Below are positions 1-64,000 of a stretch of 64,000 nt of DNA, one piece after another; positions within the stretch are counted from its first letter, which is position 1; each line of letters starts with the position of its first letter. The stretch lies in sequence record OQ873415.1; one strand, given 5' to 3'. The stretch comes from Escherichia phage PECP20. Made by a program: the position numbers and the translations under genes. The notes below the pieces were generated by a model. The model did no database searches. It was not told the DNA's origin and saw only the letters and a program-made list of their open reading frames with translations.

Positions 1-133
1 AAACCACTTCAGTGTAGCATAAAAATTCAGTCCAGTTTTTCTGTACAACAACTAAATCAGGATTAAACAGAACATCTTCAAACTCATCGATGTTTGAATC
101 AGTAGTTACGTTTTTAATGATTTGACGTTTCAT
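1..133 (-). CDS. hypothetical protein, partial (N-terminal 44 codons; rest lies beyond window start)
   Basis: ATG at 133-131 preceded by GAGGAG; frame open to position 2; not in ORF track because truncated. Confidence 0.4.
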   Translation of the reverse strand, partial: MKRQIIKNVTTDSNIDEFEDVLFNPDLVVVQKNWTEFLCYTEVV

Positions 134-190
134 AATATTCTCCTCTTGTTTTGATAGGTCTATAGTATCATAGACCATAGTTGTTGTACA

Positions 191-715
191 TCATTTTAGC
201 AAAATAAAATCAACTTGTTCTGCCAATGAACGTCTAAACATTAATTGACAACTTCCGAGGATGAAATCAGGTGCTTCATAGACCGCGATGTAGTATCCTT
301 TAGCTTTCAAGAGTTCAACATCCACCTGGTCATCAAACCATGCATAAACCGCGTCAACGCTTTCAAATCCAAAATAGAACCCTTGAGCCCAATCTTCACT
401 CAATTCAAATGTGTACTCAATTCTATGGTATCTTAAGATATTTTGTTCAAGAAGTTTGTCTTCATTTACTGTAGGACGATTAGGGACATTATAGTTGTCG
501 CCGTGATGGTAGAAGTTACCTGAGATTATTCCATGTTTATCAAGGAACTCCCATGTTTCTTCAGAGTTGTCAGTGCCAGACCAACCGTAAGGTGAGCGTG
601 GTTCTTTATTCCAAGAGGTTTCCCAAATTCTGACGGCTTTACCGTCTTCGATAGCAATTCCTGGTAATGATTCACGTTGAGTACAAAAACTACGTTCTAC
701 GCGGTAAACTAACAT
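191..715 (-). CDS. hypothetical protein (174 aa)
   Basis: Long minus-strand ORF in gene-dense early region; no recognisable motif. Confidence 0.6.
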   Translation of the reverse strand: MLVYRVERSFCTQRESLPGIAIEDGKAVRIWETSWNKEPRSPYGWSGTDNSEETWEFLDKHGIISGNFYHHGDNYNVPNRPTVNEDKLLEQNILRYHRIEYTFELSEDWAQGFYFGFESVDAVYAWFDDQVDVELLKAKGYYIAVYEAPDFILGSCQLMFRRSLAEQVDFILLK

Positions 716-774
716 ATTATTCTCCTCTGGTTAATATGGTTATAATATCAAAACCAGAGGAGAAGTAAACAACT

Positions 775-1194
775 TTATGCGAAAGCAGCTGGGCTATATT
801 TTTTAATTTGGAATTCAGGAACTACCATGAACTGTCCAGCGAAAACGATGTTATAAAGCTTAACACCATCTTCTACCCAACGGTCGCTAATAAAACCAGC
901 AATTTGCTTAGTTTTCCATGGCGTTCCATCAGTTGCCGCAGCAATAGTGAATTCATGGTCTTTTTCAACAGAAACTGATCTGCATAGTCCCCATTTGAAC
1001 GCTTTTTCTTCCGGTTCAATGAATTGGCCTGAGACATAGCCAATGTTACCATCGGCGTCACGAACTTTAACTTCATTACGTCCAAAAACCGGATCGCTCA
1101 CAGAAAGAACTTCAACCAACTTCCCGGCAACTTTAGAGCGAGAAGCAACAGATACATATACGTAATCACCTGTAGAGAGATTTACAATATTCAT
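775..1194 (-). CDS. hypothetical protein, tandem paralog family member (139 aa)
   Basis: Shares C-terminal W-[VI]-EDG-x-x-L-[YL]-N-[IV]-V block with the two ORFs upstream; dexA.1/dexA.2 position. Confidence 0.65.
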   Translation of the reverse strand: MNIVNLSTGDYVYVSVASRSKVAGKLVEVLSVSDPVFGRNEVKVRDADGNIGYVSGQFIEPEEKAFKWGLCRSVSVEKDHEFTIAAATDGTPWKTKQIAGFISDRWVEDGVKLYNIVFAGQFMVVPEFQIKKYSPAAFA

Positions 1195-1203
1195 AATAAT
1201 TCC

Positions 1204-1689
1204 TTAAGCTTTACGAGGAGACACATAGCGAGTGATTTCAGATTCTTTAACAACTCGGAAGTCACCTAAGAATACGATATTGTATAACTTTTCACCATCT
1301 TCTACCCATTGGTCACTAATGAAGCCACACATAGTATCAGTTTTGCTTGGATAACCGTATTCATCGATGAAGTCAAATTCTTTATCAGTCTGGAATTCAA
1401 CACCTTTACACAAGGCCCATTTGAACTGTGCATTAGGCTCTGTGGATTCAACTTTTTCTCTTGAAGCAAAAGCACCACTCACAGGAGTTTCCAAGAACTT
1501 TGCACGAACATAAGCAAATTGGGTTTCCATTGACCCAAGACTAGGAATAATACGAACTTTTACCTCAGAATCTTCATCTTTAACACCTTCTTTAAGTTGA
1601 ATACTTACAACTTCGACCAATTTTCCTGCTGCTTTAGAACGAGATTTGTTAGATACGCGAACGATTTCACCAATAATACCAAGATTCAT
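1204..1689 (-). CDS. hypothetical protein, tandem paralog family member (161 aa)
   Basis: Same conserved C-terminal block (ISDQWVEDGEKLYNIVFLGDF). Confidence 0.65.
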   Translation of the reverse strand: MNLGIIGEIVRVSNKSRSKAAGKLVEVVSIQLKEGVKDEDSEVKVRIIPSLGSMETQFAYVRAKFLETPVSGAFASREKVESTEPNAQFKWALCKGVEFQTDKEFDFIDEYGYPSKTDTMCGFISDQWVEDGEKLYNIVFLGDFRVVKESEITRYVSPRKA

Positions 1690-1718
1690 AATTTTCTCTC
1701 TTTGTTTAAGTTGAATTC

Positions 1719-1748
1719 ATTATACTCCATCCGTCCTTGGATGTACAA
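1719..1748 (-). promoter_or_regulatory. early-type promoter (minus strand GTACAA-N-TATAAT) upstream of 1204..1689
   Basis: Plus-strand cattatactccatccgtccttggatgtacaa; same cassette as at 2277, 43855, 44875. Confidence 0.4.
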
Positions 1749-1750
1749 CA

Positions 1751-2245
1751 TTAATTAAGGATATTAACCACAGCACTACGTGGAACTACACTAAAATCAC
1801 CTGCATGAACAACGTTCAGAAGTTCAACACCGTCTTCAATCCACTGATCAGTCACCCATCCATTTACTGGACCAGCGAATGGGCGTCGAATTGAAACATA
1901 TTTACACAACAAATCGGTAGGCTCAATAGGCTTAATCAGAGTACCGTACATACAAGCGATATCCATATCAATACAGATATCTTTAACGGGTTCTACTTCT
2001 TCAATCAACAGTTCAAAGTCGGTGCTTGGAAGGGCGGTGGTAGAAATTGTACCATATGAATTTTTAATTTCTAAGAATAACCAAGGGCCTTCAACTTGTT
2101 TGATGAAGTTAACAATAGTGAAACTATTACCTTGAGTGGCACCTAAAATTTCGCAAAACTTTTCATAAGCTCGCACTGAAGCACTGTACCAGTTGATTTG
2201 TTTTTCGTCTTTCAGGATATAAGTAGCCGTAGTATTGATATTCAT
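1751..2245 (-). CDS. hypothetical protein, tandem paralog family member (164 aa)
   Basis: C-terminal VTDQWIEDGVELLNVVHAGDF matches paralog block. Confidence 0.65.
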   Translation of the reverse strand: MNINTTATYILKDEKQINWYSASVRAYEKFCEILGATQGNSFTIVNFIKQVEGPWLFLEIKNSYGTISTTALPSTDFELLIEEVEPVKDICIDMDIACMYGTLIKPIEPTDLLCKYVSIRRPFAGPVNGWVTDQWIEDGVELLNVVHAGDFSVVPRSAVVNILN

Positions 2246-2276
2246 AATGTTTTTCCTGTTTGGTTAAGATAGAAAG

Positions 2277-2306
2277 ATTATACTCCAACCATCCTTGGTT
2301 GTAAAC
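2277..2306 (-). promoter_or_regulatory. T4-type early promoter (GTTTAC-N18-TATAAT on minus strand)
   Basis: Plus-strand attatactccaaccatccttggttgtaaac between dexA stop and next gene start. Confidence 0.45.
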
Positions 2307-2311
2307 TGATT

Positions 2312-2989
2312 TTATCGCTGTTTTACACTTAACGGGTCAGGATTCTCAGGGACATCTTCAAGGCCAAGCGCATAACGCTGAGCATATTTTAACATCAAAA
2401 TATCTTTAGCACAATCATGAACACTATCATGGGCAACGAATCCTTTTAGCGTACCCATTGGTAACGGACACATACTTAATCCTCGCGTCAACGAGTAAGC
2501 TTCGATTGCCGTACGAATATCGCGTTGAGCCCAGAATTTAACCGGTTCTAATTTATCAGTATCAATATCTGGTTCAAGAACACCTTCATCACGATAGAGG
2601 TCACGAATCAAATCGACCAAGATTGGGAAGTCAAAACTCATACCACGGCACCACATTTGTGATTTCCATTGGTCAACTTTATTAGCTCGACAATAATCTA
2701 AAAAGATTTTAATGCCATCAAGCGTAGTGACATCGTCTTCAGATGGGGCCAAGTTTTTACGTGCTTCAGCCGATTGTTCTTTCCACCATTTCATGGTGGA
2801 TTTAGCGAAAACTCGCTTCCCTTTTTGAGAAGCTAAATTAAATTTAATTCGCTTACCTCGTTGAACAAGTTCTTCGAATGATTCAACAACTTCAGGGTCT
2901 GAATTATATGCAATAACCGCAAGGTCAATAACAGCCGCTTTTGATGTATTGCCGAATGTTTCAAAGTCTATAATAACATCAGTGCTCAT
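2312..2989 (-). CDS. dexA: exonuclease A (DnaQ-like DEDD 3'-5' exonuclease)
   Basis: 225 aa; N-terminal IIDFETFG exo I motif; immediately downstream of dda as in T4. Confidence 0.8.
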   Translation of the reverse strand: MSTDVIIDFETFGNTSKAAVIDLAVIAYNSDPEVVESFEELVQRGKRIKFNLASQKGKRVFAKSTMKWWKEQSAEARKNLAPSEDDVTTLDGIKIFLDYCRANKVDQWKSQMWCRGMSFDFPILVDLIRDLYRDEGVLEPDIDTDKLEPVKFWAQRDIRTAIEAYSLTRGLSMCPLPMGTLKGFVAHDSVHDCAKDILMLKYAQRYALGLEDVPENPDPLSVKQR

Positions 2990-2998
2990 AATTTTCTC

Positions 2999-4312
2999 TC
3001 AAATAAAATGGACGTCAAAACGACCACGAGTTGTGCCGACATACAATAGCTGTTTAGCTAATTCTGAATCGGCATAATGGATACACGGTGTATAAACAAA
3101 GGCCGTGTCAACAGACATACCCTGAGCCTTATGGAAGGTTGATACAGGTAGCGCCTTCACCTTAGTGAACATGCGTTTAGCATCCCAGAATTTACTCCAT
3201 GGAGCTTTACCACCTTTATTCCAGAATTTGTATGTTTCTGCGGTCTTAGCCAAAAACAAATTGAATTTATAAAGCTCTTCTTCGGAAGAAATAACCTTTA
3301 TATCCTCGCGGACGTATTCTTCATCATCCCCATATGTTTCTACTGTAAGATTCCAGTATCGTATCATATATTCGCCTGAAACACCACGTGCTTTAACGAA
3401 TGTAGACGTTTCTACAGCATCTCGAATACGAACGAATTGCCCGTTATTGAAAAGCATTTCGGTCATATTTTTGCCATCTAGCTTATACGTCTTGGTAAAC
3501 GGCTCTTGTAGAACAATGACTTCGTCTTTAATAAATGGCTTTTCTGTTTCAAGAAGTTTTCGGCGAATAATTGAATTTAACTTGTCCACCGACTTATTTG
3601 TGAATGCCATCATTCGATTTTCGAAAAGGTCTTCAGGAGTTTTAACGACATTAAAATAGTTCATCATATACGATTTAAGGTCTGTATATCCATGAACACC
3701 GTGCCCATCAACTACTTTATCATAAATCCATTTGCCATTACGAATATCAGTCGCAACATCAATAATTGGTGCATTGCTACGTTTAACTTCTGTAAGGTTG
3801 CATTGCACGAAGTCTTTGTGAGTGAAGAAAGGACTTAGATACGCAGTGGATTCGCCTGGGTCTACCGGACGAATCTGGCATCGGTCACCAATTCCAATTA
3901 CTGTGCACCATTTAGGGATACTAGCTAACATTATTTTAAACAGAGAACGGTCACACATTGATGCTTCATCAAATAACAGTACACGACACAAGGCTAAGTC
4001 GGGAACCTTTTTCTGTTCAAATAATACGTTTTCTTCGTATGTAGTTGGGTTGATTTTAAGAATGCTATGAATAGTCGATGCTTCTTGACCCGCAAGTTTG
4101 CTTAGAACCTTTTTAGCAGCATGTGTAGGGGCTGCTAAAATAATACCTGATTCTCCGGCAGAAATAAGGGCTTCAACGATGAATCTAGTAAGGGTTGTTT
4201 TACCTGTACCAGCAGGCCCGTTAATAGTTACGTGATGTTTCTTTTCTTTAATAGCTTTCATAACAACGTTGAAGGCGTTTTTCTGGCCTTCGGTCAAATC
4301 ATCAAATGTCAT
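2999..4312 (-). CDS. dda: Dda DNA helicase (SF1B)
   Basis: 437 aa; near-colinear with T4 Dda as recalled (MTFDDLTEGQKNAFN..., Walker A GPAGTGKTT). Confidence 0.95.
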   Translation of the reverse strand: MTFDDLTEGQKNAFNVVMKAIKEKKHHVTINGPAGTGKTTLTRFIVEALISAGESGIILAAPTHAAKKVLSKLAGQEASTIHSILKINPTTYEENVLFEQKKVPDLALCRVLLFDEASMCDRSLFKIMLASIPKWCTVIGIGDRCQIRPVDPGESTAYLSPFFTHKDFVQCNLTEVKRSNAPIIDVATDIRNGKWIYDKVVDGHGVHGYTDLKSYMMNYFNVVKTPEDLFENRMMAFTNKSVDKLNSIIRRKLLETEKPFIKDEVIVLQEPFTKTYKLDGKNMTEMLFNNGQFVRIRDAVETSTFVKARGVSGEYMIRYWNLTVETYGDDEEYVREDIKVISSEEELYKFNLFLAKTAETYKFWNKGGKAPWSKFWDAKRMFTKVKALPVSTFHKAQGMSVDTAFVYTPCIHYADSELAKQLLYVGTTRGRFDVHFI

Positions 4313-4620
4313 CGTAAAGTCCCTGCAATTGGAATACTAACAATACGGCCAGTATCTAGAATTCGTTGATACAATCTTTGCGTCTCCGCATCTAGTTTAA
4401 TGTGTTTCATTTCAAGCTTATTAAACCAGAACTTACGCGGAGTTTCGACCATTCTTAGAACTCCCATTTTTAAATCTGTTTTATACTGTGTTTTCAAAGT
4501 ATCGAAAACTTTATCTGCAATATCCTTTCTAAAAAATACTGCAGGACGATGTTCATCAAGTGGAACTGGGACAGTAAATCCTTCCATATCTCGATAAACT
4601 ATTGCATATACATAAACCAT
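4309..4620 (-). CDS. hypothetical protein (dda.1 position, 103 aa)
   Basis: ORF overlapping dda start by 4 nt. Confidence 0.6.
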   Translation of the reverse strand: MVYVYAIVYRDMEGFTVPVPLDEHRPAVFFRKDIADKVFDTLKTQYKTDLKMGVLRMVETPRKFWFNKLEMKHIKLDAETQRLYQRILDTGRIVSIPIAGTLR

Positions 4621-4622
4621 AA

Positions 4623-5369
4623 TTAACCTTTAATCAGTTGGAATAATGATGCGCTAAGTGGTAGGCCACGTTTCAATTTTAATTTACCAATGAAACCAAT
4701 CTTTTCAAAACGTTGCAGACCTTGGATAACTTTATCATATGTATCGAAAAGCGATTCAGCGTCAGTTAATTTAGTTTTAGTTTTCCAGTCAGAGCCTTTA
4801 AGAAGAACGTTGAGTTTAGTAAGTTCATGGCCTTCTGCTTGATGCGAGCCATTAATGCGTGCTTTCAAAGCAACAATTCTAAGTTTAGATTCGTTAGATA
4901 AAGGTTGATTTTTCATCATGTTCGTCATATGCTTAACACGATTTTCACGTTTTGCTCGGATTTTTAAAATAGTATCATAAACCTTTTTGATTTGGGCCCA
5001 TTTCTTCTCGTCGAGATTAAGTTTCTCTACTTTACGGGCAGAAGGATTAGCGATACGCCTTGCAATGGCATCACGTTTCTCGATAAGTTCTTCTAATGTT
5101 AAATCGGAACGAGCCGTGTTATATTTTTTCTTAACTGGGATAACATTACCTTTAATGTAGCCGATATCGTTATCAAAACGTTCTAAGGATAATTTCTCAC
5201 CTTCAACAGAGTTATTGAAAGATTCACCTGAGTAAGCGCAGACCTTTTGATCAAGAATGTTTTTAAGGTAATTAAAGTCTAAGTTAAAATCCTTAGAGCG
5301 TCTCTTCGCAGAAGCTCTGGTGTGGTCAAGACGACGATTGATTTTGTTAATTTTATTATTTGATAACAT
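4623..5369 (-). CDS. hypothetical basic protein in the srd position; N-terminal HNH-like motif
   Basis: 248 aa; between dda.1 and the mod genes as T4 srd is; contains CAYSG...ERFDNDIGYIKGNV resembling HNH endonuclease motifs. Confidence 0.5.
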   Translation of the reverse strand: MLSNNKINKINRRLDHTRASAKRRSKDFNLDFNYLKNILDQKVCAYSGESFNNSVEGEKLSLERFDNDIGYIKGNVIPVKKKYNTARSDLTLEELIEKRDAIARRIANPSARKVEKLNLDEKKWAQIKKVYDTILKIRAKRENRVKHMTNMMKNQPLSNESKLRIVALKARINGSHQAEGHELTKLNVLLKGSDWKTKTKLTDAESLFDTYDKVIQGLQRFEKIGFIGKLKLKRGLPLSASLFQLIKG

Positions 5370-5522
5370 AATATTTTCCTCTGTCTTACGGACGTTAAGG
5401 TCATTTAGCTGATAAGCTTATAATATCATGCCCTCAGGTAGTGTACACTCTTTTTTCGTAAAATGCTTTAATTTTTTATGTGTTATAATGGTTCTGAGTT
5501 CCATCCGGTTATTCCAATCCAG

Positions 5523-6131
5523 TCAGTAACCGACAATAGACAGATTCCAGATTGTATAATTTCCATCTTGAATAATAGAATCTACACGCAGTGTAGTCCC
5601 TATAGGGAGCATAAATTCACATTCGTCAGATATAAGTCTAGCATTAGACCGTCTTGTCGCTTCAGGGAAAGCTCCATTGAACTCACAAGATGGCGCAGCC
5701 AGAATCATGTTAAGCATATGTTCACGGAAGTTGAAAGCAAATGGTGCATCTTTGATGCAGAACATATTAAATGTTCCGTAAAAATTATACGAAGCAAAGT
5801 TACGTGCTACACCGAACACTGGACTAAAGCTCATTACTCTGTCAAATTTAATAATACTACCAATGCCTTTATCATCGAGTGTGGCCATAGTTTTCTTAGA
5901 GATTCCACGATACATTGTCTCAGGAACAGAAGACGTCCAATTTCTACGAACAATTGCACTTAAATCTTGTTGGATGCTATCAGGCTTGTTTTCCATACAC
6001 TGCCATAGTACACTTTGTTCAATGTCGCTGAATTGACTATCAATTTCGTACTGCAATTCATCTTGATATTCAGGGCATTGAGCACGACGAACCATTTCTT
6101 CAATTTCACACTCGTTATACGGCATAAACAT
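5523..6131 (-). CDS. modA: ADP-ribosyltransferase, ModA/ModB family
   Basis: 202 aa; R-S-E type motifs (YRG, SFS, ECEF); synteny; modA versus modB assignment is by position only. Confidence 0.6.
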   Translation of the reverse strand: MFMPYNECEIEEMVRRAQCPEYQDELQYEIDSQFSDIEQSVLWQCMENKPDSIQQDLSAIVRRNWTSSVPETMYRGISKKTMATLDDKGIGSIIKFDRVMSFSPVFGVARNFASYNFYGTFNMFCIKDAPFAFNFREHMLNMILAAPSCEFNGAFPEATRRSNARLISDECEFMLPIGTTLRVDSIIQDGNYTIWNLSIVGY

Positions 6132-6188
6132 TTAGGTTTCTCCTGTGGTTGATAAAGGTATAGTATCATCATCGGAAGAGTTTGTACA

Positions 6189-6770
6189 CTAAAAATTCAA
6201 CATTTTCAAATGAATGATTTTGTATAACCGAGATAAAGGGTCATATTCTAAGTCTTCAATTTCTACAATCTCAAATCTAGAGATACCTGAGACCATGTAT
6301 TCTTGTTCAGATTCAATCATATCTAGGACGTCAACACGTTTTTCTTCCATAACATGCTTAGGGTTCTTTCCGGCGAGTACAATGTTAACCATGTTTTGGT
6401 AGTAATCGAAAATGAACGGAGCATTCCTGAGACTAAGAATAGTGTACGTTTGATATTCCCAACTCCCAGAGAACTGTCTGGCCGTACCAAAGTCTGTTGT
6501 AAACGATGTTACTCGTCCAGGAGACCAATGGCATCCTACAGATAACAATGAAAGATGTTCTACTTCTTCTGGAGTTACACCACGGTAGAGTTCTACTGGT
6601 ACTGTAGAAGTCATATGCTTACGAACAAGACGGTCTAATTCATAGTGGAAATCTGGGTCTTCCTTATAATCAGTGCAAGCCCAGAGAATGTTTTGTTCTT
6701 GTTTAGTGAATTTATCATCAATTAGTGCTGCGAGATATTCGCGTTCTTGAAGTTCAGATTGACATGTCAT
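6189..6770 (-). CDS. modB: ADP-ribosyltransferase, ModA/ModB family
   Basis: 193 aa paralog of the previous ORF (YRG, TSFT, EQEY). Confidence 0.6.
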   Translation of the reverse strand: MTCQSELQEREYLAALIDDKFTKQEQNILWACTDYKEDPDFHYELDRLVRKHMTSTVPVELYRGVTPEEVEHLSLLSVGCHWSPGRVTSFTTDFGTARQFSGSWEYQTYTILSLRNAPFIFDYYQNMVNIVLAGKNPKHVMEEKRVDVLDMIESEQEYMVSGISRFEIVEIEDLEYDPLSRLYKIIHLKMLNF

Positions 6771-6986
6771 GATAGACCTCCATTTAAAGATAAGCCTATC
6801 ATAACACGAGAGGAGGGAATGTAAACTACTTTTTAAGCTTTCCTACTAAAGGTCCATCAGGGCCAGGTTGTTCTAACATGAATAACGATGCTTTAAAAAG
6901 CAATGTTAACCCTTTCACCATTCGATACCATGTCTCAAAGTCTTTTTCCTTGATTTCTAGTAAGAATTTCTCTTTAAATTTCTCTT

Positions 6987-7175
6987 TCATTTCCAAGGAC
7001 TCCATGGTGGAGGGTCGTCATAATAAGAGGCAAGGTCTTTCAGGGCTTCAACAGGTAAACTAAAGCCGTGTCGTTGTATAATACTATCTAGTTCATCAAC
7101 AAGTTCACTACGATGCACTTTAGGAGCCTTGACTTCAGGCTCATCAAACATACTCATAAGGTCCATCTTATTCAC
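6987..7175 (-). CDS. hypothetical protein (62 aa)
   Basis: Small acidic ORF overlapping next gene start by 8 nt. Confidence 0.4.
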   Translation of the reverse strand: MNKMDLMSMFDEPEVKAPKVHRSELVDELDSIIQRHGFSLPVEALKDLASYYDDPPPWSPWK

Positions 7176-7632
7176 CTAAATAAAAACTAGCAGGTTCAGA
7201 GAATGTTTCTAGTGCTACACCTTTTGTCTTAAAAAATTTCCAAATAGCTCGTTGCAAATGGATTAAATCTGCTAATGATGTAATAAAGTATTTTTTGGCA
7301 AAATACGTATGGTCTCGCTTTTCAAACAGGTCTAAACGCTTTTCAGGATTCACATAAACAGCATTTTCTGTAGATTCATAACCTAAGTCCTTTATGCCTT
7401 CTTCAAGACTAAACGGAGAATTTTTAGAATGAGTAATAGCTCCAACTCGCTCTACACGAATTTTGTAACCTTTAGGAATCTGCAATTTGCAGAATTCTTC
7501 TACGATATATTGCGGATTATTTAGACTTTTGTTAATGAGAATAGCTATTTCTAGTGGAGTCTTATCTTCTACTGGTATATGTTTAAATGACTTGGCTTCA
7601 AGCAAATACATTTTAAATAACATAGCATCCAT
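7168..7632 (-). CDS. hypothetical protein (154 aa)
   Basis: ORF in mrh region by synteny. Confidence 0.6.
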   Translation of the reverse strand: MDAMLFKMYLLEAKSFKHIPVEDKTPLEIAILINKSLNNPQYIVEEFCKLQIPKGYKIRVERVGAITHSKNSPFSLEEGIKDLGYESTENAVYVNPEKRLDLFEKRDHTYFAKKYFITSLADLIHLQRAIWKFFKTKGVALETFSEPASFYLGE

Positions 7633-7810
7633 TATAATTTCCTCGATGGTTCACCCATATAAAGTTTTACAATACGTTCGCCTTCATCTTCGACGAGCTT
7701 TTCTTCATGTTTCTGGAATTCTTTAGCCATATTCTCTTCAAGAACATCTAACCAATCTTCTGGTCCGACTCCATCATTCCAGCTTTTAAACCATTTTACT
7801 ATTCTGTTCA

Positions 7811-7999
7811 CTAATCACAACTCCCAGAGTCCGAACTACAATCGGAATAACTTGAACCAGAATCTCCAGACCAGGATGATACGTAAGAATGATTATAACT
7901 TGAAGAGTTTGAAGCAGACTTAGGACGAATAACTTCTTCCATCACGCCGTCACCAATATATTCCCAACTTTTTTCATGTGTATCAGGAATAGGCATCAT
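7811..7999 (-). CDS. hypothetical Ser-rich small protein (internal start of track ORF 7811..8122)
   Basis: Internal Met choice avoids overlap with 8013..8240; start not verified. Confidence 0.3.
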   Translation of the reverse strand: MMPIPDTHEKSWEYIGDGVMEEVIRPKSASNSSSYNHSYVSSWSGDSGSSYSDCSSDSGSCD

Positions 8000-8012
8000 A
8001 CCTTCGCCTGGT

Positions 8013-8240
8013 TTAACAACAAATAACTTCTTCAGCATCGTAAGCATTAATTGTTCCTCGAACAAAACGAACACCACCATCATCCCAACGGATTTCGGCA
8101 TTAAATTTGACGTCTTCACCATCCATCATGAATGAGTGTACGACTACGTCATCATAATATCCAAGACCGTATTTCAGCGAAACTTCTTGTGCAATCAAAG
8201 CGCCTAATGTGTTATTAGGTTTAATCCAACGATTTAACAT
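8013..8240 (-). CDS. hypothetical protein (75 aa)
   Basis: ORF; overlaps the 5' part of ORF-track entry 7811..8122 in another frame. Confidence 0.45.
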   Translation of the reverse strand: MLNRWIKPNNTLGALIAQEVSLKYGLGYYDDVVVHSFMMDGEDVKFNAEIRWDDGGVRFVRGTINAYDAEEVICC

Positions 8241-8312
8241 ATTGTTCTCCTCTTGAGTAAGTAAGAATATCTTAACATAGTTTTTAGTGGATGTAAACTC
8301 TAGAAACGAAAA

Positions 8313-8334
8313 AAGGAATCCCGAAGGATTCCTT
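8313..8334 (-). terminator. intrinsic terminator-like UUCG hairpin after soc
   Basis: Minus RNA AAGGAAUCC-UUCG-GGAUUCCUU followed by UUUUCGUUUC; 8 nt after soc stop. Confidence 0.5.
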
Positions 8335-8341
8335 AAATTAT

Positions 8342-8578
8342 TTAACCACTTACTGGTGTAGGGGTAAACATTGCAGCGTTCTTAGTACGCCAATCTGCTG
8401 CGTCAGTCACCACAGTAGTGTAAGCAGCTTTTTCAGACGGGAAAGTCTGATAATGAGAATCTGCAATCCGATGTTCGTTTGAATAAATCTCAAACGGAAC
8501 AGAAACTTCCATACCTTTAACTTCTTTGCCTTCACCAGCAGGATGCGTAAAGGTTTTGATGTTTACATAACCACCCAT
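8342..8578 (-). CDS. soc: small outer capsid protein Soc
   Basis: 78 aa; YVNIKTF...HYQTFPSEKAAY matches T4 Soc as recalled. Confidence 0.85.
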   Translation of the reverse strand: MGGYVNIKTFTHPAGEGKEVKGMEVSVPFEIYSNEHRIADSHYQTFPSEKAAYTTVVTDAADWRTKNAAMFTPTPVSG

Positions 8579-8609
8579 AATTAACTCCTTTGTTGTTTAA
8601 TTACAGGTG

Positions 8610-8617
8610 TATTTATA
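8610..8617 (-). promoter_or_regulatory. T4 late promoter core TATAAATA upstream of soc
   Basis: Plus-strand tatttata about 35 nt upstream of soc ATG. Confidence 0.5.
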
Positions 8618-8623
8618 ACTTAA

Positions 8624-9145
8624 TTAGTAACCATTATCCTGACGTTCAAAGTTGTGTTGGTTTTTCAAGTAGTAAAGTTTAAAGATTTCTTCAGCAGAAA
8701 GACCAAGACCTTGGAACATATTTAGAACGAAATGCAGAATATCAATCATTTCAAATTTAATTTCAAGCTGGTCTTCAGGAGACAGTTCATCGATACGACG
8801 ATTTCGATATTCAGCATGTTGTGCTTTCCATGGCTTCCATACACTGCTAGCGGCTTTTTCACCATTGCTCATACCACCAAGTGAAGTCAGCAGTTCACGG
8901 AATTCATCATCAATATAATCTTTCTGATTACGCAGCCAATCAACAACATCACCAGCAGTAGCCAATTCATCAGGATGTTTGTTATGTTCAGGCTTGTCAT
9001 TTGCCAGACGAACCTGTAAAGATTTCTGCATATCAAGCATTACCTGCAGTGGGTCTTTATCTTCGTGAATCAGAGCATTAAAATAAGCTTCTTCTGCTTT
9101 ATCAACACCAGAAATAAGTTGTGAACATTCATTAAAGTGCGCCAT
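8624..9145 (-). CDS. 56: dCTPase/dUTPase (gp56)
   Basis: Strong similarity to T4 gp56 as recalled; start set at MAHFNEC ATG (9145) rather than track start 9160. Confidence 0.9.
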   Translation of the reverse strand: MAHFNECSQLISGVDKAEEAYFNALIHEDKDPLQVMLDMQKSLQVRLANDKPEHNKHPDELATAGDVVDWLRNQKDYIDDEFRELLTSLGGMSNGEKAASSVWKPWKAQHAEYRNRRIDELSPEDQLEIKFEMIDILHFVLNMFQGLGLSAEEIFKLYYLKNQHNFERQDNGY

Positions 9146-9233
9146 TATTTTTCCTTTCAATTCAGTATAAGAGAGTTAATTCTAACATTAATTTTATAAA
9201 GCGTAATAAATAATAGGTAACTAAGGAGATATT

Positions 9234-9431
9234 ATGTTTAAACTTCCATCGTTAATCAACGCTATTAAAGGCAATAAAAAGAAAACTGCTATCGCCGCAA
9301 TAGTTGTAGGTGGCATTATTTCATGGAACTTCGGGATTGCACCATTGTTAGTTGCCCATGGTATTATAGTTCCTTCTGTTCCATTGGATACTGTAGTTGA
9401 TTTGGCCTTTGCTATTATAGGGCTTGTTTAA
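9234..9431 (+). CDS. small hydrophobic membrane protein (65 aa)
   Basis: Only convincing plus-strand ORF; AAGGAG 7 nt before ATG; Gly/Ile-rich predicted helices. Confidence 0.5.
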   Translation: MFKLPSLINAIKGNKKKTAIAAIVVGGIISWNFGIAPLLVAHGIIVPSVPLDTVVDLAFAIIGLV

Positions 9432-10450
9432 ATCTTCGAATAACGAGATAATCTCATTTTAGCATGCAACCCACTTGAAATATTCTGTTTCATATATTCT
9501 AAAATTTCTTGTGGTGTTGCATTTTCTTTCATTACCATATCATTCACATCCTTTGAACTCCATGGAGCTCGGTCCCAGAACATAACACGTTCGCCTGCAT
9601 CTACTAATCGCTTCATACGAGCTATAGTATCCGGATGCCTAGGTTCATTATCCATCACCCATACCCGACGTTCTTTAAATGGTACCACATCTAAATCTAT
9701 TGAACCGCCTGTAATAGCGATTGCATTGGGTATGAATAAACTATCAATAGGGCCTTCCATTACCCAGACGTCTCCTTCCTTAACACGTTCAACACCATAA
9801 ATTTTTGTTGCAGACTCAAACGCTTTAATAGTTATATATTTCTGAGGAGCATCTTTGCGAAGTGCACGTCCTTGAAATGACTCAGCCTTCCCGTCTTTAT
9901 TAAAAATAGGAATCACTAAACGCGGTTCTGGAATCTCTTTCTTATACGTGCCTGGTTGAATCTTGTTGACCAATTTAGGCCATTCTAATGTGAACCATAA
10001 TCTGTTCCACGATTCTTTAGGAATACACCGAGACTTAACATATTTCACAATAGGATGCTCTTCAGGCAACTTGTCCAGACGAGAACAAGACGGCAAAGAA
10101 TTTATAGTCTTTTTCTCCGGTTCTGGTTTATGTTCAGGAACCTTTTCAATCTTTGGTTCCATTCTAGCTTTTTCTTTACGAACTTCCATTAGATATTCAC
10201 GATAAAGCTCTTCGTCATACTCTTTTAAGTATCCGGAAATCGTATTATGATATTGACAGTTATAGCAATGCACATTACCTGGAGTACCGCCATAATACCA
10301 TCCGCGGGCTTTCATTGCATCTGTCTGAGAGTCGCCACAAACTGGACAACGAAACGTTAATTTAAATGTGCTTGAATTATTGATTTGTCTAAAACGAGGT
10401 AGGTGAGAAAACGCACGATAAGCAAATTCATTATCTATCCATTCAGCCAT
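9428..10450 (-). CDS. 61: DNA primase (gp61)
   Basis: 340 aa; zinc ribbon CPVCGDS...CYNC and TOPRIM region near-identical to T4 gp61 as recalled. Confidence 0.95.
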   Translation of the reverse strand: MAEWIDNEFAYRAFSHLPRFRQINNSSTFKLTFRCPVCGDSQTDAMKARGWYYGGTPGNVHCYNCQYHNTISGYLKEYDEELYREYLMEVRKEKARMEPKIEKVPEHKPEPEKKTINSLPSCSRLDKLPEEHPIVKYVKSRCIPKESWNRLWFTLEWPKLVNKIQPGTYKKEIPEPRLVIPIFNKDGKAESFQGRALRKDAPQKYITIKAFESATKIYGVERVKEGDVWVMEGPIDSLFIPNAIAITGGSIDLDVVPFKERRVWVMDNEPRHPDTIARMKRLVDAGERVMFWDRAPWSSKDVNDMVMKENATPQEILEYMKQNISSGLHAKMRLSRYSKI

Positions 10451-10489
10451 AGTATTCTCCAGAGGCCTTAAATTAATAAGGCCATCATA

Positions 10490-10984
10490 TCACAACTTAT
10501 TGATATTTACTTTAATTCGCTTTCTTTTCTTGGAAGGAATTTGTTCTGGACCTTTATTTACGACTGCACCTGTAGTTGTTCCTGATGCAATAGCTTGAGG
10601 GCTGCCACCTGAATCACCGGCCACCATATCCTCAAATAAAGGGAGTTCTTTAAATATTTCTTTCTGCTGTTCTTCCGTAATGTTATAGCGTGAAGCTACA
10701 GCACTCCAGGCAGACATCATTGAGGCCATTCCATTAAGACCTGGAACAGTACTCATCATTCGCTTCATTGAACGAACTGAAGCGTGAAAAGGTGTATAAG
10801 CCGCTTTCTCTTCGGGAGTAGAAGGACGTTTAAGAACACTTCCACGTTCGTCGATTATTTTGGCTTCGTACGCTTTCCATTCGGTAAAAGGTTTTTGCAT
10901 TAGTCGAATAAACTTATATGCGTAAACAGAATCTATTGCAGTGTTAATAATACCCATAGGTACCTCCTGAGTATATTTAATCAA
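10490..10984 (-). CDS. hypothetical protein (164 aa)
   Basis: ORF in the 61-to-41 accessory block. Confidence 0.6.
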   Translation of the reverse strand: MIKYTQEVPMGIINTAIDSVYAYKFIRLMQKPFTEWKAYEAKIIDERGSVLKRPSTPEEKAAYTPFHASVRSMKRMMSTVPGLNGMASMMSAWSAVASRYNITEEQQKEIFKELPLFEDMVAGDSGGSPQAIASGTTTGAVVNKGPEQIPSKKRKRIKVNINKL

Positions 10985-11174
10985 TCACAAAGATCGCTTT
11001 ATCACCGTTCGCATCTGTGACTTCATATGTAGTGTCTTCATAGTGTGGAATATTCCAAATTACACCATCATTAGCTTTTACGCTAATATGGTATTGGTGT
11101 TTTGAAACAACTTCATAATCTTCAAAACTTGTAAAAACACTAATTTTAGAACCAGTGCAAATTGCAGTAGTCAT
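10977..11174 (-). CDS. hypothetical protein (65 aa)
   Basis: ORF with 8-nt overlap to downstream gene. Confidence 0.5.
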   Translation of the reverse strand: MTTAICTGSKISVFTSFEDYEVVSKHQYHISVKANDGVIWNIPHYEDTTYEVTDANGDKAIFVID

Positions 11175-11175
11175 T

Positions 11176-11835
11176 TTAACCTCGATTCATAAATGCATTA
11201 AATATTTGGTCATCAACAGAAATTTCTAATTCGGCTTCAATTGCTTCAGCCTTTTCTTCAGGTGGTAATTCGTATCCACACACTACAATTTTTTCATCGA
11301 TATCAAAATATACAGAAGCAATACGATTAATGTTACTTTCAGTTAAGTCTAAATCAACATCAACATCTTTTTGACCTACACTTAAAGGATAACTAATACG
11401 GGTTATTTTATTATCTTTAACAAAGAGTCCACCAACATACTCTGTACTACGTTTGAAGTTTACACGTTTCCGAATTGAAAGATATGATACATCTTTACCG
11501 TGAGCTCGGCTCATAGGACATAATGAATAGCTAGAATAAGAGATGTCAAATCCTACACCTTCAATATGAGCCAACGTGTCATGAGTAAACCAATTATAAT
11601 CATATGCCAAATCCATTAAATTATAATATGTGAAAGGCACTGGATTAACATCATATGTTGTACCTTTAAAATCAGCCCAGGCAACGATTTCGTTATCTTT
11701 AACAATTACAAAAATTACACCAATATGGTATCCGTTATTATTTTCATTCGGCGTTATATTATAACATTGTGCATTAGGAAATTTACCATATTTAAATGGT
11801 GCGTTTTTGTGCATGTAATAAATCATATTATTCAC
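11176..11835 (-). CDS. hypothetical protein (219 aa)
   Basis: ORF; no motif recognised. Confidence 0.6.
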   Translation of the reverse strand: MNNMIYYMHKNAPFKYGKFPNAQCYNITPNENNNGYHIGVIFVIVKDNEIVAWADFKGTTYDVNPVPFTYYNLMDLAYDYNWFTHDTLAHIEGVGFDISYSSYSLCPMSRAHGKDVSYLSIRKRVNFKRSTEYVGGLFVKDNKITRISYPLSVGQKDVDVDLDLTESNINRIASVYFDIDEKIVVCGYELPPEEKAEAIEAELEISVDDQIFNAFMNRG

Positions 11836-12121
11836 CTGTGATTTCGGTTACGATATCTTTGTTATCGAAATTAGGGTCACAATACAAAACATAGTTGTAC
11901 TGCATGATACCGCCAGACTTAAGTTGTTCAACAACTTTATTAACCATATTAGGACGGTCTCGTTTAGTGATGTTCATGATATCAGAGAAGATTTGTTGTT
12001 CAACATCTTCTTGATTTGCAGTCATTGACCACTCACAGAGGTCTTTATCATAACCTGCTGTAACTGGAGCTGGTGCACATGATACTGCGAGTAAGATTGC
12101 TGCCAATGATAACTTTTTCAT
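11828..12121 (-). CDS. putative lipoprotein (97 aa)
   Basis: Signal peptide with lipobox LAVSC (MKKLSLAAILLAVSC). Confidence 0.6.
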   Translation of the reverse strand: MKKLSLAAILLAVSCAPAPVTAGYDKDLCEWSMTANQEDVEQQIFSDIMNITKRDRPNMVNKVVEQLKSGGIMQYNYVLYCDPNFDNKDIVTEITGE

Positions 12122-12150
12122 TTTAACTCCTTAGTTGATTTGATAGGACT

Positions 12151-12180
12151 ACTATACTATAGACCATCTATAATGTAAAC
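12151..12180 (-). promoter_or_regulatory. early-type promoter (GTTTAC-N18-TATAGT) upstream of lipoprotein gene
   Basis: Plus-strand actata...gtaaac; contains gataggact half-palindrome. Confidence 0.4.
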
Positions 12181-12184
12181 AAAT

Positions 12185-12433
12185 TTATTCTTTTTCGCGA
12201 ATAATAATTACTTGTTGAGGCTGCTGAGCAGATTTCTTTTCGGCAACGATAGACCAAATTAAAGTTCCAATCCAACCAATCATCGTCCAGTTAAAGAGTA
12301 AAGATACAAAGAAGATTGCTGTTGTGCTTTTTGTGCCACGAATAAGTGCGATTACCCAAGGCAACATGTAAATGATGATTGAACCAATACCTGCGATTAA
12401 AACTGCCACTGAACTAGCTACGAATAATTCCAT
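12185..12433 (-). CDS. small integral membrane protein (82 aa)
   Basis: Two to three hydrophobic helices. Confidence 0.6.
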   Translation of the reverse strand: MELFVASSVAVLIAGIGSIIIYMLPWVIALIRGTKSTTAIFFVSLLFNWTMIGWIGTLIWSIVAEKKSAQQPQQVIIIREKE

Positions 12434-12494
12434 GTTAATTTCCTCTTGATTTGTTATGTTTATAATATCTCGTTTTAACTTTGGCGTAAACCAA

Positions 12495-12863
12495 TTAATT
12501 AAATTTGTTTAAACGTTCAATACACTGGACGTAGTTATTCGCGATTTGTTTCTGGGAAGGCTCTTTGCCAGTTGTTTCAACATAGCGAATGAATGCGATT
12601 TCAGTAGCCTGTAAGCAATGTTCTTTAACGCGTTGTTCTTTTGACAATGCTACAGTATCAGAGTCACGATAACGTTGAGCATGGGCATCAGCTTGAATCA
12701 TTCGATTACCTACAGTAACCGGGTCTTCCACTTCGACTTTAGGTTGGTTGTACTGTTTAACATTCGGGTTATAAATCAATTGGCCAACATTATTAGGGAT
12801 AAAGCCATGAGCACCACATCCAGTTAATCCGAATACCATTGCTAAAGCTATTAATTTTTTCAT
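12495..12863 (-). CDS. putative lipoprotein (122 aa)
   Basis: Signal peptide with lipobox LTGC (MKKLIALAMVFGLTGC). Confidence 0.6.
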   Translation of the reverse strand: MKKLIALAMVFGLTGCGAHGFIPNNVGQLIYNPNVKQYNQPKVEVEDPVTVGNRMIQADAHAQRYRDSDTVALSKEQRVKEHCLQATEIAFIRYVETTGKEPSQKQIANNYVQCIERLNKFN

Positions 12864-12923
12864 TTCAATTTCCTCTGTAGTTGATAGAAAGATAGTAACA
12901 CAGTATGTGGTGCTTGTAAACAG

Positions 12924-13175
12924 CTATTTTAAACTTTTGCGAAATTTGCGTTTTTCTTGACGAATCTGTCGTTTAGTCGGACGTACAGCAAATTTAACGA
13001 AGTCCACTTTGCCGTGTGGAAACTTTTCAGATGCTTCACAGTCCATCATTAGTTCCCATCCTTCTAGAATAAGAGCTTTCCATTGTGTAGTTGATGCAAA
13101 TTCGTATGTTGATGGTTTAAACACAGTTGAATACATATTATCCTCTGAAATCAGCTTCAAAAACTTTCTCGTCAT
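12924..13175 (-). CDS. hypothetical basic protein with C-terminal VRPTKRQ motif (83 aa)
   Basis: ORF; C-terminus resembles the small ORF at 40935..41105. Confidence 0.45.
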   Translation of the reverse strand: MTRKFLKLISEDNMYSTVFKPSTYEFASTTQWKALILEGWELMMDCEASEKFPHGKVDFVKFAVRPTKRQIRQEKRKFRKSLK

Positions 13176-13350
13176 TAATAAATGCTTTAACTAATGCATT
13201 GTTCACTTCAGCAAGTTGTACCGTAACCCACTCGATTTCTTCGCGATCACCTGATAATATGATATCTTTAGTGAACATCTCGCCGCTTTTAAACCAGCCA
13301 ATAAAAGTAACTTTAGTTAATTTGCTCATATTTCCTCGCAAAATGCCCAT
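13138..13350 (-). CDS. hypothetical protein (70 aa)
   Basis: ORF; partial overlaps with both neighbours. Confidence 0.45.
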   Translation of the reverse strand: MGILRGNMSKLTKVTFIGWFKSGEMFTKDIILSGDREEIEWVTVQLAEVNNALVKAFINDEKVFEADFRG

Positions 13351-13643
13351 TCAGCATGATAAACTGTAGCACCTTTAGTATCATTCATTTGAACTACATC
13401 TACCGGAGAAATTACTCGATAGAGACGTGGTTCACCTCCATAAGAGCGTGCTGCTCGTCCTGCGTAAATCTTTGCTAAACCGATATCTTCAGTAAAGAAT
13501 ACACGATTCAAGTTTTTCTTACGTCCGGTTTCAGACAGAACTCCTGTTTCTTCAGGAGGACAAAGCATGTTTTCGATTTTAGCTGAACTACTTGAACCGT
13601 GATAAAAAATCTTAAATTCTGCTTTACAATCGATGGTTTTCAT
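13326..13643 (-). CDS. hypothetical protein with HGS motif (105 aa)
   Basis: ORF preceded by promoter cassette; FYHGSSSS motif. Confidence 0.55.
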   Translation of the reverse strand: MKTIDCKAEFKIFYHGSSSSAKIENMLCPPEETGVLSETGRKKNLNRVFFTEDIGLAKIYAGRAARSYGGEPRLYRVISPVDVVQMNDTKGATVYHAEWAFCEEI

Positions 13644-13669
13644 TTTGTTCTCCAGTAGTTGATAGGTCT

Positions 13670-13698
13670 ATAATAACACAACTACTGGAGAAGTAAAC
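13670..13698 (-). promoter_or_regulatory. T4-type early promoter (GTTTAC-N17-TATTAT)
   Basis: Plus-strand ataata (13670-13675) and gtaaac (13693-13698); spacer carries 5' arm of an SD-sequestering inverted repeat. Confidence 0.45.
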
Positions 13699-14073
13699 TT
13701 AAAAACGTAATTTAGATATATCTGCGTTGATTTCGTTTTGGTTTGCGTCGTATGCAATTAAACGAACCGCTTTAGATGGGTCATTCAATGCATAGAAATG
13801 ATGGAACATTGCTCGAACGATATCACCATTTACGAGTTCTACCTGGATAGGAGAACCTTTTTCGAGTTGGAAATGTTCATAAGCTTTGATGGTTCGCAGA
13901 TAATCAAGTTTTTGATTTCCAGCTCCAACTATTTGTACGATACGTTTGCCCATGTTTTCCATACGAGATACAATAGTTTTAGGAGCAAGAATAACGTAGG
14001 TTGCCAGTGGAGAAACTACTTCAACAGTTGTGTTTTCGGTGATTGCAGTAAAAATTGCTTGAGACATATTCAT
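13699..14073 (-). CDS. hypothetical protein (124 aa)
   Basis: ORF immediately downstream of gene 41. Confidence 0.6.
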   Translation of the reverse strand: MNMSQAIFTAITENTTVEVVSPLATYVILAPKTIVSRMENMGKRIVQIVGAGNQKLDYLRTIKAYEHFQLEKGSPIQVELVNGDIVRAMFHHFYALNDPSKAVRLIAYDANQNEINADISKLRF

Positions 14074-14139
14074 AATGTTTTCCTCTTGGTTGGTGTAAGT
14101 TCATCATATCATGCCTAGAGGAAGATGTAAACCCCGAAA

Positions 14140-14155
14140 GGAGACCGAAGTCTCC
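14140..14155 (-). terminator. UUCG-tetraloop hairpin just after gene 41
   Basis: Minus RNA GGAGAC-UUCG-GUCUCC then UUUCGGGG; followed by GTTTAC promoter-like hexamer. Confidence 0.4.
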
Positions 14156-14161
14156 TTTTTA

Positions 14162-15604
14162 TTAAAATTTTAACTCATTGGCTAAGCTATCTAGGTCAGC
14201 ACGTGTTGCTTTGGCTTTACCTACGCGTTCCGTACGATTCACCTCTGCCTGACGCATCTGAGCACCTGCGTTTTCATTTACCGTGTTAGGTGTGTTCATG
14301 CCTTCTTGCTCAATCTCAACCCATTTCTGATTGCCTTTACGTACACCCATCAAGAACTTGTTCCACTTATTCTTATCACCGTATCGTGATTTGATTTGTT
14401 TGATAAGTTGTTGTTCAGCTTGTGCAAGTTCTTCGGTTTCAATTACAGCCAACATGAAATCTGCCGTTGCTGGTAAACCTGCTGATTCTGCGATATCACT
14501 CATGTTCATGTCTGAAGCATCCCATGCTGCACGTCCTACTTGAGCTGCAGTCCATAGAACTGTTTCAGATTCTACTGCTAATGCACGAAGTTCTTCTGCG
14601 ATAGCTTTAACTAATGTGTAGCTATTTTCAGTGTAAACTCTGATACGACAAGACCCACAAATACCTAAGTAATCGACTATGATTACAGACGGCACAAAGT
14701 TCTTCTTGAGTTTCAATTCATTAAGCAATGCACGGAATGTATTAGCATTAGCTCCACCAGTAGGATACTGTTTGACTACTAAACGTCCTAATGTTGATTT
14801 TGAACGCCATTTTTCCATCTTGGCTTTATATTCAGCATAAGATACATTACCATCATCGATATCATCGAGTGATACGTCAAGCATGTTTGCATCTATACGC
14901 TTAGCACAAACTTCTTCAGCCATTTCCATGGAAATATAAAGAACATTATGTCCTGTTTGAAGATAATCTGCAGCAAGTGAACAAAGGCCTAAAGATTTAC
15001 CAACGTTAACACCAGCCATTAAAACGTTCAGTGTACCTGTTTCTGCACCGCCTTTGGTGATTTTATTCAAAATGTTTAATTTGAACGGGACCTTACGTGC
15101 TTTATTTAGATAAGAAAGCCAGCGTGCTTCATAGTCTTCCATCCAGTCATGACCAACATAACTATCAAACGAAATTGAAAGTGCTTGACGCATAATATCA
15201 GGAATAGCTCCTACGTCAGGCATTTTCTTGTTACGTTGTTCTGGAGGTAGTTCAGCATTAGACTGAATCTCAATGATTTTGGATGTAGCATTATACATCG
15301 CTTTTTGCTGGACATATTTCTCAGTTTCTTTAACCAACCATTCGTGGTCTTCAGGAGTATCAGCCAATTTTTCAATTAGGTCCGAAGTTCCTTTATATTC
15401 GGCTTCAGTTAAAGAACTGTTATCTAAAGCCACCTTTAATGCATTGATAGATGGCATTGCATTATATTCGTTAACGTGGCTCTTTATAATTTTAAAGACA
15501 TTTTTTGCCGGTCCACGCTCAAAATACTCAGAATCCATATAAGGCCAGACCTTAGAAAAATAAGCCTGGTCATATACTAGATGAGACAAAATAATTTCTA
15601 CCAC
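14162..15604 (-). CDS. 41: replicative DNA helicase (gp41, DnaB-like)
   Basis: 480 aa; MVEIILSHLVYDQAYFSKV and Walker motifs match T4 gp41 as recalled. Confidence 0.95.
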   Translation of the reverse strand: MVEIILSHLVYDQAYFSKVWPYMDSEYFERGPAKNVFKIIKSHVNEYNAMPSINALKVALDNSSLTEAEYKGTSDLIEKLADTPEDHEWLVKETEKYVQQKAMYNATSKIIEIQSNAELPPEQRNKKMPDVGAIPDIMRQALSISFDSYVGHDWMEDYEARWLSYLNKARKVPFKLNILNKITKGGAETGTLNVLMAGVNVGKSLGLCSLAADYLQTGHNVLYISMEMAEEVCAKRIDANMLDVSLDDIDDGNVSYAEYKAKMEKWRSKSTLGRLVVKQYPTGGANANTFRALLNELKLKKNFVPSVIIVDYLGICGSCRIRVYTENSYTLVKAIAEELRALAVESETVLWTAAQVGRAAWDASDMNMSDIAESAGLPATADFMLAVIETEELAQAEQQLIKQIKSRYGDKNKWNKFLMGVRKGNQKWVEIEQEGMNTPNTVNENAGAQMRQAEVNRTERVGKAKATRADLDSLANELKF

Positions 15605-15613
15605 GATAACTCC

Positions 15614-15955
15614 TTAAAAGAATTTAAATTTTTTCTTGGTCCGTTCATTAAAAGCTTGTTGTACTTGCATTGTAACACATTTTTCAACATGTGGTGCAAG
15701 TTCTGCTTTTCTGTCCTGGTCAAGAACTGCAAAGTCCATTACGATTTTACCATCAACCCAGTCTAGTTTTGTAATATAGACTATATGATGAGAACCATCT
15801 TCAAGTGTAATCAGAATCTCTTGAATGACATTTTCCATTGCTGAACGGATAATTTTAAGAGATTCATTAAACACTCGTTCTTTGCGAATGTCTTCCCCTT
15901 CCGAAGAAGGGGATTCATCAACGATTTCTAGATTTAAATCATCGAGATTATTCAT
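15614..15955 (-). CDS. hypothetical protein in the gene 40 position
   Basis: In-frame ATG (MNNLDD) at 15955 overlaps uvsX stop by 8 nt; track start 16075 would sit inside uvsX. Confidence 0.5.
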   Translation of the reverse strand: MNNLDDLNLEIVDESPSSEGEDIRKERVFNESLKIIRSAMENVIQEILITLEDGSHHIVYITKLDWVDGKIVMDFAVLDQDRKAELAPHVEKCVTMQVQQAFNERTKKKFKFF

Positions 15956-17120
15956 CGAAATCTTCCATTTCGTCAAGGTCGTTTTCAATATCTGCTGCAG
16001 ACGGAGCATCAGAAGCTTTAACCGGAACTTTAGTTGTTGCTTTGCAATTAATAAGGTCGTTAACAGCGTCATCAACTTCTTTAATAGAAGAGATAGCGCC
16101 TAGTTTATATTTAGTTTCAATTGCATCTCGGAAAGGTTTGTGTTTAAACAACGGTCCCCAGAATTCTACACAATCAGTAGCTTTAGCACGCCACGATTTC
16201 TCTTCACGAATCATTTCACCTGTTTCTTCGTCAAGGAATTCACGAGCATACCAACCAGCTTTAGGCTTAACAACAAATCCAATTTCAGTTGCCATTTCTA
16301 ACAAGCCACTGAATGGATCGATACCGCCGTCAAAATTAACCGTGATTGGGAAAGTAGATTTCTCTTTAACTGTACGAGATTTTTCTGCTTTCAACGTGAA
16401 GTCATAACCGGTCAATTCTGTACCTTCTTTAACCTGACGTTTAGAGATAAAGAATACAGTGTTAGCAGAGTAAAGAATACCTGTACCACCACCCATAATC
16501 TCTTTAGGATATAGTCCGCCGATTTCCATTGCTGTATGGTTGATTGCAACACACGGAATATCTTTAATAGTCAGATAAGGAGTCACAATACGGAACAGAG
16601 ATTTAAGTGCCTTAGCACGAGACATATCACCTACGACTTTCTCGTTCAATGCATCTTCGGTTTCTTTCTTAGATGCAGTATTACCGATTGAATCGATAAA
16701 GATAATAACTTTATCACCGCGTTCAATAGCGTCAAGCTGATTAGTCATATCAACTTTAAGTTGTTCTACAGATTGAATCGGAGTATGAACTACACGGTCT
16801 AAATCAACACCCATTGAACGAAAATAAGATTCTGAAGCACCGAATTCCGAGTCATAAAACAAACAGATTGCATCTTTATATTTCTTCATATACGCTGCAA
16901 CCATAGTCAGCCCAAACAATGTTTTAAAGTGTTTAGAAGGAGCAGCAAAAATAGTTAAGCCTGATTGCAATCCTGCATTCAGAGCACCACCTAGTGCGAT
17001 ATTCAACATCGGAATACGAGTAGGGACTTCATCACGATTATTAAACAGCTTAGACTTAGTCAAGTCTGCAGTCATTTTAGAAGTAGAAGCTTTAATCAGA
17101 CGAGATTTTAAATCAGACAT
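15948..17120 (-). CDS. uvsX: UvsX recombinase (RecA/Rad51 family)
   Basis: 390 aa; near-colinear with T4 UvsX as recalled. Confidence 0.95.
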   Translation of the reverse strand: MSDLKSRLIKASTSKMTADLTKSKLFNNRDEVPTRIPMLNIALGGALNAGLQSGLTIFAAPSKHFKTLFGLTMVAAYMKKYKDAICLFYDSEFGASESYFRSMGVDLDRVVHTPIQSVEQLKVDMTNQLDAIERGDKVIIFIDSIGNTASKKETEDALNEKVVGDMSRAKALKSLFRIVTPYLTIKDIPCVAINHTAMEIGGLYPKEIMGGGTGILYSANTVFFISKRQVKEGTELTGYDFTLKAEKSRTVKEKSTFPITVNFDGGIDPFSGLLEMATEIGFVVKPKAGWYAREFLDEETGEMIREEKSWRAKATDCVEFWGPLFKHKPFRDAIETKYKLGAISSIKEVDDAVNDLINCKATTKVPVKASDAPSAADIENDLDEMEDFDE

Positions 17121-17218
17121 TGTATTTTTCCATAGGCATCATTATATTTTACTCATGTTTAAAAGATAAGACGATTATATACTAAGGGTTATACAGCATT
17201 TAAAACTTTAAATGGCTC

Positions 17219-17767
17219 TTAACGAGCCCATTTGATGATTTCTGTAATCAAACCATTACGTTCGCTTGCATTAAATCCTATAATTTTGTTAGCACCATCA
17301 TGATTAAGTAATTGATACGTTTGGATTTTGTTATGAATTGCAAACTCTTCAAAATGTGAAATGACTGTATTAAAACCGAATGAAGACAAAGTAATAAGGT
17401 CGTCTTCAAAACTTTCAGTCATTTCATTACGTGTTAAAATAATTGTGAACACATCATGGTTTTGGCAAAGACGAACATAGTCCTGTTCATAAACATCAAG
17501 AACAGAGTCCGCATCTTGCCGAATACGTCCATAAACCCAGTTACTAATATATCCACGGTCTAACAGATAAATCTTAGTAGGGTCTAAATAATTCAACATC
17601 GTTTCGAAACAGCCAACTTCATTTCGAGACTTAACATCGAAACGTCCATCAACTGTTCGTTTAGGAAAATCAATCTTTACATATCTTTCACTAATTTCCA
17701 TTATGTCATTAATGAAAGTTGTTTTACCAGCATTATCTGGGCCGTCTACTAAAATAATTTTAGCCAT
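17219..17767 (-). CDS. thymidylate-kinase-like P-loop nucleotide kinase
   Basis: 182 aa; P-loop GPDNAGKTT; DRGY...Y lid-like motif; occupies part of the T4 beta-gt slot. Confidence 0.7.
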   Translation of the reverse strand: MAKIILVDGPDNAGKTTFINDIMEISERYVKIDFPKRTVDGRFDVKSRNEVGCFETMLNYLDPTKIYLLDRGYISNWVYGRIRQDADSVLDVYEQDYVRLCQNHDVFTIILTRNEMTESFEDDLITLSSFGFNTVISHFEEFAIHNKIQTYQLLNHDGANKIIGFNASERNGLITEIIKWAR

Positions 17768-17768
17768 T

Positions 17769-18668
17769 TTATTCCTCGATTACGACATCTTCGTATTTAG
17801 GTATATTATATGGTGAAGAAATTAAAGCATTAAAGTAGATGAACTCACCAAGACCTGGATGGAATACTTCTTCAGGATTTTCGAAATATTGAATCTTCGG
17901 GCGTCCTTTAAGAATTTGATAGTACTCAGTTTTAGTTGGTTTAAAAATTCGAATCAGCGCTTCTTCAGGATACTTATTTCTGTCGAAGCTATTATTTGGA
18001 TCGGTTATATAAAGCGGTTGACCTAATTGAATTGCACATTCAACCACTTGTTCAAAACGATAACATGGGTCACTAATTCGAAATGGATGAAAAATACCAT
18101 CTAGATGAATAGGAGCCAAATCACCTACAAGACGCTGCATGATGGAAGGACGTATAACTTTCTGAGTTACGATAATCTTATTACCATCTGCACCTGCGTT
18201 AACCAGCACTTCTTTTTGACGTTCATTCAACACGGTAGTTTGAAGTGAACGATTAACTGACAACATATCGGTTTTTAAGAATTCGTCAATATAAAAACGT
18301 TGTTTATTAGGGTCTGCAGTGATATTGAAATTGAATTCTACATCAAAAGCGCCGCCATAACCAGTGATATCTGTGATTAGAAAATCACAATCATAATAAT
18401 CAATTAATGAATCAACCACAAATTCATTTTCAGTCCAGAAATATTTACGAGTGTTATACGCGTTATCTTTATACCATAATGGAACAAACTTAAATTCTGG
18501 GAAAAGACGTTCGCATTCTTTAATATCAGATGCATTACGTGGATATGTAATCACATCACCCGGATTAGCACGGTGCAAATGAAGTTGGAAGTTGCCATCC
18601 TTAAGGATAGCATACTGTCCAGTTTCATAAGACCGCATACTCAAGATTGGTACGCGGAAAATAGCCAT
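17769..18668 (-). CDS. hypothetical protein (299 aa) in the beta-glucosyltransferase slot
   Basis: ORF between kinase and gene 42 homolog; no similarity to T4 beta-gt recognised. Confidence 0.6.
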   Translation of the reverse strand: MAIFRVPILSMRSYETGQYAILKDGNFQLHLHRANPGDVITYPRNASDIKECERLFPEFKFVPLWYKDNAYNTRKYFWTENEFVVDSLIDYYDCDFLITDITGYGGAFDVEFNFNITADPNKQRFYIDEFLKTDMLSVNRSLQTTVLNERQKEVLVNAGADGNKIIVTQKVIRPSIMQRLVGDLAPIHLDGIFHPFRISDPCYRFEQVVECAIQLGQPLYITDPNNSFDRNKYPEEALIRIFKPTKTEYYQILKGRPKIQYFENPEEVFHPGLGEFIYFNALISSPYNIPKYEDVVIEE

Positions 18669-19384
18669 TAGTCAAGGAATCCTTTAACATAATCAAAATC
18701 ACGTTCAAACACATGGGCGCTTACCATGGTATGAGTATAATCACCAACTTCTACACCGCATTCGTTAGCGATATAATGAAGTAATTTTCCTTGGAGATAA
18801 AAATCCAACTGCATAACAACAGCACAGTTCTGAGAACGCATATGACAGTGGGTATAAAGCTTACCATCACGAATATAATAAGTTACTGAGTCAGTACATG
18901 GATATTCAAGTGTTTCGTCCGAATCAAGCAAAGCCTGATCAGAACTTTCTAGAATTTGGAACACAACTCTTCGAGAGTTAGGTTTTTCTTTAAGTTCTTT
19001 TAGAAGAGTTGGTAATTGGGCCGCAATGCGAGGGCCATAGAAAGTGTTGAAGTTCGCCGGCAAAACATCTGATTTTGGTTTAGAAATAAATTTAGCGACA
19101 TTAGGATATGCCTTAAACGCTTCTTCTGCGTTGGTACCACCAGAAATCATAAACTTCCAGAAGTCTTCGGCATATTCATAAGAGATGCGGTTAATACGTG
19201 GGTCGGTCATTTTGAATGATGATGGAGTGTCAACAACTACTGTCATAGACCCAATTTCATTACAACGTCCAATACGAGAATCAGTTACGAATTCGGGGTT
19301 TTCTAAAATTTCACGATTGACTGCTTTAAATGCGGTTTGAAAATCTGCGGCTTTGATATATTTCATTGTGTTATGTTTTCCCAT
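18668..19384 (-). CDS. 42: dCMP hydroxymethylase-like (thymidylate synthase fold)
   Basis: 238 aa; thymidylate synthase-like core (PCTDSV...MRSQNCAVV); syntenic with T4 gene 42 but diverged. Confidence 0.7.
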   Translation of the reverse strand: MGKHNTMKYIKAADFQTAFKAVNREILENPEFVTDSRIGRCNEIGSMTVVVDTPSSFKMTDPRINRISYEYAEDFWKFMISGGTNAEEAFKAYPNVAKFISKPKSDVLPANFNTFYGPRIAAQLPTLLKELKEKPNSRRVVFQILESSDQALLDSDETLEYPCTDSVTYYIRDGKLYTHCHMRSQNCAVVMQLDFYLQGKLLHYIANECGVEVGDYTHTMVSAHVFERDFDYVKGFLD

Positions 19385-19426
19385 GTTTACCTCAATACAA
19401 TTTATTATATACTCAATTCATAAAGC

Positions 19427-19666
19427 TTATTTGAATTTCTTGACAATGTTGATATAACGTAAAGCTTCAGAATCTATACTTCCAAGAACACTATGAAGGA
19501 ATGCATCAGTGTAGTATTCCAATTGAACAGGTTCTTTAATCACTTTAGCCGCTTTGGTTTCAAACAGGCCCATAAGGGCCTTTTTAAGAATTTGTTCGTT
19601 AGTGTTCAGTTTCATAGTCAAAATCTCTTCGTTAAGTTTATAATTAAAACTTTTTCTAGAAATCAT
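19427..19666 (-). CDS. hypothetical protein (79 aa)
   Basis: ORF; 4-nt overlap with upstream gene. Confidence 0.5.
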   Translation of the reverse strand: MISRKSFNYKLNEEILTMKLNTNEQILKKALMGLFETKAAKVIKEPVQLEYYTDAFLHSVLGSIDSEALRYINIVKKFK

Positions 19667-20823
19667 TCCGGGTACCTCAAAGCGTCATCAGAGTTAGTTA
19701 TATCAATAATAGATATGGAGTTTTCTGCTAACCCGTTTTTAGATAATTGACGTTTATAATACCTTTCACAATATGTACACGTTGACCCACAGATTTCATT
19801 AGCACAATCAAAATCTGGATGTCTGAACCACCTTTTTTCTAAAAAGCCATCTAACAAAGAGGTTTCAATATTTACTGTATGTGAAAACTCAGTCTCATTT
19901 TCAAGAGTGAAAATAGTCTCTAAAGGCTTCCACAGTTCTAACAAATTACCTTCAAACTTTTCAGAAGCGTATGCTTCAAGAACTTTCAAAATGTAGTCTG
20001 TGCTACCTGTACGTCCTGAAACTTTGAATTGAGTGATACCAATATCATTATAAAGTTTCAAATCTTGAGGACGAACAAAACGAGTTCTCAACCAGTTAAA
20101 TGGGTCTGTATCACGAGCTTTAATACAGTGCTGCATAGGATATCCATTTAAGGATTTAGCATCATCAGCGGTAACATCAGTACTATGGAAAATATAGCAA
20201 GAGTCACGATAACTACAATGTGTTGTATACCCTTTACCAGCATTAGAACAGAACTCATTTACAAGAACTTCAAATATTATATTGTTCTTATTGCAAAACT
20301 CTGCTGCACGCTTCAGGAAAGAAACTGAACGGTTCTTATGAATTCCGCAACAGACCTTTTTGATGTTATATTGGTCATGTAAGTATTTGATTTGAGTTAC
20401 CGCATCGACATGTAGAATTGTTGAAACTTCAATCTCAATATCTTTATTGACTTCACGAACAATTTCCATAACAACAGGGTTAGCGATAGTAATACGCCAT
20501 ACGCCTATTGACCAAAGATACTGAACATAATCCTGAATAGCTTTCTTCTTCCACTCAACTAGTTCTCTTTTTGAACCAGGATTTATCGTGTTGAGTGTAT
20601 AGTTAAAGCAAATACCTAATTCGTTACAACGTTTAACGTAGTCTTCTAACATCTTTTTGTCAACGTCAGGAAGCCTAAAATCAGGTCTGGCTGCTACAAA
20701 AGCCATTTCTCTTGTAGAGCCATATACTTCGTTTATCAAGCTATTAGGATAGGTTTTATTGAGCTCTACGATTTTATCAAGAAGAGCTAAATCAAAATTC
20801 GTTCCGATTTTAAAAGTATTCAT
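19663..20823 (-). CDS. hypothetical Cys-rich protein, possible Fe-S enzyme
   Basis: 386 aa; C-terminal C-x4-C-x3-C-x-Y-C cluster plus scattered Cys; family not assigned. Confidence 0.7.
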   Translation of the reverse strand: MNTFKIGTNFDLALLDKIVELNKTYPNSLINEVYGSTREMAFVAARPDFRLPDVDKKMLEDYVKRCNELGICFNYTLNTINPGSKRELVEWKKKAIQDYVQYLWSIGVWRITIANPVVMEIVREVNKDIEIEVSTILHVDAVTQIKYLHDQYNIKKVCCGIHKNRSVSFLKRAAEFCNKNNIIFEVLVNEFCSNAGKGYTTHCSYRDSCYIFHSTDVTADDAKSLNGYPMQHCIKARDTDPFNWLRTRFVRPQDLKLYNDIGITQFKVSGRTGSTDYILKVLEAYASEKFEGNLLELWKPLETIFTLENETEFSHTVNIETSLLDGFLEKRWFRHPDFDCANEICGSTCTYCERYYKRQLSKNGLAENSISIIDITNSDDALRYPE

Positions 20824-20879
20824 TTTTTTGCATCTCGCGTTAATTGATGCGATGGTTTTTGCAGGTCTTACTTAAATTA

Positions 20880-21281
20880 TTATAGATTTGGTTTATATGA
20901 TTTAAATGTTTCGAATTCGCCTTTATTCATAAGAGCTTTGAATTCGTCAGGACGCATAGCTTTGTCGTCGATAATCCAATCATATACTGGTTTATGTGTT
21001 AGCAAATTATGGTACTTCAAACCAATGTTTTCCAAGTTCTGAATCAGACTTGGGAGAATGTCAATTGCTATACGACCAGGACCTACCGACTTCATACCAC
21101 GGGCAGTGTAAAGCGTTATGGTATGCCCTGCATCATACAGGGCATTAATGGCAGACACCATTTCGACGTCTGGTTTGAAGTTCACGTAATCACGATTGTT
21201 ATTCCACTCTGTTATACAATCATCGACATCAAAACAAAGATTAAGCATGTTTTCTACACGGTGCATTAGATTCGTTCCCAT
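20880..21281 (-). CDS. HAD-superfamily phosphatase (sugar-phosphate phosphatase-like)
   Basis: 133 aa; N-terminal FDVDDCIT (DxD nucleophile motif). Confidence 0.65.
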   Translation of the reverse strand: MGTNLMHRVENMLNLCFDVDDCITEWNNNRDYVNFKPDVEMVSAINALYDAGHTITLYTARGMKSVGPGRIAIDILPSLIQNLENIGLKYHNLLTHKPVYDWIIDDKAMRPDEFKALMNKGEFETFKSYKPNL

Positions 21282-22951
21282 TGATGAGTGATATCGCCGC
21301 CGATTGGACGATAGGAAACACCAGTTTCTTTATCAGTTAGTACCCATTTACCAGGATTTTTTGTAATCAGAGTAGCCGTTACAGGTTCTGCTACGTCATA
21401 ACTAATAGAGCCGTCTTGAAGTACACGGCCCATGTTACGTAATTGCTTAGTCAGAAGTTCCATACCTTTATAATATGCGGCAACCGCTTTAAGTGGATTA
21501 TTCTTGAAATAACCACCTAATGCAATCCAGATAATTGCTACTGCCAAATGATGATACTCGTTAAACGAACTCATCTTTCCATATTTGTAAACTAATGGAT
21601 TGATGTTAATAGTCAAATTACAAGTTGTTTCATCAATAGTAAACTGACCCCAGGTCGGATTAGCATTGAATTCATCATAACCTGAAACAGCATAAAGCAC
21701 TTTAGCTTCATCATACAATTTTGGCCCGTAAATCTTGGTTTCACCAAAATATCCACGAGGGTCGATAAACTTGACTTCGCCGTTATCGGTAATCATAGTA
21801 TTACTGAAGTTCGGGTCACCATGAATAACAGAGTACTGTCCCTGAGAACGGTTATGATAACGAATAAGATGTTCTAAAGCTTGTTTCAACATTGGCTTCA
21901 GACGTCCAATCTTAGTGTAGTTCACATGTGTGATTTTACCAAATGAATCAATCAATGGCTGAATGCTTTCACAACGATCAATAACTTTCGTATAGAACTC
22001 TTTAGTGAAATCACGGCGAACAGTTTCAGGACTTACAAAATAAGTGTCCGTGCTGAATTTCAGTGCATCTAAAATTGCATCAACAATTTGTGGACGAGCA
22101 AGACTTGATTTGGATTTAATATATTCAAATGCCGGCTTACCTTTAATACGTTCCATTTCAAAATTATTTTCATTTACCGAAACTAACTGAGGAACTGAAT
22201 CTGATTTCACTTTCAAATACCATGAAATCTCATCTTTTTGAAGAGCTCGACCTTGTTCGGTTAACGCGAATTTAGTTACAGTTTCTTCGCCAATTTCAAC
22301 TGCATTAAAACTACGATTCAGTTCACGAACTTCATGAGCCTTTTCAAGTTTAGGCATATCACCTAAATCAATTAGATTCATAAGCTCTGATTTATTGAAT
22401 GCACTGCCGTAAAGGAATTCTACGAAATCACGACCTTTGCAGTATTCGTGAATTTCCTCATCAGTAGAACCCATGTAGAATTCCCAGTCTTTGAACTGAT
22501 AAATTCCTACAACATTACCACCTGTTGAACCTACGTTAGTGATATTTTCACCATCGAAATTATATCGACATTCATCACCCTTAACATAGATTGCGTTAAC
22601 ATTCCAAGACCATGAACCAAAGTCAGGAATAATATCACACCAGTTAACAATTACGTTATGGCCATCTAAATCTTTGTATAATTTAGCAAGAGCATAAGCA
22701 GAACCATACGCTTCATCAACTGTACGAATAGTCACATTGAACCCTTCTTGCTCGCAATAAGCTCGAACAGTTTCAGCAAATTTTGAATGAACTACTACAA
22801 TAATTTCATCTGCGCCAAGGTCAGAATAAATTGTATACAAATTGCTCAGAATAGTGTCTTGTTTATAGTTAACAAGCACCTTAGGAATATGGTGAGTAAT
22901 TGGATATAAACGAGTTGCTAATCCAGCACCAAGAATAACAGCTTTTTTCAT
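21266..22951 (-). CDS. bifunctional sugar-1-phosphate nucleotidyltransferase / APH-type sugar kinase
   Basis: 561 aa; N-terminal MKKAVILGAGLATRLYP (RmlA-like); C-terminal HGDPNFSN...IDPRG (aminoglycoside/choline-kinase-like). Confidence 0.8.
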   Translation of the reverse strand: MKKAVILGAGLATRLYPITHHIPKVLVNYKQDTILSNLYTIYSDLGADEIIVVVHSKFAETVRAYCEQEGFNVTIRTVDEAYGSAYALAKLYKDLDGHNVIVNWCDIIPDFGSWSWNVNAIYVKGDECRYNFDGENITNVGSTGGNVVGIYQFKDWEFYMGSTDEEIHEYCKGRDFVEFLYGSAFNKSELMNLIDLGDMPKLEKAHEVRELNRSFNAVEIGEETVTKFALTEQGRALQKDEISWYLKVKSDSVPQLVSVNENNFEMERIKGKPAFEYIKSKSSLARPQIVDAILDALKFSTDTYFVSPETVRRDFTKEFYTKVIDRCESIQPLIDSFGKITHVNYTKIGRLKPMLKQALEHLIRYHNRSQGQYSVIHGDPNFSNTMITDNGEVKFIDPRGYFGETKIYGPKLYDEAKVLYAVSGYDEFNANPTWGQFTIDETTCNLTININPLVYKYGKMSSFNEYHHLAVAIIWIALGGYFKNNPLKAVAAYYKGMELLTKQLRNMGRVLQDGSISYDVAEPVTATLITKNPGKWVLTDKETGVSYRPIGGDITHQWERI

Positions 22952-22993
22952 GTTGAAGTCCTCATTGGTAAGTAGGTGTATTGTACACTATTC

Positions 22994-23136
22994 TAGTTAA
23001 AGCATTCATACTTTGCCTGTAGACCAATCATAATCCATCCAATTACAAGTGTTGGAATCATTACTGGAGCCGTTAAGCCCCAGTAGATAGTCATGGCAAG
23101 CATCAATAGTAAAAGTCCTATTGTTATTGCTTTCAT
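22994..23136 (-). CDS. small hydrophobic peptide (47 aa)
   Basis: ATGA overlap with stop of upstream SIS gene; hydrophobic; below ORF-track size cutoff. Confidence 0.35.
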
Positions 23137-23768
23137 TGTTCGCCTCGTAACATGGCACCTAGTGCACCACCAGGGTGGAACTTAAGGAAGTCATTAGAGG
23201 TAAATCCACGTTCAGACGAAAGGTTGATAGCAAACGTATCGATAAGCGCTAACAACAATGTAGTGGACATGGTCGGAGCCAGAGAATTCTCATCAACCTC
23301 TACCGCGATGCCTGTACAGAACGTATAATCAAAAAGAGCTTCGTATTCTTGCGGAATGTCAGGGTTACAATGTAACAGAATCTGTTTAACCTGAGGACGA
23401 ATCATACGAAGATGTTTAGCAACACCTATCATTTCTTCAGTCTTACCAGAACGACTGATGTGAACTAATACATCATTAGGTGCAATAAATCCTGCGTCGC
23501 CATGAGAATAATGCCCGGTGTTCAAATACATGCTAGGAATACCTAGTGAAGCAAAAGTCTCGGAAGCTTTAGTTGCGATATTAGCGTTCTTACCAACACC
23601 TGTAATAATTACTCGGCTTTCATAATTACTCAGTCCAGGGCGACGAAGAGTTTCAAGAATAGCATTATATCGGGCAGAGTTTTGACTAATTACTTTAGCC
23701 ATAGTGGCAAGAGATGAAGCTTGTTTTACGATTGCGTCAATAGCGATAGTGATTGGTGTAGTTTTCAT
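23133..23768 (-). CDS. SIS-domain sugar-phosphate isomerase (arabinose-5-phosphate isomerase-like, no CBS domains)
   Basis: 211 aa; ITGVGKNANIATK...HGDAG...ISRSGKT...HPGGALG closely resembles KdsD/GutQ SIS domain. Confidence 0.8.
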   Translation of the reverse strand: MKTTPITIAIDAIVKQASSLATMAKVISQNSARYNAILETLRRPGLSNYESRVIITGVGKNANIATKASETFASLGIPSMYLNTGHYSHGDAGFIAPNDVLVHISRSGKTEEMIGVAKHLRMIRPQVKQILLHCNPDIPQEYEALFDYTFCTGIAVEVDENSLAPTMSTTLLLALIDTFAINLSSERGFTSNDFLKFHPGGALGAMLRGEQ

Positions 23769-23808
23769 ATTTCTCTCATTTAATTAGTTTACCGTCCATG
23801 GCATTATA

Positions 23809-26520
23809 TCAAAAATCGAACATATCGAACAGAGATGCTTTCTTCTCGTAATCGAGTTTCGCTGCTGATGTGAATCCTTCAAGTGGTTTAATAAATGTCT
23901 TCTCAAGGAGAACAGTGTAGTCCATCCAATGAAGTACGTCGTCTTTAATTAAATCTGTGATTTCAGTACCAGAAGGCCATGCGATACATTTATCACCGAA
24001 CGGGTTTCCATCACGTAAAGGCAGAACGTATACCTTTTCGCCTTCTACAACTTGTGGAGCATCAATATTACCTTTGATAGCTCTGTTATATGTCAGAATT
24101 CCACGAATATGGAACGGGCATTTAGGACCAGGGAATCCACCAACGTCATATTTAGCAATGTTATTCGCAGAAGATACTGACGCGATGCTAATATAATTCA
24201 ATTGACGGAATTCTTTTTCAAACTCTTTAAAATATTCTTGTAATGATTCTTCACCTTCTTGAAGCATACGACGAATACATTCTTTAAGAGCTTTCTGTAC
24301 TGCTTTAGGGGTCGAAGATTTCTGTGTTTCGAGACCCATGATTTTGAGTTTAGGCTCAGCGTATCTGGTTCCTTCCATATCCCACACGTTTAATGCATAA
24401 CGTTTCTTACCAGTCCAGAATCCACCAATACCTTTAGAACCGAGTGGAGGACCAGCAATAGCTTCTCGGTCCATGAACATCAAATGTTGCTTATTATTCA
24501 TGTATTCACACATTTCACGGAAACCTCTATCAATAGCCGGTTCCATACGTTCACGAGCGAACTTATCTAAGAAGTCTACCCAATGGTTGGTATCACGGAA
24601 TTTAGATTCACCAACCTTATCAATAATTTTATCTGCAGATACGTAAATAGAGTCTGTATCACCATAAAGAACGAAAGCTTCACCTTCTGTACCACAAACT
24701 TCGTTCAGATATTCATTAACTTTACGTTCAATCCACTGTAAAGCCATTTGACCAAATGTTGTGATTGCAGTTGCATTACGCAAATCGTAATAACGGAACC
24801 AAACGTTACCAAGTGCACCATAAAGCGAGTTGATGAGCAATTTACGGTTAATTTGTGCAGTCATACCTGCAACTTCAGTACGTTGAGCTCTAAACAACAT
24901 TTCATTAAGAGATTTAGCAGACAACTTTTTAATCTTTTCTTTAATCTCATCGCTGAAGTCGAAACGATAATCAACATCTAATGGTTCGTCAACAGAAAGA
25001 TTAGGATTATGCAACGCCTCTTTAATTATTTCACCATTACGTTGAGCCGCAAGCATGTAACCTTTATGTTCTTTACGTTGATTAAAGACCTTAGTGATTT
25101 CAGTTGGAACTACACCATCACGGTCTTTATAATACATCATGCCATTAGGAGAACAACTGTACACATCTGAAGGACGTTCAGCGATTGCGTTAATATAATC
25201 ATGCAGTGGAGCTACTTTAAACGTTCCTGCTATTGTTTCCGGGCTAATATTCACTTGGCGAATAATACTTGGATACAGGGATGTAAGGTCGAAACTCATT
25301 ACATATTTGTATCGATTTGGAATAGGTTCCTTAACAAAAGCGCCAGGATAAGGTTGAACCGGGTGAGAACGACCTTGTGGAATCACCTTGTTCTGCTCTT
25401 TAAGGCTATTAAAAATAATAGCATCCCATGTTTTAATTGGGCTAAACACAGATTGAATCTGTATCTTAGCATAATAACCCATGTCCAAACTCAAGTTGAT
25501 GAACTGACGCTTAGCATCAATTTGCAATACACGATACACGTCGATAATGTTATAAGAAATATATCGTTGGTGATTGCTTTCACGAAGCTTAGAAATAGGG
25601 CCGTCATATTTCAGTTTACCAACGTTCAATTCAAATTCTGAAATGTAATCCAGAGAATACGACGGTTGATTGGTAAAAGAGAATTTTTTGTAAAGGTCAA
25701 TGTAATCAAGAACAGAGATACCGAACAATGTAATGATTTCACGAGAACCATACATGTTTTCGATAACTTTAACACGAGTTTTACGATGTGGTGATAAACG
25801 TTTTGCTGTGGATTCACCAAAAATATTCTTGATTCTGTTATACACATATGGAATATCAAATGACTCAACGTTCCATCCAGTCAAAATGACAGGAGTTTTC
25901 TGTTGCCAGAAGTTGAGATATTCCATCAACAATTCTTTTTCGTTATCGAACGGCATATAAATGATTTTATCGATAATTTCGGATGGAACTTCATCACCAC
26001 CTTGTTCTTGAAGCTTAGCAGCGATTTCAATAGACCATTCTTCTACATTACCATATGGAGAATTCAATAGATCAAATACGTAGAACCTGTCGTCAATTGA
26101 GTCATAATGAGTGATAGCATCAATCGGATGTTTTGCTTGTGACGGCTCAGGGAACCCATCCGGAGATGTTACTTCGATGTCGAAGTTAGCCACACGAATT
26201 TTTGTATGGTCGTATTTGATTTCATAGTTATAAGTGTCAGACAAATACGCCAATTTGAAATCGTCCATGCCAAGTGCTTCAAGTCCGATATCTTCCATGC
26301 GTTTAATCCATTGGGAGGCATCACGCATATTAGCGAACAACTTACGAGTACACGGCTTACCGTAGATATCGAAATATTTCGTAGCCTGACTTTCTGGACA
26401 ATGTGCAAACAACGATGGCTTATACTCTACTTCACGAGTACGTTCACGGCCATTAGAATCGATGTAACGTTCAAAAATTGAATCACCAATCTGTTCAACC
26501 GTTAAGTAAAATTCTTTCAT
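23809..26520 (-). CDS. 43: DNA polymerase (family B, gp43)
   Basis: 903 aa; exo motifs (FDIEV), polymerase motifs (DxxSLYPSII, YGDTDS); N-terminus matches RB69 gp43 as recalled. Confidence 0.98.
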   Translation of the reverse strand: MKEFYLTVEQIGDSIFERYIDSNGRERTREVEYKPSLFAHCPESQATKYFDIYGKPCTRKLFANMRDASQWIKRMEDIGLEALGMDDFKLAYLSDTYNYEIKYDHTKIRVANFDIEVTSPDGFPEPSQAKHPIDAITHYDSIDDRFYVFDLLNSPYGNVEEWSIEIAAKLQEQGGDEVPSEIIDKIIYMPFDNEKELLMEYLNFWQQKTPVILTGWNVESFDIPYVYNRIKNIFGESTAKRLSPHRKTRVKVIENMYGSREIITLFGISVLDYIDLYKKFSFTNQPSYSLDYISEFELNVGKLKYDGPISKLRESNHQRYISYNIIDVYRVLQIDAKRQFINLSLDMGYYAKIQIQSVFSPIKTWDAIIFNSLKEQNKVIPQGRSHPVQPYPGAFVKEPIPNRYKYVMSFDLTSLYPSIIRQVNISPETIAGTFKVAPLHDYINAIAERPSDVYSCSPNGMMYYKDRDGVVPTEITKVFNQRKEHKGYMLAAQRNGEIIKEALHNPNLSVDEPLDVDYRFDFSDEIKEKIKKLSAKSLNEMLFRAQRTEVAGMTAQINRKLLINSLYGALGNVWFRYYDLRNATAITTFGQMALQWIERKVNEYLNEVCGTEGEAFVLYGDTDSIYVSADKIIDKVGESKFRDTNHWVDFLDKFARERMEPAIDRGFREMCEYMNNKQHLMFMDREAIAGPPLGSKGIGGFWTGKKRYALNVWDMEGTRYAEPKLKIMGLETQKSSTPKAVQKALKECIRRMLQEGEESLQEYFKEFEKEFRQLNYISIASVSSANNIAKYDVGGFPGPKCPFHIRGILTYNRAIKGNIDAPQVVEGEKVYVLPLRDGNPFGDKCIAWPSGTEITDLIKDDVLHWMDYTVLLEKTFIKPLEGFTSAAKLDYEKKASLFDMFDF

Positions 26521-26548
26521 TTAATTTCCTTTAGACGAGTTATTGTCT
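26521..26548 (-). promoter_or_regulatory. gene 43 translational operator (hairpin with AAUAACUC loop plus SD)
   Basis: Minus RNA AGAC-AAUAACUC-GUCU-AAAGGAAAUUAA-AUG; loop matches the T4 gp43 operator loop as recalled. Confidence 0.55.
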
Positions 26549-26580
26549 TTTGTTTGTTGATGAACTTATTATACTCCAAA

Positions 26581-26600
26581 TGGGACCGAAGTCCCATTGC
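26581..26600 (-). other. stable UUCG-tetraloop RNA hairpin between regA and gene 43
   Basis: Minus RNA AAUGGGAC-UUCG-GUCCCAUU directly after regA stop; followed by TATAAT hexamer. Confidence 0.5.
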
Positions 26601-26601
26601 T

Positions 26602-26970
26602 TTAATTACCAATTGTATATTTTGCTTTCAAAGTCCAGTCATCTTTCTGTTTAAAAGAGATAACACGGAAGTTATTAGTCAGGCTAAATAGATCTTCACG
26701 AGCAGAGTCTTCAATAACAATTAACCCCCAGTCTTCAAGCAACTGGGCAATCGAATCACGTCGCTGATAGTCTTCACCGTCGATATCAACTTGTCGTCCG
26801 TCCATACGCAGCATTTCTTTAAAGTGGACGATGTAGTATTTACCTTGCTTTTGGAGGATATGACAGGACTGATAAAGAACTTTATCCTTGTTATTAGCGA
26901 TGCCCATACGGGTCAGAGTCTCTTTGACTTTCAGAAAATCTTCGGGGTTCTTCAATTTAATTTCGATCAT
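26602..26970 (-). CDS. regA: translational repressor RegA
   Basis: Near-identical to T4 RegA as recalled; start set at MIEIKL ATG (26970), 122 aa; track start 26979. Confidence 0.9.
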   Translation of the reverse strand: MIEIKLKNPEDFLKVKETLTRMGIANNKDKVLYQSCHILQKQGKYYIVHFKEMLRMDGRQVDIDGEDYQRRDSIAQLLEDWGLIVIEDSAREDLFSLTNNFRVISFKQKDDWTLKAKYTIGN

Positions 26971-26972
26971 TT

Positions 26973-27536
26973 TTACCATTCCAATGCTAATTTTTTAAAT
27001 TGTTTTTGTTCTTTCACATTTTTTGTAACTTCTTTGAGAAACTCATCAGTGACCATGGCCTTCAGTTCTTTAAGGACTATTGGCAGCTTGTTATTTTTTT
27101 CAAGGAGCCGTTTATACTCGGTGGCATCATTCATGTTGATTGTGTAATGTTTCATCAACAATTTGATAACTAGTAACTCTGAAGTGTCTTCGACTAGTTT
27201 AGCCCATTTAGAGAATCGACGACCACGCGGAATTGCCGCCATCATATAGTTGAAGTGCGCTTCATCACTTAATTCAGAACCGACTAAGTTCATCATGTAA
27301 ACAGCTGGCATACATTCCGGGAACTGGGATAATGAGTTCTCAACCATAAATTTTGAGTAGTCGACCTGAGCAATTGACATAGATTTCTTTTCATTAATAG
27401 CATTAACGATTTTAAAGAATTCATTCTCAGGTTTTTCTTTAAACATATCAGCACATTTTTGAATCGCATCAGCGTCATTAGACTTCCATGCAATTTGGTG
27501 CTCGTTAAGCTGGACGTCATCATCGAATAAGTTCAT
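26973..27536 (-). CDS. 62: clamp loader subunit gp62
   Basis: 187 aa; position and length as T4 gp62. Confidence 0.9.
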
Positions 27537-27537
27537 A

Positions 27538-28500
27538 TTATTTCCAAGTCAGTTCGCAGGTCAGTTGAAGAAGCATATACATAACATGTAATTCAATATT
27601 ACTTGCTAGTCCATGAAACTTATTATTTTCGCCTGCAATTTCGTAAAGCGAAATAATACTTTTACCAGGTGCAACTTGGTCATAACATTCTGAAACTAAT
27701 TTATCGATGAACCATGAATAATCTGCAGCATATTTTGGAGCTAATGCACGAAGTTGTTTGATATCTTTGTTCTTCATTGCTTCGATAACATCAGAGACTG
27801 TGCCACGATCATTGGTTACAATCGACAAAATACCCGCATCAAGAACACCTTTAGACGAGTACTGGTCTAATTGACCAATTGTACGACGAAAGTCTGGGAA
27901 GTTCTTTTTAACCAGAGCTGCAACAACTTTCATATCAGCGATTTCGATATTTTCGTTCTTACAGATTTCAACCATGCGATGAATCATTTTCTTCATCATT
28001 GAGATTTTATCTTCTTCAGTCGGACGACCGAATTCGATAACTCGACAACGGCTACGTAATGGTTCAATAATTCCATCAATATTGTTAGCAGTGATAATAA
28101 TAGAGCAGTTACTAGAGAATTCTTCCATAAACGTACGAAGGTGACGTTGTGATTCGGCAAGGCCACTACGGTCAAATTCATCAATAACAATAACTTTCGG
28201 CTTGCCTTCCATTGAGACTGAACGAGCGAATGCAGTTAACGGACCACGCACAAAATCAATTTTACAATCAGAACCGTTGACGAACATCATTTCAGCGTTG
28301 ATATCGTTACATAATGCTTTTGCTACGGTTGTTTTACCGGTACCAGGAGATGGAGAGTGTAAAATAATATGAGGAAGTTTTCCTTTAGTAACCAAAGACT
28401 TGAATGTTTCATGGTCGTAGGCAGGCAGAATACATTCGTCAATGGATGAAGGACGATATTTCTGTTCTAGAATGTGTTCTTTGGAATTGATAGTAATCAT
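27538..28500 (-). CDS. 44: clamp loader ATPase gp44 (AAA+)
   Basis: 320 aa; Walker [11 protein letters not shown]; near-colinear with T4 gp44. Confidence 0.95.
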
Positions 28501-28575
28501 GTAATTTTCCTCATTATCATTAATCTGGAGGATTTCTCCTCCATAATCGTACTACATTAAACGTAAAGCTTTGTC

Positions 28576-29262
28576 TTAGAAGTCGTGAGTAGAATCGGCT
28601 TCCATTGCAATAACATAACTTACTTGAGAGCTTTCAAACTTGGCTGCAACTTTATCACCAGCTCCCCACAACATTACTTTATAGTTACCTGGCTGGATTT
28701 TCATATTAGCCATATTGATTACGAAGTTAAAGTTGTTAGAACCGTCATAATCGGTAAGAGTCAAAGAATACTTAGGACGAGTTAGTCCAGAATCTTCAAC
28801 TTTATTGTAACCATTGATAACAATTTTACCATCTTTATTTGTAATAGCAATTGTATCAATCTGGAGACCACGTGAAACTCGAAGCAATTGTTGAAGGTCT
28901 TCAGCTTTAATTTCAGTAATCACAGAAGCCACCGGGAATTGAATTGGCTTATTAGGAAAAACAATAGTGCTCTTGTCGGCAGCAGGCCAATAAACTGTGG
29001 AACGTGTATCTGCAATTTTAATATTGCCATCGGTGTGCATTGAAATTTCAGCATCATCAGACACTAGACTCAAAATGCTTAAGAAGCTATTCAAATCATA
29101 AAGTGCTACGTCAAAATCAATTTCATCAGAGATATTTGCTTCCGCATAAGTGGTGCCATTAACTGCACGGGTCATAATAAATTTACCTTGACTCAGCAGA
29201 ATACCGGAGTTAATAGAGGCAAAGTTTTTCAGAATAGCGATAGTATCTTTAGACAGTTTCAT
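28576..29262 (-). CDS. 45: sliding clamp gp45
   Basis: Start set at MKLSKD ATG (29262), 228 aa, matching T4 gp45; track start 29277. Confidence 0.95.
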   Translation of the reverse strand: MKLSKDTIAILKNFASINSGILLSQGKFIMTRAVNGTTYAEANISDEIDFDVALYDLNSFLSILSLVSDDAEISMHTDGNIKIADTRSTVYWPAADKSTIVFPNKPIQFPVASVITEIKAEDLQQLLRVSRGLQIDTIAITNKDGKIVINGYNKVEDSGLTRPKYSLTLTDYDGSNNFNFVINMANMKIQPGNYKVMLWGAGDKVAAKFESSQVSYVIAMEADSTHDF

Positions 29263-29304
29263 TTTATTTCCTTTCAAGACAATTCAAAGTTTATAACAAA
29301 TTTA

Positions 29305-29721
29305 TTATGCAGCAACCATCTGCTTTTTAATAGCTTCAGGCAGTGATTCAATATATTCTGGAATTTTAGAAGCAACAATTTCGCCGGCTGCAATTAATTG
29401 TTCGTCGGCATCAACACAGTAGAAATCTTCCAGACGCTCAGAACCGTCTTTATCAAGAACGATTTTTCCACCTGCTTCAATAGAATCTTTATAGTGCTTA
29501 CGCATCAGATGAATCCACATATCAGATACATCGTTATCAATAAAACCATAAATCATAAAACGAGTTTCTTGTGGCAAAGATTGAAGCTTTTTAGCACTTG
29601 CGTCATCACAATGCAGGACCCATGCTTTACGAACACGATTATGGTTATGCGGGTTAGCGTCAGTACGGATAGAAGTAACTTTCAGATCAGCAGCAGTGAA
29701 ACCTTTAGCAGTAGTAAACAT
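29305..29721 (-). CDS. rpbA: RNA polymerase-binding protein RpbA-like
   Basis: 138 aa ORF between 45 and 46 as T4 rpbA; assignment by synteny. Confidence 0.5.
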   Translation of the reverse strand: MFTTAKGFTAADLKVTSIRTDANPHNHNRVRKAWVLHCDDASAKKLQSLPQETRFMIYGFIDNDVSDMWIHLMRKHYKDSIEAGGKIVLDKDGSERLEDFYCVDADEQLIAAGEIVASKIPEYIESLPEAIKKQMVAA

Positions 29722-29733
29722 ATTATTTCTCTC

Positions 29734-29922
29734 TTATTCGTAGAAGTCAGTAACTGTCCATGCGGAATTGCGATTAGACATTATTTTATTATACTCATCT
29801 TTAAAAGCAGATTTGAGCATTTGTTCAGTAACAATATGTTCTTCACCTGAAAACGTATTGGTCAAAACATATTTTTTAATTTCAGGGACAACGAGAAGAT
29901 GTTGTCCGGTTGAATACTCCAT
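29734..29922 (-). CDS. hypothetical protein (45.2 position)
   Basis: Start set at second in-frame ATG (29922), which has GGAG 8 nt upstream; track start 29934. Confidence 0.45.
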   Translation of the reverse strand: MEYSTGQHLLVVPEIKKYVLTNTFSGEEHIVTEQMLKSAFKDEYNKIMSNRNSAWTVTDFYE

Positions 29923-29949
29923 GTTGTTCTCCATTTAATTTGATGTGGT

Positions 29950-29974
29950 CATTATAACCACATCGTGTTAAAGC
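29950..29974 (-). promoter_or_regulatory. candidate MotA-dependent middle promoter (CGCTTTA box, 12-nt spacer, TATAAT)
   Basis: TATAAT lies inside an 8-bp-arm palindrome gatgtggt...accacatc. Confidence 0.35.
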
Positions 29975-29976
29975 GT

Positions 29977-31665
29977 TTATGAAACAGTCATCACAGTAAA
30001 TCGTCCAACTTTGCTCATTTGAAGATGTTGTCCATAAGCTTGTGGGTCATGGTCTCTGTGACTAATTATAAACACGTTTGCATCGGTTAGAGAGTTAAGA
30101 ATTGTTGAAATAGCTTTAATACCTTCAGAATCAGTCGCGGAATCCATGACTTCGTCCATAATTAATGTATTGATTCTAACACCAGAGACTTTTTCAGCAA
30201 TATCTCGCCATGTAAACAACAATGCGATATCGATACGTGCCTTTTCACCTTGACTAAATGAAGCATAACTGAACTCTTCACGGCCACGTGATTTTATAGA
30301 TTCATTGAATTCTTCATCAATAGAAAACACGTAATCGGCTTCCATGATTTTAAGATAATGGTTAATCTGCTTGTTGAACAGAGGCACATATTTTTTAATG
30401 ATAGCACCTTTAATACCAGAATCTTTTAACATATCTGTGATAATACCACGATGGTATTTTTCAAGAACGATATCTGATTTTGTTTTAATGATTTTATCAA
30501 GTTCTTTTTGAAGCAAAGCTATCTCATCGGCATGGTCGATAAATTCTGCCGAGGCTTGCTCTATTGCAGCTTTAACTTTCTTAGCTTTATCAATAGTGGC
30601 AATCATTGCTTGTTTCTTGGTACGAATATCAGATGCAAGGTCCTGCTTAGTCTTAACATTAGCTCTATATTCGTCCACTAGGACACTCAGATTATCTCTG
30701 TGACAGGTAAGTTGCTCGAATGAGTGATTACATTCATGAAGCTTATCGGTAATCTTAGAGACAATAGGATCACCCTGGTGCAACTGTGATGCACAAGTAG
30801 GACATGTACCGCCATCATGATACATCTTAATAACTTTGTTATATGAGTCAATTTTAGATTTAATCAAGAATGCTTCTTGTCCTATCTTGTTGAATGCCTC
30901 AGTAGGGTCTTCGTCAAGAACGATATTAAGTAGACGCTCATTGGCTTCTTCAATTTCTGCTTTTAATGAACGAGCTTCTTTGGCTAGGTCGTCATACATA
31001 TTCTGTAGACGTGCTACATTATCGCCAGATAATTTCTTTTGGCGTTCGATATTCTCGTTATAAATCTTAATTTGTTGGATAACACCATCTTTCTTGGCAT
31101 CGAGAACTTGTCCCTGGGAATTAAGTTCTCGAACTTGAGACTTATTGATTTTATCCATTTCAGCGAGTGTTCCAACTTCTAATAAGTCTTCAACAAGCTT
31201 TCTGCGAGCAGGGGTGCTAAGAGCCATGAAAGGGGTATACCCTGCCGTCCCAAGCACAACGATCTGTTTAAAAGACGCGTATGACATTCCGATGCTACGT
31301 TCAAATTCTTCTTGGAAGTCACGACTGCTGGCAGATTCATCAAGACGAACACCGCCAACGGAGATTTCGAAAATATTGGGCTTTTGGCCACGTTTAATGA
31401 AGTATTTTTTATCATCAAATTCCATCCAAAGCTCAACTAAGAGCTCTTTCTTGTTCGTGCTATTAATGATTTGTCCTTTCTTAACATCACGAAATGGTTT
31501 ACCGAAAAGTCCGAAAGTAATGGCTTCTAACATCGTAGATTTACCACCGCCATTTTTACCAGTGATTAATGTCTTTTGGACTTTATCTAATTGGATATCA
31601 ATAGGATTCCCACCTACCGACATGATGTTTTGATAACGAACACGATTTAATTTAAATGATTTCAT
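29977..31665 (-). CDS. 46: recombination nuclease subunit gp46 (SbcC/Rad50-like ATPase)
   Basis: 562 aa; N-terminal Walker A GKNGGGKST; near-colinear with T4 gp46. Confidence 0.9.
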   Translation of the reverse strand: MKSFKLNRVRYQNIMSVGGNPIDIQLDKVQKTLITGKNGGGKSTMLEAITFGLFGKPFRDVKKGQIINSTNKKELLVELWMEFDDKKYFIKRGQKPNIFEISVGGVRLDESASSRDFQEEFERSIGMSYASFKQIVVLGTAGYTPFMALSTPARRKLVEDLLEVGTLAEMDKINKSQVRELNSQGQVLDAKKDGVIQQIKIYNENIERQKKLSGDNVARLQNMYDDLAKEARSLKAEIEEANERLLNIVLDEDPTEAFNKIGQEAFLIKSKIDSYNKVIKMYHDGGTCPTCASQLHQGDPIVSKITDKLHECNHSFEQLTCHRDNLSVLVDEYRANVKTKQDLASDIRTKKQAMIATIDKAKKVKAAIEQASAEFIDHADEIALLQKELDKIIKTKSDIVLEKYHRGIITDMLKDSGIKGAIIKKYVPLFNKQINHYLKIMEADYVFSIDEEFNESIKSRGREEFSYASFSQGEKARIDIALLFTWRDIAEKVSGVRINTLIMDEVMDSATDSEGIKAISTILNSLTDANVFIISHRDHDPQAYGQHLQMSKVGRFTVMTVS

Positions 31666-31916
31666 ATGTATTCTCTTCGAATGAAGTCCTCTACATATTT
31701 TAACATGTCATTTCTATCAGCAAAATATTCATCTAGTTCTGCATACATAACAACACCTGGTGCGTACTCACAGGTAACATACATTGTTCCAAAGAAACGA
31801 GGAGTTGATTCCTCGTAATTCTCAGTCCATTCAACGATACCAATATAACCGTCGCCAATACTAAATTCGTGACGATGGATTTCATAGTCAGTCTTCGTCA
31901 TTATACGCATCCTCAA
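31662..31916 (-). CDS. hypothetical protein (46.1 position)
   Basis: 84 aa ORF, 4-nt overlap with gene 46. Confidence 0.55.
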   Translation of the reverse strand: MRMRIMTKTDYEIHRHEFSIGDGYIGIVEWTENYEESTPRFFGTMYVTCEYAPGVVMYAELDEYFADRNDMLKYVEDFIRREYI

Positions 31917-32145
31917 TACACGCTTCAGCCATTTTAAGAATAGAGCCAGGAGTATCGTTGTCCATTATATTAAAGCTAAATTCAATAGCCCAGTCGGTGC
32001 AGACATGAACTGCTTTAACTTCATTGCCTTCAACGCGTAATGGCTCAATCCAATACTTGATAGTGTTCTCGAATCCATCATCATCTTTAACGTCTATTTC
32101 AACTTCAAGCCCGAGCCCAGCATTATTAAATTCATCTAAAGTCAT
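31888..32145 (-). CDS. hypothetical protein (46.2 position)
   Basis: 85 aa acidic ORF. Confidence 0.55.
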   Translation of the reverse strand: MTLDEFNNAGLGLEVEIDVKDDDGFENTIKYWIEPLRVEGNEVKAVHVCTDWAIEFSFNIMDNDTPGSILKMAEACIEDAYNDED

Positions 32146-33161
32146 TGTGTTGCCTCAATATAAAGTTCGTTGGAATATTTGACCAGCGCTTCTCTGTCTT
32201 CGTCTGAGATATCTGGAATCGCGTCAATATATTCTTTAATGATATCTTGAAGTGATTTAATCTCGATTTCCTGGTCGTCATCAGATTCAACACTGTTATC
32301 AACTTTAGAAACCATACGAAGAGAGTGAACTACTTTTTCAAGTTCAGATTCAAACTTAGTCAACTCTGAATCAATTTCTGATACTATAACACGTACGGCT
32401 AGATTAGTATAATCAGAATAATTGATTTTGCCTTTAAATGGATAAGTGATTCGTCGATGCCATGTTGTTTCATTAGGAATAAATTCCATACGTTCAACAT
32501 CAGTGTCAAATACCCAGAATCCACGTGGGTCGTTCTCGTCACCTGCAGTAAGGGTCCATGGTGTCCCAATATATTTGACGTTAGCAGCTTCAGAGATTGT
32601 GTGGAAGTGGCCGGACCAGACTTGTTTATAGGTCTTTAAGAAATCAGGTTCAAGCCCATGGGACTTCATTCCTTTATAGAAATAAAAGCCGTTCAGTTCC
32701 CAGTGACCAACACAATACGCAGCAGAAGAAGTCTTGATGTGCTCTAAGATTTCACCTGTATTTTCTTCACACATCCATGGAACGATATCAATCAGACATC
32801 CGTCAAAATCTACAGTAGTTGGATGCTCGTAAATAGTAAAGTTTTCAAATTGAGTTAACAATTCAGAAACAGTGTTAGGTGTTATTGTATTCTTAAACGC
32901 CATGTCATGGTTTCCTATCGTGACATGAACGTGAATGCCTGCTTTAGAAATCATATCAACGATTTCACGATTGAATTCCATTGTACGATGTGTTATTGCT
33001 TTACGGACGTCAAACCAATCACCGTACTGAATCCAAGTTTTAATCCCGTGTTTCTTAGAGTATTCAATTGCTTGTCGAATACCATCACGTTGAATATCTT
33101 GAACCCATGGGTCGTCTTGTTTGACTCCGATATGGAAGTCGCCTAAGTGCAAAATTTTCAT
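32142..33161 (-). CDS. 47: recombination nuclease subunit gp47 (SbcD/Mre11-like phosphoesterase)
   Basis: 339 aa; MKILHLGDFHIG calcineurin-like motifs. Confidence 0.9.
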   Translation of the reverse strand: MKILHLGDFHIGVKQDDPWVQDIQRDGIRQAIEYSKKHGIKTWIQYGDWFDVRKAITHRTMEFNREIVDMISKAGIHVHVTIGNHDMAFKNTITPNTVSELLTQFENFTIYEHPTTVDFDGCLIDIVPWMCEENTGEILEHIKTSSAAYCVGHWELNGFYFYKGMKSHGLEPDFLKTYKQVWSGHFHTISEAANVKYIGTPWTLTAGDENDPRGFWVFDTDVERMEFIPNETTWHRRITYPFKGKINYSDYTNLAVRVIVSEIDSELTKFESELEKVVHSLRMVSKVDNSVESDDDQEIEIKSLQDIIKEYIDAIPDISDEDREALVKYSNELYIEATQ

Positions 33162-33212
33162 ATTATTTCCTCATTAGTTAATTCATTCTATCATCCGTTT
33201 ATAAAGCAAAAA

Positions 33213-33232
33213 AGGAACTCCGAAGAGTTCCT
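33213..33232 (-). terminator. intrinsic terminator-like UUCG hairpin upstream of gene 47
   Basis: Minus RNA AGGAACUC-UUCG-GAGUUCCU followed by UUUUUUGCUUUAU. Confidence 0.5.
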
Positions 33233-33401
33233 ATCCACATAGTACACCGTACAGAGGCTCATTTGAACTTTTAAATCGAATGGGCTTGTACGTAATAGTT
33301 CCTTCGGCTTTAGCTTTATCATAAGACTCTTTAAAACGTCTCATTCTTTCTGCTTTGCCTTTACGGATTTTATCGAAATTTTCAGAAGTCGGGATGTTCG
33401 T
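33231..33401 (-). CDS. small hypothetical protein (about 57 aa)
   Basis: Hand-translated ORF (MTNIPTSENFDKIRKG...) ending at the hairpin; below track cutoff; coordinates approximate. Confidence 0.3.
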   Translation of the reverse strand, partial: TNIPTSENFDKIRKGKAERMRRFKESYDKAKAEGTITYKPIRFKSSNEPLYGVLCG

Positions 33402-33443
33402 CATGCATAAGCACCTCTCAGAAAATACCTAAATCGATTTCTC

Positions 33444-33665
33444 TCATCGTTTCCACCATTTCTTAACTTGAAATGAATCGACCCACACGAGTTGTTTTGG
33501 GTCTGCCTTTACAATAGGCGGACAAATTTCTGTAATAGAACCGTCGTGATATTCCTTTTCAGAAATTTTAACGCAAAGAGGACCACCCAATTTAACGGTG
33601 AACCCTGCGTTCAGCTTCAGACGTTTAAACTTTGTTTGAACTAGCGCCATTAATGATGTCCTCAA
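33444..33665 (-). CDS. hypothetical protein (73 aa)
   Basis: ORF; start uncertain. Confidence 0.45.
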   Translation of the reverse strand: MRTSLMALVQTKFKRLKLNAGFTVKLGGPLCVKISEKEYHDGSITEICPPIVKADPKQLVWVDSFQVKKWWKR

Positions 33666-33948
33666 TAGCCTGACGAGTAGTAACCCACTGGATTTTAATT
33701 AACTTGTCATTATACGGTTGTCGTAGAATATCCCGAGATTTCTTAATAGCATATTCGTAAGCTTCGAAGTTGTTTTGAATTGCTGCTTCTTGAGCATGTG
33801 CATAAAGACGGTTTAGTTCAAAACGATTCTTTTTAAGAATCTTTTCGGATTTTTTACGTGCTTCAGCTTCATTTTTCTTTTGGATTTCTTGTAGCATTTT
33901 AGCTACTGCATCTTCTGCTTCTTTATTTTCAATAATCTCGGTAGTCAT
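33625..33948 (-). CDS. hypothetical protein (107 aa)
   Basis: ORF; charged, helical-looking. Confidence 0.55.
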   Translation of the reverse strand: MTTEIIENKEAEDAVAKMLQEIQKKNEAEARKKSEKILKKNRFELNRLYAHAQEAAIQNNFEAYEYAIKKSRDILRQPYNDKLIKIQWVTTRQAIEDIINGASSNKV

Positions 33949-33949
33949 A

Positions 33950-34165
33950 TTATCTCATTAAATTAAAATAAAAACGTCCATCCTCTTCAATACAGAACTC
34001 GTACTCAACTGGAGTCCCATTTATCGAAAATGACACGTCATGTGGGTTCAAAGGGTCGATGTCAAAATTAATTTTAAATTCACGACCCAACAGTTTTACC
34101 AAATAAGGGATTGCTTCGTCAAAAGGTTCTTCTAAGTAGTTAGAGATGTCAATTGTCATCCTCAT
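33950..34165 (-). CDS. hypothetical protein
   Basis: Internal ATG start chosen to limit overlap with gene 55 3' end. Confidence 0.45.
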
Positions 34166-34706
34166 ATAAAAAATCCAAACTAGGCGAATCGCTAACAACT
34201 TCCTTCTTTTCAGCCCCAGGAGCTTTATAAGCGGATTCTTCATAATGCGTCATTTTATCGTAGATGTCTTGAATAAACGTTTCATCTACCAACGCTACCA
34301 TATCATCGTCATGACTGTCGTAGACATTATGAACGAAGTAACTATATTTCTTTGCAACTTCCTTACGTTCTTTTTTGATACGTTGGACAAAAGCATTAAA
34401 ACAAGCTCGAGTTATGTATGCATGTGGGTTATTGTACTTAGTTTCGTCGAAATTATGAAGTCCCTTAATAGAGGCTTCAATCCCATCTGCAATCATCTCC
34501 TGCTTCCAAGACTGGGTATATCCTGAAAAGTTGAAACGTTTGGACAGGCCTTCGGCGATAAGCATAATTGCTAAACCGATGGTATCATTCTGACGAATAA
34601 TTTTGTTTGGGTCTTTATTATTTAAGAGCTCCTTTTTCCACTCGATTATAGCAGCGAGAAGCTCTTTATTATTCACATAGTTATTTTTAGGTTTTTGTTC
34701 AGTCAT
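34149..34706 (-). CDS. 55: late-transcription sigma factor gp55
   Basis: Near-identical to T4 gp55 as recalled ([11 protein letters not shown]...); ATG at 34706 gives 185 aa; track start 34724 is a TTG. Confidence 0.95.
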
Positions 34707-34778
34707 AAGTACCTCTTGGCTCAATTCATAGGTCTATTATATCATAATATTTAGAGACCTATCTTAAAGCACGAGATA

Positions 34779-35048
34779 CTATCGGAGCAAACAATAAGCC
34801 TGAAACACTTTTTCCATTAAACGTTTGAACTCATGGATATCGATATAAAGCTCAGTAAGACCGGCATTATAAAGAAAATCTAAAAAGTTCTCATGTGTTT
34901 CGTTATAGTCGCCTTCGTTTAATTGAGATACATGAGTTTCCCAAAAACCGACACCTTTAACAAATGGAAAATACGTAACTTTCATAAAGTTGTCGACGTA
35001 AAATTCGCCCAGCTTTTCTTCAGTTATACTGATTCGAGTTAATTTCAT
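34779..35048 (-). CDS. hypothetical protein (89 aa)
   Basis: ORF in small-gene chain. Confidence 0.5.
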   Translation of the reverse strand: MKLTRISITEEKLGEFYVDNFMKVTYFPFVKGVGFWETHVSQLNEGDYNETHENFLDFLYNAGLTELYIDIHEFKRLMEKVFQAYCLLR

Positions 35049-35272
35049 TCTAGTTCCTTTGCTGCAAATAAGGCAGCATCCAATGAATCAAATTGGTCAA
35101 CGAAATCAATATTCAACGCATCGTCAACCGTAGCATATAGCCACCATTGTTTGAATTCGTATTCTAGAATAAATCCAGGACCTTCGATCTGAGGAAGACC
35201 TAGACTATTTGTACCAACTTCGTAACCAGCTAGACGCAGGTCATTAATCAAAGTTTCTGTTAATACGCTCAT
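35045..35272 (-). CDS. hypothetical protein (75 aa)
   Basis: ORF; 4-nt overlap coupling. Confidence 0.5.
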   Translation of the reverse strand: MSVLTETLINDLRLAGYEVGTNSLGLPQIEGPGFILEYEFKQWWLYATVDDALNIDFVDQFDSLDAALFAAKELE

Positions 35273-35649
35273 TTTACCGCCTTAACAATTTTAAGGTCAA
35301 CGAATTTTTTCTTACGTTGATTTTTCATACGACGGATAGTCTTTTCAGAGATTTCATGTTTCTGATAAGCTTTAGATTCAACACCAAATGCAGCAACGTC
35401 AAATTCAGAAAGAATATATTGTACTAGAATTTCACGAATAGAATTACGTCCAATTTTCTGGTCGTGTTTTTGCATGATTTCATAAAGACGGAATTCCCAC
35501 GCGTCAAGAACTTGAGGAGTAACAATATTGCCGGATTCCAGAAGAGCAACAACTTTATCGAAAGCGAAAGAATTAACTACGTTTTTGATTTTAGTAGACA
35601 TATTATTTTCCTCGGTTATTTTATTATCCAACGAGAGAATTATACTCAT
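35269..35649 (-). CDS. hypothetical protein (126 aa)
   Basis: ORF; 4-nt overlap coupling. Confidence 0.55.
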   Translation of the reverse strand: MSIILSLDNKITEENNMSTKIKNVVNSFAFDKVVALLESGNIVTPQVLDAWEFRLYEIMQKHDQKIGRNSIREILVQYILSEFDVAAFGVESKAYQKHEISEKTIRRMKNQRKKKFVDLKIVKAVK

Positions 35650-35667
35650 CTCTCAAGAGTTTGTATA

Positions 35668-35907
35668 TTATTTTTTAAGCATGAAAAGTAAGTAATTTGT
35701 ATCACGTGGAGTAATATCAACACCCATATCAAAGATGCCTTTATAGATTGGGTATTTGTTTTCGGTTGTATCGAAGCTGAAACTATTTCCATCACAACTA
35801 ACAGTAATAGCATCTGTTAAAATGTCATACTCAATCCTAACAATTGAATTCCCAATTTTAACGTCGAGGTGTTTTTTGAATTTGATAAAATCTAATTCTT
35901 GGGCCAT
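35668..35907 (-). CDS. hypothetical protein (79 aa)
   Basis: ORF. Confidence 0.5.
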   Translation of the reverse strand: MAQELDFIKFKKHLDVKIGNSIVRIEYDILTDAITVSCDGNSFSFDTTENKYPIYKGIFDMGVDITPRDTNYLLFMLKK

Positions 35908-35970
35908 GATATTTTCCTCATTTTAAGACGATAGAAAGATAATAACATGTCTTCCTATCGTTGTACATTA

Positions 35971-36171
35971 TTAACCGAACTTTTTAGCGCCTTTCCAGCC
36001 TTCGTACATAGCTGCACAAGTCAATAGTACAGCGTGCTGGCATTCTTTGTATTTGTAAATCCAGAACCAGCGTAAGAAGTCTTCATCCTCAACGCCGTTG
36101 AGTTTCATATTGGCAAAGAATTCGGCACGTTCTTCACGAAGCTTTTGCGATAACATAGATTCAGGATTCAT
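35971..36171 (-). CDS. hypothetical protein
   Basis: ATG at 36171 forms ATGA overlap with upstream stop. Confidence 0.45.
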   Translation of the reverse strand: MNPESMLSQKLREERAEFFANMKLNGVEDEDFLRWFWIYKYKECQHAVLLTCAAMYEGWKGAKKFG

Positions 36172-36302
36172 TTTGTATTCCACGCCCCATTTTCATCGAT
36201 GAACTTAATCCAGTCATTTACAGACCATTTAGTTGTATCACCCTTTGGATTAACATTTAAAGTATATAATCCTTGCTTAAAAAGCATTCGTTTAATATTC
36301 AT
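36168..36302 (-). CDS. small hypothetical protein (44 aa)
   Basis: ATG at 36302 with GAGG upstream, directly after upstream stop; track ORF 36168..36395 would overlap upstream gene. Confidence 0.35.
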   Translation of the reverse strand: MNIKRMLFKQGLYTLNVNPKGDTTKWSVNDWIKFIDENGAWNTK

Positions 36303-36309
36303 AATTTCC

Positions 36310-36603
36310 TCAACTGTAACGATAACATTCGTTAGCTTTACGTTTGGCTTCAGTATGAGAAGTATTATAATCATACTCTTCTTTACTGTAAACATCTTTT
36401 TTCAACTTACGAACCTCTTTGCGGAGTTGTCGATTCATTTCATTCTTGACTTCAGAATCAACACCTTTCATACGTTTCCATTTATCTGAGCGGAAGATGT
36501 TTTCAACCATGTCTTTGTGGCTAACACCGTCAGGAGCTTTACGCTTACCAAAATAGTCGTAATCGCGAACTTTCAAATCTTTACGACGATATGTTTTACC
36601 CAT
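36310..36603 (-). CDS. hypothetical basic protein (97 aa)
   Basis: ATG at 36603 avoids overlap with 36611..36859; Lys/Arg-rich. Confidence 0.5.
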   Translation of the reverse strand: MGKTYRRKDLKVRDYDYFGKRKAPDGVSHKDMVENIFRSDKWKRMKGVDSEVKNEMNRQLRKEVRKLKKDVYSKEEYDYNTSHTEAKRKANECYRYS

Positions 36604-36610
36604 AAGTACC

Positions 36611-36859
36611 TCAGAGGTTGATTGATACAATGCGTTTGATAAAATTCACTTCACTTACTGAAAGGTCTTTAAGACCGATTGATTCTAAACGCTGAGTAAG
36701 CGTCAACATTGGGATATAGTCCCATTGAGTTTTAGACATTTGATAAGTACGAACGCCATTAGCAATTTCAACATGCAAATCTGAAATGGTAACGAATACC
36801 GGTCGCTCATCATTAACTTTAAGGGTTAGAACAACTTTCTTTGAATCTAAACTAATCAT
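36611..36859 (-). CDS. hypothetical protein (82 aa)
   Basis: ORF. Confidence 0.5.
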   Translation of the reverse strand: MISLDSKKVVLTLKVNDERPVFVTISDLHVEIANGVRTYQMSKTQWDYIPMLTLTQRLESIGLKDLSVSEVNFIKRIVSINL

Positions 36860-37134
36860 AGTTTAATTTCCTTCGCAATTGAACAGAAGATACTACGGTC
36901 ACAAAGCATTTCACCAATTTCTGGATATTTGATTGAACGGTACCAAACATCCAGGCTTGAAACTCTGGTTATCTGTACTGCATTACCGTTGACAGAATAG
37001 TACTGGTCAACCTTAATTTCTTTATCTTCAATTGTCATTTTGTTTTCCTCTATAGCAGATGGTTTAATCTTAACACATCTATCGAGGATGTAAACTGTTT
37101 TATGAAAAATATTTTTGATTTGAGAGGGGCGCAA
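36856..37134 (-). CDS. hypothetical protein (92 aa)
   Basis: ORF; 4-nt overlap. Confidence 0.5.
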   Translation of the reverse strand: MRPSQIKNIFHKTVYILDRCVKIKPSAIEENKMTIEDKEIKVDQYYSVNGNAVQITRVSSLDVWYRSIKYPEIGEMLCDRSIFCSIAKEIKL

Positions 37135-37187
37135 GGAGATAGTGAAGTGAAGATTCCAATGGATTATATTAGAAATAGGATAAAGAA

Positions 37188-37206
37188 GACCAGGCGCCGC
37201 CTGGTC
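37188..37206 (-). terminator. GC-rich hairpin terminator after glutaredoxin-like gene
   Basis: gaccagg-cgccg-cctggtc stem-loop overlapping the stop codon, followed on minus RNA by UUCUUUAUCC. Confidence 0.5.
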
Positions 37207-37528
37207 AATCTTCTATGATATCAGAGTCATATCCTAATGAAATCAAGGACTTTTTAAACTCTGCAATATTCTTTTGTTTCTTATCATTTAAAAATATGAC
37301 AGGATAACGAATATTAAGTGAAGTGAATCCTGCACGTTTAGCAAGAGATACGATTAAAGGACGGTCGTATTCAATCTTACCATTATTAGTGAGGACTTTA
37401 TAAAATGTATAAGGAACATTGAGCTCCTTTAAAAGTTTTGTAACAGTATAACATCCTGGACAACGTCCAACTTCTTCAGGGATGCCATAAATTTCAATCT
37501 TGTTCTTTAAGTTCGAGTTTTGTTCCAC
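37205..37528 (-). CDS. nrdH: glutaredoxin/thioredoxin-fold redoxin (CPGC active site)
   Basis: IYGIPEEVGRCPGC redoxin motif; no in-frame ATG after upstream stop, so start proposed at GTG 37528 with AAGGAA upstream; start uncertain. Confidence 0.55.
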   Translation of the reverse strand: MEQNSNLKNKIEIYGIPEEVGRCPGCYTVTKLLKELNVPYTFYKVLTNNGKIEYDRPLIVSLAKRAGFTSLNIRYPVIFLNDKKQKNIAEFKKSLISLGYDSDIIED

Positions 37529-37811
37529 GAGAAATAATTCCTTGATAAGCCCAATAAGGAGGATTAACAGAATCATCACCAGAGTTTTCTTCAGGAAAAT
37601 AAACCTGGATAACAAATCCAGATGCATCAAATGTAAAATAAACTGTAGGCAGTTCACCTAACAATTCGACACGAGCATTAATTTCTTCGAGATCTCGTTC
37701 GCGTCCAGCCCAAAAACTAGGATTTAGATTACATTCGTAAAAATAATAGTCATTACCGAACATATCAAACCCATTCCAACTCTCTACCACGTACCGCTCA
37801 AAACTAATCAT
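37494..37811 (-). CDS. hypothetical protein (105 aa)
   Basis: ORF with ATG start. Confidence 0.6.
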   Translation of the reverse strand: MISFERYVVESWNGFDMFGNDYYFYECNLNPSFWAGRERDLEEINARVELLGELPTVYFTFDASGFVIQVYFPEENSGDDSVNPPYWAYQGIISRGTKLELKEQD

Positions 37812-37813
37812 AA

Positions 37814-38029
37814 TTAAGCCTTTTTATCAAGAACAGCATTCAGCTTGTTAGTAATTTTATCCAGACGCTCATTGAACTCACTAGAAGATAAGCCCTTTTC
37901 TGGAGAAATTAAACTAATCACGAAAAATACACCAGTAAAAGGAATAAGAAAAATAGCTCCAACTGCCATAAACAAAAAGAACGTTACAGTTGTAAGAAAA
38001 TCAGCTAAACCTTTACGAAATTTATACAT
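37814..38029 (-). CDS. small membrane protein (71 aa)
   Basis: Two hydrophobic helices. Confidence 0.55.
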   Translation of the reverse strand: MYKFRKGLADFLTTVTFFLFMAVGAIFLIPFTGVFFVISLISPEKGLSSSEFNERLDKITNKLNAVLDKKA

Positions 38030-38140
38030 ATTTACCCCTAATTAATTAACCAAGCATTGATAAGCAAACCATATTGCGAATAAAATTCTGGACCAAAATG
38101 AAAAATCATATCATTTATAGTATCCATAATGTAATTCAAT

Positions 38141-38611
38141 TTAATCATGTTTCCACACCCCATCGGTATTTGACCAAAGTCGCTGATTATCTGATCCTCG
38201 CCACAGCTTTTTGGTCGGAAGATTTTTCTCATACTTCCCATCAATAATAACATCAACATATTTAAGCATTTCTAGCTGTTTAATATCTTCAAACTTATAT
38301 CCTGTCCACAACCAAATGCTTTTATTGGGATAAAGATTTTTAATAGTTTGAACTACAGAGTGAATAACATCTCGGTTATCAGGATAGAGAGGGTCTCCTC
38401 CGGTTATAGTCAATCCTTCTATATAATCATTATTCAAACATTCAATTAATTGTTCTAGTGTTTCACCAGTGAATGGAATACCATTTCTAGCATTCCATGT
38501 TGATTTATTATAACACCCTTCGCATTTATGCAAACAACCTGTAACGAAAAGAACGACCCTGCAACCAGGGCCATTAACAAAATCGCAAGGATAAAATCTA
38601 TCATAATTCAT
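38141..38611 (-). CDS. nrdG: anaerobic ribonucleotide reductase activating protein (radical SAM)
   Basis: 156 aa; CLHKCEGC radical SAM motif; directly downstream of nrdD. Confidence 0.9.
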   Translation of the reverse strand: MNYDRFYPCDFVNGPGCRVVLFVTGCLHKCEGCYNKSTWNARNGIPFTGETLEQLIECLNNDYIEGLTITGGDPLYPDNRDVIHSVVQTIKNLYPNKSIWLWTGYKFEDIKQLEMLKYVDVIIDGKYEKNLPTKKLWRGSDNQRLWSNTDGVWKHD

Positions 38612-40425
38612 TGGTGTTTAACCCTATGCATGATTTCTTTATTTTTACCGAGATTAAATCCGCGTTCGTTCGGATTTCCCAAATAACCGCATGTCCTTCT
38701 TATAGTGTTCATCTTTTTAGGATCAGTTTCTCCACAAACTGAACAAACAAATCCGTTTTCAGTAGGAGTCATTTCATGAGTACTTCCACACGTAAAACAT
38801 TTATCTACTGGCATATTAACACCAAAATAATCTAAATGTTGTGCAGCATAATCCCACACGGCCTCAAGACCTTTTAGGTTATTTTTCATATCAGGAAGTT
38901 CAACATAAGAAATGTGACCACCTGTCGCAATGAAATGATATGGCGCTTCACGAGAAATCTTTTCAAACGGAGTAATATTTTCTTCTACTGAAACGTGGAA
39001 ACTATTAGTGTACCAGCCTTTATCGGTAACATCTTTTACGCTTCCATATTTTTCTGTATCAAGTTTACAGAAACGATAACACAAGTTTTCAGCAGGAGTA
39101 GAATATAAACTAAAAGCAAATCCAGTTCTTTCGGTCCACTGTTTAAGATGAGCATTCATTTTAGTTAAAATTTCTTGCCCAATATCACGACCGACAAGAA
39201 TATTCAATTCGTGAATACCAATGTATCCCAAAGACACTGAACTTCTACCGTTTTTAAATAACTCAATTATATCGTCGTCAGGTTTAAGACGAACCCCAAA
39301 TGCACCTTCTTGGTAAAGAATAGGAGCAACAGTCGCTTTAACTCCTTTTAAGGAACTAATTCTACACATCAAGGCTTCAAAGCACAGATCCATTCGTTCA
39401 TTAAATAACTCAACAAATTTCTGTTCATTGAACTGTGTTCCAATATAAGAATCTAACGCGATGCGAGGAAGATTCAGTGTTACAACACCGAGATTATTAC
39501 GTCCATCAAGAATTTCATTACCAGTCGAATCTTTCCATACACTCAAGAAACTACGGCAACCCATTGGAGAAACTGGAACTGAAGAACCAGTAATAGCTTT
39601 ATTATTCTTAACCGAAATAATGTCAGGATACATTCTTTTGCTTGCACATTCTAACGCAAGTTGTTTAATATCATAGTTCGGATCATCTTTATAAAGATTA
39701 ACACCTTCTTCAACAAACATAACAAGTTTAGGAAAAATAGGAGTTATTCCATCACGACCAAGACCTTTAATCCGATTTTTCAGAATTGCTTTCTGAATCA
39801 TTCGTTCGGTCCAATCAGTTCCAGTACCAAATGTAATTGTTACAAAAGGCGTTTGCCCGTTTGAACTAAAAAGAGTATTTACCTCATACTCATAAGCTTG
39901 AAATGCGTCATATACATCTTTTTCTGTTTTAGATTGAGCATAATTCAGAATGTCTGGTATTTGCCATTTTTCTGCATCTTCAACATGTTTAGCGTATGTA
40001 CGTTTAACATAAGGAGAAAGAACTTTATCGACATTCGCAAATGTAGTTCCGCCGTACTGATGTGAAGCAACTTGTGCAGTAATTTGTGCCATAATTGCAG
40101 TAGCAACACCAATCGATTTAGGCGTTTCAATTTGAGCATTGCCCAATTTAAATCCGTTCTCAAGCATCCCCTTTAAATCGACTAAACAGCAATTGGTAAA
40201 CGGAAGAGCAGGAGAATAATCAATATCATGCATGTGGATAATTCCACTTTCATGCGCATTCATAATAAAAGACGGGACCATATTTTTGGCAATGTGCTTA
40301 GACACAATACCAGCCATAAGGTCCCGTTGAGTTGGAAAAACACGAGAATCTTTATTAGCATTCTCGTTCAAAAGATCTTTATTAGTTTTATAAATTAATC
40401 CTTCAATTTCTTTTTCAATTTTCAT
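38608..40425 (-). CDS. nrdD: anaerobic ribonucleoside-triphosphate reductase (glycyl radical enzyme)
   Basis: 605 aa; C-terminal glycyl radical motif RRTCGYLG and Zn-ribbon cysteines. Confidence 0.95.
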   Translation of the reverse strand: MKIEKEIEGLIYKTNKDLLNENANKDSRVFPTQRDLMAGIVSKHIAKNMVPSFIMNAHESGIIHMHDIDYSPALPFTNCCLVDLKGMLENGFKLGNAQIETPKSIGVATAIMAQITAQVASHQYGGTTFANVDKVLSPYVKRTYAKHVEDAEKWQIPDILNYAQSKTEKDVYDAFQAYEYEVNTLFSSNGQTPFVTITFGTGTDWTERMIQKAILKNRIKGLGRDGITPIFPKLVMFVEEGVNLYKDDPNYDIKQLALECASKRMYPDIISVKNNKAITGSSVPVSPMGCRSFLSVWKDSTGNEILDGRNNLGVVTLNLPRIALDSYIGTQFNEQKFVELFNERMDLCFEALMCRISSLKGVKATVAPILYQEGAFGVRLKPDDDIIELFKNGRSSVSLGYIGIHELNILVGRDIGQEILTKMNAHLKQWTERTGFAFSLYSTPAENLCYRFCKLDTEKYGSVKDVTDKGWYTNSFHVSVEENITPFEKISREAPYHFIATGGHISYVELPDMKNNLKGLEAVWDYAAQHLDYFGVNMPVDKCFTCGSTHEMTPTENGFVCSVCGETDPKKMNTIRRTCGYLGNPNERGFNLGKNKEIMHRVKHQ

Positions 40426-40895
40426 TTTAAACTCTTTCTAAGCTGCTTTTTGAATGAAGCTATTAATTGTGTTTTAGTATCAGATTCATTATATTCAAAT
40501 CCTCTTTGAAGCATCTCAGTCATCATTTCCTCTTTACCTAGTCTTGAGAACTCTTTAGTTTTGTCTGGAACAAAATTAGGATGGATATTATTATCAGAAT
40601 AATCTTGTTTCAAATAAGCAAGAAGAGCTTCAAGCCATTCGAGGTAGTCGACATCACGACCTTTAAGACCAGAACGGTTGAACTTATGCTTCATTTGGCC
40701 TTCTGCTGCGTTGCACAGATTACAGAGTAATCCACGAACTCTACCGGCTTTTGGCCCGTTTAACTCGTGGTCGTGGTCAAGATGGTTACCTTGAACATCA
40801 GGGTCTAATTCACGGTGGCAAATAGGACACTTACCGTTCTGTGCATCATAAAATTTTTGTTTTTCTTCTTTATATTTTGCGCCTGATAATAACAT
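40422..40895 (-). CDS. 49: endonuclease VII (Holliday junction resolvase, gp49)
   Basis: 157 aa; near-identical to T4 gp49 as recalled (GKCPICHREL...HELNGPKAG). Confidence 0.95.
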   Translation of the reverse strand: MLLSGAKYKEEKQKFYDAQNGKCPICHRELDPDVQGNHLDHDHELNGPKAGRVRGLLCNLCNAAEGQMKHKFNRSGLKGRDVDYLEWLEALLAYLKQDYSDNNIHPNFVPDKTKEFSRLGKEEMMTEMLQRGFEYNESDTKTQLIASFKKQLRKSLK

Positions 40896-40934
40896 GATAA
40901 ACCCTTACCTTAAATAGATAAGGGTATTTATAAT

Positions 40935-41105
40935 TTAGTAAATGTTATAAAAGTTACGATGAGAACGTTTAGCTTTGCGAAGCTGACGTTTAGTAGGACG
41001 AACTGTAAATGGTTGTCCAGAGAAAAAATTCGGATCGGTTTTAATAAGCAAATACCAATCACGCTTGCCATTTTTTAATAAACGGTACAATAATTTAACT
41101 TGCAT
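40935..41105 (-). CDS. small basic protein with C-terminal VRPTKRQ motif (56 aa)
   Basis: Hand-translated ORF MQVKLLYRLLKNGKRDWY...FTVRPTKRQLRKAKR; paralogous C-terminus to 12924..13175. Confidence 0.35.
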   Translation of the reverse strand: MQVKLLYRLLKNGKRDWYLLIKTDPNFFSGQPFTVRPTKRQLRKAKRSHRNFYNIY

Positions 41106-41233
41106 AATAATCTCTTCCCATTTCCATATCGATTAATTCATTTATTGAAGGTTCATCATAACATGGTTCTTCGTCGTTGTAAACTGTTTCGACGTCTGGC
41201 TCGACAGTCTCCCATCGAGCAGAATACCACGGT

Positions 41234-41590
41234 TTAACCCCGGAGTTTATTGAGCTCTTCATAATCAATCCAGGATTCTAGCCCTGACGGCAGGTCACAT
41301 TCAATGTTCCACAGAAGCTCTTCAATGGCTTGCAGGCGATTATATTCTTCAACGGTAATGGTAACCATTGGTGCAACCGGTTCTGCCTTTTTAACCATCA
41401 TGTCATTCATCAGGACATACAAGTCATCACGAACGACGGTGTCGTTCCAACCCCATGATTTGGCTTCATACGCTAATGATGAAGGGAGCACATTTAAAAC
41501 TTCAATAATAGATGGAGATTCAGGACCAAGCTCTGATACACAAACTTCGTATGCATCTTGGAAATCTTTAAGATTTAATGAATATGTCAT
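41234..41590 (-). CDS. hypothetical protein (118 aa)
   Basis: ORF. Confidence 0.6.
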   Translation of the reverse strand: MTYSLNLKDFQDAYEVCVSELGPESPSIIEVLNVLPSSLAYEAKSWGWNDTVVRDDLYVLMNDMMVKKAEPVAPMVTITVEEYNRLQAIEELLWNIECDLPSGLESWIDYEELNKLRG

Positions 41591-41608
41591 TTAAAATATT
41601 CTCGCAGT

Positions 41609-41905
41609 TTATTGTTCTACCCAGGCATAGGAAACTTCGAAATCAGGACCACCGTATTCCCAGTGATATTCACCAACAGGAATCCAGTCACCGTGCTCGT
41701 TTTCTTCATAGTCCTCAGCCTCAAGGCCAACGAATCGCCATTGGACACCGATGATTCGATTACCCATCATTACTCTAAATTCACCCCATGGATTATCGAT
41801 AGCATATTGGATATCGTTCTTAGCACGAGAACACATTTCTTGATATAACAAAGCTTCTAATTTACCCTGGTCATAAGAGCCCGGGAAAGTTAAATCAATA
41901 CTCAT
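41609..41905 (-). CDS. hypothetical protein (98 aa)
   Basis: ORF; Trp/Tyr-rich. Confidence 0.6.
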   Translation of the reverse strand: MSIDLTFPGSYDQGKLEALLYQEMCSRAKNDIQYAIDNPWGEFRVMMGNRIIGVQWRFVGLEAEDYEENEHGDWIPVGEYHWEYGGPDFEVSYAWVEQ

Positions 41906-42165
41906 TTAAAATATTCTCGCAGTTGGTCAAATCCACCAATATGACTTCCATCAGGAGCAAACACTTGAGGCATAGTCAATCCGACTTGTGATTCACGTCC
42001 AAGCTTAACCAGAAGCTCAGCAATTTTCTCATCATCAAAAACACCTTTTTCTGGCATAACATTAATGAATTCGAATGGCTGTTTCTTAACAGTCAGCAAT
42101 CGTTTCGCATTATCACAATAAATGCATTTATGAATAGTAGAGTCATACCCGTACACTTTAAACAT
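41902..42165 (-). CDS. nrdC: thioredoxin/glutaredoxin NrdC
   Basis: MFKVYGYDS...HKCIYCDNAK near-identical to T4 NrdC as recalled; start at ATG 42165. Confidence 0.9.
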   Translation of the reverse strand: MFKVYGYDSTIHKCIYCDNAKRLLTVKKQPFEFINVMPEKGVFDDEKIAELLVKLGRESQVGLTMPQVFAPDGSHIGGFDQLREYFK

Positions 42166-42571
42166 TATTTTTCCTTTCATCGATTAAATATGCAATGCCA
42201 AATACAATACATGTAATAAAACCTGTGATACAGATAGAAACCAACAACACTGTACCAAAGAACCAAATCAAGTTATCTTTAGTAGTTTGTTTGATATCCA
42301 TCTCACGAATTTCTATAGCTATCGTATCACCTTTATTCAGAAGCGTATAAAACGACGGTGATACACGCCTGTCAAAAACTCGTCCTTGCTCATCTTTATA
42401 GACTGCAATAAATTCTAATTTAGAATATTTTCCTGTAGATTGGCCTGAGATTAATTCCACTACCTCCACAGGAATTACTTTAGTTTCCATGTAAGTATTC
42501 TGGCTGTTCCAAATGAATGGAATAATGGCAAAAACTAAAGCTGCGATAAAACAACGAAGGCTATATCTCAT
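42158..42571 (-). CDS. membrane protein (137 aa)
   Basis: N- and C-terminal hydrophobic helices. Confidence 0.6.
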   Translation of the reverse strand: MRYSLRCFIAALVFAIIPFIWNSQNTYMETKVIPVEVVELISGQSTGKYSKLEFIAVYKDEQGRVFDRRVSPSFYTLLNKGDTIAIEIREMDIKQTTKDNLIWFFGTVLLVSICITGFITCIVFGIAYLIDERKNNV

Positions 42572-42876
42572 TATAATGTTCTCTCAAATTTGTGGAAGCA
42601 TTTACGGCATTTCAATTTCAAGTTATCAGTGGTCCAGTTAACCAGTTGGACTTGGATAGTTCCACATTCCGGGCATGGATGTTTTGCTGCTGATTTGGCA
42701 GCATTTTCACGTCGTTCAACCATTTTCATTATTTCGTTCCATGCTGGAGGAACGAACTCTTCTTCACCGTGGATTTTATCTCGCTGAACAAATTCAATCT
42801 TTGAACTATCGTCAATAAACTTAACCAAGCCATGATTAGTGCTCATATCAATATCCTCTAAAAGACGTAGTTTCAT
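42571..42876 (-). CDS. zinc-ribbon protein (101 aa)
   Basis: CPECG...CRKC pair. Confidence 0.6.
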   Translation of the reverse strand: MKLRLLEDIDMSTNHGLVKFIDDSSKIEFVQRDKIHGEEEFVPPAWNEIMKMVERRENAAKSAAKHPCPECGTIQVQLVNWTTDNLKLKCRKCFHKFERTL

Positions 42877-43826
42877 TATAACACCTCAATGGCATTTCGT
42901 AAACCGTCCGCTTTCGCATTCAGAGTTTTTAACGATTTAGTCTGTTCTTTAATCTGGGCTTCGACTTCTTTCAGACGAGATTTGAGATATTCACGTTCTT
43001 CGCTCAAGTTGTCAACTTTTTCTACTTTAGGTTCTTTAATAGTCTTAAGTTTATACTCGTTAGGGTTCTTCAGCTTAATTCGGGTGCGAGAACTGTATAA
43101 CATTGAACCGTTATCTTCGGATTCGTCGAACGTTTCAACAACATCCATAGTCTCTAACAATGTAATAAGTTTATAAGACAATGAACGAACGGTTTTATTA
43201 TGCTTATTAATTTCTTCAGCTTTCATGGTACCGAGATTACGTGAGTAGTAATAAGGAACCTGGATATCAATTGATAATGATGCGTTACCATTACCGGTCG
43301 GTTTGAATACTGCAGTAACCCAATCTTTAACATGAACTTTATTTGTACGACAATCACCGCCCGTGAATAATTTACGAGAATGTTTAAAAAGCATATTCAC
43401 TTGGTTATTGAATTCACAAGCAAATTTATCAGCGAATTTAGTTTCAGGAATGGTAGATAACCAATCAGCCAAATGAGTCTTTTTAACATCATTAACAATA
43501 GTGAATTCAACCAAATCAGTTTTAGATGTCACAGATTTAATAAAGCTCGGTTTCATAAAGTTTTTAATGTTATCGCGAGCTACAGTAGAAGATAATAAAC
43601 GAGAACGTTTGAACCATTGAAGCAGTGTCCCTAATGAATGAGAATACGCATTCTGAGTATCTTTACAGATATGATTTTCTTGACCTGTGTATGTACCAAA
43701 ATCGCGAAGAATACCACTTACTACATCTCGGTGTGGAACATCAAATCCTAGTGCACCAACAGCGCGCTGGGCACGAACGTTAGCGATAAGACCGGCAAAG
43801 TATTCAATGTAATGTGAACGTGTCAT
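42876..43826 (-). CDS. hypothetical protein with C-terminal coiled coil (316 aa)
   Basis: ORF with own promoter cassette; C-terminal heptad-like region. Confidence 0.7.
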   Translation of the reverse strand: MTRSHYIEYFAGLIANVRAQRAVGALGFDVPHRDVVSGILRDFGTYTGQENHICKDTQNAYSHSLGTLLQWFKRSRLLSSTVARDNIKNFMKPSFIKSVTSKTDLVEFTIVNDVKKTHLADWLSTIPETKFADKFACEFNNQVNMLFKHSRKLFTGGDCRTNKVHVKDWVTAVFKPTGNGNASLSIDIQVPYYYSRNLGTMKAEEINKHNKTVRSLSYKLITLLETMDVVETFDESEDNGSMLYSSRTRIKLKNPNEYKLKTIKEPKVEKVDNLSEEREYLKSRLKEVEAQIKEQTKSLKTLNAKADGLRNAIEVL

Positions 43827-43854
43827 AATATTTTCCTCTCGTTAAGATAGATTT

Positions 43855-43884
43855 ATTATACTCCAACCATCCTTGGTTGTAAAC
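43855..43884 (-). promoter_or_regulatory. T4-type early promoter (GTTTAC-N18-TATAAT)
   Basis: Plus-strand attatactccaaccatccttggttgtaaac, identical to the cassette at 2277..2306. Confidence 0.45.
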
Positions 43885-43888
43885 CGTT

Positions 43889-44848
43889 TTATGATTTTAA
43901 TGCATTCATTGCATTAAAAAGTTTAGAGTACTGCAACTGGAGATTCGTTACAACACTTTGAGCATCACGAAGCTTAGCTTGTGCTTTGTCAAGTTCAACG
44001 GACAGTTGGTCTGCAGTAGCCTTGATTTGGTTGTAATGATAATCTTCGGCCGGAAGAAGGTCATTAGAAACATTTAGTTTTACTGCCGACAGTTTGCACA
44101 CATTTGGCAAACCTTTAAACATACCGGGTTGTGTCGGAGAATATGCGCTTAGAACCTCTGCATTACCGACTGGTGTTGCTGTGATATTGCCTTCGAACGT
44201 TGCATTTTCCTTTTTAAGATTTTGATAGTATTCAGAGTCTTTGTGCCACCATGGCGCAGGAACCTTTTTACCAATAGATACACGAGCCTGGATAGCGATA
44301 TGGCCCTTATTCTTGATAGGGTCGATAATATTAAGCTCACGAGAATAAATTGCTTTAATCTGGTGGATATTATCACCTAAAACTTCTAACGCTTGGTGGA
44401 ATACACGAGCAACGTTATCGTTCTTAGGTTTATACGTGAGAGTGAACTCGTTCTCGCTGATAACCATGATTTCCAACTTATCGTAAGTATATTTCAAATG
44501 TTTCATGTTAATTGCTTGAGGACGAATACGAGAAGCAATGGCCATCAGATTGTTAAGGTTATTCCGGAACTGCTTAGCGAAATATTGTCCTTCACCGCCA
44601 ATACAAAAATTACGAAGTTTCTGTTTGGCTAATAAACGGCTGAACTCACCATTTTTAATGAACTCTTTAACGGGCGTGTTAGTAACACATTCAAATTGAG
44701 TAAACATACGAGAAGTAATCCCATAATACGAACAGACTTCCTCAATCTCTTCAGGAGTTTTTACAGGCATACGGATAGGATTAGGTCCTGGAGTATATGC
44801 GTTCGAGGTAAATTCTTTGATAAGTTCTCTACGTGTAATAAAAGCCAT
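43889..44848 (-). CDS. hypothetical protein with C-terminal coiled coil (319 aa)
   Basis: ORF with own promoter cassette. Confidence 0.7.
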   Translation of the reverse strand: MAFITRRELIKEFTSNAYTPGPNPIRMPVKTPEEIEEVCSYYGITSRMFTQFECVTNTPVKEFIKNGEFSRLLAKQKLRNFCIGGEGQYFAKQFRNNLNNLMAIASRIRPQAINMKHLKYTYDKLEIMVISENEFTLTYKPKNDNVARVFHQALEVLGDNIHQIKAIYSRELNIIDPIKNKGHIAIQARVSIGKKVPAPWWHKDSEYYQNLKKENATFEGNITATPVGNAEVLSAYSPTQPGMFKGLPNVCKLSAVKLNVSNDLLPAEDYHYNQIKATADQLSVELDKAQAKLRDAQSVVTNLQLQYSKLFNAMNALKS

Positions 44849-44874
44849 TTTATATTCCTCATGTTGAAAAATTT

Positions 44875-44904
44875 ATTATACTCCAACCATCCTTGGTTGT
44901 ACAT
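44875..44904 (-). promoter_or_regulatory. early-type promoter (GTACAA variant of the same cassette)
   Basis: Plus-strand attatactccaaccatccttggttgtacat. Confidence 0.4.
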
Positions 44905-45899
44905 CATTCCTTAAGAAGTTTTACTACTTGAATAAGATTAGCTCGTTCTGTTTTATTTTTACCATTTAAGCCTGCTAATCGTGAGATTTCATCGTCAGTC
45001 TGTTGAATAGTTACATTAAGTTCGTTAATCAAAGCTTCAAAGTATTTGATTTGCTCAGCATGTTTTGATTCAAATTTCTGAACCGGAATAACGTCTTGGT
45101 TCAGTTCATCAATAAGGTCTTTAAGAGCATCTTCTTGGTTGATATCGTATTCAACTTCTTTTATTTCTTCAACGAACTCGTTTTTATATCTAACATCTTT
45201 TAGTCCTGGTGCCGGTCCTGAAATCTCTTCTTTAAGAGTACAAACATACCCAATACGGTATTGGATACCGTCTCGCTTGATATCAACTTCGTCGATAAAT
45301 CCGCAATGTTTAAGACCAGAGCCGATTAGGTCAAAATATCCTTGACGTCGTCCTTCAAACGTTACACGAACTACTAAGACAGTTTTGCCAGCGACCTTTT
45401 GAAGCTCACATTTATAAAAGTTCGTTGAACCTGAATAACGTGGATGAGTTTTAAAGTTCATCTGACGATCTAGGCCCATTTGTAAACGTGCTGTTACGGC
45501 CATAAAACGTGTTTGGTTCTCGTTAAGATGAGCAACAATCCATTTCAAAGGCATTTTACCCTGTTCACGACCGAACAAATCAGTACATCCTAGATTACGC
45601 AGGATGTTGTTAGAGTTAATCATCGACAGAACGTTAAGTTTATTCAGCGCGCTGAAGATTCCATCAGCCATTGATTTTCCATAACCTTTACACGCTTTAA
45701 TAAGTGCTCGCGGCAGATTAGTATAGATTTCAGACGGCATATGAAAATCAAATTTACTAGTCAGTAATTGATGAACTTGGATAGCAATTTGCTCGTAATT
45801 AAGTGCTCTGCGATCATTATGGTCTTTAAACCACACTTTAATCTGTGAAGCACATAAACCGTTAATTTCATGTTTTACCGCATCAGATGTAATGCTCAT
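44904..45899 (-). CDS. hypothetical protein with C-terminal coiled coil (331 aa)
   Basis: ORF. Confidence 0.7.
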   Translation of the reverse strand: MSITSDAVKHEINGLCASQIKVWFKDHNDRRALNYEQIAIQVHQLLTSKFDFHMPSEIYTNLPRALIKACKGYGKSMADGIFSALNKLNVLSMINSNNILRNLGCTDLFGREQGKMPLKWIVAHLNENQTRFMAVTARLQMGLDRQMNFKTHPRYSGSTNFYKCELQKVAGKTVLVVRVTFEGRRQGYFDLIGSGLKHCGFIDEVDIKRDGIQYRIGYVCTLKEEISGPAPGLKDVRYKNEFVEEIKEVEYDINQEDALKDLIDELNQDVIPVQKFESKHAEQIKYFEALINELNVTIQQTDDEISRLAGLNGKNKTERANLIQVVKLLKE

Positions 45900-45961
45900 A
45901 ACTATTTCCTCAGATTGAATTGGAACTCAAAACCATTATAACCCGTCCTTGGGTAAAGCGT

Positions 45962-46489
45962 TTATGCGTGAACCGTCTTTAAACGTTCTTCAAATTTCCG
46001 AAGAGTACTAATACGTTCTGCTTTCTGTTTTGTATAGTTTGCAATACGTTCTGAAGTGAGAGCGTATCGTTCGTTTACTGTTTCTTTCATGAAGTCAGGG
46101 ATTTCACGAGAAGCTTTAATTTCATCAAACTTGTCGAGTACTGCCTGGTCTTCAGCGATTAAATTTTCATACATCTCGATATCTTTCTTGATAAACTCGA
46201 TATCTTCCTGGGTTACTTTGGATAAACGAGACGCTTTATCCTTTTTGTACTGCTCGTTAGTTTCACGAGACCAGAATAATGTACGTTTTTTGTTAGTGTT
46301 TTTGTAGACTTCCACAATTCCAACTGAATCGATGATAACAATCCAATTCCAGCGAGATTTGAAAATCTGACCTCCGTCCACGGTAATCTCGTTATCATAA
46401 GCAACGTCATTAAAGAACTTGCTTTGTGCTTCAGATTTAAATTTACCGTCGTTATAATTTACCAGGTTGAAAATATCTTTAGCGTTCAT
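45962..46489 (-). CDS. hypothetical protein (175 aa)
   Basis: ORF preceded by promoter cassette. Confidence 0.65.
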   Translation of the reverse strand: MNAKDIFNLVNYNDGKFKSEAQSKFFNDVAYDNEITVDGGQIFKSRWNWIVIIDSVGIVEVYKNTNKKRTLFWSRETNEQYKKDKASRLSKVTQEDIEFIKKDIEMYENLIAEDQAVLDKFDEIKASREIPDFMKETVNERYALTSERIANYTKQKAERISTLRKFEERLKTVHA

Positions 46490-46516
46490 GTTTTACCTCC
46501 AGTAGTTGATAGGTCT

Positions 46517-46545
46517 ATAATAACATAACCATAGACCTTGTAAAC
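46517..46545 (-). promoter_or_regulatory. T4-type early promoter (GTTTAC-N17-TATTAT)
   Basis: Plus-strand ataata (46517-46522) and gtaaac (46540-46545); followed by GGAGG. Confidence 0.45.
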
Positions 46546-46547
46546 AA

Positions 46548-46835
46548 CTAAAAGAAACTTTTTTCAGTATTTTTTCCACTGAACCAAACAGACTTCGGGA
46601 TTTTTTGTAATTTTTCAGACTTAAGTTTCTCTTCCTGTTCTTTCTTATATACTCCCTTGTCGTACTGGAGCATCTCTAGGGCATTCTTTTGCAAACGATC
46701 TAAGGTAATTAAGGCTTTAGTTTTTCCTTTCAAGGAAGAGTCCTGGCGAACTTCCTCGCTATATTGCATCGTAGAACTAACCATACGATGTGCATACAGT
46801 TCGACTGCGGCTTTGATTTTTTGCATAAAATCCAT
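46548..46835 (-). CDS. hypothetical protein (95 aa)
   Basis: ORF. Confidence 0.55.
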   Translation of the reverse strand: MDFMQKIKAAVELYAHRMVSSTMQYSEEVRQDSSLKGKTKALITLDRLQKNALEMLQYDKGVYKKEQEEKLKSEKLQKIPKSVWFSGKNTEKSFF

Positions 46836-46973
46836 AACATATCCTCTTTGATTTGTACATCATTATTTTTAAATATTTCTATGCCCTCAGTAGGTTCCTG
46901 GTGTCCTTCTTTGAGGTAAGCCATATGGTTATTAATCTTTGTGGCTTTTGTTACCTCAGGACTTCCTGTAAGC

Positions 46974-47975
46974 TTATTTCAGTAAAGTTACTTCAGAGAT
47001 TTCCTCCCAACCATCTTTATCGGTTGAAATAAAATCTGCTACATAAAGAGCCGTACGTAATGATACATTGCGAAGACGAGATACATTAGCCTTCATCCAG
47101 GACAATGCTTTATACGTTTCAGCATCAGTCAAGCCACGTTTCTGCATCATATCAGTAGATAATATTACATCTTCAACTCGAACCATAATCTCTTCATTAG
47201 AGTGTACTCCAAGGTCGAGATACACTGAACGAGATACTAAAGCTTGAAGGTGTGGAGCAAGTTTCGAACCCCGTTCTAACTCTTTATCGATATCAACGTT
47301 TGTAATGAAAACGATAGTACCTTCAAACTCAAATTCTTTATCAATACCCTTATCCTCGAGATAAGATGACGCAGTGCTCCAACAAACTTTGCGTTTATCT
47401 CCGGTATCTAATGCTGCTTTAAGAAGGTTCAGGATGTCCATATCTGAGAATACGTCAACGTCATCGATTAAGAGAACGCTGTCTTCATCACGGTTGAGCC
47501 AAAGTTGTTCGTAAAGGCCAATACCGGAGATTTTACCATTAATGCTTTTGTATTTGATGAAACCATTATCATTAGCATTATTAAGTGCTTTATCCAGAGA
47601 ATACGTCTTACCAATACCAGCTGCACCTGAAATAATGAGTGAACGAATTTTGCCATCAATAATGCCATTCGTCATCATGTTCATTACTTTAAAGCGTTTG
47701 TTGATACGAGTTTTCATATCTTCAGTGCTTTCAACAACTGCAACTGGTGACGTCTCAACTCCTTCCATTACGATGTCTGATTTGAAGACCCATACTCCAC
47801 GTTCAGAACCATCAATCATAACGAAAATTTTACCATCACCTAAGTGGGAACATTCAGGATTAAGCTTTGCCGGGAACCATGTCTTTGTGGCAACATAAGA
47901 ACCAGAGATTTCGTTATTACGATAGATACCTTTTTTGATTTGAACGTTGAACATTTTATTCTCCAATTTACTCAT
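46974..47975 (-). CDS. P-loop ATPase (AAA-like) with N-terminal domain
   Basis: 333 aa; Walker A GAAGIGKTY and Walker B LLIDDVD. Confidence 0.75.
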   Translation of the reverse strand: MSKLENKMFNVQIKKGIYRNNEISGSYVATKTWFPAKLNPECSHLGDGKIFVMIDGSERGVWVFKSDIVMEGVETSPVAVVESTEDMKTRINKRFKVMNMMTNGIIDGKIRSLIISGAAGIGKTYSLDKALNNANDNGFIKYKSINGKISGIGLYEQLWLNRDEDSVLLIDDVDVFSDMDILNLLKAALDTGDKRKVCWSTASSYLEDKGIDKEFEFEGTIVFITNVDIDKELERGSKLAPHLQALVSRSVYLDLGVHSNEEIMVRVEDVILSTDMMQKRGLTDAETYKALSWMKANVSRLRNVSLRTALYVADFISTDKDGWEEISEVTLLK

Positions 47976-48051
47976 TTCGTTTCGATAGGTCTATAGTATC
48001 ATATCCTAAAAGCATGTACACTACTTTTTAAAAATATTTTGACCCCCTAAA

Positions 48052-48067
48052 GGGACCCGAAGGTCCC
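48052..48067 (-). terminator. UUCG-tetraloop hairpin downstream of 48145..48333
   Basis: Minus RNA GGGACC-UUCG-GGUCCC with flanking G/C and U tracts. Confidence 0.45.
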
Positions 48068-48144
48068 CACATTTACTTATCGCACTTAGCAACATAATTA
48101 GGCATATCACAGAATACGGAGCGTGTAACTACTCGACCCTTTGA

Positions 48145-48333
48145 CTATGCTTCAGTTGCTTGTCCGGCAGTGCTATTAATATAGCTCGATTTGATATTCT
48201 CAATACCCTGAGAATGTGATGCATTTACCGAACCGTTGGAAGGCCCAGAAGACTGGTTACCACCAGCTCCTGTGGTAGCACCAACAGAGAATGCCATCAT
48301 TACTGCGAATAAACCAATTGCTAATTTTTTCAT
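48145..48333 (-). CDS. small secreted protein (62 aa)
   Basis: Signal-peptide-like N-terminus followed by Gly/Ser/Asn-rich region. Confidence 0.55.
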   Translation of the reverse strand: MKKLAIGLFAVMMAFSVGATTGAGGNQSSGPSNGSVNASHSQGIENIKSSYINSTAGQATEA

Positions 48334-48364
48334 ATTTACCTCAAGTTAAGGGTTATTTATCTAC

Positions 48365-49354
48365 TTATTTATAGTAAGAATTATGATTTTCGAGATAGAC
48401 TTGCTCAAGGAAATCATCCCAGAAACTCATATCTACTTTTTGTTGCATACCATTCTTGGCAGCTTGTTCTGACGCATGTTCAACTTGGTCAACGATATCT
48501 TCTAGGAATTCTTGTACAGTTTTAAACGTATGTTTACCAAGCTTAACATCGAGAATAAATGGAGCATCCTGAAGTGGGTAAACCAGGTCGCCGGTTTTGT
48601 AAATTTCCAATAATTGAAGTCCACCACGACATGCATGACTCAATGCTTTCCAGTCAATACCTTCGTTAGCTTCTGCTTTACGAGCACGTTCACCATAGTT
48701 CTCTTCCAGTTTAACCAGGATAGCATTGAACTCTTTATTGGTTAACGTGTCTTGGAATTTACGGTCTAACAGACTATAGAATGTTTGCTTACCTGTTTTC
48801 TCGTTTTCGGTTTCAACCCATGAAGCAAATTCACCTACAGGTAGAACATTCTTCATATGTGATAAACGAATTACTGCACCATTATCAAAGTATTGTCCCC
48901 ATTCATTAGAACGTTTAAGGGCTTGACGAAGAACAGCCAGTCGAGAACCCTTGACACCGTATTTAGAAGCTTGCTTACGGACGTACCCTAAATAAGATTT
49001 CATGTTAGTGGTATAGAAACGAGACCTGTTATCTTGAATATACTTCCATACATCAGGCAAATCAGATTTAACTACTAGACTTGGTGGAGTATGAAGCATA
49101 TCTAATGCGACGGTTTCACCATCTGCAGCTAGTTTAAAGAAATATTTGAGACTATATAACTCATGGTCTACGTCGTCTTTTGTGTTCTTAGAAGATGTGT
49201 TATTCGTGTTCTTGCTCATATGTTCTTTAACGTTACCGGTCAAAATATCACGAGCATGAGGGACATAAATTTCTTTAAAATCGACGTCAGATTCAGGAGT
49301 AGACGTTCCATAAAGGTGGCTACCAAAGTAGCTTTTCATAATTGTTTTCATCAT
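48365..49354 (-). CDS. nucleotidyltransferase-fold protein (Pol-beta superfamily signature)
   Basis: 329 aa; N-terminal FGSHLYGTSTPESDVDF fits the G[GS]-x9-13-D-x-[DE] minimal NTase motif. Confidence 0.7.
   Translation of the reverse strand: MMKTIMKSYFGSHLYGTSTPESDVDFKEIYVPHARDILTGNVKEHMSKNTNNTSSKNTKDDVDHELYSLKYFFKLAADGETVALDMLHTPPSLVVKSDLPDVWKYIQDNRSRFYTTNMKSYLGYVRKQASKYGVKGSRLAVLRQALKRSNEWGQYFDNGAVIRLSHMKNVLPVGEFASWVETENEKTGKQTFYSLLDRKFQDTLTNKEFNAILVKLEENYGERARKAEANEGIDWKALSHACRGGLQLLEIYKTGDLVYPLQDAPFILDVKLGKHTFKTVQEFLEDIVDQVEHASEQAAKNGMQQKVDMSFWDDFLEQVYLENHNSYYK
48366..48373 (-). promoter_or_regulatory. T4 late promoter core TATAAATA upstream of 48145..48333
   Basis: Plus-strand tatttata about 35 nt upstream of the ATG. 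Confidence 0.45.
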
Positions 49355-49824
49355 TTAGCCTTATATTCAAGAGTAGGACAGACTTTTTCTTTACGAGCTT
49401 TAAGGTATTCACCTATTAATGATTTCTTACGTTCAATAGGCTCAAGTCCATTTTTAATTCGTTCTTGGTTTTGCGCAATGAGCTCAATTTCTTTATAATA
49501 TTTTCTGTCGTTATATTTGTCTAACAACCAAGACGGACCAATTACCAACCCGGTAGCAATAAAAGCCATGACTGCTACAATTAAAATGCCTACACCAATT
49601 GAGGCTGGAACTAATGTCCATAGACTGCTAAAAACAAAGAATTTAGTTAAAATTTCCTGGCCAATGATTGTGACTGCTGCTAAAATCGCAAATCCAATAA
49701 TTGAAACAGCCAATACCGGGATTAACGTTTTCCAAAAATAAGCACACAACGTTTTCGGACGATTCCATGTACTATTGAACGCGGCATAAATTTTAAAGTG
49801 CCAAGAGTTTTCATTGATAATCAT
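49351..49824 (-). CDS. integral membrane protein (157 aa)
   Basis: Three to four predicted TM helices. Confidence 0.65.
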   Translation of the reverse strand: MIINENSWHFKIYAAFNSTWNRPKTLCAYFWKTLIPVLAVSIIGFAILAAVTIIGQEILTKFFVFSSLWTLVPASIGVGILIVAVMAFIATGLVIGPSWLLDKYNDRKYYKEIELIAQNQERIKNGLEPIERKKSLIGEYLKARKEKVCPTLEYKAK

Positions 49825-49833
49825 AATAATTCC

Positions 49834-50364
49834 TTATTTCAAAGTTGGGATAATAGAATCGAGATAAGCTTTAAGAGCAACTGCTTCATCTTTGTCTAAT
49901 GTAACGATATGTTGACGAAGGTCATCAATTTGACGAATAACTACAACATCGCCATCTTCATAAGAAGGATTAACGCCTAGGACCGTTGTATAGTCAGGGC
50001 GGTCCTGATTTGTAATAAAAGCATTACGGCATTTAGCCCATTGAAGTTTGGCCTTTTTGGCTATTTCAGATTCCATTAATTCTTTCACCTTAGTGACGAA
50101 TGTTTTCCAATTATTGATAGAAAGGCATTCATCTTCTGTTTCGATATTAACCCCACTATAAAGACCGTGATAAAAACGAACTTGAAGGTCTTCATCGATG
50201 TTAATTACAGATGCATGGCCCGGCGGATTGAGTTTCAAAATCTTGTCCAGTTCCATAGGAAGAATAGTAACAGAATCATCTTCTTGTGTCAGAACGTAAG
50301 CATAACCACGTTTTTCGATACATAAATCACCAAACAACTCGGTTGTTTCAATTACAATTTTCAT
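49834..50364 (-). CDS. hypothetical protein (176 aa)
   Basis: ATG at 50364 (MKIVIET) with GGTGAATAAT upstream; track start 50376 is non-ATG. Confidence 0.65.
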   Translation of the reverse strand: MKIVIETTELFGDLCIEKRGYAYVLTQEDDSVTILPMELDKILKLNPPGHASVINIDEDLQVRFYHGLYSGVNIETEDECLSINNWKTFVTKVKELMESEIAKKAKLQWAKCRNAFITNQDRPDYTTVLGVNPSYEDGDVVVIRQIDDLRQHIVTLDKDEAVALKAYLDSIIPTLK

Positions 50365-50365
50365 A

Positions 50366-50545
50366 TTATTCACCAATTAAAGTTTCAACAAAATTCACCA
50401 AAGCATTCTGGCACGCATCAACCTGATTTTCATAAAAGTCTCCGTTATCATTTACCGCGTGATAAGCTACATCATTCAAATCTGAATCGGCTTCACGTAG
50501 GTCACGGATAAGGTCCATCAATTTATTAGCTTGTTCACGGGTCAT
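50366..50545 (-). CDS. small acidic protein (59 aa)
   Basis: Hand-translated ORF MTREQANKLMDLIRDL...; below track cutoff. Confidence 0.4.
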   Translation of the reverse strand: MTREQANKLMDLIRDLREADSDLNDVAYHAVNDNGDFYENQVDACQNALVNFVETLIGE

Positions 50546-50681
50546 TTTACCATACTCGTTTCAATAAGATTCACTATGCCGTTTACCATGTTATAAGTAA
50601 ACATCGGATAATTGTATTGTACTACAACATAAGCGATAAGCAAAAGTTTCATTTTGTTCTCCGTTCGTTTTGGTAGGACTA

Positions 50682-50710
50682 CTATAACATAGTCCTACCA
50701 AGATGTAAAC
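50682..50710 (-). promoter_or_regulatory. early-type promoter with -10 inside a 9-bp-arm palindrome
   Basis: GTTTAC-N17-TTATAG; plus-strand ggtaggact-N10-agtcctacc. Confidence 0.35.
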
Positions 50711-50943
50711 TACCGATTGTGTTTTAAATGTTGATAAAGTTCTTCAACTTGTTTAGGGTCCAAAACAATTAGGTCATTTTCTTGACGAAGATAAATCCAT
50801 CCCTTATCCCCAGGGCCATTTTTACAAAACATCACCACCATATCATCATCTTCAGCGCTTTCAGGCAAAAGTTCAAGTACACCGTCTTCAGATTTTCCAG
50901 TATAATCGTAAAGCATAATGTCCTCACATAATCTCGTTAACAT
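50710..50943 (-). CDS. hypothetical protein (77 aa)
   Basis: ORF. Confidence 0.5.
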   Translation of the reverse strand: MLTRLCEDIMLYDYTGKSEDGVLELLPESAEDDDMVVMFCKNGPGDKGWIYLRQENDLIVLDPKQVEELYQHLKHNR

Positions 50944-51103
50944 ACATTTGCAATTCGGTGTGGGCGTCGGCCATCTTTTTCATAGCTCTGTTAATGTCGA
51001 TGTCTCCATCTTCGCAACCATGAGCATTTTCCCAATCAGATACCGCATTAGCGTACTCTTCAATCAAAAACATCAACTTAGAAATCTTTTCTTTACGTGT
51101 CAT
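50924..51103 (-). CDS. hypothetical protein (59 aa)
   Basis: ATG at 51103 with GAGGAG upstream and promoter cassette at 51130-51159; track ORF extends to 51172. Confidence 0.45.
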   Translation of the reverse strand: MTRKEKISKLMFLIEEYANAVSDWENAHGCEDGDIDINRAMKKMADAHTELQMYVNEIM

Positions 51104-51129
51104 AACGTTCTCCTCTAGTAAGTAAGGAC

Positions 51130-51159
51130 TACTATAACACATCTCAAGGAGAAGTAAAC
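51130..51159 (-). promoter_or_regulatory. early-type promoter (GTTTAC cassette variant)
   Basis: Plus-strand aaggactactataacac...gtaaac. Confidence 0.35.
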
Positions 51160-51204
51160 TGTTAAATACCAAAAAGCCCCAACCATAAGGAAGGGGCTAG
51201 TAAA

Positions 51205-51507
51205 TTAGATAGATGTAGGCTCTAATTTTATTTTCATGAACTCAGCAAATTGTCTGGCAGTTTTTATGCCTTGTTCATGACATTCAAATGCATCATCACA
51301 GGGGCTATTTTTGTAATGCTTTGCCATATACTTATAGAATTTTTCAGAATTCTCGACATTTTGAATTTCAAACAAAGTATATACGTTTTTAATCCCTGAT
51401 TCCATAAAGTTATCAAAATATGGGTCAATATGTGCAGTACCAACGATAGGAGTTGTTGCTGCAAAAAACCCCAGCATCGCCATGACAGCTATCGCTCTTA
51501 AGGCCAT
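51205..51507 (-). CDS. secreted/periplasmic protein (100 aa)
   Basis: N-terminal signal-peptide-like segment MALRAIAVMAMLGFFAATTPIVGTA. Confidence 0.55.
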   Translation of the reverse strand: MALRAIAVMAMLGFFAATTPIVGTAHIDPYFDNFMESGIKNVYTLFEIQNVENSEKFYKYMAKHYKNSPCDDAFECHEQGIKTARQFAEFMKIKLEPTSI

Positions 51508-51519
51508 ATAGGCCTCCTG

Positions 51520-51732
51520 TTAATTTTGGCCAGTATTTATTTTTCGCCTTTGGACGGCCTTAACATCTGTGAGGTATTTTTCCAGCTTGCGCTTGCGTGT
51601 ATAATCAGCTTTAGAACCAGTTTGACGGATATCCTCGTTTAAATGAGAAATAGAATGTCCTAATTCTCTTCGGATTTCATCCAATTGGGTTACAGTAAGA
51701 TTACGAAGTTGTCTTTCGTTTAATTGCTGCAT
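51520..51732 (-). CDS. hypothetical protein (70 aa)
   Basis: ORF; charged. Confidence 0.5.
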
Positions 51733-51759
51733 ATATACCTCTTGGTTAGATATTAGTAT

Positions 51760-52341
51760 TTATAACAACCCTGTCAAATCATTCCAATGCTTCCGGCATA
51801 ATGACACATATCTATCGGTATCACCAATTTCAATTTGACTGCCATCTGTAATTGGAAGTCCGTCTTCCGTGACTCTAGCTACCATTGTGGCCTTTTTACC
51901 ACAATGACAGACACCTTTAAGTTCAACAAGCTTATCGGCAATAGCCATTAATGCTTGAGAACCTTCAAATAGATTACCTTTAAAATCTGTTCGTAGTCCA
52001 TATGCCATTACCGGCACATTGTATACGTCAACAATACGACTAAGTTGATACACCTTTTCAGTAGTTAAGAACTGAGCTTCGTCAACAAATACGCAGTGAA
52101 TATCCTTTTGTGCTGCAGCCCATTTATAGAATTCAAAGATATCCATGTCTTTTGTAATTATATTGGCATCCTGACGAATACCAATACGAGAGACTATTTC
52201 ACCTTTTGAATCACGAGTATCAATAGCCGGTTTAAGAACTAATACACCCATGCCACGTTCTTTATAGTTATGTGCGGCAGTAAGTAATGAAGCAGACTTA
52301 CCAGCGTTCATAGCGGCATAGGTAAAAATTAAACTAGCCAT
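51760..52341 (-). CDS. tk: thymidine kinase
   Basis: 193 aa; P-loop AAMNAGKS and Zn-ribbon CHCGKKA...C; matches T4 tk length. Confidence 0.92.
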   Translation of the reverse strand: MASLIFTYAAMNAGKSASLLTAAHNYKERGMGVLVLKPAIDTRDSKGEIVSRIGIRQDANIITKDMDIFEFYKWAAAQKDIHCVFVDEAQFLTTEKVYQLSRIVDVYNVPVMAYGLRTDFKGNLFEGSQALMAIADKLVELKGVCHCGKKATMVARVTEDGLPITDGSQIEIGDTDRYVSLCRKHWNDLTGLL

Positions 52342-52350
52342 AAGAGTCCC

Positions 52351-52533
52351 TTATAGTGAATTCACGTAGTCAATGAGTTCTTGTTCTTTCCTGTCAAATG
52401 ATTCCATCAATGCTTGATATTCTTCGTCTGTTAAAGGAGCATATTCATCGTACGCATTAGTGGCTGCTTGCTCATCCAATAGGTCATGGATAAGTTCGAA
52501 CAGTTTAGTTTTCTCTTCTTTAGTCAATTTCAT
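52351..52533 (-). CDS. hypothetical acidic protein (60 aa)
   Basis: ORF. Confidence 0.5.
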   Translation of the reverse strand: MKLTKEEKTKLFELIHDLLDEQAATNAYDEYAPLTDEEYQALMESFDRKEQELIDYVNSL

Positions 52534-52757
52534 TTAGGTTCACCTTCTTTAACGAAATCTGGGTAAGGGTAAAATCCTGAGTAAAACCCTTCACCTTTAT
52601 GATTGCTACAACCTTTGTTCGAACAGTAACACCAATAATCAAAATCACAAGCCATTTCGTCATTGCATAAAGCAAAAACTACAGGCCATTCGCATTTTTC
52701 GCATTTAGCACCTGTAAGAATTTTTGTTTGACTCATAACCATTTGACCTGCATGCAA
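52530..52757 (-). CDS. Cys-rich small protein (75 aa)
   Basis: Multiple Cys (CEKCEWP...CYCSNKGC), possible zinc binding. Confidence 0.5.
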   Translation of the reverse strand: MHAGQMVMSQTKILTGAKCEKCEWPVVFALCNDEMACDFDYWCYCSNKGCSNHKGEGFYSGFYPYPDFVKEGEPK

Positions 52758-52960
52758 TATTCTTCGACATGCTTTTTACGACATTTCTTATCAATAAAGG
52801 TATATTCCATAAAGCGTCCATGATAACGACGTTCAACATCGTGAGGGGTGTTAATAGGACACTTAGTCTGGCGAATTTCTTCCCATTCACGAATAATAAC
52901 TGCTTTATTCTTTGGGTCATACGGGTGAGGATAATGCACATTCATAACAATGGTTCCCAA
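52733..52960 (-). CDS. hypothetical protein (75 aa)
   Basis: Preferred over overlapping 52705..52941 frame on composition and coupling with neighbours. Confidence 0.45.
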   Translation of the reverse strand: MGTIVMNVHYPHPYDPKNKAVIIREWEEIRQTKCPINTPHDVERRYHGRFMEYTFIDKKCRKKHVEEYCMQVKWL

Positions 52961-53409
52961 TCAACAATCACAATTTCTAGTTTAGTGGAATACGTATCTA
53001 AAATCTCTTCGATGACATCCCAGTTTCCACCACCAATACCTGCACCAATTCTTGGCATATAAATTACAGGCTTTGTTATCTTATTTTTTCCGAATTCATT
53101 TAATTCTATTATACAATTCATTAAAGCAGAGTACTCAAAATTAGGTCCCGGCTCAAACTGTGTATAAAGATTAAAGCAATAAGCTTTATGGGTCTTAAAA
53201 TATTTTTCATAAACCGAATAAGTCCCGAGTTTAGACTCGTCTCCGAATTCGGTTTGAAGTTTATCGGCTTCTAAAATTTTTGGATAAGCCTTTGCCAATT
53301 GACCTGCTACACCGGCACCCATTGTATGAAAACAATTGCACCCATGAGCAATATTATTACCTTTAGAAAACAGGGCGACAATATCGCCCTTGATATAGTT
53401 TTTAATCAC
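52942..53409 (-). CDS. macro-domain-like protein (ADP-ribose binding/processing fold)
   Basis: 155 aa; N-terminal GDIVALFSKGNNIAHGCNCFHTMGAGVAGQL and C-terminal PRIGAGIGGG resemble macro-domain Gly-rich loops. Confidence 0.6.
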   Translation of the reverse strand: MIKNYIKGDIVALFSKGNNIAHGCNCFHTMGAGVAGQLAKAYPKILEADKLQTEFGDESKLGTYSVYEKYFKTHKAYCFNLYTQFEPGPNFEYSALMNCIIELNEFGKNKITKPVIYMPRIGAGIGGGNWDVIEEILDTYSTKLEIVIVDWEPLL

Positions 53410-53749
53410 TTGCTACAAGTCCTCTAGTATAAGAGTCAACTAGACGGTCCACCATAGAATTGCATGCTGCCTTATCTTTAGGTTCCGCCACCGAGCATTC
53501 TAATATTTGCCATTTTTTATAGTATCTTTTAATTAAGGTAGACGCCTTGAACCTACTAGACGCCCCATCTTTTTCTCCGTCTTTATACGCATATAACAAT
53601 TTTTGTGAAAAATCTACTTTACACTCTTGACTTTTACCACAATAATCAGACGCCGTTCTGTTTGTATACTCCGTTACATCAGTATATGTAGTATTAGCAA
53701 GAGCGTTAAATGAAACCAAGCCAACTATTAAAGCTAACATTTTGGTCAT
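53402..53749 (-). CDS. secreted protein (115 aa)
   Basis: Signal peptide MTKMLALIVGLVSFNALA. Confidence 0.6.
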   Translation of the reverse strand: MTKMLALIVGLVSFNALANTTYTDVTEYTNRTASDYCGKSQECKVDFSQKLLYAYKDGEKDGASSRFKASTLIKRYYKKWQILECSVAEPKDKAACNSMVDRLVDSYTRGLVASD

Positions 53750-54288
53750 TCTTTTATTTCCAGTAGTTTATTTGATTTAAGGTAATTAGCCTTTTCTAGG
53801 ACTTCAGAAGCATATTTACTTCCAGCACTTGTCTTCCACCCCGCATTATATGAGGATATAGCTTTTCTTATATCCCCGTTATGTATATTTAACCAATAAG
53901 AAAATTCGATATAAGCCCATCTGGCCGAATTAGACCGCTTAGATAGCATTTTCTTAATTTGGGCATCAGACATATTATAACCAAGCTGGTTAATTCTTGC
54001 CCTCATTGTTGGTAGATAGTTTTGGAACATTCCATACGCATGGTGACCTTTCTTATCTTTAAGATTAATACCGGCAGATGATTCTTGCCATAGTATTGCG
54101 GCCATTATGTATCCAAGTCCTTTCTTATGCATATTTTCATGCGTTTTAAATTTTCCGTCCTTAGAAAACTGTTCCCCAAACTGATAAGCATAATTCAAGT
54201 TATCGAGTTGGACATTACTAAAAGTATGCTCGGAGCTATGTGCTGATAACGAAAGAGCAAATAGACCAGCGAGTAGTGCTTTTCTCAT
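53746..54288 (-). CDS. secreted lysozyme-like / lytic transglycosylase-like protein
   Basis: Signal peptide; AAILWQESS motif typical of the lytic transglycosylase catalytic region. Confidence 0.6.
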   Translation of the reverse strand: MRKALLAGLFALSLSAHSSEHTFSNVQLDNLNYAYQFGEQFSKDGKFKTHENMHKKGLGYIMAAILWQESSAGINLKDKKGHHAYGMFQNYLPTMRARINQLGYNMSDAQIKKMLSKRSNSARWAYIEFSYWLNIHNGDIRKAISSYNAGWKTSAGSKYASEVLEKANYLKSNKLLEIKE

Positions 54289-54296
54289 GTTTACCT

Positions 54297-54755
54297 CTAG
54301 ATTTTAATCACTGCTTTAGAAGCTTTTCCTGGTAGTCGTTTACTGTTAATAATAGCCATTCTACATTGAAGAGTCTTCATTTTGAATGTTGGATTTTCGC
54401 GACAGACTGTAAGTCCTAACCAAAGATTTCCATCAGTTATTTCTAAACGGCCTGGGCGATATTCGACACCTTCGACAAAATCTTCATCAACATCTGGACG
54501 TGCCGGCATTGATAAAAATTCTGCAACTTCTTTAACATGATTTTTTACTTTATGAAATAATTCAAAAACGTAATTCTCATCTATTTCTCTCTGGATGGCG
54601 CGATCTAAGAGATGTTGAGAATACTTGATATGAAAGCCTGGTAGTCCAAAAGACTTTGCAGCATCTTTTATACCGGCATTTATTTTGCGGAACTCCGTTT
54701 CAAAGATTCGACGGAGTTTATTACGGCGGATAAAAACTTCCGAATTGATAGTCAT
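54297..54755 (-). CDS. regB: endoribonuclease RegB
   Basis: 152 aa; near-identical to T4 RegB as recalled (MTINSEVFIRRNKLRR...). Confidence 0.92.
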   Translation of the reverse strand: MTINSEVFIRRNKLRRIFETEFRKINAGIKDAAKSFGLPGFHIKYSQHLLDRAIQREIDENYVFELFHKVKNHVKEVAEFLSMPARPDVDEDFVEGVEYRPGRLEITDGNLWLGLTVCRENPTFKMKTLQCRMAIINSKRLPGKASKAVIKI

Positions 54756-54766
54756 TTTGATTTCTC

Positions 54767-54812
54767 CTCTAGTTGACAGGTCTATAGTAACACAACTAGA
54801 GGAGAAGTAAAC
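54767..54812 (-). promoter_or_regulatory. regB upstream region: early-type promoter plus SD-sequestering inverted repeat
   Basis: GTTTAC-N17-TACTAT; arms CCUCUAGUUG / CAACUAGAGG pair the GAGG of the SD; 5' arm lies in the promoter spacer. Confidence 0.45.
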
Positions 54813-55111
54813 TACTCTTTGAAAGGAATTAACTTTTTAACTGCTTTAGATACTTCGTCACGAACCTGATGGAAGTTCTTGAGCTGTTCAAGGCGTTGTT
54901 CGTAATACGCAATCTCATCTTCTTCAAGACAATCGTCAGCGTCTTCTTTCAGATATGCCTTGTACTCATTAAAGAGGGCCCATAGGCGGTTCTCAAAGTC
55001 ATCAAGGCTTTGAATTTTCTTGTGCTTCGGAACAAGGCCAAAAGGATTGCTTTCAGTTATGCGTCTAGATGCTTCATAATGAGTTCCAAAGCCTGATAGG
55101 ATTTGAGCCAT
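54812..55111 (-). CDS. hypothetical protein (99 aa)
   Basis: ORF. Confidence 0.55.
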
Positions 55112-55377
55112 TAGTATTTTTCCTCAGGTCGAAATACTGCACGACAGGCCCACATGCTGGCTTCTTTTAGATGTTGCTTAGCATACTTAAGAGCCTGTAC
55201 TGCATCCATATCTTCTTTGGTTTGTTGCTCTGTTTCATTTTCTTTCAAGATATATGCTTCTTCAATCAGAGCATCAAACAACAATCCAAGACGGACTTCT
55301 GCATCTTTAATAGCGTTCACTTTACCGATTTTATCGTCGGTATGTGGCTTGTAGCCTTTAATATCTTCAATCGACAT
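55111..55377 (-). CDS. hypothetical protein (88 aa)
   Basis: ATG at 55377 (MSIEDIKG) forms ATGA overlap with upstream stop; track ORF extends to 55545. Confidence 0.5.
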
Positions 55378-55591
55378 AAGGAATTTCCTCATCGGTGGCA
55401 AGGTCATATTCGACCAATTGGATAGGCTCATTAATACCATATCCACGTACAGTGATATCAGTTGCCGGATAGTTTCCAGTAATATCACCCATTCTAAATG
55501 CTTCAATGAATGATTGCTCGCCTGAGCAACTAAACCAGGCGGCAAAACATTTTAAAACATCTTCAGACCCTTCTATAATCAATTTAGCCAT
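55367..55591 (-). CDS. hypothetical acidic protein (74 aa)
   Basis: ORF. Confidence 0.5.
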   Translation of the reverse strand: MAKLIIEGSEDVLKCFAAWFSCSGEQSFIEAFRMGDITGNYPATDITVRGYGINEPIQLVEYDLATDEEIPYVD

Positions 55592-55953
55592 TATAGACTC
55601 TCAGTAAAGGTACGAGCGATAACGTCACGCTGCTGTTCCGGAGTCAGAGAGTTAAAGCGAACTGCATAACCGGATACACGGATGGTCAGCTGCGGATATT
55701 TTTCCGGATGCTTAACTGCATCTTCCAGAGTTTCACGACGCAGAACATTAACGTTCAGGTGTTGACCACCTTCAATTTTAACTTTAGGTTGATGTTCAAT
55801 TTCAATTTCGCGGGCATGTAAACCGTAGAAAATTTCCGGGTCTACAATAGCGTCTTCTTTAAAAGTCTTAGAGACAATAATCCGGGCTTGAGTACCGTCT
55901 TCAAAATAAATAGTGCCTTTGTGTGTGCCTTCAAGAATTTGATATGCTTTCAT
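55591..55953 (-). CDS. autonomous glycyl radical cofactor (GrcA/YfiD-like)
   Basis: 120 aa; C-terminal ~60 aa ([60 protein letters not shown]) match E. coli GrcA as recalled, including the RVSGY glycyl radical loop. Confidence 0.9.
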
Positions 55954-55959
55954 ATAACC

Positions 55960-56268
55960 TCAATTAGAAAATAAATTTATCCAAGTTTTTTCTTTAATCA
56001 AAAATGGGTCGGAATTAAACGCCATTAAACTTTGAGTGATTAATCCCTTAAATGGCCCATCAATAAATTCCATTTTGAAATGCGGAATACTAGTCATCAA
56101 CCGTGCATTAGGAGCAGTACAAAGAACCTGCTGCCCTGCGAACGGACCTTTAGTCAAACGGTATCGTTTAGGTTTAAAATGGTAAATCTCGTAATTTTCT
56201 ACAAGAGCCCTTTTATTGCATACTGGGCTGTTATAACAATACTCAAAAACTTCAATAGTGGTCATCAT
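55960..56268 (-). CDS. hypothetical protein (102 aa)
   Basis: ORF. Confidence 0.55.
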   Translation of the reverse strand: MMTTIEVFEYCYNSPVCNKRALVENYEIYHFKPKRYRLTKGPFAGQQVLCTAPNARLMTSIPHFKMEFIDGPFKGLITQSLMAFNSDPFLIKEKTWINLFSN

Positions 56269-56804
56269 TGCATTCCAATCACAAAAAATTGAGGACGAGC
56301 ATTACCGCCGATGCAATATTTGCTTTTGCAACAGTGTTGGACTGTTTTAATATGTACATTGTAAATCTTATCCATATCAGGAGCTTTAATAGGCTCGTCA
56401 ATTATATACAGAATACGAGAAAGCGTTAATCCACGGAATTTAGAACCTTCATTGCCAATAAAACTACGAACAGAATCAGTAAATAAACGGAATCGAATAT
56501 CGTCGCTAGAATAACGAGAAAATTCTTTTTTAATGTTGCCAGCAGAAATTTTAGAATAAGCTGAAGTATTAGAAAGAACAATAACTGTTCCACCATCATA
56601 CAGCCAATTAACAGCAAAATTAGTTACTGCGGTCGATTTACCTGATTGTCGGCCGCCGTCTAAACGAAGTGTACAGTACTGCTTGAGTACGTCTTCAAAC
56701 GGTGGGATATAACCGTTCTTACAAATTTCTTCTACTCTAGCATCAGAATGGTGTGTAAAAGCATTCATCAGGGATAGATAAGGTCCAGTTAAAAATGTTC
56801 TCAT
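56265..56804 (-). CDS. P-loop NTPase (179 aa)
   Basis: Walker A GGRQSGKST and Walker B YIIDEP. Confidence 0.65.
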   Translation of the reverse strand: MRTFLTGPYLSLMNAFTHHSDARVEEICKNGYIPPFEDVLKQYCTLRLDGGRQSGKSTAVTNFAVNWLYDGGTVIVLSNTSAYSKISAGNIKKEFSRYSSDDIRFRLFTDSVRSFIGNEGSKFRGLTLSRILYIIDEPIKAPDMDKIYNVHIKTVQHCCKSKYCIGGNARPQFFVIGMQ

Positions 56805-56976
56805 TTAGTTTCTCTTAAGGTTGGGGCCATTCCATGGCACATGTTAGGTCCTTCGACTCGCTATGTAAACCCATTACCGCATTGCGCTCGACCTTATTAC
56901 AGGTTGGAAAAGGTACATCACTCAGAGGACTCGACGTTCATGAGGAGAGGTTGCGTTTCCCTTTATTAGGCAAGAA

Positions 56977-57306
56977 TTATACTCTAGGCTTTTGAGCTTG
57001 TTTGGTATTGGATTCCCATGTGGCTTTGGTAATTTTGTTAGCGGCATAACCAAAGGCATTAGATAGAACACCTTTAGAGTTGAATACATCCAATCCAATA
57101 AGTACACCGGCTGTGTTAAATTTAGGAGCAAAGTACGCATTAGTTTTAGAAAGAGCTTTTTTCAATTCAGGGTCTTGAACCAAGTCATCAAAAACGCCTT
57201 TACTATTTACTTTATATGTTACTTTGGGATTTTTACTTTCTTCGATAGCAGCTTTCTGTTCCGCAGATAATGTAACTTCAGTGATAAACTCTTGATATGT
57301 TTTCAT
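56977..57306 (-). CDS. capsid internal protein with capsid targeting sequence
   Basis: ATG at 57306 gives N-terminus MKTYQEFITE, the T4 internal-protein targeting consensus; Lys/Ala-rich body. Confidence 0.7.
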   Translation of the reverse strand: MKTYQEFITEVTLSAEQKAAIEESKNPKVTYKVNSKGVFDDLVQDPELKKALSKTNAYFAPKFNTAGVLIGLDVFNSKGVLSNAFGYAANKITKATWESNTKQAQKPRV

Positions 57307-57313
57307 TTTTTCC

Positions 57314-57727
57314 TTAGTAAATTGATTTACCATAGTATTTGTACCAAGTCGGACGTTGAGCAATTTTTTCATCTAAGCGTGCTTGACTTATCGCAATGGA
57401 CACTTCGGACGGGACATAATTATTACGAAATTCGGCAGGAATGTCGGAAATATCCTGGACTGTCGTGTCCTTGATTTTGAAACCACGTTTCAAACATTCA
57501 GCGATTAGCTCGATTTGTCGTAAACGTAAAAATTCAAGTTTGTCGTAAAAGAATGTTACGTGACCTGTGCCTAAGATAAATGTTGGAGAGATTTTAAAAT
57601 CCTTTACACGTTTACCGTTTTGAACATGTTTACGGACTGCACCAAATACGCGTGGTAATTCACGATACTCAGCCATAAGATGTTGGTCGGACAGTTCAGA
57701 AACAAGTGTTAAATTGATACGAGTCAT
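57314..57727 (-). CDS. denV: endonuclease V (pyrimidine dimer DNA glycosylase)
   Basis: Near-identical to T4 DenV as recalled ([12 protein letters not shown]...); start at ATG 57727. Confidence 0.95.
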
Positions 57728-57785
57728 AATTTCCTCCAAGTAGTTGATGAATGTATAGTATCAAAACCCTTGGAGGAAGTAAACA

Positions 57786-58067
57786 CTATTTTTCTGAAGC
57801 GCCTGAAATATATTTTTCAAGACGTTGTTTCATCAGCGAGCCGTTCTTAGCGATTTCTTCTGGTTTATCGCACATACGCAACAAGGCTTCAAGCTTAGCG
57901 ATATCGCTGGTACGTTCAAATTTGCGAGTATCTATCTTACTAGCAAGTTCAGAAATACGTGCTAATAGACTTTCAGCTTCAACCAAAGCTGCACCTAGCT
58001 TAGTTGCAAATGTGTCAGTAGCTTCGTTAAGAATAGATTCTGATAAAAATTCACTATATGTTTTCAT
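57786..58067 (-). CDS. capsid internal protein with capsid targeting sequence
   Basis: ATG at 58067 gives [10 protein letters not shown]; ATGA overlap with lysozyme stop. Confidence 0.7.
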
Positions 58068-58552
58068 ATATACGCTTTCCAAGTTCCTGTTTTAAATGTT
58101 GAGATTACGCGTTTCGCGCGATTAGGTGTCTGACGATACCATTTAGATTGAGCTAGATTTACTGCCGCTTCATCCCAACGTTTCTGTTTAAGCATACGAA
58201 GAGAATTAGTAAAACCGGCGACTCCTGCTACACCCATTTGGAAGACCATATTGACCAATGCACACCGACGAACTGCATCTAAAGAATCATATACCGGTTT
58301 AAGTTTAGCATTACCCAAGATTCCGCGAACGGCTTTATCGACGTCTTCATTAAATAGCTTTTCAGCCTCATCAAGGGTAATTGTACCGTTGCATTTACGA
58401 CCGATCATTCTGTCAAGTTCAGCTTTAGCTACGGCTAAAGACTGGTTCTTTGTTACCAAGTGGCCTATGCCAATCGTCCAAAAGCCTTCAGTGTCTTTGT
58501 ATAAAGTCAGTCTAAGACCTTCGTCATTACGAAGCATTTCAAATATATTCAT
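58064..58552 (-). CDS. e: lysozyme (endolysin, T4 e type)
   Basis: [32 protein letters not shown] matches T4 lysozyme as recalled; start at ATG 58552. Confidence 0.95.
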
Positions 58553-58556
58553 AATA

Positions 58557-58576
58557 CCTCCCACGTTTATAGGAGG
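58557..58576 (-). promoter_or_regulatory. SD-sequestering hairpin upstream of lysozyme gene
   Basis: Minus RNA CCUCC-UAUAAACGU-GGGAGG, where GGGAGG is the SD 5 nt before ATG; TAATAAATA just upstream. Confidence 0.5.
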
Positions 58577-58586
58577 TATTTATTAC

Positions 58587-59045
58587 TTATAGGATGGTAG
58601 TGAGCACCTTATATAATGATTTGCCCATTACATATTCCCATTGAGAAGGTTTAATTAAAGCGAATGCATCAAATTCAGGAATCTGTCGTCCGTCTGGGAA
58701 TGTATGATAGGAATTACAAACACTGTTTCTGAATTGCTCGTGCTCTACAGGGATGGTATATAGGAACAGATGAATATTCTTATTATCTGAGTAATGATGT
58801 TCACCTAGGTCTTTCAGGAAGACAGGGTCATATTGTGTAAACCCAGTTTCTTCTTCGCATTCACGAATAGCGGCTTCAATAGGAGATTCGCCAGGTTCGA
58901 CATGGTCTTTAGGAATATCCCACCGATGAGCTAAAGAACCTTTAGGACGAGAACCAGTTACACGACCCATGAATAACTCTTTATCTTTTGTCATGAAGAT
59001 AATACCGGCTGATAGTTCTTTCACTTTATTTTTCTTACTCATCAT
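58587..59045 (-). CDS. nudE: Nudix hydrolase
   Basis: 152 aa; Nudix box GESPIEAAIRECEEETGF; position downstream of e as T4 nudE. Confidence 0.8.
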   Translation of the reverse strand: MMSKKNKVKELSAGIIFMTKDKELFMGRVTGSRPKGSLAHRWDIPKDHVEPGESPIEAAIRECEEETGFTQYDPVFLKDLGEHHYSDNKNIHLFLYTIPVEHEQFRNSVCNSYHTFPDGRQIPEFDAFALIKPSQWEYVMGKSLYKVLTTIL

Positions 59046-59286
59046 ATCGGTCCCATGATTTGGCCATCAATTCGGACATAAATTCTTCAATGCGCGTTTC
59101 TTTAGATGGACTTTCACTATTAGAGACCGCAAGTTTGTAATCTGCAATAGGACAGAACATATCAAGGTCCATATTAAGATCGTCTTTGATTTTTTCTTCT
59201 GACACATCTTTATCATACGTGTACAGATAACTATCGCATGATTCTGATTTAATGTAAATTGCTATACTCATCTCAAATTCCTGCAT
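59035..59286 (-). CDS. hypothetical acidic protein (83 aa)
   Basis: ORF. Confidence 0.5.
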   Translation of the reverse strand: MQEFEMSIAIYIKSESCDSYLYTYDKDVSEEKIKDDLNMDLDMFCPIADYKLAVSNSESPSKETRIEEFMSELMAKSWDRYDE

Positions 59287-59759
59287 TCGGTAATAAAACG
59301 TTCAACTTCGTTATTCTTGGCCTTTATCTTGTCTTTACGTTCCTGTAAACTACTTTTAACAAGATTAATAATGATGGCGGCGGTACCGCCGCCAATGATG
59401 CCACCAACAACACTTACGATACTAGATGCTAATAAGATAGCAATAATATCAACAAAACCGAAAGAACTCACCTTAGTACTGAAAAACCATACCGACGGTA
59501 CAAATATAATCCATCCTGTTATCCATTGGCACTTATTGAAAAACTTTTCAAGCTCAGCTTGAGTTGTTCGTATTACTTCATCGATAGGTTGATATCCATT
59601 AATGTATCTGTTCACGATAATACCTGCTGGCTGGTCGATTTTAAATTCTTGGCAAATACGTTTCACTAAGTAGGATGGACATCCTGTCCAATCCACTGAA
59701 TAGTACGAAATACCTTCGTTGCCATCGTCTATATTAGACCAATATGTTTTGTTAATCAT
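59268..59759 (-). CDS. membrane protein with C-terminal ERFITECR motif (163 aa)
   Basis: Central TM helices; C-terminal motif shared with 60447..60752 and 63113..63472. Confidence 0.6.
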   Translation of the reverse strand: MINKTYWSNIDDGNEGISYYSVDWTGCPSYLVKRICQEFKIDQPAGIIVNRYINGYQPIDEVIRTTQAELEKFFNKCQWITGWIIFVPSVWFFSTKVSSFGFVDIIAILLASSIVSVVGGIIGGGTAAIIINLVKSSLQERKDKIKAKNNEVERFITECRNLR

Positions 59760-60445
59760 TACCAGCCTTCCATAGGGAATTCCAGATAAACTTGAGCATT
59801 GACACGAATTTCATTGGTAATCTTTTTAACTCGGTCTGTATTACGAGATACACGTCCGAACCAACGCCATCCATTACTAATTGCACGAGAACCAGTGTGC
59901 CATGTTTGCCAATCAAACTGAAGAAGAGTACGGTCCGGAGCTTCCCATTTCTCTAGTTCACCTTTTTCAATTTTTTCGAGGACTTCTTTGTGCCACTGGC
60001 GATAGATAAGTTCGCCATCAGGAATCTGACTGAACTCTGCAGTTCCTGTTGCAAAATGAGTAGGACACACATCAGCGTTAACAAGACCAAGAATATGTTC
60101 AGACAAATAGCGAGGATTGTCATAGTCAGGTTGTCCTGCAGTAATAAAATGTTGACCAACCGGAATATCCGGGCGTGGTACGTCATCATGGTGATAACCA
60201 GGAATAGCAGGATACCAACCAGGCATCAGCATATGGACTCGTGAATCAAATACTACATCTGAGTCTTTCCAATCGTCAGGGAGATTTTGGATAAAGCTAC
60301 GAGTAATTGGACCGCCGTTATCAAAAGCAAAATTCAAATCGCAATTAAAGAACATAGGCTCGTTTTTAATCTGGTCATTTTTAATCGCATGAGCAAAACC
60401 ACCTACTGCACGAGCTTGACTATTAAACACTTTAGAACTATTCAT
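59759..60445 (-). CDS. hypothetical protein (228 aa)
   Basis: ORF; His/Asp/Trp-rich; no family assigned. Confidence 0.65.
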   Translation of the reverse strand: MNSSKVFNSQARAVGGFAHAIKNDQIKNEPMFFNCDLNFAFDNGGPITRSFIQNLPDDWKDSDVVFDSRVHMLMPGWYPAIPGYHHDDVPRPDIPVGQHFITAGQPDYDNPRYLSEHILGLVNADVCPTHFATGTAEFSQIPDGELIYRQWHKEVLEKIEKGELEKWEAPDRTLLQFDWQTWHTGSRAISNGWRWFGRVSRNTDRVKKITNEIRVNAQVYLEFPMEGW

Positions 60446-60446
60446 A

Positions 60447-60752
60447 TTATTTTCCTCGACATTCTTTAATGAAATTTTCTAGATTGGTAGATTCAATAGC
60501 TTTTTTACGAGCTTCTGCGTGTTCTTCTTCAGACAATTTACATTTATAATTGACCCAGACGTTATGGTCGAAACTAGTCGTGGCATATAATAACAATGCT
60601 CCAACGAATAGCAAAAACGGCGATAAGAATACAAAACCAGGAACACCATCCATACTGTAAGCCTTTTGTAATACTGCAACAGAAAGAGCTGCGTAAAAAA
60701 GTGATACAAATATTGTTAAAAGACCAATTCGGTTGGTTTCGCCTAATTTCAT
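60447..60752 (-). CDS. membrane protein with C-terminal ENFIKECR motif (101 aa)
   Basis: Two TM helices; C-terminus LENFIKECRGK. Confidence 0.6.
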   Translation of the reverse strand: MKLGETNRIGLLTIFVSLFYAALSVAVLQKAYSMDGVPGFVFLSPFLLFVGALLLYATTSFDHNVWVNYKCKLSEEEHAEARKKAIESTNLENFIKECRGK

Positions 60753-60810
60753 AATATTCTCCTCATGTTTTAATAGGACTACTATAACATAGTCCTATCA
60801 GTTTGTACAC

Positions 60811-61029
60811 TTATTTTGACATTTCTTCGATGTCACGACGATACCCATCACGAACTTCACGAAGAGCTTCAAGGCCACACATAGGCTCGATACCAGTAAT
60901 GTGAACTTGATTAATCTGATACTCTACATCTTCTAACTGAGCGAAAACATAACGACGTTCTGCTGCACAACCAGGTTTAGCTTTACCGAAACGTTTATTC
61001 AAAGTAGTCATTTTTATATCTCCATTCAC
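60811..61029 (-). CDS. hypothetical protein (72 aa)
   Basis: ORF. Confidence 0.5.
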   Translation of the reverse strand: MNGDIKMTTLNKRFGKAKPGCAAERRYVFAQLEDVEYQINQVHITGIEPMCGLEALREVRDGYRRDIEEMSK

Positions 61030-61091
61030 TCATTTGTTTTGATAGGTCTATAGTATCAACAACTACAGACCTTGTAAACTGTTTTGTGAAA

Positions 61092-62048
61092 TTATTTGAA
61101 AGGTTTTACCATATGAAAGTTTTGTTTGAAACGCTTGACGTAATCGTCGTGTCCTAAGCTTTGGTACATACTTACTACTTTGTTATAATTTTCCCAAGCG
61201 AACTCACGGAACCATCCTGATGTGATTGATGTACAGACCTTTTCAAGGGCCATCATAAAACTATCACGTGGATGGATTTCAAAGTTATTAGGAATCTGAG
61301 AACGTTCTAACGCTAGTACACATGATTCTTCGTATACGCCGGCCAATTTGACCATTTCTGGTAATGATTCGAACTTCTCGCGTGAGGTCATGACTTCAGA
61401 ACCATCTTTCATATAAAATGTATACGCTGGACGGTCTGTTAGTGCAATGGCTTCATGAATAGTATCATGGTCATATGTATAGATGTCATCTTTAAAGAAC
61501 GCACTTTTAGAAGTGTCAAGAACTGGGTGAGCATAATTCAAGGTTTCTTTCTGGCGTTTCAGCATAATTTCAGTAAGTTCATCGTTCAGTGTAACACCTT
61601 TACCACGAAGATACTGAATATGGTTCATAGTCTTTAAAAAGAATGGATTATTTTTCTTGAAACGATGAGACATCTTAATTGCAAGACATATCTCAGGAGT
61701 TGCCCAGTAAAACCCGTTCAAACGGTCTTTAGTCAAATTTTTCTTGGCGTATTTTAAAAGGTCATAAGAAGACGTGAAATCTTCAGGAGTGAGTTCACCG
61801 ACTAGTTCGCGAACGTTAGTGATAGCCGGAACGATGTATGCTTCAAAATGAGTTTCGCGTCCATTATGGAAGCATTTGAAAACTTGGACATCAGGGTTAT
61901 CTTGGTGAACATATACACCCATCATTTGATTTTTGAATGCATTCCAAGAACCTTGGTCCGCAATAAAGTCCCAATCACTATTTTTAATAGCGCTAGAATC
62001 AATAAGACCGTGATAGTGAAGTGCACGAGAACCAATAACTAACATCAT
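61092..62048 (-). CDS. hypothetical protein, possible nucleotidyltransferase-like N-terminus (318 aa)
   Basis: N-terminal VIGSRALHYHG...SDWDF loosely resembles GS...D-x-D nucleotidyltransferase signature; weak. Confidence 0.65.
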   Translation of the reverse strand: MMLVIGSRALHYHGLIDSSAIKNSDWDFIADQGSWNAFKNQMMGVYVHQDNPDVQVFKCFHNGRETHFEAYIVPAITNVRELVGELTPEDFTSSYDLLKYAKKNLTKDRLNGFYWATPEICLAIKMSHRFKKNNPFFLKTMNHIQYLRGKGVTLNDELTEIMLKRQKETLNYAHPVLDTSKSAFFKDDIYTYDHDTIHEAIALTDRPAYTFYMKDGSEVMTSREKFESLPEMVKLAGVYEESCVLALERSQIPNNFEIHPRDSFMMALEKVCTSITSGWFREFAWENYNKVVSMYQSLGHDDYVKRFKQNFHMVKPFK

Positions 62049-62076
62049 AATATTTTCCTCGGATTAATTCATTAAC

Positions 62077-62328
62077 TTAAATTTCACGACATGCGATATT
62101 ATATTCATCCCAGAGGTCATCATGTGAAGCCTCTACCAATGGAACGATTGTACCGTTTATGTCTTCATTATAAGGGCAAATTGTACAGTGCGCATCTTCG
62201 AATCGGATGCCTTTGTGTTCAGATTTTTTATAACGCATATCGAATATCTTTGCAAACTTTTCACGAGTAATGGTTTTACCAACCACTTTGGTTCCGATAC
62301 TTTCGTAATAAATCATTGTGGACTCCAT
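62077..62328 (-). CDS. Cys/His-containing small protein (83 aa)
   Basis: ORF preceded by promoter cassette at 62334-62374. Confidence 0.55.
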   Translation of the reverse strand: MESTMIYYESIGTKVVGKTITREKFAKIFDMRYKKSEHKGIRFEDAHCTICPYNEDINGTIVPLVEASHDDLWDEYNIACREI

Positions 62329-62378
62329 TTGTTTTGATAGGACTACTATAACATAGCCCTATCTTGTTGTAAACTGTT

Positions 62379-62576
62379 TTAGCAAGAATAACTAGATGAT
62401 ACCCAGCCTTGAACAGTGATACTATTGTGGGATAATGAGATCGCGTCCTGGAGATTCAGACCTGCGTTATCTTCAATCCATAATGTAACTTCTTCGCGTT
62501 CTTCTGCTGCAATTTGGAACAGGTTTTCCAGAGCAGCTACTGCCGTACGTACAGCACAATCTAATTCACGAGACAT
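62379..62576 (-). CDS. small protein ending W-x-SSS-x-x-C (65 aa)
   Basis: C-terminus GWVSSSYSC; tandem paralog family. Confidence 0.5.
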   Translation of the reverse strand: MSRELDCAVRTAVAALENLFQIAAEEREEVTLWIEDNAGLNLQDAISLSHNSITVQGWVSSSYSC

Positions 62577-62585
62577 ATTGTTTCC

Positions 62586-62813
62586 TTAGCAAGACATAGA
62601 GGAAGAGAACCAGAAACCTTTGCCTTCCGGAATTCCATAATCGTTACGGATCCAGCCATATTCATCATATTCTGAACTGGTCGCCGGAATATATCGGTTA
62701 AGTCCTTCAGCATACACATGAAAATACTCGCCGGTTTTATCAGCTAATTGTTGGCCTTCACAGATTAGTGCTCGAATTTGGTCTTCAATTTCTTTAACGG
62801 TTTTAGTGGTCAT
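62586..62813 (-). CDS. small protein ending W-x-SSS-x-x-C (75 aa)
   Basis: C-terminus FWFSSSMSC. Confidence 0.5.
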   Translation of the reverse strand: MTTKTVKEIEDQIRALICEGQQLADKTGEYFHVYAEGLNRYIPATSSEYDEYGWIRNDYGIPEGKGFWFSSSMSC

Positions 62814-62822
62814 TTTATTTCC

Positions 62823-63116
62823 TTAACATATTTGAGAAGAGGAGATCCATACACCGGAAGTAACGATACCATTTTCGTCAACTTCACCGCCATAGTTTTC
62901 AATTTCATCGCGCATCCAGCGACTACATTCATAACCAACAGGATAGTAAGTACGACCTGAACCATATTCACCTACATCAAATGAAACACCATACTTATCT
63001 GCGATAATAGTAGCTTCATTCTCGATATGGTCTTGAGCACGAAGAAGTTTGCTGATTGCTTCTTCTGCAGATTTAGCGTCATTGTATTCAGGGATTACGA
63101 TTTCAATTTTACTCAT
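62823..63116 (-). CDS. small protein ending W-x-SSS-x-x-C (97 aa)
   Basis: C-terminus VWISSSQIC. Confidence 0.5.
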   Translation of the reverse strand: MSKIEIVIPEYNDAKSAEEAISKLLRAQDHIENEATIIADKYGVSFDVGEYGSGRTYYPVGYECSRWMRDEIENYGGEVDENGIVTSGVWISSSQIC

Positions 63117-63472
63117 TTTCTACATTCCTTAATAAAGTTTTCGATTGTTTCATTTTCACGTTTAGCTAGGAGTTCATTATAACTAATCATTTGAGAAGCG
63201 TAAACCTTTTTATTTTTCTTGTTGTGGTTTATAAAATCGTAGTAAAAATAGACTACAGTACAAAATGATGCGATGGATGCAAAGGCTTGGGTATACCGTA
63301 AGTCCTGCCATTGGTCTGTGAATCCACCAGTGTTCCCTATAAATCCTAACACAACGCCGTCAATAAGAAATCCAACTAATCCAAAGGCAAATCCCATGCC
63401 AATACTCATAATAAAAATTAGAATGTTCTCACCAAGAGAAGGCCATACGGTTAAGAGTTGAGGCTTTTGCAT
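63113..63472 (-). CDS. membrane protein with C-terminal ENFIKECR motif (119 aa)
   Basis: TM helices; C-terminus IENFIKECRK. Confidence 0.6.
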   Translation of the reverse strand: MQKPQLLTVWPSLGENILIFIMSIGMGFAFGLVGFLIDGVVLGFIGNTGGFTDQWQDLRYTQAFASIASFCTVVYFYYDFINHNKKNKKVYASQMISYNELLAKRENETIENFIKECRK

Positions 63473-63825
63473 CTTATTTCCTTAACGAATTCCATAGCTT
63501 CTTCATATTCATACTTTTTAACAGCTTCATCATACTGAGCTTGGGCTTTTGCGCACTGAACTTTCCATTCTCTTAATCGGGCTCTGTGATGACGGCCTTG
63601 GTGCCAATATCCTACCCAATTAATAGGCATTAATAAAAACGGTACAATAAGTGGTGCGACGAACATTAATGAAAATGCTGCATCAGACGATATAACTTCA
63701 CTAGAATCTAAAACAGCTCCTATAATCATAAAGATTAAAAATGCTAAAGCTAAAATAGGACCAAATAATACTTCATACGGGATTAATTTACGTTTGTATT
63801 CGTAGGCCCAGGGCTTACTTGGCAT
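63451..63825 (-). CDS. membrane protein (124 aa)
   Basis: ATG at 63825 (MPSKPWAY) chosen; overlaps the stop of the partial gene upstream; track start 63876. Confidence 0.5.
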   Translation of the reverse strand: MPSKPWAYEYKRKLIPYEVLFGPILALAFLIFMIIGAVLDSSEVISSDAAFSLMFVAPLIVPFLLMPINWVGYWHQGRHHRARLREWKVQCAKAQAQYDEAVKKYEYEEAMEFVKEIRCKSLNS

Positions 63826-64000
63826 GTATAGGGTTGGCTTTGACATATTCTCTACATTCCATAATAAATTGCTCAAGGATTAAATTGTTAGTGAAATTAG
63901 GACTAACAACCATAGTTTCATAAAGCGCATCAATAGCACTTAAAGCATCAACTCTTTTAAGCAAAGGCTTGCCTTCATACATAGTTTCAGAATCGATGAT
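63815..64000 (-). CDS. hypothetical protein, partial (C-terminal 61 codons; N-terminus beyond window end), FIMECR motif
   Basis: Open frame from window edge to TAA at 63817-63815; C-terminus ...EQFIMECREYVKANPIHAK resembles the ENFIKECR family. Confidence 0.4.
   Translation of the reverse strand: MIDSETMYEGKPLLKRVDALSAIDALYETMVVSPNFTNNLILEQFIMECREYVKANPIHAK

Follow-up and report, generated by a model that had tools for sequence, protein, structure and literature searches.

The DNA base of phage RB69 has been described as arabinosyl-5-hydroxycytosine, in its published form di-arabinosyl-5-hydroxycytosine, and an enzyme has already been assigned to every step in making the arabinosyl-5-hydroxycytosine structure (PMC13326640). 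Within the gene cluster concerned, gp50 has been tabulated only as a "sugar or heterocycle reductase", without discussion (PMC13326640, Table 1), while GenBank records label the gene "peptidase" or "collagenase-like protease". This raises the question of what the orthologue of gp50 does in the stretch of phage DNA analysed here (64,000 nucleotides, hereafter the window), which is 99.4% identical to the RB69-like Mosigvirus p000v. A sequence-only reading had described a 386-aa protein encoded inside the sugar module, and had put it forward as a candidate DNA sugar transferase or sugar-tailoring enzyme with a radical-SAM-like cysteine motif at its C-terminus. The open reading frame is real and intact, running from ATG to stop on the minus strand, and it does lie within the arabinose module, between the HAD phosphatase and the ThyA homologue:

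17219..17767, minus strand: nucleotide kinase, thymidylate-kinase-like, orthologue of RB69 gp45 (phrog_761)
17769..18668, minus strand: glycosyltransferase, orthologue of RB69 gp46:47 (arabinosyltransferase 1; phrog_3891; PMC13326640, Table 1)
18668..19384, minus strand: ThyA-family 5-hydroxy-dCMP synthase, orthologue of RB69 gp48, with an RSQN...LD signature (D169N and N177D)
19427..19666, minus strand: 79-aa ORF, RB69 gp49 (phrog_8601), overlapping the stop codon of the U32 gene by 4 nt
19663..20823, minus strand: U32-family protein of 386 aa, orthologue of RB69 gp50 (ATG to stop)
20880..21281, minus strand: HAD-type phosphatase, RB69 gp51, AfhF-like (PMC13326640)
21266..22951, minus strand: bifunctional nucleotidyltransferase and kinase, RB69 gp52:53, AfhE-like, for UDP-arabinose synthesis (PMC13326640)
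23133..23768, minus strand: arabinose-5-phosphate isomerase, orthologue of RB69 gp55

The protein is a member of the U32 family, matching Pfam PF01136 (Peptidase U32) with 42.2 bits against a cutoff of 22.4 over residues 94-286, and the same domain is carried by most of its homologues. In the AF2 model, which has an overall pLDDT of 93.2, it is predicted to form a (beta/alpha)8 barrel, as in the U32 structure 5d88, which we take to be the only solved member of the family. A PDB search with the single sequence gave no match at E<=1, and a PDB profile search gave only a spurious match to BIM1. The Pfam score above the gathering cutoff and the AF2 model agree on a U32 TIM barrel, and the idea of a DNA sugar transferase is not supported, as no GT-A or GT-B glycosyltransferase fold or HMM was matched, U32 alone being found with TIM barrels as structural neighbours, and the glycosyltransferase of the cluster is the separate gene at 17769-18668. 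The database annotation would make this protein a genuine peptidase or collagenase, which is hardly credible, since U32 "peptidases" have no established catalytic mechanism (PMC5727448), the gene context is entirely one of nucleotide and DNA modification, and the conserved residues consist of cysteine clusters and basic residues with no protease triad.

Two groups of cysteines are candidates for metal binding, one on top of the barrel and the other C-terminal to it:

19966..20544, minus strand: U32 domain, residues 94-286 (Pfam match)
20125..20250, minus strand: barrel-top cysteines C192-x10-C203-x5-C209-x23-C233 with the invariant E190, from alignments; presumed [4Fe-4S] site
19768..19806, minus strand: C-terminal Cys4 motif C340-x4-C345-x3-C349-x2-C352; presumed second metal centre

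The C-terminal motif is present exactly as had been read from the sequence (C-x4-C-x3-C-x-Y-C), with the residues C340-ANEI-C345-GST-C349-TY-C352 seen in both translation and DNA, and it is located 35-47 residues from the C-terminus rather than in the last ~30. The motif is more than a chance arrangement. When conservation was assessed in 121 sequences (the query and 120 homologues, with identity from 86% down to ~46%), C340, C345, C349 and C352 were each kept in 121/121, as were C158, C192, C203, C209 and C233, while C177 was kept in 118/121 and C66, C72 and C159 were variable. An alignment of 83 sequences (A1) has the same invariant columns. Because all four C-terminal cysteines are invariant, a conserved metal site with Cys ligands is very likely, and this part of the earlier Fe-S suggestion stands; the resemblance of the motif to the U32 Cys signature does not, as the genuine signature is C203/C209, which aligns with C169/C176 of the E. 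coli enzyme RlhA. The pLDDT across the Cys4 block is ~94-95, and the block is probably a second metal centre with a redox or structural role. The family is large (1701 representatives at 50% identity, E<=1e-3), and in 131 full-length representatives, from clustering at 50% identity, the spacing is CX3-4-C-X2-C-X2-C in ~52 and CX3-4-C-X3-C-X2-C in ~48, with inserts of 9-22 residues in a few and the cluster absent from 20.

Does the C-terminal motif make this a radical SAM enzyme, as its spacing had first suggested? The likeness lies in the CX3CxΦC spacing and in ThiC, whose C-terminal cluster accompanies a TIM barrel, so that a non-canonical enzyme could be imagined in which a C-terminal CX3CX2C binds and cleaves SAM. 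Such an enzyme is very unlikely here. The Radical_SAM Pfam model gave no match to the U32 protein even at E<=1, whereas NrdG, the true radical SAM protein of the window and a positive control, was detected; it is encoded beside its partner:

38141-38611, minus strand: NrdG, radical SAM activase of NrdD
38608-40425, minus strand: NrdD, anaerobic ribonucleotide reductase

Moreover, the fourth cysteine is invariant, so no open iron site is expected, and the motif (residues 345-352 with Cys340) sits after the barrel and not in the beta1-alpha1 loop. Across the wider family the spacing alternates between CX2CX2C, found in about half, and CX3CX2C, long inserts occur and the cluster is missing in 20/131, and the top structural matches are again U32 proteins and generic barrels, with nothing at the level of HMM or fold that would point to radical SAM.

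Which of the characterised U32 enzymes does the phage protein resemble? When it was compared by hhalign with the four E. coli U32 paralogues, the best match was RlhA (Prob 80.6%, E 1.3e-5, 205 columns), and those to UbiU, TrhP and UbiV were of low probability and without significance. The NCBIfam equivalog models likewise gave no more than weak, partial matches, with 18.5 bits against a cutoff of 440 for UbiU and <=18.1 against 534 for TrhP. By sequence comparison, then, the phage protein belongs to a separate, largely viral U32 subfamily whose similarity to the characterised U32 hydroxylases is remote. Within the RlhA alignment, E190, C203 and C209 (CX5C) fall opposite RlhA E161, C169 and C176. 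FKVSGR aligns with KIEGR, the KxxGR motif being common to the phage protein, UbiU, TrhP and RlhA, and this motif is invariant in A1, as are E190, C203 and C209. RlhA (YdcP) is the E. coli synthase of 5-hydroxycytidine at C2501 of 23S rRNA and depends on prephenate and Fe-S biogenesis, and its residues E161, C169 and C176 are needed for ho5C formation, with the C-terminal cysteines also being essential (PMC5727448). The two proteins thus have in common a U32 TIM barrel, an E-F...C-x5/6-C signature, an additional C-terminal group of cysteines and the same predicted outcome, a hydroxyl on cytosine C5. They differ in that RlhA is longer (653 aa), includes a DUF3656 domain and has an intermediate of ribosome assembly as its substrate, while the phage protein has 386 aa, no extra domain and a gene linked to deoxynucleotide genes, and in their C-terminal cysteines, which are CX4CX3CX2C in the phage protein and CX7C...CX2C in RlhA.

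The canonical ligand set CX6CX15-16CX3-4C is only partly kept in the phage protein, as C203 and C209 are retained but the positions of RlhA C192 and C196 are not cysteines. A variant is seen in UbiU, where CX38C replaces CX3-4C and the [4Fe-4S] ligands have been demonstrated to be C169, C176, C193 and C232 (10.1101/587956). The phage protein keeps the equivalents of C169 and C176, and its C233 (YPxxxC) lies near UbiU C232 (YPxxC), in a different column of the alignment, and is likely its counterpart; among the other invariant positions, C192 and C158 are candidates for the remaining Fe-S ligand. UbiU and UbiV are O2-independent ubiquinone hydroxylases with two clusters per functional unit (10.1101/587956; PMC10990095), formed as a heterodimer of two U32 proteins that acts on a lipid with the aid of UbiT, whereas the phage enzyme consists of one chain and carries the second Cys4 site itself, as a short C-terminal motif, with only weak similarity in its N-terminal part.

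An enzyme of sugar or sugar-nucleotide redox or tailoring, or a "heterocycle reductase", is close to what was first proposed for this gene and agrees with its place in the arabinose module, with the label in Table 1 of PMC13326640 and with its frequent neighbours, namely AfhE, isomerase, epimerases or an RmlC-like enzyme. This is nevertheless improbable. The structure of the RB69 base determined by NMR and MS holds only unmodified arabinose units on 5-hydroxycytosine, which leaves no tailoring step unassigned (PMC13326640), and DLP3 and other phages make the base without a U32 gene. Homologues are also found in minimal modules without sugar-nucleotide genes (L005 type), consisting of an NTP pyrophosphatase, a phrog_761 kinase, a phrog_3891 glycosyltransferase, the U32 protein and a polymerase, in which the kinase and glycosyltransferase PHROGs are those of gp45 and gp46:47 of the window. 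We know of no U32 member that acts on sugars, and a sugar enzyme would leave unexplained the linkage of the U32 gene to chorismate mutase and DAHP synthase.

That linkage takes three independent arrangements. In T4-like phages of sister genera, a chorismate mutase (CM_2), the prephenate-forming enzyme, is encoded directly after U32 in 15/17 loci, with Pfam E-values of 1.7e-11 and 2.4e-10. In uncultivated phages, a DAHP synthase with a C-terminal CM_2 fusion adjoins U32 in five loci (L039, L040, L042, L043 and L053) and a DAHP synthase alone in two (L006 and L028), and in L063 a stand-alone CM_2 (7.8e-19) occurs together with the kinase and the glycosyltransferase. Within the single genus Kanagawavirus, Entb_45 has both U32 and chorismate mutase and Kosakonia phage 305 has neither, a joint loss. 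The U32 hydroxylation pathways that have been tested need prephenate (PMC10990095; PMC6599085), and for UbiU/V it is the demonstrated oxygen donor (PMC10990095). The chorismate mutase HMM had no match in the whole window at E<=1, which counts against a hydroxylase in this phage. Full-text searches found no relevant literature in which phage DNA modification is connected with U32, prephenate or chorismate mutase.

From the family and fold, the invariant cysteines, the gene linkages and the phyletic pattern described below, we infer a chemistry, a substrate (mononucleotide or DNA), bound metals and an anaerobic role for the phage U32 protein. The reading that we favour, by a little more than even chance, is that it is a prephenate-dependent, O2-independent (deoxy)cytidylate C5-hydroxylase, which would serve as the backup of the O2-dependent enzyme in anoxic infection. 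In this system, a cytosine nucleotide would be hydroxylated at C5 without O2, most likely from dCMP to 5-hydroxy-dCMP, with prephenate as the oxygen donor yielding phenylpyruvate and CO2, and two electrons would be carried off by the barrel-top [4Fe-4S] cluster (C203, C209, C233 and either C192 or C158) and the C-terminal Cys4 metal centre. The 5-hydroxy product would then enter the route already known, being converted by the kinase to the triphosphate and incorporated by the polymerase, after which arabinose is added by the glycosyltransferases. The enzyme known for this step in RB69 (gp48) and DLP3 (gp80) makes the 5-hydroxyl with flavin and O2, the oxygen coming from O2 as seen by 18O2 labelling (PMC13326640). 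It would share its product and pathway with the U32 protein and is encoded two ORFs downstream of it, with the 79-aa ORF between, but its fold is unrelated, and phages of strict aerobes have it without U32.

In RB69-like phages of facultative anaerobes, the proposed hydroxylase would be the anoxic counterpart of this neighbouring ThyA-like synthase, a pairing that would parallel those of TrhP with TrhO, UbiU/V with UbiI/H/F and phage NrdDG with NrdAB. The first of these has been described for ho5U34 in tRNA, which is made by two unrelated enzymes, the prephenate-dependent U32 protein TrhP, which needs no O2, and the O2-dependent TrhO, with a proposed fit to anoxic and oxic conditions (PMC6599085). 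The phage pair would follow the same dual logic, as opposed to which the substrate in the Trh system is tRNA U34, its O2-dependent partner is a rhodanese and not a thymidylate synthase homologue, and the NCBIfam TrhP model is unmatched by the phage protein. NrdD and NrdG, both encoded in the window, show that the phage is equipped for anoxic replication.

The phyletic pattern is consistent with such a division of labour. Phage records with the 5-hydroxy-dCMP synthase number 373, of which 57 are from Acinetobacter and 20 from Rhizobium, whereas the U32 homologue occurs in 221, for which the listed genera are all Enterobacterales or Shewanella and include no Acinetobacter and no Rhizobium; this aerobe/anaerobe correlation reflects few independent lineages. 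Among 100,044 species genomes there were only 7 matches, all in anaerobes of mainly gut type represented by MAGs or isolates (Phocaeicola, Romboutsia, Lachnospiraceae, Erysipelotrichales, an unclassified Bacillota MAG and BRC1). On the opposing side, several enterobacterial phages (such as Dhakavirus WG01 and Kosakonia 305) carry the arabinosyl-5hoC module without U32, which shows that U32 is dispensable. Neighbourhoods were compared in 46 non-T4-like loci (39 distinct proteins, with ~8-10 kb of flank each), where a gp46:47-like glycosyltransferase lies beside the homologue in 28/46, an AfhE-like enzyme in 18/46 and an arabinose-5-phosphate isomerase in 10/46. A thymidylate-synthase-family ORF was found within these flanks in only 1/46 (L030, a canonical ThyA), and the ThyX motif was not found among the viral and metagenomic loci checked. 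In many uncultivated phages of anaerobes, U32 would be the sole hydroxylase. Some of these neighbourhoods have dCMP deaminase, Tmk and dUTPase without ThyA, which would also suit a novel thymidylate synthase; this is possible for some distant homologues and is not favoured for the present phage, which has unmodified T and a cluster given over to 5hoC.

While the favoured hydroxylase would act on a mononucleotide, the same chemistry could take place on the polymer, with cytosine of the phage DNA being hydroxylated post-replicatively and independently of O2. The characterised U32 enzymes of nucleic acids all have polynucleotide substrates (PMC5727448; PMC6599085), and some neighbourhoods (e.g. 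L032-L034) have no recognisable pyrophosphatase or kinase. However, the phage protein has no counterpart of the additional domains with which RlhA (DUF3656) and TrhP bind nucleic acids, the gene is frequently linked to enzymes of mononucleotides (NTP pyrophosphatase, Tmk-like kinase, dCMP deaminase, dNK and NT5C), the minimal-module gene arrangement itself pointing to a mononucleotide substrate, and full replacement of C is easier at the level of the nucleotide pool. Post-replicative hydroxylation is therefore considered a minority prospect, and an equally modest chance is given to the broader version in which the enzyme acts on DNA cytosine, or on both nucleotide pool and DNA, with prephenate as donor and the Cys4 centre as electron outlet. 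If direct action on DNA were true, the protein would be an anaerobic DNA base oxidase unrelated to TET, and its reaction would be the step on which glycosylated 5-hydroxypyrimidine DNA is founded in a large group of gut-anaerobe phages, most of them uncultivated.

Since the closest characterised relatives are prephenate-dependent hydroxylases of C or U in RNA, and T4-like phages encode tRNAs, a TrhP- or RlhA-like hydroxylase might instead modify tRNA or rRNA of the host or the phage in the course of infection. This is rather less probable still, as the host already has RlhA, TrhP and TrhO, the phage protein has no C-terminal RNA-binding domain, very different phages carry the gene inside their DNA-modification and nucleotide modules, and it was not found in phages without the 5hoC pathway.

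An anaerobic cytidylate hydroxylase would give a role to the conserved and unexplained gp50 in the recently described arabinosyl-5-hydroxycytosine pathway, and would show prephenate-dependent U32 hydroxylation to occur in viruses, and on DNA precursors as well as on RNA and quinones. It predicts that DNA protection is kept during replication in the gut, whose lack of oxygen stops the O2-dependent hydroxylase from working, and implies that among uncultivated phages of anaerobes it is common for pyrimidine DNA to be hydroxylated and glycosylated. For phage therapy and engineering, oxygen-dependent differences in DNA modification and restriction sensitivity would be expected. According to the 2024 literature, no U32 hydroxylase has been reconstituted in vitro (PMC10990095), and a small U32 enzyme that consists of one chain and takes a soluble substrate, for instance dCMP, could make the U32/prephenate chemistry accessible to such reconstitution.

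The 79-aa ORF between the U32 gene and the synthase was considered as a degenerate chorismate mutase, which was rejected, as it has no CM_2 match, lies in a window where the chorismate mutase HMM matches nothing, and occurs alongside a true chorismate mutase in four genera. In the present phage it fills the slot that is held by chorismate mutase in sister genera.

The open reading frame at 19663-20823 on the minus strand runs from an ATG to a stop codon and encodes a protein of 386 amino acids, here called the U32 protein, whose residues 340-352 (nt 19768-19806) read C-ANEI-C-GST-C-TY-C. The C-x4-C-x3-C-x-Y-C pattern reported in a sequence-only reading of this DNA was confirmed directly from the translation and the DNA, as was its C-terminal placing, although it lies 35-47 residues from the C-terminus and not within the last ~30 residues. 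All four cysteines of the motif (C340, C345, C349 and C352) are kept in 121/121 homologous sequences, ranging from 86% to ~46% identity, as are C158, C192, C203, C209 and C233, and the same cysteines are invariant in the columns of an 83-sequence alignment; C177 is kept in 118/121 sequences, and C66, C72 and C159 vary freely. The C-terminal cysteine pattern is therefore under selection. The earlier proposal of an Fe-S cluster holds insofar as four invariant cysteines make a Cys-ligated metal site likely, and the motif is best read as a putative Cys4-ligated metal centre, either [4Fe-4S] or mononuclear Zn/Fe.

The spacing of this motif had also suggested a radical SAM enzyme, a reading that is very probably wrong. 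The Radical_SAM HMM gave no match to the U32 protein at E<=1, though NrdG, a genuine radical SAM activase encoded in the same window, was detected and serves as a positive control; no radical SAM structure is found among the top structural neighbours of the protein, the motif is placed after the barrel and not in the beta1-alpha1 loop, and its fourth cysteine is invariant. In a profile search of 1.84 billion representatives, 1701 relatives were recovered at E<=1e-3 (488 of them at E<=1e-30), and among 131 full-length proteins within the best 150 of these, about half have a C-terminal CX2CX2C and about half CX3CX2C, a few carry inserts of 9-22 residues between the Cys pairs, and 20 are devoid of the cluster. 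Since spacing varies across the wider family, the CX3CxΦC resemblance is confined to the close subfamily. A role as a sugar transferase or sugar-tailoring enzyme, likewise put forward from the sequence, is also judged wrong; family and fold assign the protein to U32.

The family and fold evidence all points toward U32, so that the resemblance first considered in passing is real. The U32 protein matches Peptidase_U32 in Pfam (PF01136, E 7.3e-11, 42.2 bits against a cutoff of 22.4), falls in phrog_5757 ('peptidase') in PHROGs, and has a confident AlphaFold2 model built with 83 homologues (pLDDT 93.2, pTM 0.91); plain sequence searches of the PDB returned no match. Among the four E. coli U32 paralogues, the 23S rRNA 5-hydroxycytidine synthase RlhA is the sole significant profile match (Prob 80.6%, E 1.3e-5, 205 columns), and this alignment places the invariant E190, C203 and C209 onto RlhA E161, C169 and C176. 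With MAFFT, FKVSGR of the U32 protein falls onto the KIEGR motif, and C233 (YPMQHC) lies beside, in a different column from, UbiU C232 (YPTLC), which together with C169, C176 and C193 has been demonstrated to ligate the [4Fe-4S] cluster of UbiU (bioRxiv 10.1101/587956). Homology with the characterised hydroxylases is distant, and only part of the canonical ligand set is kept. The U32 protein is orthologous to none of the characterised subfamilies, its scores against the NCBIfam UbiU and TrhP models being far under their cutoffs. RlhA also possesses a C-terminal cysteine group (C572, C580, C611 and C614), of which C580 and C611 are essential (PMC5727448), so that an architecture of U32 barrel cysteines plus C-terminal cysteines has precedent, albeit in a remote homologue. 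The phage protein would be a new, largely viral form of the U32 hydroxylases, a group of which no member is known to have been reconstituted in vitro.

The window shares 99.4% identity with Escherichia phage p000v, a Mosigvirus of the RB69 group, and the genes around the U32 protein, an orthologue of RB69 gp50, are as follows in transcription order, with descending coordinates.

Genes of the U32 neighbourhood in the window
upstream of the arabinose-5-phosphate isomerase, minus strand, DNA polymerase
23133-23768, minus strand, arabinose-5-phosphate isomerase
21266-22951, minus strand, AfhE-like (RB69 gp52:53-like) nucleotidyltransferase/kinase
20880-21281, minus strand, HAD phosphatase
19663-20823, minus strand, U32 protein
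19427-19666, minus strand, 79-aa ORF (RB69 gp49, phrog_8601)
18668-19384, minus strand, ThyA homologue
17769-18668, minus strand, gp46:47-type glycosyltransferase
17219-17767, minus strand, Tmk-like kinase

The 79-aa ORF overlaps the U32 stop codon by 4 nt and has no cysteine and no Pfam match; in Pectobacterium/Yersinia-type phages (L016, L022, L025 and L029) it lies between U32 and a chorismate mutase, which makes it a small, conserved partner in its own right. The U32 start is preceded by a 56-nt gap with a sigma70-like promoter match (TTTAAA-16-TATAAT, 10/12; 20879-20906, minus strand); it is a match to the consensus only, and total matches in the region are fewer than the shuffle expectation.

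In RB69, the DNA carries mono- and di-arabosylated 5-hydroxycytosine and not hydroxymethylcytosine; the ThyA homologue gp48 forms 5-hydroxy-dCMP with flavin and oxygen from 18O2, and other genes of the module serve UDP-arabinose synthesis and transfer onto DNA (PMC13326640, 2026). The diagnostic residues RSQN...LD (D169N, N177D) are present in the window's ThyA homologue. In the same study gp50 appears without discussion, in Table 1 only, as a 'sugar or heterocycle reductase' with structural hit 5d88, and RlhA and TrhP are named as unrelated routes of pyrimidine hydroxylation that are not tied to gp50 (PMC13326640); an earlier survey lists gp50 as having 'homologs among peptidases' (PMC8056088). 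A full-text search of the accessible literature found no prior link of U32, prephenate or chorismate mutase to phage DNA modification.

The key new evidence is that the U32 gene stands beside prephenate-forming enzymes in three independent arrangements, chorismate mutase being the enzyme that yields prephenate. Two phages, Serratia phage LC53 and Enterobacter phage Entb_45, have a type II chorismate mutase (Pfam CM_2, E 1.7e-11 and 2.4e-10) that overlaps the U32 stop codon and separates U32 from the ThyA homologue. A mutase is found directly 3' of U32 in 15/17 T4-like loci from IMG/VR and GenBank, the exceptions being the Mosigvirus type, including the window, and one Klebsiella-phage type. 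The phage mutases retain equivalents of EcCM R11, R28, K39, E52, S84 and Q88, and tblastn located the mutase in 51 phage records, at the U32/ThyA-homologue locus in every record among those listed. Within Kanagawavirus, Entb_45 has both genes and Kosakonia phage 305 neither, so that U32 and the mutase behave as a cassette. The arabinosyl-5-hydroxycytosine modules of the enterobacterial T4-like phages Kosakonia phage 305 (L070) and WG01 (L071) are devoid of it, the HAD phosphatase abutting the ThyA homologue or the kinase, and the cassette is thus an insertion/deletion polymorphism, even within one genus.

In contigs of unrelated, uncultivated phages, U32 homologues (46-58% identity) adjoin a DAHP synthase with a C-terminal CM_2 fusion (DAHPS-CM; L039, L040, L042, L043 and L053) or DAHP synthase alone (L006 and L028), and an Erysipelotrichales MAG (L063) has the homologue close to a stand-alone CM_2 (E 7.8e-19), with a Tmk-like kinase and a glycosyltransferase homologue next to the latter. 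The L063 locus (9594-13296) also encodes an RmlC-like dTDP-sugar epimerase and a metallophosphoesterase, which hints that another sugar is attached to a hydroxylated base of this kind. RlhA and TrhP have a genetic requirement for prephenate (PMC5727448, PMC6599085), and 18O labelling has identified prephenate as the oxygen donor for UbiU/V (PMC10990095). The chorismate mutase HMM finds no mutase of the phage's own in the window; PheA and TyrA are encoded by the host.

The U32 gene also occupies a position in which a hydroxylase would be expected. Among 46 non-T4-like loci (39 distinct proteins; IMG/VR, ENA, Logan, JGI and GTDB), the U32 homologue is beside a gp46:47-like glycosyltransferase in 28, an AfhE-like enzyme in 18 and an arabinose-5-phosphate isomerase in 10, a typical array being glycosyltransferase, isomerase, AfhE, (DAHPS-CM), U32. 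Within flanks of 8-10 kb, a thymidylate-synthase-family HMM detects an ORF in 1/46 loci, a canonical ThyA (L030, Pfam E 2.6e-72), and the viral and metagenomic loci checked yielded no ThyX motif. Phage contigs of ~41-49 kb carry a minimal module of NTP pyrophosphohydrolase (phrog_173), Tmk-like kinase (phrog_761), glycosyltransferase (phrog_3891), U32 and Pol III alpha, with families assigned on one contig (L005) and the same order found by phmmer in its sisters; phrog_761 and phrog_3891 are the families of gp45 and gp46:47 in the window. The layout corresponds to T4's set of dCTPase, base-modifying enzyme, dNMP kinase and DNA glycosyltransferase, U32 taking the slot of the second. Other U32 contexts include mononucleotide metabolism, namely dCMP deaminase, thymidylate kinase, UDG, NT5C, dNK and nucleoside deoxyribosyltransferase.

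The most economical reading, held with moderate confidence, is that the U32 protein hydroxylates C5 of a cytosine nucleotide in a prephenate-dependent, O2-independent manner, a prediction that extends to its substrate, cofactors, oxygen independence and physiological role and stands beside its observed family, fold, conservation, linkage and distribution. Such an enzyme would provide 5-hydroxy-dCMP whenever the flavin enzyme is deprived of O2, and would be the only hydroxylase of many phages that infect anaerobes. An electron path is required for the two-electron oxidation that has been proposed as U32 chemistry (PMC10990095); UbiU-UbiV brings two clusters from two subunits (bioRxiv 10.1101/587956), whereas the phage enzyme is single-chain, where the C-terminal Cys4 motif may provide the second centre. 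More speculatively, an extra invariant cysteine at the barrel top (C158 or C192) could be a fourth ligand, or could act as a C6 nucleophile in the manner of other enzymes working at pyrimidine C5.

Phage records with the O2-dependent 5-hydroxy-dCMP synthase number 373, among them 57 from Acinetobacter and 20 from Rhizobium phages. The U32 gene is present in 221, all at >=80% identity, with the genera among those listed all Enterobacterales or Shewanella; U32 is missing from the module in Acinetobacter phage Konradin and in DLP3. A search of 100,044 species-representative genomes gave just 7 U32 loci, so that the clade is essentially viral, and all 7 come from mostly gut-type anaerobes, as MAGs or isolates (Phocaeicola, Romboutsia, Lachnospiraceae, Erysipelotrichales, an unclassified Bacillota MAG and BRC1). 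Genes for an anaerobic ribonucleotide reductase, NrdD, and for NrdG, its radical SAM activase, are also present in the window (38141-40425, minus strand), which shows that the phage keeps oxygen-sensitive enzymes for anoxic replication alongside aerobic ones. Several enterobacterial phages (WG01, Kosakonia 305) do without the U32 gene, so it is dispensable to them, and the oxygen-ecology correlation rests on few independent lineages.

Several further loci show unusual U32 neighbours. In an uncultivated phage with dCMP deaminase and U32 (L007, 648-2786; also L008), a 712-aa ORF fuses a UDG-family domain (PF03167) to a PHP/Pol III-alpha N-terminus. A metagenome contig (L003, 12160-15428) and a Bacillota MAG (L064) encode a second, distant U32 paralogue of 377 aa with a CX5CX3CX2C tail, which adjoins a radical SAM/SPASM protein and a nucleoside 2-deoxyribosyltransferase. 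Genes for NT5C, a PnuC-like transporter and a deoxynucleoside kinase come after the first U32; the setting resembles a nucleoside-modification pathway, as yet uncharacterised, in a Bacillota MAG. A 265-aa protein that matches neither Pfam nor PHROG families is always directly upstream of the U32 homologue in L003 (7185-7982; an unattributed contig), L064 (an unclassified Bacillota bacterium), L066 (BRC1) and L068 (Phocaeicola), and is a candidate U32 partner protein.

Follow-up and report, generated by a model that had tools for sequence, protein, structure and literature searches.

The window analyzed here, a 64,000-nucleotide stretch of Escherichia phage PECP20 (record OQ873415.1), belongs to a Mosigvirus and is 99.2% identical in nucleotide sequence to phage p000v. 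Three genes within it were characterized, encoding a SIS-domain protein, a nucleotidyltransferase-kinase fusion protein, and a small HAD protein. All three are on the minus strand and co-directional, and their ORFs were confirmed where the sequence-only reading had placed them. The genes and the features that accompany them are as follows.

23133-23768, minus strand: predicted D-arabinose-5-phosphate isomerase, RB69 gp55 orthologue (211 aa, SIS domain only)
22993-23136, minus strand: very hydrophobic small ORF of 47 aa, RB69 gp54 region (hypothetical in p000v)
21266-22951, minus strand: fusion protein of 561 aa, nucleotidyltransferase plus APH/choline-kinase-like (Pfam and AF2 model)
22337-22951, minus strand: fusion N-terminal domain (aa 1 to about 205), sugar-1-phosphate nucleotidyltransferase, proposed Ara-1-P + UTP to UDP-Araf
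21422-22312, minus strand: fusion kinase domain (aa about 214 to 510), APH/choline-kinase fold, proposed Ara5P + ATP to Ara-1,5-bisphosphate
21266-21421, minus strand: fusion C-terminal tail (aa 511 to 561), small beta-rich extension and stop codon (AF2 strands at 528-560)
20880-21266, minus strand: small cap-less HAD phosphatase of 128 aa, RB69 gp51/HY126 AfhF orthologue, proposed Ara-1,5-P2 to Ara-1-P
19663-20823, minus strand: U32-family ("peptidase") protein, RB69 gp50 (Pfam Peptidase_U32, 7.3e-11)
19427-19666, minus strand: ORF of 79 aa, RB69 gp49, in the slot of a chorismate mutase in sister genera
18668-19384, minus strand: thymidylate synthase homologue, RB69 gp48 orthologue (5-hydroxy-dCMP synthase; Pfam Thymidylat_synt, 1.9e-15)
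17769-18668, minus strand: putative DNA arabinosyltransferase 1 of 299 aa, RB69 gp46:47 (97 to 100% identical to RB69 gp47 plus gp46)
17219-17767, minus strand: P-loop nucleotide kinase, RB69 gp45 (98.4% identical; PHROG 761 "thymidylate kinase," 5.6e-45; NAR 2026 Table 1)
8627-9145, minus strand: dCTPase, gp56 homologue, RB69 gp28 (97.1% identity by tblastn; NAR 2026 Table 1)

The SIS, fusion, and HAD proteins share 96 to 100% amino acid identity with RB69 gp55, gp53 plus gp52, and gp51, respectively, and the counterparts of RB69 gp45 to gp55 (9/9 genes, 88 to 100% identical) keep their order between uvsX and gene 43. Sequencing errors break two ORFs of the old RB69 record, those of the fusion protein and of the 299-aa glycosyltransferase, into two pieces each; both are intact here. 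A homologue of the fusion protein was found in 368 records and one of the SIS protein in 269, and this conservation across hundreds of phage genomes indicates that the three-gene locus is not a product of chance. Phages of Escherichia, Erwinia, Yersinia, and Acinetobacter have the genes for the SIS protein, the fusion protein, the HAD protein, and the ThyA homologue side by side; in Klebsiella and Morganella phages, for which the fetched regions end short of the SIS gene position, the other three adjoin one another. The Bas47 orthologue is labeled "putative enzyme involved in UDP-arabinose biosynthesis" in GenBank.

Comparison with family models and structures placed the SIS protein (96.2% identical to RB69 gp55; Pfam SIS, 9.6e-10) among the arabinose-5-phosphate isomerases. 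The NCBIfam models kpsF (8.5e-32), KdsD (3.4e-30), and GutQ (2.5e-22) matched well ahead of the next family (9e-07), and the PDB matches included 3etn (9.7e-25), 5uqi, and 2xhz, with every match below 1e-12 being an arabinose-5-phosphate isomerase or an unassigned phosphosugar-isomerase/SIS protein. No NCBIfam GmhA model matched, and GmhA was absent from the PDB matches even at E ≤ 10. These results support a KdsD/KpsF/GutQ-like rather than a GmhA-like family assignment from sequence, and they bear out the earlier claim that the protein stands closer to KdsD than to GmhA. The active-site residues of E. coli KdsD (K59, H88, E111, E152, and H193) are all kept in the phage protein (5/5): alignment to 2xhz pairs the first four with K60, H89, E112, and E157, and H198 lies in the motif HPGGALG, which aligns with its counterparts in 5uqi and two CBS-construct entries, 3k2v and 3fna. 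A Pfam search found no CBS domain, as had been predicted from the absence of the CBS domains of cellular KdsD. The NCBIfam score (110.8 bits) fell under the curated cut-off (203.7); the match covered only profile positions 2 to 153 of 268, as the protein stops directly behind HPGGALG, at residue 211. Since CBS-less arabinose-5-phosphate isomerases are known (e.g., 3etn, 220 aa), neither the missed cut-off nor the missing CBS domains exclude isomerase activity. The isomerase role of RB69 gp55 itself was assigned by structure comparison only (NAR 2026).

Between the SIS and fusion genes lies the 47-aa ORF, which the sequence-only reading had passed over. Its start codon overlaps the SIS stop codon (ATGA), so that it is predicted to be translationally coupled to the SIS gene. 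The ORF has a mean Kyte-Doolittle hydropathy of 1.32 and is kept in Erwinia phage Virsaitis27, with the core TIYWG-TAPVMIPTL and a C-terminal ECFN.

The fusion protein had been described as an RmlA-like pyrophosphorylase joined to an anomeric kinase, and fold matches agree, giving an RmlA/MurU/LicC-like nucleotidyltransferase followed by a kinase of the APH/choline-kinase fold. Pfam NTP_transferase matched residues 3 to 99 (1.3e-09; 38.4 bits versus a gathering score of 21.2), and in the AF2 model (pLDDT 94.2) this domain adopts a Rossmann-like nucleotidyltransferase fold with structural matches to LicC, RmlA, and MurU. In the signature G-x-G-T-R...K, the residues G10, R14, and K24 do not vary among 48 homologues; the second Gly is Ala12 here. 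The kinase half is weak by sequence and clear by structure. Its Pfam scores lay under the gathering scores (Fructosamin_kin, 16.9 versus 22.4 bits; EcKL, 16.1 versus 22), and PF01636 APH is carried by homologues at 42 to 44% identity; the modeled domain is a bilobal kinase fold with structural matches to choline kinase, APH, maltokinase, and MTR kinase folds, and the beta3 Lys, the alphaC Glu, HxDxxxxN, and the metal-binding Asp are all present. The catalytic signatures of both domains are invariant across the 48 homologues, down to 29% identity. The tail strands at 528 to 560 were modeled with a pLDDT of 82 to 90. On giant-virus-like contigs, one four-domain protein holds all of the sugar pathway.

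The HAD ORF was first called at 20880-21281 (133 aa), and the second ATG (21266; 128 aa) is its most probable start. This ATG overlaps the fusion stop codon as TAATG, and the RefSeq annotations of p000v and RB69 begin the gene there, as does the crystallized construct. No match was found in a Pfam search, and the NCBIfam match to TIGR01689, "capsule biosynthesis phosphatase" (1.9e-13), reached 50.5 bits versus a cut-off of 162; curated NCBIfam cut-offs were reached by none of the SIS, fusion, and HAD proteins (0/3). The protein is 98.4% identical to RB69 gp51 and matches PDB 9iqw (4.1e-87; 128/129 residues identical), an entry labeled "capsule biosynthesis protein" that is probably HY126 AfhF, as well as 1xpj (1.5e-10). 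HAD motifs I to IV are all present and aligned with 1xpj (D13-V-D15, T54, K92, and D100-D101). Together with the near-identity to 9iqw, these motifs uphold the identification of the small protein as a HAD phosphatase. The name "phosphoheptose isomerase," given to this gene in RefSeq and PHROG, is a misannotation, since a HAD-fold protein carries it.

These results suggested that the three genes form the sugar-activation arm of arabinosyl-5-hydroxycytosine DNA hypermodification in RB69-like (Mosigvirus) T-even phages, a reading to which we assign a probability of about 0.92. In the proposed route, the SIS enzyme would convert host ribulose-5-phosphate to D-arabinose-5-phosphate, as its homology and conserved catalytic residues suggest. 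In the fusion protein, the C-terminal kinase domain would then phosphorylate the anomeric C1-OH to give arabinofuranose-1,5-bisphosphate, the small HAD phosphatase would take off the 5-phosphate to leave Ara-1-P, and the N-terminal nucleotidyltransferase domain would join Ara-1-P and UTP into UDP-D-arabinofuranose. RB69 ORF055c and the resequenced 561-aa ORF53_52c were proposed as UDP-arabinose genes (Thomas 2018), and RB69 gp55, gp52:53, and gp51 were assigned to the conversion of Ru5P to UDP-Araf (Lee et al., NAR 2026). The NDP-pentose expected from sequence is thus the product that the literature gives to the RB69 orthologues, namely, UDP-arabinose (Thomas 2018; NAR 2026). The last three steps were reportedly characterized biochemically with the near-identical enzymes of the close relative HY126, namely, AfhE, which serves both as A5P kinase and as UDP-Ara pyrophosphorylase, and AfhF, a phosphatase that depends on Mg and takes Araf-1,5-P2 as its substrate; the route is given as Ru5P, Ara5P, Ara-1,5-P2, Ara-1-P, UDP-Araf (He et al. 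2026, as cited in NAR 2026).

UDP-Araf would be used by the phage DNA arabinosyltransferases, which are presumably the product of 17769-18668 and the RB69 gp3 homologue; the latter is expected ~3 kb before window position 1 and so outside the window, since position 1 corresponds to RB69 position 6659. The 299-aa protein had no match in Pfam or PDB sequence searches, and RB69 gp46:47 was assigned as a GT-B-like arabinosyltransferase (NAR 2026). The acceptor would be 5-hydroxycytosine, which enters DNA through the action of the ThyA homologue, a 5-hydroxy-dCMP synthase. The gene at 18668-19384, which putatively makes this acceptor base, is 98.7% identical to RB69 gp48, whose 5-hydroxy-dCMP synthase function is marked as experimentally confirmed (NAR 2026), and it has near-identical PDB entries (9iqc, 9ir2, and 9iqu). 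The dCTPase would clear dCTP from the precursor pool. Arabinose is found on every cytosine of RB69 virion DNA (Thomas 2018; NAR 2026).

The order of the middle steps was weighed separately. Under a phosphatase-first order, which the sequence-only reading had preferred, the HAD protein would turn Ara5P into free D-arabinose, the kinase would phosphorylate C1, and the nucleotidyltransferase would make NDP-arabinose. Maltokinase, an anomeric kinase of the APH fold, and 5-methylthioribose kinase, a structural match of the kinase domain, act on non-phosphorylated sugars. In Table 1 of NAR 2026, the label of RB69 gp51 is "dephosphorylates Araf5p to Ara," and that of the gp52:53 CTD is "phosphorylates Ara to Araf1p." However, the text of the same paper, reporting on He et al. 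2026, has AfhE making Araf-1,5-P2 before AfhF acts, and its AFDB fold match for the HAD protein is GmhB, a 1,7-bisphosphate 7-phosphatase; in addition, a free neutral pentose could escape the pathway. We therefore consider this order improbable. The kinase-first alternative, which had also been raised by analogy with the ADP-heptose pathway, is the one that agrees with the HY126 enzymes as they are described in NAR 2026.

A heptose or KDO/capsule-type pathway, in which the SIS protein would serve as a KpsF that provides Ara5P for KDO and the target of modification would be the host envelope instead of phage DNA, is very unlikely. The RefSeq and PHROG name of the HAD gene points that way, as do its top NCBIfam match to a capsule biosynthesis phosphatase family, the capsule-associated isomerase that the SIS protein matched best in PDB, and the presence of HddC (heptose-1-P guanylyltransferase) among the top fold matches of the fusion nucleotidyltransferase. 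Against it stand the absence of GmhA similarity in the NCBIfam and PDB searches of the SIS protein, the lack of KdsA, KdsB, and KdsC homologues among the ORFs and Pfam matches of the module, the 5-hydroxy-dCMP synthase and DNA glycosyltransferase genes that adjoin the module in every phage examined, and the arabinosylated cytosines of RB69 virions. Nor is it at all probable that the fusion protein works in salvage, in the manner of AmgK-MurU or LicA-LicC (for MurNAc/GlcNAc or choline), and has no connection with the SIS and HAD proteins encoded beside it: it is only 14 to 20% identical to those enzymes, its HY126 orthologue is reported as an A5P kinase and UDP-Ara pyrophosphorylase (He et al. 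2026, via NAR 2026), and in distant homologues HAD, CBS-less KdsD-like SIS, nucleotidyltransferase, and kinase domains are joined in one polypeptide, which ties the fusion protein to a pentose-phosphate substrate.

The arabinosyl-5-hydroxycytosine pathway lets T-even-like phages coat every genome cytosine with arabinose, an estimated 62,000 or so cytosines per ~168-kb genome at ~37% GC. Arabinosylation blocks restriction enzymes and CRISPR-type defenses and shapes which defense systems act on phage therapy candidates. Enterobacteria are not known to make the nucleotide sugar of this pathway (NAR 2026 discussion). The three-gene UDP-arabinose pathway was proposed in 2018 and is described in the literature of 2018 to 2026, so its finding here adds no new knowledge. 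The sequence-only reading was right on each enzyme and on the pentose product. Neither the purpose of the pathway in DNA arabinosylation nor its published status was recognized by that reading, and the value of the finding is that of a positive control, a real pathway having been recovered from sequence. Remaining interest may lie in the single-polypeptide pathway of the giant-virus-like contigs and in the U32 gene.

The U32 protein (RB69 gp50), whose gene comes directly downstream of the three genes, could be an O2-independent, prephenate-dependent, Fe-S pyrimidine C5-hydroxylase, a tentative idea that we think somewhat unlikely to hold. RlhA, the U32 enzyme needed for rRNA 5-hydroxycytidine, requires prephenate, Fe-S clusters, and conserved Cys residues, and prephenate is an oxygen donor for U32 hydroxylases. 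The phage subfamily has ten invariant Cys residues, and the AF2 model (pLDDT 91) has the U32 protein 5d88 as its best fold match. In Winklervirus, Marfavirus, Tegunavirus, and Gualtarvirus, a genuine AroQ chorismate mutase gene lies between the U32 and ThyA-homologue genes; the 79-aa ORF in that slot here is not detectably a chorismate mutase itself. On other phage-like contigs, relatives of the U32 protein (50 to 58% identical) have genes for dCMP deaminase, deoxynucleoside kinase, and deoxyribonucleotidase as neighbors. The U32 gene was missing from Acinetobacter phages that have the rest of the module; Acinetobacter is a strict aerobe. RB69 gp50 is labeled only "sugar or heterocycle reductase" (NAR 2026 Table 1). 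If the hydroxylase reading is true, the phages would have an anaerobic path to 5-hydroxycytosine parallel to the O2- and flavin-dependent ThyA homologue, an arrangement that may be likened to the formation of ho5U, for which TrhP and TrhO provide two routes, as well as to RlhA. The idea is testable and would concern anaerobic cytosine hydroxylation in the gut.

Compared with known systems, the locus is closest to the RB69/HY126 arabinosyl-5-hydroxycytosine system (Thomas 2018; Mahler 2025; He 2026; Lee et al., NAR 2026). The proteins are orthologous to RB69 gp55, gp52:53, and gp51 and to HY126 AfhE and AfhF, the gene order, the position between gp43 and UvsX, and the accompanying ThyA-homologue, glycosyltransferase, and kinase genes are alike, and there is otherwise essentially no difference. 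KdsD, GutQ, and KpsF share with the phage SIS protein K59, H88, E111, E152, and the HPGGALG His; unlike KdsD and GutQ, the phage protein is without C-terminal tandem CBS domains, resembling the single-domain Bacteroides fragilis 3etn, and its product would feed a nucleotide sugar for DNA rather than KDO. AmgK-MurU and LicA-LicC, the best structural matches of the fusion protein, use the same two folds in tandem toward an NDP-activated form, but as separate proteins, whereas the phage protein combines both domains, the transferase coming first, and a phosphatase step falls between their reactions. With the ADP-heptose pathway (GmhA, HldE, and GmhB), the phage route shares a four-step logic of SIS-fold ketose/aldose isomerase, anomeric kinase yielding a bisphosphate, HAD phosphatase for the distal phosphate, and nucleotidyltransferase, and the kinase and transferase are likewise fused in one bifunctional protein (HldE). 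The HldE kinase is ribokinase-like and its transferase cytidylyltransferase-like, whereas the phage kinase has an APH/choline-kinase fold and the phage transferase is RmlA/MurU-like; the phage sugar is a pentose rather than a heptose, the isomerase is KdsD-like rather than GmhA-like, and the HAD protein is of the small EcbF/BcbF type rather than the GmhB type. The phage pathway thus follows ADP-heptose logic with a kinase and a phosphatase from different protein families.

The three flagged genes, encoding a SIS isomerase, a nucleotidyltransferase-kinase fusion and a HAD phosphatase, are contiguous and translationally coupled. They lie in a minus-strand run bounded by a RecA-like UvsX gene and a family-B DNA polymerase gene, and GC content is flat at ∼37% throughout the window. 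A second arabinosyltransferase (RB69 gp3) falls outside the window, the start of which corresponds to RB69 coordinate ∼6659.

Features of the window (coordinates, strand where called, product and basis)
8627-9145, dCTPase (comparison with RB69)
15948-17120, RecA-like UvsX, flanking the minus-strand run
17219-17767, P-loop nucleotide kinase (NAR 2026, PHROG, RB69 comparison)
17769-18668, minus, putative arabinosyltransferase, 299 aa (NAR 2026, RB69 comparison)
18668-19384, 5-hydroxy-dCMP synthase, the ThyA homologue (Pfam, NAR 2026, RB69 comparison)
19427-19666, minus, 79-aa ORF (Pfam run, RB69 comparison)
19663-20823, U32-family protein (Pfam, NAR 2026 Table 1, RB69 comparison)
20880-21281, minus, third ORF, first-ATG version of 133 aa (ORF call)
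21266-22951, minus, fusion ORF, 561 aa (ORF call)
23133-23768, minus, SIS ORF, 211 aa (ORF call)
23809-26520, family-B DNA polymerase, the other flank of the run

The stop codon of the SIS gene overlaps the start of a 47-aa hydrophobic ORF (ATGA), and that of the 561-aa ORF overlaps an ATG yielding a third protein of 128 aa (TAATG). The 128-aa start is the choice of RefSeq annotations and of the crystallized construct (PDB 9iqw); the 133-aa first-ATG ORF thus probably overextends the HAD gene, which we place at 20880-21266. A scan of 17000-24000 returned 18 promoter-like sites, fewer than the 26.3 found in shuffled sequences, and terminator-like sites at the background level; thus, the scan was uninformative on operons.

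By megablast, 151 phage records cover at least 80% of 17000-24000, with Escherichia phage p000v the top match (99.2% identity); the genus is Mosigvirus, type phage RB69. In translated comparisons with the RB69 reference, the SIS protein (211 aa) was 96.2% identical to gp55, fusion residues 1 to 218 were 100% identical to gp53, residues 219 to 561 were 99.4% identical to gp52, and the 128-aa HAD protein was 98.4% identical to gp51. The rest of the module, where RB69 has a counterpart (gp45-gp50 and gp54), showed 88 to 100% protein identity. The two-part fusion gene of the old RB69 record reflects a one-base error, and resequencing gave a single 561-aa protein (Thomas et al.); the gene is one 561-aa ORF in the window too. 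Similarly, the putative arabinosyltransferase at 17769-18668 is an intact 299-aa ORF here versus gp46 plus gp47 in the RB69 record, in agreement with the published view that this split is a sequencing error. The role of the ThyA homologue rests on its 98.7% identity to the experimentally tested RB69 gp48 and not on the D169N signature, since the automatic pairwise alignment to E. coli ThyA was shifted by two residues near position 169.

Misleading annotations of the module are widespread in public records (window 17219-23768; also p000v, RB69, and others). RefSeq and PHROG 1238 call the HAD phosphatase a "phosphoheptose isomerase," the fusion is labeled "bifunctional protein GlmU" or "mannose-1-phosphate guanyltransferase," and the 5-hydroxy-dCMP synthase is labeled "deoxycytidylate 5-hydroxymethyltransferase."

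Next, each enzyme assignment was examined. The SIS protein had been read from sequence as KdsD-like rather than GmhA-like and as lacking CBS domains, and both points were borne out. NCBIfam ranked KpsF/GutQ (8.5e-32), KdsD (3.4e-30), and GutQ (2.5e-22) far above other SIS families, and all PDB matches below 1e-12 (3etn, 5uqi, 2xhz, and 3fxa) are arabinose-5-P isomerases or unassigned phosphosugar-isomerase/SIS proteins. Residues K59, H88, E111, and E152 of E. coli KdsD (2xhz) align with K60, H89, E112, and E157, and H198 sits in a C-terminal HPGGALG motif. The chain ends 13 residues past this motif and Pfam found the SIS domain alone; the CBS pair is therefore absent. No GmhA model was returned by NCBIfam and no GmhA appeared among PDB matches even at E≤10; with no similarity at any threshold, a heptose (GmhA) reading was rejected.

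In the fusion protein, the first ∼100 residues matched Pfam NTP_transferase above threshold, and the kinase half was subthreshold by sequence. AlphaFold2, with 48 homologues as input, gave a very confident model (pLDDT, 94.2; pTM, 0.91). The residues of the nucleotidyltransferase signature (G10, R14, and K24) do not vary among fusion homologues with identities as low as 29%, nor do the catalytic residues of the kinase (K227, E241, H377, D379, N384, and D397). Three homologues of 777 to 790 aa (P0106, P0112, and P0118) carry a C-terminal extension replacing SIS and HAD. In P0106, the extension has a weak match to a cupin-type "mannose-6-phosphate isomerase" domain, a name that one source also applies to P0112; judged by sequence, the extension may be another isomerase supplying the same kinase and transferase.

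The small protein had no Pfam match but did match NCBIfam TIGR01689 ("capsule biosynthesis phosphatase," 1.9e-13) and the HAD-fold structure 1xpj. It is identical to PDB 9iqw at 128 of 129 positions and carries the HAD motif residues D13-x-D15, T54, K92, and D100-D101.

Distant fusion homologues (∼30 to 35% identity, about 890 to 955 aa) hold HAD, KdsD-type CBS-less SIS, nucleotidyltransferase, and APH-type kinase domains in one polypeptide and would thus represent the whole Ru5P-to-NDP-arabinose enzyme set. Their SIS domain ends in HPGGSLG. Their HAD domain belongs to a beta-phosphoglucomutase-like subfamily dissimilar to the phage HAD, indicating a conserved phosphatase step that is carried out by different proteins. 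Three of these proteins, P0085 (L003:8001-10781), P0089 (L006:6001-8862), and P0108 (L008:5545-8283), lie on contigs with giant-virus hallmarks: genes for MutS-HNH and for RNA polymerase Rpb2 and Rpb10 for P0085, a family-B DNA polymerase of >1,500 aa for P0089, and an SNF2 helicase with a C48 peptidase for P0108. Another four-domain member, P0091, originates from a eukaryote transcriptome. The fetched 6- to 8-kb flanks of the giant-virus fusions held no ThyA, GT, or kinase homologues, and the literature searched yielded nothing relevant on giant-virus arabinose pathways except one annotation mention for TetV-1.

The very hydrophobic 47-aa ORF (22993-23136, minus strand), located between the SIS and fusion genes and coupled to the former, is strongly conserved in Erwinia phage Virsaitis27, with an identical TIYWG-TAPVMIPTL core and ECFN end; it is missing in the Acinetobacter phage cluster inspected. 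At the HAD/U32 junction, the window has 56 bp of intergenic DNA containing a sigma-70-like hexamer pair (20906-20879); Virsaitis27 (L011:3852-4490) and Yersinia phage phiR1-RT (L013:424-1062) have a Seg-type homing endonuclease gene inserted between the two genes.

The U32-family gene corresponds to RB69 gp50, which NAR 2026 labels only tentatively, as "sugar or heterocycle reductase," and leaves out of its text discussion. It was found in 221 phage records, every one at ≥80% identity; by comparison, the fusion protein diverges much further (54% in Shewanella phage Thanatos). It was not found in Acinetobacter phages, 57 of which have the fusion and SIS genes, and the one Acinetobacter cluster inspected directly is without it. 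Besides the window copy (19663-20823), U32 loci were mapped in Virsaitis27 (L011:4492-6002), phiR1-RT (L013:1103-2740), and two further fetched loci (L012:1329-2731 and L014:1115-2848). Phages of four sister genera (Winklervirus, Marfavirus, Tegunavirus, and Gualtarvirus) have a genuine AroQ chorismate mutase gene (Pfam CM_2, 1.7e-11; PDB 1ybz, 3e-07) placed after the U32 gene and just upstream of the ThyA homologue. The 79-aa ORF (RB69 gp49) fills this slot in the window; as a diverged chorismate mutase it was rejected, with no Pfam match at E≤10, no BLASTP alignment, and an hhalign probability of 0.1%. This ORF is the least conserved module gene (88.6% identity to RB69) and is confined to Mosigvirus-like phages; its metagenomic relatives are often truncated (47 to 58 aa).

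The U32 protein RlhA, required for 5-hydroxycytidine in 23S rRNA, needs prephenate synthesis, Fe-S clusters, and conserved cysteines to function; prephenate serves O2-independent U32 hydroxylases as an oxygen donor. Because RlhA makes 5-hydroxycytidine in this way, the phage U32 protein, whose subfamily has 10 invariant Cys residues, may be an O2-independent cytosine hydroxylase. Together with the gene context, this suggests a possible anaerobic route to 5-hydroxycytosine that would complement the O2-dependent ThyA homologue. U32 relatives (50 to 58% identity) on other phage-like contigs adjoin dCMP deaminase, deoxynucleoside kinase, and deoxyribonucleotidase genes; the fetched 6- to 8-kb flanks showed no ThyA, GT, or kinase homologues, and unassigned neighboring ORFs gave nothing significant in Pfam. 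A fold search with the U32-like model found no match beyond the generic U32 TIM-barrel protein 5d88 and some unrelated TIM barrels and thus added nothing on function. The literature searched held nothing relevant linking U32 or prephenate to phage hydroxycytosine.

The SIS, fusion, and HAD genes are kept together beside the ThyA homologue in Erwinia, Yersinia, and Acinetobacter phages; in Klebsiella and Morganella loci, the fusion, HAD, and ThyA-homologue genes adjoin one another (the stretches fetched there end short of the SIS gene). Arabinose was detected on RB69 DNA by Thomas et al. (2018), who picked out ORF055c and ORF53_52c, in a module of eight genes lying between gene 43 and uvsX, as candidates for UDP-arabinose synthesis. 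Lee et al. (NAR 2026) identified the base as arabinosylated 5-hydroxycytosine, showed that the ThyA homologue gp48 makes 5-hydroxy-dCMP, and proposed that gp55, gp52:53, and gp51 convert Ru5P to NDP-arabinofuranose. The NDP-pentose pathway proposed in the sequence-only reading agrees with both studies, and its assignments, checked independently here, are supported.

The order of steps fared differently. As reported in Lee et al., He et al. (2026, Nat Chem Biol) found the HY126 fusion counterpart AfhE to be an Ara5P kinase and UDP-arabinose pyrophosphorylase and the HAD counterpart AfhF to be an Mg-dependent phosphatase converting Araf-1,5-P2 to Araf-1-P. On that report, the phosphatase-first order preferred earlier lacks support, and the ADP-heptose-like alternative, which had also been raised, is the order described. 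The opposite order is retained in Table 1 of Lee et al., and an AEM paper (June 2026) terms the pathway uncharacterized. The window proteins have near-identical counterparts in PDB entries 9iqw (HAD) and 9iqc, 9ir2, and 9iqu (ThyA homologue), presumably HY126 structures, and the Bas47 orthologue is annotated in GenBank as a "putative enzyme involved in UDP-arabinose biosynthesis." The three-gene observation is thus confirmed and its interpretation supported, and the finding itself is not new: the pathway is already known from publications of 2018 to 2026 (Thomas, Lee, and He) and from this GenBank annotation.

Follow-up and report, generated by a model that had tools for sequence, protein, structure and literature searches.

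The first SELEX experiment was directed at the gene 43 operator of phage T4, and the T4/RB69 operator has become a classic of translational control; descriptions of the T4 promoter P43 and of the CUUCGG hairpins date to the late 1980s. In T4 and RB69, the DNA polymerase gp43 acts as an autogenous translational repressor, and its RNA target consists of a hairpin together with a segment overlapping the ribosome-binding site (PMC3014915). RNA binding and translational repression by gp43 have been reported for both phages (PMC3014915, PMC535899). The operator hairpin comprises 16 bases in RB69 and 18 in T4, with the top 10 bases, including the loop, common to the two (PMC3014915). Expression of T4 gene 43 depends strongly on MotA (PMC6024815), and the start of its middle promoter P43 is listed at position 29,933 of the T4 genome (PMC2988021 Table 1, citing Guild et al. 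1988, Hsu & Karam 1990). The first description of CUUCGG hairpins came from T4 mRNA (Tuerk et al. 1988, via PMC4371310).

We analyzed 64,000 nucleotides of Escherichia phage PECP20 (OQ873415.1), hereafter the window, in which the sequence and the list of open reading frames place 81 nt between regA and gene 43, both encoded on the minus strand. The regA reading frame (26602..26979, minus strand; 125 amino acids, TAA stop at 26604-26602) encodes the translational repressor RegA, an annotation shared by over 150 near-identical Mosigvirus records and by RB69. Gene 43 (23809..26520, minus strand; AUG at 26520) encodes the DNA polymerase of 903 amino acids. Read along the minus strand, the spacer runs UAA-AGC-(AAUGGGAC UUCG GUCCCAUU)-U-GGAG-UAUAAU-AAGUUCAUCAACAAACAAA-(AGAC AAUAACUC GUCU)-AAAGGAAAUUAA-AUG, where the parentheses enclose the two hairpins. 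This spacer is 100% identical to that of phage RB69, and gp43, the presumed repressor acting on the operator of the window, is identical to RB69 gp43 at 901 of 903 positions (99.8%), the two substitutions being V446I and E837D. Together, the two identities establish the element in front of the polymerase gene as the RB69 gene 43 translational operator known from Karam's laboratory.

A Megablast search retrieved 153 phage records with 95-99% identity over 401 bp, all of them Mosigvirus (RB69-like) and annotated with regA and DNA polymerase at this place; over 161 nt, 149 phage records reach an identity of 99% or more. The differences in the two variant records that we inspected are one inserted nucleotide in the unstructured leader and, in gene 43, a synonymous change, and in both the hairpins, the -10 element and the Shine-Dalgarno sequence are untouched. 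Promoter, terminator and operator features are absent at the regA-43 junction from the RefSeq/GenBank records of T4 and RB69. An Rfam scan of positions 25500-27500 (E <= 10) returned only chance, snoRNA-like matches, the operator being without an Rfam family. In Shigella phage ESh27 (L056:49-144) and in pEC-M719-6WT.2 (L008:315-434), an automated, short "hypothetical protein" CDS spans the regA-43 spacer; the call, which covers the hairpin, the promoter and the operator, is almost certainly spurious.

The spacer is very probably the regulatory junction between regA and gene 43 in an RB69-type phage, assembled from three known parts: a UUCG-capped hairpin, a homologue of P43, and the gene 43 operator. 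We propose that the UUCG hairpin ends and/or protects the 3' end of upstream 45-44-62-regA transcripts. A MotA/AsiA-dependent P43 homologue, with its -10 element TATAAT at 26573-26568 on the minus strand and an activator-box position that overlaps the hairpin DNA, would start the polymerase mRNA at approximately 26563-26561, as judged by homology to the mapped T4 start. On this mRNA, the operator would present the loop AAUAACUC on a weak 4-bp hairpin, followed by a single-stranded Shine-Dalgarno stretch. Polymerase present in excess over its DNA substrates would bind the loop and the 3' tail, thereby blocking ribosome loading on its own mRNA.

The operator hairpin occupies 26533..26548 on the minus strand. 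Its 4-bp stem, formed by AGAC (26548-26545) and GUCU (26536-26533), encloses an 8-nt loop (26544-26537), and 12 nt separate the 16-base structure from the gene 43 AUG. The intervening AAAGGAAAUUAA (26521..26532, minus strand) constitutes the single-stranded 3' part of the operator and contains the Shine-Dalgarno sequence AAGGA at 26531-26527. A first-pass annotation, made from the letters of the window, had already described this hairpin and tail and had noted a match of the loop to the T4 gp43 operator. The sequence bears out both points: the same 8-nt loop is found in the window, in RB69 and in T4, where we read it directly from the genome. Folding of the minus-strand transcript, proposed as a check at the time, places both spacer hairpins in the minimum free energy structure of a 116-nt transcript (z = -2.8). 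Folded alone, the operator hairpin has an energy of -3.2 kcal/mol (z = -4.0), and it is present in the minimum free energy and centroid folds alike; such low stability is as expected where bound protein stabilizes the structure. Repression by gp43 in PECP20 is a putative function, transferred from the RB69 and T4 literature on the strength of sequence identity.

The loop motif by itself is not rarer than chance. The 9-nt AATNACTCG has five matches in the window against 2.75 expected, and the other four lack the flanking stem. It is context and conservation that lift the operator above chance, namely the identity to RB69, the loop shared with T4, and covariation in the stem. To these the relatives contribute the covariation: we sampled the region upstream of gene 43 in 8 annotated relatives and 42 viral contigs, which together with the window gave 51 sequences. 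The motif AAU(A/U/C)AC(U/C)(C/U)G is present in 43 of the 51 sequences, in 19 distinct hairpin versions. Over about 20 T4-like lineages, the loop is constant except for position 4, which can be A, U or C; L033 alone has a further change, from C to U at position 8. The stems, by comparison, include AGAC/GUCU, AGUC/GACU, AGCC/GGCU, AUUC/GAAU, GGUC/GACC and others, with pairing kept throughout. The comparative data thus amount to a broad picture of natural variation in this operator, in which loop position 4 is free, position 8 has changed once, and the stem can vary provided that pairing is kept.

In an anchored alignment of the 19 distinct sequences, 87% of the stem cells are paired, compared with 57% in shuffled alignments, and every slid register is at most 46% paired. 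Two-sided changes affect four of the five pairs and 29 cells, and none of 500 shuffles reached the observed covariation. Counting pairs on the best hairpin picked at each locus proved circular, and we replaced that count by an unguided MAFFT alignment of 16 modules from at least 8 lineages. RNAalifold applied to this alignment gives exactly two helices, which are the two hairpins of the spacer, with compensatory pairs at 6 of 11 positions over both.

Some relatives depart from the common operator. At the operator position, Serratia phage PS2 (NC_024121; L032:560-575) and IMGVR_UViG_2974544603 (L036:560-576) carry GUCC-AGCAACCU-GGAC, with one extra G in the latter. The full 8-nt variant selected in the 1990 SELEX experiment of Tuerk and Gold is said to have been AGCAACCU; presumably, then, the natural loop of these two genomes matches the selected one exactly. 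Their loop core is -CAAC-, which a 2010 review names as the SELEX "major variant", asking whether natural phages carry it (PMC3014915). Scanning viral contigs for the AGCAACCU hairpin gave 50 matches, nearly all in unrelated contigs of approximately 40 kb and only these two in T4-like genomes, and a literature search for the strings AAUAACUC and AGCAACCU returned unrelated papers only. In the viral contigs L030, L031 and L033, where the gp43 N-terminus is approximately 65% identical, the operator hairpin UUC-UAAU(A/C)ACU(C/U)G-GAA follows the capped hairpin after approximately 10 nt, with no TATAAT between them. Gene 43 of these three may lack a dedicated promoter and owe its transcripts solely to run-through at the capped hairpin. 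Upstream of gene 43 in the most distant loci, L046, L047 and L050-L052 (gp43 N-terminus 55-62% identical), an operator-type loop was not found, and the region holds nothing but a terminator hairpin of the classical kind, followed by a long U-run. The finding is in accord with the absence of autoregulation in some T4-related polymerases (PMC3014915).

While the first-pass annotation was right about the operator, it overlooked the element that organizes the spacer. Between the two hairpins, in the sequence GGAGUAUAAU, lies GAGTATAAT (26576-26568), which is invariant and aligns with the -10 region of T4 P43; its TATAAT, an excellent fit to the sigma-70 consensus TAtaaT, is, by this homology, the -10 element of the gene 43 middle promoter. 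In the unguided alignment, GTATA..AT is invariant in all 16 modules. In T4, position 29,893 marks the gene 43 ATG and 29,972 the regA stop, which places the mapped P43 start 40 nt before the ATG, 5 nt past TATAAT and between both hairpins. The corresponding start predicted in the window would give a leader of approximately 41-43 nt. Since the P43 start lies downstream of the UUCG hairpin, polymerase mRNA initiated there would have the operator and not the UUCG hairpin, and the two hairpins would be on different transcripts whenever gene 43 is read from P43. The RB69 genome encodes both asiA and motA. For PECP20 we infer the presence of AsiA and MotA from its genus, the two genes being outside the 64-kb window.

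The MotA box has the consensus (a/t)(a/t)(a/t)TGCTTtA and is located 12 +/- 1 bp upstream of the -10 element. Register analysis points to TGGGACTTCG (26587..26596, minus strand), with the core ACTT(C), as the candidate box of the P43 homologue. Located upstream of the -10 at a spacing of 13 bp, it overlaps the UUCG hairpin in its 5' arm and loop, and it agrees with the consensus at only 5 of 10 positions. The T4 sequence from -35 to -26 relative to the mapped P43 start is AGGGGCTTCG, whose core GCTT(C) at -31..-27 likewise falls on the hairpin loop and 5' arm. TGGGACTTCG is a plausible but putative MotA box.

We also considered ATTGCTTTA-N11-TATATT on the plus strand (26596-26621), which combines a 9/10 match to the MotA box with a good -10 element, points antisense into regA and has an equivalent in T4. 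This candidate was set aside, given two plus-strand matches against 0.7 expected and a -10 that lies within regA codons, and it may be a chance match; an equivalent promoter is absent from the T4 promoter list (PMC2988021 Table 1). A search for a coordinate-named promoter in the Hinton-lab RNA-seq paper and its supplements yielded nothing useful.

The hairpin that follows regA (26579..26598, minus strand) is a perfect 8-bp stem closed by a C-G pair and capped by UUCG, and is supported by the sequence, by folding and by RNAalifold. Its 5' arm AAUGGGAC spans 26598-26591, the UUCG loop 26590-26587 and the 3' arm GUCCCAUU 26586-26579. It begins 3 nt past the regA stop, and 30 nt separate it from the operator hairpin, in keeping with the placement given by the first-pass annotation. 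Four of its eight pairs are G-C, and folded alone it reaches -11.7 kcal/mol (z = -3.3). In the unguided alignment, RNAalifold identifies compensatory changes at three of seven pairs (A-U/U-A, A-U/G-C, C-G/G-C), which points to selection for pairing. In 48 of the 51 sequences, this place is taken by a GC-rich capped hairpin of comparable type; of the distant loci, L018 and L046 have none, and L036 is not cleanly resolved. It stands directly 3' of whichever reading frame is the last before gene 43, be it regA (Mosigvirus, T4) or a frame of approximately 72 amino acids (JS98, SP18, PEi20). For the upstream message it may plausibly form a 3' end that is stabilized, terminated or processed, so that the first-pass reading of the hairpin is a reasonable one. 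More specifically, we consider it reasonably probable that the hairpin works at the RNA level as a partial terminator and/or a barrier to 3' exonucleases for that message, and it may have an added role at the DNA level as part of P43.

Two features of the sequence 5' of the hairpin vary among the relatives. The additional frame of approximately 72 amino acids between regA and the hairpin is found in JS98 (L005:92-307), SP18 (L006:101-316) and PEi20 (L002:341-559), that is, in the genera Dhakavirus, Gaprivervirus and Kanagawavirus. In Marfavirus, LQ5 and pEC-M719, which have no such frame, a remnant (A)TTTAA(A)GCAA resembles its 3' end and suggests a deletion. The motif UAA(A)GCAA directly 5' of the hairpin (AAGCAA at 26602-26597 on the minus strand of the window) is kept across genera, in L001-L008, L017, L040 and L042, whatever the upstream frame, and is missing in genera with a separate MotA-like box between hairpin and -10. 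Its opposite strand, TTGCTT(T/A)A, is a perfect MotA-box core in inverted orientation, centered near -38.

The overlap of hairpin and candidate box raises the possibility that the same 20 bp do two jobs, as an RNA hairpin that ends or protects the regA message and as DNA that carries the MotA box TGGGACTTCG of the polymerase promoter. We put this forward tentatively, with the balance of probability somewhat against it. If it is true, the invariance of CTTCG across six genera would reflect a double constraint, and some T4-type CUUCGG hairpins would be kept partly for the likeness of CTTCG to the MotA-box core. The idea is probably implicit in the original assignment of T4 P43, and we did not find it stated explicitly in the literature searched. 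A related explanation would have the hairpin conserved mainly as DNA, with the loop and 5' arm, (N)GGG(A/G)CTTCG, constituting the P43 MotA box and the RNA structure being secondary. It fits the position of the T4 core relative to the mapped start, the canonical spacing of the box in the window, and the invariance of CTTCG in Mosigvirus, Tequatrovirus, Dhakavirus, Gaprivervirus, Kanagawavirus and Marfavirus. MotA, moreover, tolerates deviant boxes, including one with an ACTT core at T4 P46, according to a review. However, the stem arms show compensatory substitutions (A-U/U-A and A-U/G-C), for which a protein-binding site has no need, and in L040 and L042 the hairpin persists although its loop, GAAA or UUAC, contains no CTT. 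The spacer between box and -10 also varies, from 13-15 bp in close genera to 17 in L016 and L037, and in more distant genera, where a separate box, TGCTAT or TACTTTA, lies at a distance of 12-13 bp from the -10, the hairpin is still retained further upstream. We therefore regard conservation as DNA only as unlikely, and the combined DNA and RNA role as the more likely of the two.

About as improbable, in our estimation, is that the endoribonuclease RegB cuts read-through RNA in the GGAG at 26574..26577 (minus strand), so that the regA message is capped by the hairpin at its 3' end and the polymerase message gains a new 5' end at the cut. GGAG lies 1 nt past the UUCG stem, and GGAGUAUAAUA can be compared with the consensus of strong RegB sites, GG*AGRAYARAA (PMC3014915): the A/U-rich sequence after GGAG fits five of the seven further positions. 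In T4, RegB processing stimulates gp43 synthesis (PMC3014915), and the motif is kept in T4, Mosigvirus, Dhakavirus, Kanagawavirus and Marfavirus. It is replaced, however, by GUAG in SP18-type phages and by AGAG in PM2, and RegB leaves many intergenic GGAG sites and most middle transcripts uncut (PMC3014915). GGAG also adjoins TATAAT even in genera where the hairpin is 20 nt further upstream, which suggests that it may be part of the promoter.

Less probable again is complete insulation of gene 43 from upstream transcription, with the UUCG hairpin acting as an efficient intrinsic terminator. In favor of this are the high stability of the GC-rich stem, the better tail of T4 (UUAUUUGG) and, in distant genera, the long U-runs behind the capped hairpin, which resemble those of a classical terminator. 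On the transcript strand of the window, however, the tail UGGAGUAU has U at only three of its first eight bases, where an intrinsic terminator would have at least five; a terminator scan did not call the hairpin on the transcript strand and listed it on the plus strand only. The weak U-tract and this missing call make efficient intrinsic termination doubtful in RB69-type phages. Finally, the notion that both hairpins are chance inverted repeats in an AT-rich spacer, to which a trivial 4-bp stem and a loop motif at chance frequency might have lent themselves, is refuted, with next to no probability left, by the 100% identity to an experimentally studied operator, by shuffle-tested covariation well above controls and by the independent RNAalifold recovery, as well as by a strand-specific excess of long UUCG stems.

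This excess concerns the whole window. On the minus strand, six of nine CTTCGG sites lie in stems of 7-9 bp, whereas on the plus strand only 1 of 17 has a stem of at least 5 bp, and that one is 5 bp long. The six sense-strand C(UUCG)G hairpins are at 48068-48051, 33232-33213, 26598-26579, 15913-15894, 14158-14137 and 8334-8313 (minus strand). All but the one at 15913-15894, which is inside an open reading frame, are intergenic, and three begin 3-7 nt past a stop codon. U-runs follow the hairpins at 33232-33213 and 8334-8313, unlike the weak U-tract of 26598-26579. At 33232-33185 (minus strand), the UUCG hairpin is followed by three bases and then by TTTGCTTTA-N11-TAGAAT, a middle promoter with a consensus-grade MotA box and a -10 element. 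It lies 51 nt upstream of a 339-aa open reading frame (MKILHLGDFHIG...), which looks gp47-like. The layout is the same as at regA-43, so the pattern of a capped hairpin followed by a middle promoter recurs.

Since the hairpin, the promoter and the operator are all well described in the T4 family, nothing at this junction is new: the operator, P43 and CUUCGG hairpins are textbook T4-family biology. The value of the analysis for annotation is that the spacer can be labeled as a regulatory region consisting of hairpin, promoter and operator.

Set against known systems, the locus shares with the T4 gene 32 operator the principle of a replication protein that represses its own mRNA through the 5' leader (PMC3014915). 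The gene 32 operator combines a pseudoknot with an unstructured tract and is bound cooperatively, whereas that of the window is a simple hairpin loop; folds of the 116-nt transcript and of the hairpins alone gave no evidence of a pseudoknot. The UUCG hairpin is of the same kind as the intercistronic C(UUCG)G hairpins of T4, with C-G closing and on the sense strand (Tuerk et al. 1988, via PMC4371310). The promoter keeps the T4 P43 sequence GGAGTATAAT, likewise between the UUCG hairpin and the operator. The two promoters differ in the core and spacing of the candidate box (GCTT and 15 bp in T4, ACTT and 13 bp in the window), and the start is mapped in T4 and predicted in the window. The T4 gene 43 operator has the same loop AAUAACUC, the same closing G, the same place just 5' of the Shine-Dalgarno sequence and the same autogenous logic. 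In contrast, its stem has 5 bp (AGCCU/GGGCU, with a U.G closing pair) and a stability of -6.3 rather than -3.2 kcal/mol, its hairpin lies approximately 4 nt from the P43 start compared with a leader of approximately 13-15 nt in the window, and its 3' tail is AUAAACUAAGGAAUAUCU instead of AAAGGAAAUUAA. The closest counterpart is the RB69 gene 43 operator (Wang, Pavlov & Karam 1997; Petrov & Karam 2002, via PMC3014915), to which the spacer of the window is nucleotide-identical. The window represents another Mosigvirus isolate, with a best flanking match of 98.5%, and here the same 16-base hairpin precedes the Shine-Dalgarno sequence, the cognate polymerase is 99.8% identical, and the two operators show no detectable difference.
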